From: Promethearchaeia archaeon
Lineage (GTDB): Archaea > Asgardarchaeota > Lokiarchaeia > Sigyniarchaeales > SOKP01
Reading direction: 5' to 3'
NCBI GenBank assembly: GCA_046497275.1
Contig: JAWOFX010000031.1
Span: 1-15,488 of the forward strand
Length of the DNA: 15,488 nt
Position 1 is the stretch's first letter; each line of letters opens with the position of its first letter. The notes under the pieces were generated by a model. The model ran no database searches. It worked only from the letters and a program-made list of their open reading frames with translations, and was not told the origin of the DNA. This document shows, piece by piece, positions 1-15,488 of this stretch. A program made the position numbers and the translations under genes.

Positions 1-351
1 TCGGTTTCTGATGATAATATGGTCATATCCTGCTTGTTTCATATAAAATCCAAAACTCATACTTCCACAGGAATTAGCTATTGCTCCCGTAGCAGGGAAT
101 TTAGATAAGACAACCGTTCGGGAAGCACCAGGCATAATAGTTCCGACTAAGGGACCTGTTCCAATAATGATTATGTTATCAGAGGAGAGAGGCCTAATTT
201 CTGGAGTTATTAGTTCTGCTCCGAGTCGACAATTCATACCTATTCCCCCGATGTAATGAGTAATGTCTTCAGTGCTTTCTTTTTCAACTAAAATAGTACC
301 CGTTGCTAAATCAATATTGAGAATATTTCCCGTATAGCCGTTTTTATTCAT
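1..351 (-). CDS. aor: Aldehyde:ferredoxin oxidoreductase (W/Mo AOR family), N-terminal 117 codons; runs off the left edge
   Basis: Not in the ORF track. Hand translation from ATG at 351: MNKNGYTGNILNIDLATG...YIGGIGMNCRLGAEL...PLSSDNIIIIGTGPLVGTIMPGASRTVVLSKFPATG...SCGSMSFGFYMKQAGYDHIII. This matches the AOR N-terminal pattern (GY.G.IL.IDL, GG.G, PLS..N..I.GTGPL.GT, KSP.TG, AGYD.I.I). The start overlaps the ferredoxin stop (ATGA). Substrate class cannot be assigned. Confidence 0.9.
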   Translation of the reverse strand, partial: MNKNGYTGNILNIDLATGTILVEKESTEDITHYIGGIGMNCRLGAELITPEIRPLSSDNIIIIGTGPLVGTIMPGASRTVVLSKFPATGAIANSCGSMSFGFYMKQAGYDHIIIRNR

Positions 352-596
352 AAATCATCTTCCTCCACTATTTCCAATGCTTCATAAATACAATGCTCTA
401 TGCATAATCCACATTTTTTACAGGTGTCTAAAATTTTTAACTGTGGTTTATGCCCATAGGGAGTGCGTATTTTAATGTGAGAGAGATCTGGGTTAAATTG
501 TTTTGTAAATGTGAATGAGCAGATTAATTGACATATACGGCATCCAGTACAATTTTCTGGATTAAATCGAATATTGAAATCTGAGTGCAATTGCAT
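348..596 (-). CDS. 2x[4Fe-4S] ferredoxin-like protein, probable electron-transfer partner of the AOR
   Basis: Two CxxCxxCxxxC motifs (CTGCRICQLIC, CKKCGLCIEHC) in 82 aa; its TGA overlaps the AOR ATG. Confidence 0.9.
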   Translation of the reverse strand: MQLHSDFNIRFNPENCTGCRICQLICSFTFTKQFNPDLSHIKIRTPYGHKPQLKILDTCKKCGLCIEHCIYEALEIVEEDDL

Positions 597-782
597 TTTT
601 GATCATTTATATATTATTATAGATTATTAGATTAGATTTGTAAATAAAACTTTAATTAATATGAATCCTAAAAATCTACTAAAAATTATAAACACACTTG
701 AATATCATTTAAAGTTATCTAATTAAACTAAAAATGGTGAAAGAGAAAGAATTAGGAATTGTTTGAGAAAAGAATTATTATA

Positions 783-3056
783 TTATAGAATTTCTTTTTG
801 ATAAGGTAAGAAGACCCTCTTTTTAATTAACTTAAGAATGTTTTCCGCGTCTGCTACAGAAAATTTCCCTCGCTTTCCAATTAAATATGTTATAAAAAAA
901 TAATCAGTTTGTTCAGTGATAATATTTTTAGCTCTTTTTACCAATAATTTTTCTTCTGATGAGAGTTTTTTCATATGAATTTTTTCATTAATTTTTAGGG
1001 GATATGTTAGGGTTGTATTTAAGTGTTCATCAATTAAATCTCTAATACCTTCAAACTGTTTTATTTTACCACCTTGAAATTGACGGATTGACTCCCCATA
1101 GTATTTTTCTATACTTAATGAGAGATCTTTAATAGATTCAAGAAAATCTACAGAAGGATCTTCACTCATGATTAAGATTAAGCGAAAATTTTTAAATTCT
1201 GACATTAATATTTTGGATTTTTGGAAATCTAATTTAATAGTCTGCGCTAGTTCTTGAGTATTAGTGAGTTCGATGCCAAAGCTACGCATTGCTTCTAAGA
1301 ATCCCGAAACTAATGTAGCATTCATTTCTTTACCAGCAAATTTTTGTTGATATACCTCCAATCCAGATTTCTTATCAATTATTAAAATATATTGAAGGTT
1401 AAGGATATCCATATATTTATTATATATTTTTTGACGATGTTTTTCCTTTTTAGCTTTTTCTCGTTTGTAGACTTGATACGTTCCGATACTTACAGCAATA
1501 CCCACTATAGAGCCAACAACAATAGTGACTATTATCATAGGATCTAAGGTGAAAGGAACAGTTATTTGAAATACTTGAATTTGAATTCCTGCATCAGTGG
1601 CGTTGTTCCAAATGATATATCCTTTATAAATACCTTTAAGAGGATTTGAAGGTAATTGATATGAAAATGGGGTATCTGCAGATTGTTCCACTTTAGTTTC
1701 TTGATATTCTAAAAATCCATCTGAATCATACAAAATAAATGTTATGTTCCCTTCGGAAGTTGGAGAAACTGAGAATTGTAAGTCTTGTTGAGGTTCAAGA
1801 GTGAGAGACCCAAACGTAATTGAAAAATCGATTTTTTCTGAAATGGCTTTTATCTCCCAAGCAGCCACTTCTATTAAGTTATCAGGGATAACTATATATC
1901 TATTAATAGTATCGATTGTACAATTTTCAGAAACATCATTAGTATTTTTAAAGATTTTAATATTCTCCCAATTAATTGGATAATCAAATCTTATAGAATT
2001 ATTACAATTGCAAGATATAATATCTGGTTCAACCGTCCAATTAATATATTCTCCCGATTCTTTTATGATACTTGTTCCAAGAGAATGGAGATTTTTAGAA
2101 AATTTAGCGTAATAAGATATATTAAATAATAATTTTGATGACACATCGTTAAAAACTTCTATAGCAATAGGATTTCCATTATTCGAGGCATAGTTTATCT
2201 GAGTTAAATTTAATTTTCCAGTCGCTATTGTAGTTGTGTTTTCGACTGGATAAACATCATTTTTAATTTTTACTGACATATTCAAATCAGAGGGATAAAA
2301 TTGATCGATTTTTTTTTGATCTAATTTATATAGAAAAGTAGATTCATTATAAGAAAGCCACCCTCCTGAACTATAATGTATTGACCTATATAAATCTGGA
2401 AATTTTGGATCATTATAGTTATATTCCCATGAATAAGAGTAACCACCTGTTTGAATTTTAGACCTATTTATAACTAAAAAATAATTACCTTCAGGTAAGA
2501 TTTTGGGTAATGAAAAATTTTGATAATGCCATTTCAATTCATTTGTTATTTTTAAATTCTCTTGAACCAATATAGTTCCATTAGGAGTATTTGTTGCGCT
2601 ATTACATCCTTGTATTTGAAAATACATTATATCTCCGGGGTCAATTAAACCAACTCTTCCATATATATATGCTCCAAATATCTTTGTCTTAGATTCTAAT
2701 TTCATTTGAATAGCTAAAGCATCCTCTGCAGAATTTTTAGATATATCATCATCATCCGTGTTTTGAGAATTATTCTCTCCAATAAAGATTTCTCTTTCAA
2801 ACTCTATATCTGTGAAATTCATTTCGAGATTAGTTAAATTCCAACGATCATTTGAAGGAAGATCTAAAGCTATAGTGTTTAAATTTTGTGATGAATTAGA
2901 TCCTTCGGCAAATTCTAATATATCAAATTTGTGAGATGTACTATAATTAAATTCATCTGTTTGCGCACTAGAATAATTTGAGAATATAAATATAATTGTC
3001 AAATTGAATACAAAAAATAATACAAACAAAATAAACCTATTATTTACTCGTCTCAA
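783..3056 (-). CDS. Single-pass membrane glycoprotein: signal peptide, about 475-aa ectodomain, TM helix, cytoplasmic longin-like domain and short C-terminal helical domain
   Basis: TTG start; basic-hydrophobic signal peptide ending SSA|Q (aa 1-31); 18 N-x-S/T sequons in aa 32-506; TM aa 507-530 followed by KREKAKKEKHRQK; aa 552-680 has the Asgard longin-like pattern (ILIIDKKSGL..Y...F...LVSGFLEAM.SFG.EL...RLILI...Y...F.G....F....LI). Domain identity is by pattern recognition only. Confidence 0.75.
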   Translation of the reverse strand: MRRVNNRFILFVLFFVFNLTIIFIFSNYSSAQTDEFNYSTSHKFDILEFAEGSNSSQNLNTIALDLPSNDRWNLTNLEMNFTDIEFEREIFIGENNSQNTDDDDISKNSAEDALAIQMKLESKTKIFGAYIYGRVGLIDPGDIMYFQIQGCNSATNTPNGTILVQENLKITNELKWHYQNFSLPKILPEGNYFLVINRSKIQTGGYSYSWEYNYNDPKFPDLYRSIHYSSGGWLSYNESTFLYKLDQKKIDQFYPSDLNMSVKIKNDVYPVENTTTIATGKLNLTQINYASNNGNPIAIEVFNDVSSKLLFNISYYAKFSKNLHSLGTSIIKESGEYINWTVEPDIISCNCNNSIRFDYPINWENIKIFKNTNDVSENCTIDTINRYIVIPDNLIEVAAWEIKAISEKIDFSITFGSLTLEPQQDLQFSVSPTSEGNITFILYDSDGFLEYQETKVEQSADTPFSYQLPSNPLKGIYKGYIIWNNATDAGIQIQVFQITVPFTLDPMIIVTIVVGSIVGIAVSIGTYQVYKREKAKKEKHRQKIYNKYMDILNLQYILIIDKKSGLEVYQQKFAGKEMNATLVSGFLEAMRSFGIELTNTQELAQTIKLDFQKSKILMSEFKNFRLILIMSEDPSVDFLESIKDLSLSIEKYYGESIRQFQGGKIKQFEGIRDLIDEHLNTTLTYPLKINEKIHMKKLSSEEKLLVKRAKNIITEQTDYFFITYLIGKRGKFSVADAENILKLIKKRVFLPYQKEIL

Positions 3057-3324
3057 TCAGTTCCCCTATTATTAATAATGAAAATTTATTATGATCCAAC
3101 TATAAATAAAAAAATATAAATTTCTTATCTATAATCTAAAAATATTTCTATTTATATCTTTCAGTATAATATTTTCCCTTTTACAAAAAAGTCTTAGAAA
3201 TGAAAAAGATATCCAAGGGAGATAAATTAGCCATTTTTCCATTTTACTATAGCATGGGAAGTGTTATTTTTAGAAAACTTGAGTTATAAGATCACCAAGA
3301 GGAATACTTGTTTTCATAATCAAA

Positions 3325-4836
3325 TCAACTCCCTGCTATCCTCTCTGGATATTTTGTTTGGGCTTTTAAATTCTCGCGTAATATTAAGTTAAGAAGTTCA
3401 CAGCGTTTATCACTATAGTCGGGATCATCCCATAAATTATTCAATTCATGTGGGTCATTTTTGCGATTATATAAATCCCCAAATTCGGGAGCTTTTTCAT
3501 ACACAGTTAGTTTATAATCTTCGGTAATTAAATGTCGTAACCTTGATTCAAGCGGTCCAATTTCTTCATCGTTTTCGATTAAAACTGAATTTCGAAGACT
3601 AAGCGTCGGATCTTCTAAGATAGGAGTAATATCGAATCCTTGCATTTTAGGAGGATGATAGCGCTCTTTCACATTTAAAAGATTCAATATTGTTTTTGGG
3701 AGATCTATAGTACTGACTAAAGATTCACATTTTTTTCCTTTTGAAAGTCCTGGAACTTTCCATATCAAAGGAATTTGCAGAACACCATTAAATGGACAAG
3801 GCCCTTTAAACAATAATCCATGGTCTCCCATGAGATCCCCATGATCACTTGAAAAAATTACCATCGTATTTTTAGAAAATTCTAATTTTTCTAATGCTGC
3901 AAGTATTTGTCCTATACAATAATCGATATATGAGATGGAGGCATACGTCAATGCGGTAATATTTCTGACCTCTTCCTCTGTCGATTCGCGCAAAAAGGCT
4001 TTTTTAAAAGGGGGATTTTCAATTAAAGGTCCTAAATATGTGTGATCATATAATCTTTCAATATCATCAAAACTAGCGGGGAGTTCTATATCCACTGGCT
4101 TGTACTTTTTTTGGTATTTTTCTGGGGGATATAAGGGATAATGAGGATCTGGGAAGGAACAATGTAAATAGAAAGGTTTATCCCCGTACTTTCCATGGGC
4201 ATGACGTTCTAAGAATGCAATAGTTCTCTCCTTCACATATGTAGTATTGTATAAATCTCCTGGAATCGCATCGCAATAAAGACTGAATAAATTATCGTAA
4301 TTTACTATTTTTTTTCTCATTTTTTCAGCTTCTTTTGGAGATTTCTCTATCAACCATTCTAAATAGTGTCCAGCACATATACTCCCATTTCCAGAAACAA
4401 CTTCCACTTCTTCATACCCATAATAAGGTTTTGGAAAATTTTCTGAAGTAACTTCTTTTTTTGCCCATTCAACTAAACCTTCATAGGACTTATATCTATG
4501 TTTAAAAGGGGCCATCCAATATTGATGATGGATTTTTCCAACAGCAGCAGTATGCCAGCCTCTCTTTCTGAGAGTTTTTATCATGGTAGGGGCATCTTCA
4601 TCCAAATTAATTCCATTACTCCTTACTCCGTGAACATTTGGATACACTCCAGTTTCTAAGGTTGCTCTATTTGGCATACATATAGGATTAGTACAAAAAT
4701 AATTTGTAAACTTAACACCTTCCTCCGCTAATTTATCAATATTTGGAGTTTTCACCATTTCATTGCCCATACAACCAAGATGGTCATAACGTAAAGCATC
4801 ACACATTATAAAAAGAACATTCATTTTTTCACTCAT
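3325..4836 (-). CDS. Formylglycine-dependent (Cys-type) sulfatase / alkaline phosphatase superfamily hydrolase
   Basis: Motifs LFIMCDALRYD, CMPNRATLETG (CxPxR), GKIH, SFPDPH, SDHGD and a C-terminal ELYD-like LYN...DPHEL.NL. The ORF track starts at TTG 4845; ATG 4836 (MSEKMNVLF) seems more likely. No signal peptide. Confidence 0.92.
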   Translation of the reverse strand: MSEKMNVLFIMCDALRYDHLGCMGNEMVKTPNIDKLAEEGVKFTNYFCTNPICMPNRATLETGVYPNVHGVRSNGINLDEDAPTMIKTLRKRGWHTAAVGKIHHQYWMAPFKHRYKSYEGLVEWAKKEVTSENFPKPYYGYEEVEVVSGNGSICAGHYLEWLIEKSPKEAEKMRKKIVNYDNLFSLYCDAIPGDLYNTTYVKERTIAFLERHAHGKYGDKPFYLHCSFPDPHYPLYPPEKYQKKYKPVDIELPASFDDIERLYDHTYLGPLIENPPFKKAFLRESTEEEVRNITALTYASISYIDYCIGQILAALEKLEFSKNTMVIFSSDHGDLMGDHGLLFKGPCPFNGVLQIPLIWKVPGLSKGKKCESLVSTIDLPKTILNLLNVKERYHPPKMQGFDITPILEDPTLSLRNSVLIENDEEIGPLESRLRHLITEDYKLTVYEKAPEFGDLYNRKNDPHELNNLWDDPDYSDKRCELLNLILRENLKAQTKYPERIAGS

Positions 4837-5037
4837 GGTAACCAACTAAAAAATTATTATATCCTAATTATACCTAATGATTGTATTATTCTACTTTAGA
4901 TTCATTTCTATAAGTTAAAAATCTTATTGGAATAAAAAAACGTAATTTTACTACTTTATATTTAAAAATTAAAATAAAGAGAATGAATTGTTAAAATTTG
5001 TGAAAAAAATTAGAAAAAAGAAGATAGGAATAAACTA

Positions 5038-5613
5038 TTAACTTTTTAGCTTTTTTAGCACATAGGCAAAATTCTCTCCTAACGTTCTAAAGGTTCGTAT
5101 TCCCTCTTTATCATCTTTAATGTCGCCTGGAGCTAATCCATATCCTAAATTCCAATAACTAGACCCAACGACAATCATCTGGGCAATAAGGAAAAAATAA
5201 TTGATACTTTCAAACACATGGACCCCCCCTCCTCGTCTCACAGCAACCACTCCTGCCCCTACTTTTCTTTTTAATAGATCACCGCTAGCTCTACAAACAT
5301 AACCGGCTCTTTCAATCAAAGCTTTCATATTTGTTGATACATCAGCAAAATATGTCGGGGATCCTAAAACGATTCCATCTGCTTCGATCATTTTTTCAAT
5401 ATATTCATTCATTCCATCATCGGGTAAAACGCATTTCCCATCCTTATTTTCGGAACAAGTTCCACAAGCAGTACATCCTTGCAGGTTTTTTTGCCCCAAC
5501 CAAATATATTCACAATCAACACCCTTTTTACTTAATTCATCCATAACAATATTTAGAGCATGATATGTGTTTCCTTTTTTCCTAGCACTCCCATTAAATA
5601 AGACAACTTTCAT
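5038..5613 (-). CDS. Iron-sulfur flavoprotein (Isf-like) / NADPH-dependent FMN reductase-family flavodoxin
   Basis: N-terminal NGSARKKGNT FMN-phosphate loop, compact C-x2-C-x2-C-x7-C motif (CTACGTCSENKDGKC), ADGIVLGSPTYF and GAGVVAVRRGGG. Confidence 0.9.
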   Translation of the reverse strand: MKVVLFNGSARKKGNTYHALNIVMDELSKKGVDCEYIWLGQKNLQGCTACGTCSENKDGKCVLPDDGMNEYIEKMIEADGIVLGSPTYFADVSTNMKALIERAGYVCRASGDLLKRKVGAGVVAVRRGGGVHVFESINYFFLIAQMIVVGSSYWNLGYGLAPGDIKDDKEGIRTFRTLGENFAYVLKKLKS

Positions 5614-5716
5614 AATTTTTCAAATCACATTTATTTATTCTATTTCCTTTTAATTCTCAGAGAAATAAATTTATGCTATTTAATTTTTAATATATTAAAG
5701 ATTTTTACTAAAATTT

Positions 5717-6970
5717 ATGAATCAAAACGCATCTAATCTTCCAGAACTCTTAGCTCCAGTTCAAAATTGGAAAACTCTTAAATTTATTGAAAAAATCCCA
5801 GATTCTATATATTTTGGTATTGAGGATTTCAATATGAGGTTAAATGCTCAAAATTTTAAAAAAAAGGAGCTCAGAAAGATTGTAGAATATTGCCATTCTC
5901 AGGAACCACCATTGAAAGCATATTTATGTACAAATATCTTGATCTATAATTCAGAATTACAAGAGCTTAGAAATATTATAAGGGAAGCGAAGCTAGCAGA
6001 GATAGATGTAATTATCGCCCATGATATAGCTGCTATTGAATTTGCGAGAGAATTTGATGTCAATTTTCACATATCTACCCAAGCAAATGTTTCTAATATT
6101 ATGTCTGCCCAATTTTATGAAAATCTCGGTGCAGAGAGAATAATTTTAGCCCGAGAACTCTCGCTAAATCAAATAAAAGAAATTAAAAGGAGCTTAAAAT
6201 CCACAGAAATAGAAACTTTCATTCATGGTTCTATGTGTACTTCTATTAGTGGAAGATGTTACTTTTCGGCTACAATTACAGGATCATCGGAATATTCTGC
6301 AAATAGAGGCACTTGCGTCCAACCATGCCGTCGTGAATGGAAATTAATAGATGATCAAAAGAATGAATTAATTTATGATGGAGAGATGTTCTTAAATGCA
6401 AAAGATCTCTGTATGATTGAATACATTCCAGAATTAATTGATGCTAATATTGATGCCTTTAAAATAGAAGGAAGGATGAAGGATCCAGTTTATGTTAGGA
6501 CTGTATGTGAATGTTATAAAGAAGCCTTAATTAGTTATTATGATAATACATATTCGCAAGAAAAAATTGACAATTGGACAAAAAGACTTTCAAAAGTATA
6601 TAATCGGGGATTTCATACAGGGTTTTACTTTCAGCGTCCTTCTCTTGACCAAGTTCAATTTGATAAAAGAGGTAATATATCTCCTTGGAAAAAAGAGTAC
6701 ATTGGAAGAATTATTTCATTTAACAAAAATTCTAAGACTGCAAACATTCTTATTGAAAATAATAATATAAGATTGGAAGAAGGAGAAGAGATTCTTTTTG
6801 AAAATAAAGACAGTATAAAGGTTGATAAATTAAAAAAGATTCTTGTGAAAGGAAAACGTGTTAAATCATTAGAATTATCAGATAAAAATTCCTCTTTTGA
6901 AATTAATATCTCCATTAATAATGAAACTATACGAGGAAATAAAGTTTATAAATTTTCTAAAATATCTTAA
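5717..6970 (+). CDS. Peptidase U32-family Fe-S protein (TrhP/RlhA/UbiU-like hydroxylation factor)
   Basis: ELLAP, FHISTQANV, RIILARELSL, HGSMC-x6-C-x18-C-x3-C cluster motif, N.KDLC, KIEGRMK, plus a C-terminal beta-rich domain (YIGRIISF...). Confidence 0.9.
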   Translation: MNQNASNLPELLAPVQNWKTLKFIEKIPDSIYFGIEDFNMRLNAQNFKKKELRKIVEYCHSQEPPLKAYLCTNILIYNSELQELRNIIREAKLAEIDVIIAHDIAAIEFAREFDVNFHISTQANVSNIMSAQFYENLGAERIILARELSLNQIKEIKRSLKSTEIETFIHGSMCTSISGRCYFSATITGSSEYSANRGTCVQPCRREWKLIDDQKNELIYDGEMFLNAKDLCMIEYIPELIDANIDAFKIEGRMKDPVYVRTVCECYKEALISYYDNTYSQEKIDNWTKRLSKVYNRGFHTGFYFQRPSLDQVQFDKRGNISPWKKEYIGRIISFNKNSKTANILIENNNIRLEEGEEILFENKDSIKVDKLKKILVKGKRVKSLELSDKNSSFEINISINNETIRGNKVYKFSKIS

Positions 6971-7094
6971 AAATCTATGGAATAATATTTTTTTGATCAG
7001 AAATAAGTTATAATAATGTAATAATCATTAATCGAAAGAAAATAAATATTTTATTAAACCATTTTTGAAAAAACATACATTATTAATATAAAAT

Positions 7095-7769
7095 ATGTCA
7101 TTTGAAGAGAAACGGAAGGAATTAGTAGATGAGCTAAAGGAACGAGGAATATTAACTCAAAAAAATGTAATAAATGCAATGTTAAAAGTTCCAAGGGAAA
7201 AATTCATTCCTGAAAGTGTTCGATCCTCTGCTTATATTGATACTCCATTGGCTATAGGATCGGGTCAAACTATCTCAGCCCCACATATGAATGCTATGAT
7301 GTGTGAGATACTTGAACTCAAAAAAGGAGATAAAGTTCTTGAGGTTGGAACAGGATCAGGGTATCATGCTGCTTTATGTGCTGAAATAGTTGCACCAGCT
7401 AATTCAGATTCTCAAGGGCATGTCTATTCTATTGAACGACACGAGGATTTAGCAGAAGAAGCAAGGAAAAATTTCGGGGAAACAGGATATTCTCAAAGAA
7501 TAACAGTTATTATAGGAGATGGAACATTGGGATACAAAAGAGAAGCACCATATAATAAGATCTTAGTAACTGCAGCTTCTCCAAAGGAAGTTCCCCCTCC
7601 TTTAGAGGCACAGTTAGCTGAAGGAGGAATAATGTGTATTCCCGCTGGTGCAAAACGATTTACTCAATTTTTATATAAGATTACGAAAATAAACGGGACG
7701 ATTAAGCGAGAAAGAATAACAGGGGTAAGATTTGTCCCGTTATTAGGAAAATATGGATTTGAAAGTTAG
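7095..7769 (+). CDS. pcm: Protein-L-isoaspartate (D-aspartate) O-methyltransferase
   Basis: VPREKF, AY.D.PL.IGSGQTISAPHM, VLEVGTGSGY (SAM motif I), GDG..G....APYNKI.VTAA and VRFVPL.G. Confidence 0.96.
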   Translation: MSFEEKRKELVDELKERGILTQKNVINAMLKVPREKFIPESVRSSAYIDTPLAIGSGQTISAPHMNAMMCEILELKKGDKVLEVGTGSGYHAALCAEIVAPANSDSQGHVYSIERHEDLAEEARKNFGETGYSQRITVIIGDGTLGYKREAPYNKILVTAASPKEVPPPLEAQLAEGGIMCIPAGAKRFTQFLYKITKINGTIKRERITGVRFVPLLGKYGFES

Positions 7770-7771
7770 AT

Positions 7772-7939
7772 TCAACTAATTTTTGAATATTTATGTTTTT
7801 CTCGTCTTTTTTGTAATAATTCTTTACGTATATCGTTTACATACTTGCTTCTATCGATTTTTTCCTTTAAATAATCCTCACATGCATTCCAACATGCTTT
7901 AGTATCACAATTGACTCTACATTTATCAAGTTTAAACAT
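7772..7939 (-). CDS. Unannotated 55-aa Cys-rich micro-protein (micro-ORF A)
   Basis: Hand translation: MFKLDKCRVNCDTKACWNACEDYLKEKIDRSKYVNDIRKELLQKRREKHKYSKIS*. It has an SD-like AGAGGGGAT at 7953-7945, a C-x3-C-x4-C-x3-C motif, a stop 2 bp from the convergent pcm stop, and similarity to micro-ORF B. Confidence 0.75.
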   Translation of the reverse strand: MFKLDKCRVNCDTKACWNACEDYLKEKIDRSKYVNDIRKELLQKRREKHKYSKIS

Positions 7940-7944
7940 AGTTC

Positions 7945-7953
7945 ATCCCCTCT
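7945..7953 (-). promoter_or_regulatory. Shine-Dalgarno-like site for micro-ORF A
   Basis: AGAGGGGAT, close to the archaeal GGAGGTGAT consensus, ending 5 nt before ATG 7939. Confidence 0.55.
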
Positions 7954-8105
7954 TAATTTTACCTTTCTTGCATTAATTATATGTAAAAAAGGCATTATTA
8001 AGGTTCTCATTATAGTCTAGAATTTTAAATGAGATAACCGATATAAATTATAAATAAAGATATGCCTAAGTTCTCATAATTTAGCAAAAATAAGGGATGA
8101 TTTAC

Positions 8106-8240
8106 TTATTTATTAAGTTTTTTATCCATCAATTTTTTACGTACGCCTTTAAGATATTCGTTTCGTTCTAGGAATTCTTCAAATGTTTTATGATTGAAAC
8201 TCCAAGACTTTCTATTCTGATAATGACGATATTCTCTCAT
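8106..8240 (-). CDS. Unannotated 44-aa basic helical micro-protein (micro-ORF B), apparent paralog of micro-ORF A
   Basis: Hand translation: MREYRHYQNRKSWSFNHKTFEEFLERNEYLKGVRKKLMDKKLNK*. An in-frame TAA upstream (8258-8256) fixes the ATG. Aligns without gaps to micro-ORF A (9 of 32 identical over W13-K44). Confidence 0.65.
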   Translation of the reverse strand: MREYRHYQNRKSWSFNHKTFEEFLERNEYLKGVRKKLMDKKLNK

Positions 8241-8327
8241 ATAGATCGAAAGAAATTATTTAAAGTTATTTTTAGATGGGTTTTCCAACTATTTAAATGT
8301 TAAGAAATTCGACGAATTATTAGGATT

Positions 8328-8356
8328 GAAAAGAAAAAAGAGGAAAAAGTGAAAAA
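8328..8356 (-). terminator. Oligo-T/pyrimidine tract downstream of the GH57 gene, probable archaeal intrinsic terminator
   Basis: Minus strand reads TTTTTCACTTTTTCCTCTTTTTTCTTTTC, beginning 20 nt after the TAG at 8376. Confidence 0.5.
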
Positions 8357-8375
8357 TTTAAAAGTGATGCCTTAA

Positions 8376-10556
8376 CTACAAGATAGTTATCTTAATATTG
8401 ATTGTAAAATCTTTTTCAAAATTGAAAATCGGAATAACATTAATTCCTTGAAAAATATCCTTATAGCCTTCATCTGTCCAAGTATAGGAGATTAGTGGGA
8501 ATTTAATTATTTTATTATTGAGATTAGAATCAATTTCTAAATCGAAAGTTAGATCATAATCTTTGTCATAAGCGCTAAAATGAGTAATAGAATATTGAAA
8601 TGGGTCTTGAAGAAGAACATCCTGTATTATATCTTCTTCTAGTTGATGACTTTTCCACGAAAAGTTTTTTGGGTCTCCATTAAAGAAGAAAGGAATATCA
8701 ACACCTAAATTTAATTTTTTTAAGAATTCTCCTAAATTATCATCACTTTGAGGATTTTTCAATATATTGCCTTTAATAGATAATTCTATAATATTTTTCT
8801 TAACTAAAATTTCTTTTCTTATTTTTATGCCAAAATTATAATTTGAATCAGCATGTCTTATCCACCCTTCTTTCTCTAAGATAATTATTGCTTTCTGATC
8901 ATCTTTTTGTGTTTTTATTACCTCAAAATTAGCTTCGGGAAAATTTGAGTATTCATCATATTTATCATCAGCTAATTGTTCTAAAGAAATATCATTTTGA
9001 AAGAATCTAATTCTAAGCATGCTCCTTCTAAATCTATCGATCGAAATTTCATTCTGTTCAATTTTCTCTTTTTCATGATATGCTTCCTCCCATCTTGTCA
9101 ATGTATTAAGCAAATTGTAAGCCTTAGGTTTATAATCTAGCTCAAAAATAGTACCTCCCTCAAAAGGGTTTATATATAAGTTTAATAGATCTGATTCAAT
9201 AATTAATTCTGTACGAGTTTTTTTAGTAAAATCCAATGGAAGAATACTCATATATGATTTTAAATTTGGAAATAAAATTTGATTAATCTCATCTATTAGG
9301 TTTTCAGCATTGATTAAGTGTTTATAAATCGCGAATCGCAAAAATTGTAAATAAACACCCCCAAATAAACCATGCCAATAGGGATCATTACATTGAGCTT
9401 TATAAATCTCATCCCAAACATTACTAATTTTTTGTTCGATTTCCTTTTTTTTATCTTGAATTTTTAGAGAATCCAGGTTTTGTTCAATTTGAATTAATTT
9501 TTCGCGCACATATAACATTTTTTTGTGCATATTATTAGACTCGGGATATTTTACAAGAAAATGTCGCCAAAATCCTCCTTTTAAAAACATATATAGTTCT
9601 TCTTTATCTTCATTTTCTCTTAATTTATCTCTATAATCTTCAAAAATTCTGCGGATTTTCGTGGGTAAAACCCATTCTTCCATTTTATCATAAGAAGCAG
9701 TTGGTAGGTATACTAAATCTTTTGCGGGAAAGGTTTTCATATATTCAGTAAGAGTTATCGATTTAATCCAATCATTTTTAACTATTCTTTCAAATAAGAT
9801 AGGTATAAATGGTTTACCGTTATCACCCTCTTTGTGTCCATTCCCTTCAACATAACAGATTTGGTGTGTAGAACCCCAAACACCCATTTTCTCGGCATCT
9901 GATATAAGAAGTGCCATTCTATCTCCTTTCTCATCAGCTAATTCTTTTAAATGGTTAATTGTATATGTGGTTGGTTTCCATGGAGTTAAATATCTTAAAT
10001 CTTCATTTATCGGGAAAATTCTAAGAGTTTTTCCTTGATCTTCTGTACTATAAGTATAAAGTGTCTCTTCTTGTGAAATCCCTGTCGATCTGAAATGGTT
10101 ATCATCTACAATAACATATTTTAATCCCGCTTTTTCTAAAAAGGAGGGATAATTTGGTTCCCATACTCGTTCTGATAACCAAGCGCCATTTACCTCTAAA
10201 TTGAATTCATTTTTGATTAATTTTGTTAATTTCTTAATTTGAGCAATCCTATCTTGCCTAGGGATTATAGCATATATGGGTTCATAATACCCGCCTCCTA
10301 TGATTTCTATTTGACCCCGATTTGCCATAGTTTTAATTTTTTCAATAAATTCTTTTTTATTTTTAATAAACCAGTCTAAAATGTTGCCTGAAAAATGAAG
10401 AGTGAATTTTATATTCGGATATTTATACATGGAGTCAATTAATGGTTTATATGCCTTCTTATAAGATTCTTCGAATACCCATTCAAAATTATCAATAGGT
10501 TGGTGGAAATGGAAGACTAATGGAAAGAAAATTGATTTTTTATTATTCTTACTCAT
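8376..10556 (-). CDS. Glycoside hydrolase family 57 alpha-amylase / 4-alpha-glucanotransferase (Thermococcales-like, with C-terminal domains)
   Basis: HFHQP, HFSG..L.W, GGYYEPI, WLSERVW (nucleophile Glu), SDAEKMG (acid/base Asp), YLPTASY..M.EW.LP, AQCND.YWHG.FGG.YL and GG.IFEL closely track the Thermococcus litoralis 4-alpha-glucanotransferase as I recall it. Confidence 0.93.
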   Translation of the reverse strand: MSKNNKKSIFFPLVFHFHQPIDNFEWVFEESYKKAYKPLIDSMYKYPNIKFTLHFSGNILDWFIKNKKEFIEKIKTMANRGQIEIIGGGYYEPIYAIIPRQDRIAQIKKLTKLIKNEFNLEVNGAWLSERVWEPNYPSFLEKAGLKYVIVDDNHFRSTGISQEETLYTYSTEDQGKTLRIFPINEDLRYLTPWKPTTYTINHLKELADEKGDRMALLISDAEKMGVWGSTHQICYVEGNGHKEGDNGKPFIPILFERIVKNDWIKSITLTEYMKTFPAKDLVYLPTASYDKMEEWVLPTKIRRIFEDYRDKLRENEDKEELYMFLKGGFWRHFLVKYPESNNMHKKMLYVREKLIQIEQNLDSLKIQDKKKEIEQKISNVWDEIYKAQCNDPYWHGLFGGVYLQFLRFAIYKHLINAENLIDEINQILFPNLKSYMSILPLDFTKKTRTELIIESDLLNLYINPFEGGTIFELDYKPKAYNLLNTLTRWEEAYHEKEKIEQNEISIDRFRRSMLRIRFFQNDISLEQLADDKYDEYSNFPEANFEVIKTQKDDQKAIIILEKEGWIRHADSNYNFGIKIRKEILVKKNIIELSIKGNILKNPQSDDNLGEFLKKLNLGVDIPFFFNGDPKNFSWKSHQLEEDIIQDVLLQDPFQYSITHFSAYDKDYDLTFDLEIDSNLNNKIIKFPLISYTWTDEGYKDIFQGINVIPIFNFEKDFTINIKITIL

Positions 10557-10779
10557 TTTTTTATTTTTCCTTTATATTGAAATTCTAATCTTTTTAATAA
10601 TGAATTAATCAAAAAATTTTGGGATTGTTTGAAAGAAAGAAATTAATTTATTAATTCACTATAAAGATTTATAGATTTTATATAGGAAATCAATATAATC
10701 ATTCCTAACTATTAATATTATATAATAACCACATTTCAATATTATTTTACCATAAATAAAAAACGGAATTGATGCAAAA

Positions 10780-12510
10780 ATGTCTTTTTTAACACACTTG
10801 GATGAAACTATTGTTGAAAATTTTTTGAATTCAAATGAATTTAAAGCATGGCTTATCTCGAGAAGATGGTTTGGAGATAAATTTCTATTATCGAATTTAG
10901 ATTTTTATATCTCATTGGAATATTTTGAAATTATTGCAGAGAGAATTTTTCTAACTGTTATTAAGATATCCAGGTCAGAGGAATATGAAAAAAAATATTT
11001 TCTCCCTCTATTATATTACAAAAATTTAGATCAAGTTTTAGAGTCTAGTGAAAAAGATAAGCATAATATTTTAAAACTCACGGAAAATACCTTTAGTAAA
11101 AAGATTGCTCTCACCCTTGAAAAAGAACAAAAAATTTTTACAATTAATCTAATAGAAGCGGAATTTACTCTCTATTTCTGGAAGAAAATGCTATTTGAAC
11201 AAGAAATAACCGAAAGTTTTCCACACCTCTCATTAAAATTAACTTTGTATGAGGAACAATTCCAAGACGAAATCAATATGAAAAAAGTCCAAAATCTCAT
11301 AGAGGCAAGTATTTACCCTGAACGATATGATGCTAAATTAGAACAATTAGGGAAAGGAAATACAACTAATTTATTGTTTAAATTAACACTCTTCAATAAA
11401 AAAGAGAAAAATGCGGAATCTATTTCTTATGTAATGAAGGCATATAAAGAATACTCAGATAGTTTAGAACCTTTAACGTTATTTGTATTATTGAAAAATA
11501 ATTTTCCTGGAACACCTAAAATATATGGAACTATTGAACTTAAAGGAAAAGAAGCTATAGGAGTCTATGAGTATTTGCCAAATCAAGGAAATGTCGGTGA
11601 TATACATTGGAATGAACTAAACGAGATGATCTATGAGGTTTTTTCAAATCCAAATGAGGATTATTCAAATTTGATCGAAAAAAAAGAGAGCTCTCGTTTA
11701 ATTAAAAATTTTTGTACAGAAACGCTCCAAGTCTCTGATAGAATAGCTGAATCTATAAATGAATTACATAAAACCCTTATTTTTCCTGAAAATGAACATT
11801 ATAAGTTAGAAGTAGTTGAAAGTGATTTTTATCTCAGTAATTATACTCAAAAACTAAATCTTATGATCTCAGATTTGCAGCATTTAATGAAACAAGAGTC
11901 TGAAAATATGTTCTATAATCTACCAAAAATCAGTTCAATCTTAATAGATACAAAAGACATTCTCGAAAAATTTAGAAATGAATTTCAAAAAGATAATATT
12001 GAAGTTCAAGCTGTTCATCAAGATCTTCACATGGAACAAATCCTTTATAAAAAAGAAAAGAATTCCTATAAATTCTATTTCATGGATTTTGAAGGTGATC
12101 CTCAACTCTCATTTGAAGAGAAGAAACAAAAATTCCCGATTGAAAAAGATTTGGCTTCTTATTTACGATCTTTAAGTTATATTAAATTCAATACACTACT
12201 CCAATATATCGAAAAAACAATTGTTAAAGAGGAGAGGTATGTTGTTGCTGAGGAGATTCTTTATAGTTTATTTTTCCGTAAAGGGACAAGAGAAAAAAGA
12301 AAAACTCTTAATAGTTTATTACATTTTTTAAATATATGGGAATCAAAAATCATGGGACGATTTCTTAAAGATTTAGAACCGAGCATTACATTGATAAATT
12401 ATTATACAATTGAACGAATTCTTCATGAAATTCAGTATGAAATGCTTTTTAGACCTAATAAATTTATAATTCCATTATTAGGACTCCAGGAAGTAATAGA
12501 AAATAATTAA
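10780..12510 (+). CDS. Maltokinase (Mak/Pep2)-like sugar kinase, aminoglycoside phosphotransferase/ePK-like fold
   Basis: N-cap WLISRRWFGDK (cf. WL..QRWF.GK), catalytic Lys in YVMKAYK, VHQDLHMEQIL (cf. IHGDLHLGQVL), DFEGDP (cf. DFEGEP) and KDLASYLRSLSY (cf. RDVAGMLRSFDY). Confidence 0.8.
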   Translation: MSFLTHLDETIVENFLNSNEFKAWLISRRWFGDKFLLSNLDFYISLEYFEIIAERIFLTVIKISRSEEYEKKYFLPLLYYKNLDQVLESSEKDKHNILKLTENTFSKKIALTLEKEQKIFTINLIEAEFTLYFWKKMLFEQEITESFPHLSLKLTLYEEQFQDEINMKKVQNLIEASIYPERYDAKLEQLGKGNTTNLLFKLTLFNKKEKNAESISYVMKAYKEYSDSLEPLTLFVLLKNNFPGTPKIYGTIELKGKEAIGVYEYLPNQGNVGDIHWNELNEMIYEVFSNPNEDYSNLIEKKESSRLIKNFCTETLQVSDRIAESINELHKTLIFPENEHYKLEVVESDFYLSNYTQKLNLMISDLQHLMKQESENMFYNLPKISSILIDTKDILEKFRNEFQKDNIEVQAVHQDLHMEQILYKKEKNSYKFYFMDFEGDPQLSFEEKKQKFPIEKDLASYLRSLSYIKFNTLLQYIEKTIVKEERYVVAEEILYSLFFRKGTREKRKTLNSLLHFLNIWESKIMGRFLKDLEPSITLINYYTIERILHEIQYEMLFRPNKFIIPLLGLQEVIENN

Positions 12511-13136
12511 CTTTTTTTATTTCTCTCTTCAATTTTTGCAAATTCAAAAGCAAAATGTGAGGCATCTCTTCGAACTGGTTGAATTATCTCCTTATATTTT
12601 TTCATAAGTTTGCTACTATCCTCAAGTTCTTCTGTAATGAATTCTTTATCATAATCCCCCTCATCTCCCTTTGTAATGAGGTACCAAATAAAGGCTTCAA
12701 CAAACCTTTCAGGTCCAAACTTTTTAGATATTAGTATATAATTTTGCTTATCTATAAATTTTGGAAATAATCCATATTCTTCGCAGAGATCTAATTTATA
12801 TGAAACATCATCTAATTTTCCTTCTAATCGAGCTAGGTCATTAATAAATCTGGCCAATTCAGTACCAAGCTCAATTTGTCTATGTTCATCAAATTTTGAG
12901 ATTAAAGATTTAAAAAATCTTCTTTTTAATAGAATCAAGTCATTTTCGTTAAGCGATTTTATTGAACTATGATCAATTAGAAAAAAGCGAGCCCTCTCTA
13001 AATATTCTCTAATTACTGCAGCTTTAGTTAATCTTCGTTTATCACAAATTTCATCTAATGTTTGATCAAGCTCTGGACTTATTCTTACTGTGAGAATCGC
13101 ATCCTTTTTATCTTCTTTTTTATCCTTTGGAGTCAT
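12507..13136 (-). CDS. Ribbon-helix-helix (CopG/MetJ-like) DNA-binding protein with a C-terminal putative ligand-binding domain
   Basis: aa 13-50, ILTVRISPELDQTLDEICDKRRLTKAAVIREYLER, fit the beta-strand/helix A/helix B pattern of RHH proteins. The remaining about 155 aa are unassigned, with a V4R/H-NOX-like pattern. Confidence 0.72.
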   Translation of the reverse strand: MTPKDKKEDKKDAILTVRISPELDQTLDEICDKRRLTKAAVIREYLERARFFLIDHSSIKSLNENDLILLKRRFFKSLISKFDEHRQIELGTELARFINDLARLEGKLDDVSYKLDLCEEYGLFPKFIDKQNYILISKKFGPERFVEAFIWYLITKGDEGDYDKEFITEELEDSSKLMKKYKEIIQPVRRDASHFAFEFAKIEERNKKS

Positions 13137-13146
13137 AATTCACTTG

Positions 13147-13162
13147 ATTTCACAATTGAAAT
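13147..13162. promoter_or_regulatory. Inverted repeat ATTTCA-CAAT-TGAAAT just upstream of the RHH gene; candidate operator
   Basis: Perfect 6-4-6 inverted repeat 11-26 nt upstream of ATG 13136. Confidence 0.35.
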
Positions 13163-13196
13163 GATTTTTGAATCTTCTATGATTCGATCTATTAAT

Positions 13197-13216
13197 CTTA
13201 AGTAACGAAAGTAATT
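13197..13216. repeat. Copy 1 of a 20-bp direct repeat (CTTAAGTAACGAAAGTAATT)
   Basis: 19 of 20 identical to 13738-13757. Confidence 0.6.
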
Positions 13217-13737
13217 TTTGTATTTATTTTTACCCCCTTTTTCAATAAAAATTAAAATTTAAGTTATAAATTTATGAAGAAAAAAGGATTATTTTAATTT
13301 ACAAATATATACCTGTAAAATGGCAGAGAATATTAAATTATTATGATTTTTCGTTAATTAAATACTTAATATCATAGATAATTTGGAGATTAATAAATAT
13401 ATCTCAATTGTAGTGAAATTGAATAAACATTTAAACTCTTAGTTCTATAATATCTAATATTCTTAATTTAAAATGCATAAAGGGTATTAATCTTAAGATT
13501 TAATAATATTTTTTCACAATATATGTATTTTGGGTTAAATTTTAGTAGATCGGAATATAATTTATATTTGAAATTCTATTTATACAATTGAATATTATTA
13601 GAAATCTTACTTATTTCTATTTAAGACCAACTTTTATTTAATTCTGGGTAATATAATTAAAAACTAAGTTGGTGTTTAAATCATTTTTTTAGAACAATAA
13701 AAAAGATTAATAATAAATTTATGTATTAGTTTGTAAG

Positions 13738-13757
13738 CTTAAGTAACTAAAGTAATT
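13738..13757. repeat. Copy 2 of the 20-bp direct repeat (CTTAAGTAACTAAAGTAATT)
   Basis: 19 of 20 identical to 13197-13216. Confidence 0.6.
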
Positions 13758-14484
13758 AATAAATATAATTTACTATAGAATCATAAGTTTTGAATTTTTA
13801 TAGGATTATATTTTTGTCAATAGAAAAGGATTAATATAATTATTGGGCTTTAATGGAATAAACATAATAAATGAACTTCGCTTTATTAATTATGGATATT
13901 AATTTATAAATATTCAAATTGTTATTGAATAAAGGTGTCTTTTTTTATTAAAAATAAGAAAATAATTTTCTAATAATATCTTACTCTGATATTTTTTATA
14001 TTTACTTATTTTTGAGCATTTTAAGAAATAGTGAAATTGGTATTAAAATCTAAACTATATCTAAAAAATCTCTATCTCCAATATTTTGTGATCATTTTGA
14101 TATCTAAGTAGAAATAGTATTTTTTCTCAAATTTTTGATCCTAAGAAATCTCTCTCTATAGGATTTTTATGATTATTTTAGGAACTTTTTTATAGCCTAT
14201 TAATATCTTTTTTAAGTATTTAGGAGATTAGATGATATATACAGATTTCTAAAGTTTTAATCAATTCTCATTTAATCAAACGGTTATTTATTGTTTTAAA
14301 GCAAATTAAAAGTAATTTGAAGAAATGTAGTATATTGTAAGTGAATGTAACTATTTAATTATTCTGAAGAATTAATATTACAATCGAATATCATAAAGTT
14401 TTTAACTAAGATATAAAAGGATAAAATTATTTTCTAAATTTGTTAAAGTAATCAAAATTTTTAATAAGGGTTATGTAAAAAATT

Positions 14485-14823
14485 ATGGAAATTAACGAAT
14501 TAACCGAAAGTGAAATTTTAGAGGTAGGTTTATTAGAAAATAATTCGGATTTGACAATTATTGATTCAGATAAGCATATTGAGTTAATAGTTAAAGCCCT
14601 TTCTTCAAAAACAAGACGAGAGATTCTGCAATATATCCGTACAGGTCCTATGGATGTGTCGAATATCGCTGCTAAATTAGATATGACTGAAGCGAATATC
14701 TCCGCTCAAATCAAAAAATTGGAAGAAGCAGGATTGATCTCTTGTGATTATAGCTCTGGAAAGCACGGGGTCCGAAAGATTAGTAAAATAAAATATAATC
14801 AATTATTATTACAATTTTCTTAA
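14485..14823 (+). CDS. ArsR-type winged helix-turn-helix transcriptional regulator
   Basis: KALSSKTRREIL.....PMDVSNIAAKLDMTEANISAQIKKLEEAGLI, then a wing with GKHGVRKI; acidic N-terminal extension. Confidence 0.9.
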   Translation: MEINELTESEILEVGLLENNSDLTIIDSDKHIELIVKALSSKTRREILQYIRTGPMDVSNIAAKLDMTEANISAQIKKLEEAGLISCDYSSGKHGVRKISKIKYNQLLLQFS

Positions 14824-14830
14824 AAACTTA

Positions 14831-14838
14831 TTTTTTTT
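14831..14838 (+). terminator. T8 tract after the ArsR-type gene, probable archaeal terminator
   Basis: Eight consecutive T starting 8 nt after the TAA. Confidence 0.45.
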
Positions 14839-14972
14839 ATCTCAAAATTTCTCATTATAATACGATCAAGGGTTTTGATATATCATAAGATAATCAACAC
14901 ACGATTTATTCTAAATTATATTTGTTTAAATATGTAAGAATAGAGGAATCACAAATATGTTGTTAGTTTAGA

Positions 14973-15308
14973 ATGAATTTAAATTTTTTAATCGAAAAAA
15001 AAATTATTGATAAATATCTAAGTAAATTTAAATCTCTTCAAAAAAGCACAGGATCATACGAAAAACAACAAAAGTCGAAATTTAAGTTAATTAATCAATT
15101 AATTAAGCTTCTGTTTAAATATAAAAACTTTGAATCTATAAATAAAAGCATAACAAATTTAATCTTTTTATATCTAAGTTTTTATCGTAAAAATACTCCT
15201 CCCGACTGCTTTATATCTCAAGATAATAATAACAGGGAGATGGAAAAAGAACAATATTTAGATATTTTAAAAAAAGAAATTTCTGGATATAAATTAGAAT
15301 TCACTTAA
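14973..15308 (+). CDS. Hypothetical Lys-rich protein
   Basis: 111 open codons in very AT-rich DNA, where stops are frequent, co-oriented with its neighbours; no recognisable motif. Confidence 0.6.
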   Translation: MNLNFLIEKKIIDKYLSKFKSLQKSTGSYEKQQKSKFKLINQLIKLLFKYKNFESINKSITNLIFLYLSFYRKNTPPDCFISQDNNNREMEKEQYLDILKKEISGYKLEFT

Positions 15309-15402
15309 TATTTGAAATAATTATAAATCAGAAATTTCGTCGTCTTTATTAATTTATATTTATGGAAAATGTTGGAAGATTATAATTTTAACAGGTGATA
15401 AG

Positions 15403-15488
15403 ATGAGTGAGAAAAGTCAAAAACTTAAAGATGGCATTCTATTTCCTTTATATATAAAAAATGAATTTCCAAATATTCACAAATTAAT
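15403..15488 (+). CDS. 5' end of an unidentified gene; runs off the right edge
   Basis: AGGTGAT ribosome-binding site at 15393-15399, then ATG 15403; MSEKSQKLKDGILFPLYIKNEFPNIHKL... is open to the end of the window. Confidence 0.7.
   Translation, partial: MSEKSQKLKDGILFPLYIKNEFPNIHKL

Follow-up and report, generated by a model that had tools for sequence, protein, structure and literature searches.

A tandem pair of paralogs from a lineage-restricted small basic protein family in Lokiarchaeia/Promethearchaeota-type Asgard archaea

Do two very short, co-oriented reading frames in an AT-rich archaeal genome encode related proteins and, if so, what might such proteins do? The question is raised by ORF A and ORF B, which are separated by 166 nt (Table 1) in the window, that is, the whole 15,488-nt stretch of DNA analysed here. 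Based on sequence comparison, selection analysis and structure prediction, we conclude that both A and B are genuine genes that encode proteins. They are tandem paralogs of long standing, and the lineage-restricted family of small proteins to which they belong has a basic amphipathic helix as its conserved core, as had originally been predicted. That this paralogous protein family is real we hold with high confidence. The family is undescribed and matches no curated family.

Table 1. Features of the window discussed in the text
Feature	Positions	Strand	Details
ORF A	7772-7939	minus	55 aa, pI 9.4; Cys-rich A-type, PCMT-proximal
Shine-Dalgarno-like GAGGGG	7947-7952	minus	7 nt upstream of ORF A ATG
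TATA-like A/T-rich stretch TTTTTTACATATAATTAATG	7971-7990	minus	32-51 nt upstream of ORF A ATG
Oligo-T run TTATTTTT	8086-8093	minus	13 nt past ORF B stop
Near-identical tract	8104-8800		~700 nt; mismatch-free runs of 227, 203 and 126 nt
ORF B	8106-8240	minus	44 aa, pI 10.1; Cys-free B-type, GH57-proximal
Second TATA-box-like octamer TTTAAATA	8257-8264	minus	24 nt upstream of ORF B ATG
TATA-box-like octamer TTTAAATA	8290-8297	minus	57 nt upstream of ORF B ATG; family-conserved position
576-aa ORF	10780-12510	plus	Divergent from GH57
209-aa protein	12507-13136	minus	N-terminal ribbon-helix-helix (CopG-type) domain

Kinship and coding evidence

The original prediction placed both frames correctly, on the minus strand, and aligned them without gaps at an offset of four residues; this alignment is exact, with 9 of 32 identities (W, E, R, Y, R, K, L, K, K). 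The Cys counts that it gave are likewise right: ORF A has four (C7, C11, C16 and C20), placed around W17, and ORF B none, its residues of note being W13, N27 and the invariant Arg, R34. The DNA strings put forward as residual nucleotide similarity are present, AATTCTTTACGTA at 7818-7830 and AATTTTTTACGTA at 8131-8143. A single BLASTP comparison of A with B returns E = 3e-5. In a shuffle test the Smith-Waterman score of 55 stands against 25.0 +/- 4.8 for 5000 shuffles (z 6.3), none of which reached it, and A/B is the sole pair with that score among the 351 pairs of ATG-initiated ORFs of 30-80 aa in the window. Across the whole genome from which the window comes (3.85 Mb, 188 contigs) A and B are the only copies of the family. 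The two genes were described as unannotated, which is true of the ORF track on which the prediction was made, but not of public assemblies: both have gene calls in the JGI/ENA assemblies for a close relative, and NCBI entries for homologs bear the name 'hypothetical protein'.

Are these frames translated? At 28% GC, 45 open codons have a chance expectation of ~0.02, and the frame is open in all homologs, including the first 31 recovered, even where amino-acid identity drops to 20-30%. When compared with a relative sharing 93% DNA identity, ORF A has a dN/dS of 0.19; the flanking genes give 0.13 (GH57) and 0.145 (PCMT) for the same pair. The third codon position is the most divergent in 13/13 more distant ortholog pairs, A-type and B-type, for which the pooled pN/pS is 0.27, and ORF B differs from its ortholog in a genome of the same genus (G002) by 13/7/22 substitutions at the three codon positions. 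In both types purifying selection acts on the amino-acid sequence, over the whole length of the protein.

An alternative is that the ORFs are untranslated, representing an RNA element or chance open frames within a conserved intergenic spacer. It could appeal to the AT-richness of the genome, to the fact that the RNA contigs described below carry no strand, and to ORF B and its upstream region, which are identical in the nearest relative at 135/135 nt of the ORF, synonymous sites included. This last argument, which would imply constraint at the RNA level, was rejected: the identity is uninformative on B because it belongs to a near-identical tract (Table 1), in a relative otherwise 93% identical, that runs from ORF B across the spacer into the 3' end of GH57 and looks like a recent homologous-recombination tract between strains. 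The open frames, the codon-position bias and the Shine-Dalgarno motifs that precede A-type starts all stand against an untranslated element, and Rfam returned no family at threshold (best match osmY RNA, 20.1 bits against 46.9). We consider this alternative extremely improbable.

Expression signals and RNA

Upstream of the ATG the two subtypes differ. A Shine-Dalgarno-like motif lies 3-18 nt upstream in 13 of 16 A-type homologs (background 0.11), ORF A among those bearing one, and in 1 of 15 B-type homologs. B-type genes carry TTTA[AT]A[AT]A 54-67 nt upstream of the ATG in 12 of 15 homologs, a position that the distal of the two octamers ahead of ORF B occupies. The proximal octamer, if used, would yield a near-leaderless mRNA for ORF B; its position is not conserved, being found in 2 of 15 homologs. 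We regard the A/T-rich stretch ahead of ORF A as its putative promoter and the oligo-T run past the ORF B stop as a putative archaeal terminator, and T-rich runs occur directly 3' of most B-type homologs. From these Shine-Dalgarno-like and TATA-octamer patterns it follows that A and B probably each have their own expression signals and that translation appears to proceed differently in the two subtypes.

RNA-library contigs from four salt-lake metatranscriptome runs, belonging to three studies, cover ORF A at 100% identity (7796-7952, 7644-7970, 7483-7961 and 7725-7941). These contigs cannot give strand. All four end 2-31 nt upstream of the ORF A ATG (7941-7970), just downstream of the putative promoter, and they could be the 3' UTR or read-through of the convergent PCMT gene. 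ORF B is covered by one low-depth contig (7997-8147) from one run, and the four runs hold no contigs over 8148-8499, which is no evidence of silence. Adapter remnants at contig ends have one orientation in X3 and X5, which would fit minus-strand RNA if the libraries were dUTP-stranded, and are inconsistent in X8; they were given no weight.

Start codons vary in parts of the family. The B-type copies L075 and L076 have no ATG, GTG or TTG before the core. A-type copies from several g11 genomes (L091:1782-1934, L102:1527-1679, L104:1487-1636 and L108:1462-1614) have no ATG before the conserved core; the second codon of their open frame is a conserved TTG, at which they probably start.

Range, locus and subtypes

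How far does the family extend? Searches with jackhmmer started from A or from B converge on one set of 31 small ORFs in related genomes, and these genomes hold many copies of the family with open frames, often as tandem pairs. Members are ~45-60 aa long with a pI of 9.4-10, and the family alignment yields the motif W ... [IL]-x-[RKN]-[NS]-x-[FY]-[VI]-K-x-[IV]-R-x-K-L-x-x-K-[KR]. Both ORFs match the family profile in the genome search (A at 1.3e-17, B at 9.1e-17), lie within a size range of 44-66 aa and have helix-cap-helix models. A profile search of 1.84 billion cluster representatives returned 101 clusters at E <= 1e-3, nearly all of them stand-alone proteins of 45-90 aa; the single long match is an unrelated repeat protein. 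Those entries that carry a name are called 'hypothetical protein' and come from the Loki's Castle metagenome and from MAGs of Lokiarchaeota/Promethearchaeota type. When the family profile was run against 301 genomes of the phylum, it was found in 55 of the 68 genomes of the window's own GTDB family (f1) and in 0 of 7 of the sister family f2, which appears to hold the cultured MK-D1-type genome; the remaining 225 genomes gave 3 marginal matches only. The family is therefore confined to one GTDB family of Lokiarchaeia/Promethearchaeota-type Asgard archaea. Within f1, none of four genomes of genus g8 (G013, G023, G173 and G204; 90-100% complete) matches the profile.

The genomic address is fixed. 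The block U32 peptidase > PCMT > < A-type < B-type < GH57 is kept in every locus examined, across at least 13 genera, and the genes farther out vary, so that U32, PCMT and GH57 are the only conserved neighbours. The Cys-poor B type adjoins GH57 and has SWSF or GKRNGW forms with N-N-E-F at the cap, and the Cys-rich A type adjoins PCMT and has the consensus C-x-C-W-N-x-C ... C-I-E-R-S-K. A census of the locus in 59 related genomes found a Cys-poor copy in 56, a Cys-rich copy in 25, both in 22 and a Cys-poor copy only in 34, the last group including all genomes sampled from genera g2 and g3. The B type is thus the near-universal core member and the A type an accessory paralog. Tandem B>A order is kept in 22-26 of the 59 loci, in several genera. 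The two classes cluster, but the tree is poorly resolved. Among A-type members Cys occupancy reaches only 49-60% at W-3, W-1, W+3 and W+10, positions shift from member to member, and exactly four Cys are present in 25 of 53 members, some having only 1-3. Away from the locus, 18 ectopic or weak matches were inspected, of which 14 are true small ORFs of the family (45-65 aa); these have no GH57, PCMT or other common neighbour.

Two rearranged loci were observed. In G002 (C28:23015-23769 and 32259-32393; L005, L024) the locus is split by an insertion of ~9 kb: two A-type copies stay beside PCMT, together with a broken B-like remnant that has an internal TGA, and an intact B-type copy stays beside GH57. 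In G004 (C372; L008, L029) a second, fragmentary B-type copy lies beyond GH57 at ~9430-9563, as does a 31-residue fragment of the PCMT C-terminus (L029:2730-2822), and these fragments suggest a partial segmental duplication of the locus.

Predicted fold, known families and possible function

AlphaFold2 models built with family alignments are alike for A and B and have a helix-cap-helix arrangement, with helices at 21-30 and 32-54 in A and at 17-26 and 28-43 in B. Helix pLDDT is 83-97 in the two models (86-97 over residues 21-50 of A) and falls to 56-62 in the N-terminal third, which holds the Trp, so the models are confident for the two helices only. The predicted order is a poorly ordered Trp-bearing N-terminus, a 10-residue helix, a one-residue Asn/Ser N-cap break and a basic helix of 16-23 residues. 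The Asn at the cap is near-invariant, and along helix 2 lie the invariant Arg and a hydrophobic stripe of the conserved pattern F/Y-V/I-x-x-I/V-x-x-x-L. Fold searches that started from the model of A led to no named fold: Foldseek against the PDB gave no match at E <= 10, VIA-align wide a best Z of 4.3 to generic helices only, ESM Atlas by shape unrelated long helices, and ESM Atlas by features values of 0.85-0.86 to unnamed clusters, within the chance range.

The original prediction recognised no known family, a view borne out when single proteins and profiles were searched: sequence matches in Pfam, NCBIfam and the PDB all stayed below threshold. We found no description of the family in the literature, and tblastn of A and one B-type member against 50,697 phage records gave no match. 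The closest described kind is that of the archaeal micro-proteins (<= 70 aa) of Haloferax volcanii, some of which are C(P)XCG zinc-finger proteins (PMC6562870, PMC11241148). Such proteins share with the present family a stand-alone nature, a length below 70 aa, basic character, small genes of their own and, in some members, about four Cys able to hold one metal ion (PMC6562870, PMC11241148). They differ from it in having no sequence similarity, in a conserved part that is a zinc ribbon or knuckle as against helix-cap-helix here, and in a range of haloarchaea as against one Lokiarchaeia family. Two C(P)XCG motifs within a protein of <70 aa occur in neither ORF: A has CRVNC and CWNAC, that is, CX3C-type spacings (C7-x3-C11 and C16-x3-C20) in place of C(P)XCG knuckles, and B lacks Cys altogether.

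Three further likenesses were considered and set aside. Seven of 110 members match the C-terminal segment of DUF188/YaiI-YqxD (PF02639) weakly and co-linearly, at profile positions ~75-114, with a common pattern of roughly G-x-x-Y-x-x-x-N-I ... R-x-F ... L-R; their scores of 12-18 bits (best 17.8) lie under the cut-off of 24.3, and A and B do not match at all. A genome-wide search with the PF02639 model did not match the small ORFs, 21 related genomes hold no true DUF188 gene, and DUF188 proteins, at ~130-150 aa, have a further domain that the small family lacks. A likeness to eL29 (PF01779) is one that we take, by eye, to lie in a small, basic protein with an (H/K)RNG(I/W) element and, ~17-19 residues on, a (P/N)x(F)(L/I)(R/K)NxR-type basic helix. 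With no PF01779 match at E <= 10 in the 110 members, nor in six frames of the window's own genome, we treat this resemblance as compositional. Finally, A and its closest orthologs, as small proteins with two CX3C motifs, recall the small Tims. CX3C motifs of small Tims are roughly 11-16 residues apart and sit on two antiparallel helices, but those of A are 4 residues apart (CX3C-X4-CX3C) in a region predicted to be non-helical; this spacing, the variable Cys (49-60%) and the failure to match in Pfam stand against the relationship.

What does the family add? As a kind, an archaeal micro-protein of which one paralog is Cys-rich is not new, and its range is narrow. Two ORFs below the detection threshold can now be described as a defined family: it has its own motif and two subtypes, and a mini-fold is predicted for it, while its expression signals, its taxonomic range and its constant place in the genome have been mapped. 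On this basis roughly a hundred MAG-derived clusters can be annotated. We found no eukaryotic counterpart and, with a range of one taxonomic family, there is no bearing on eukaryogenesis or on long-standing questions. The value lies in a well-supported orphan family, not in a new mechanism.

We propose an overall explanation, which on balance we think somewhat probable, in which this genuine family provides a mini-domain that binds a polyanionic partner and is metal-stabilised in the A type. The mini-domain would form by packing of the Trp and helix 1 with the hydrophobic stripe of helix 2, the packing of the Trp being a guess. This would leave the invariant Arg exposed, along with the C-terminal half of helix 2, which is rich in Lys/Arg, to bind the partner, most likely RNA or DNA and possibly an acidic protein. 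The A type is probably metal-stabilised: a metal ion, probably Zn, may be bound by about four Cys around the Trp and make the N-terminal loop more rigid. The binding step, suggested by charge, the invariant Arg and the predicted fold, is tentative. The proteins would act as small stand-alone binders or regulators and not as an obligate A-B pair.

The original prediction raised the possibility of such a pair, in which A senses metal or redox state and B is constitutive or antagonistic, and the two either dimerise, with the shared helix as the contact in homo- and heterodimers, or compete for one target. This scheme accords with the tandem B>A arrangement, each gene with signals of its own, across several genera, and with a helix core that is common to both types while their Cys content differs systematically. 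Yet an obligate sensor/antagonist pair is unlikely, given that B occurs alone in most genomes; B works without A, since 34 of the 59 loci carry only the Cys-poor copy. The Cys positions of A-type members shift, a pattern that, judged from the alignments, would be easier to reconcile with a metal or structural site of loose construction than with a conserved sensor. In the predicted models the short stripe of helix 2 faces helix 1, which would leave no long coiled-coil seam. A prediction of the A + B complex from subtype alignments scored 0.00, a value which, obtained without controls, speaks neither for nor against binding. Dimerisation or competition of this kind seems to us quite unlikely. 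A related scheme, in which a universal metal-free member and an accessory metal- or redox-responsive Cys4 paralog bring a shared basic helix to the same RNA, DNA or protein target, would mean, if true, that storage-glucan metabolism (GH57) or translation is tuned to metal or redox state; we judge it decidedly unlikely.

Could the A type be instead a RiPP precursor, with the Cys-rich N-terminus as core, the helix as 'follower' and the PCMT-like methyltransferase or the U32 protein as a possible processing enzyme? A variable Cys-rich N-terminus beside a conserved helix has the look of one, and PCMT homologs take part in some bacterial RiPP pathways. The PCMT here, however, is highly conserved and housekeeping-like (64-77% identity across genera) and is convergent to A; no cyclase, dehydratase, ATP-grasp, radical-SAM, transporter or other export gene is conserved nearby; the Cys-free B type, the commoner form, has the same fold; and purifying selection is not limited to one part of the protein. 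On these grounds a RiPP precursor is very improbable.

A functional tie to the neighbours, in which the family supplies the GH57 amylase/4-alpha-glucanotransferase with a regulator or accessory subunit, or else serves the PCMT isoaspartyl methyltransferase as partner or substrate, makes a fair rival to stand-alone binding because the genomic address is so constant. At every locus examined the family is found between GH57 and PCMT, the outer genes being variable, and even the split locus of G002 keeps B by GH57 and the A copies by PCMT. A GH57 link would be one to glycogen or maltodextrin metabolism. The near-invariant cap Asn invites a connection with PCMT, as Asn is the residue whose decay that enzyme repairs, but this connection is speculative. 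Several observations weigh on the other side. B-type genes have their own conserved TATA box and T-run and are therefore not simply co-transcribed with GH57, the 14 ectopic copies stand apart from both genes, and the profile scan did not find the family in f2. GH57 and PCMT are, moreover, widespread in archaea without the small family, and synteny inside one taxonomic family may be simple inheritance. We consider a tie to the neighbours unlikely.

Beyond GH57, two further genes of the window lie on opposite strands (Table 1). The 576-aa ORF has no Pfam match at E <= 0.1, and the stop of the 209-aa protein overlaps its end.
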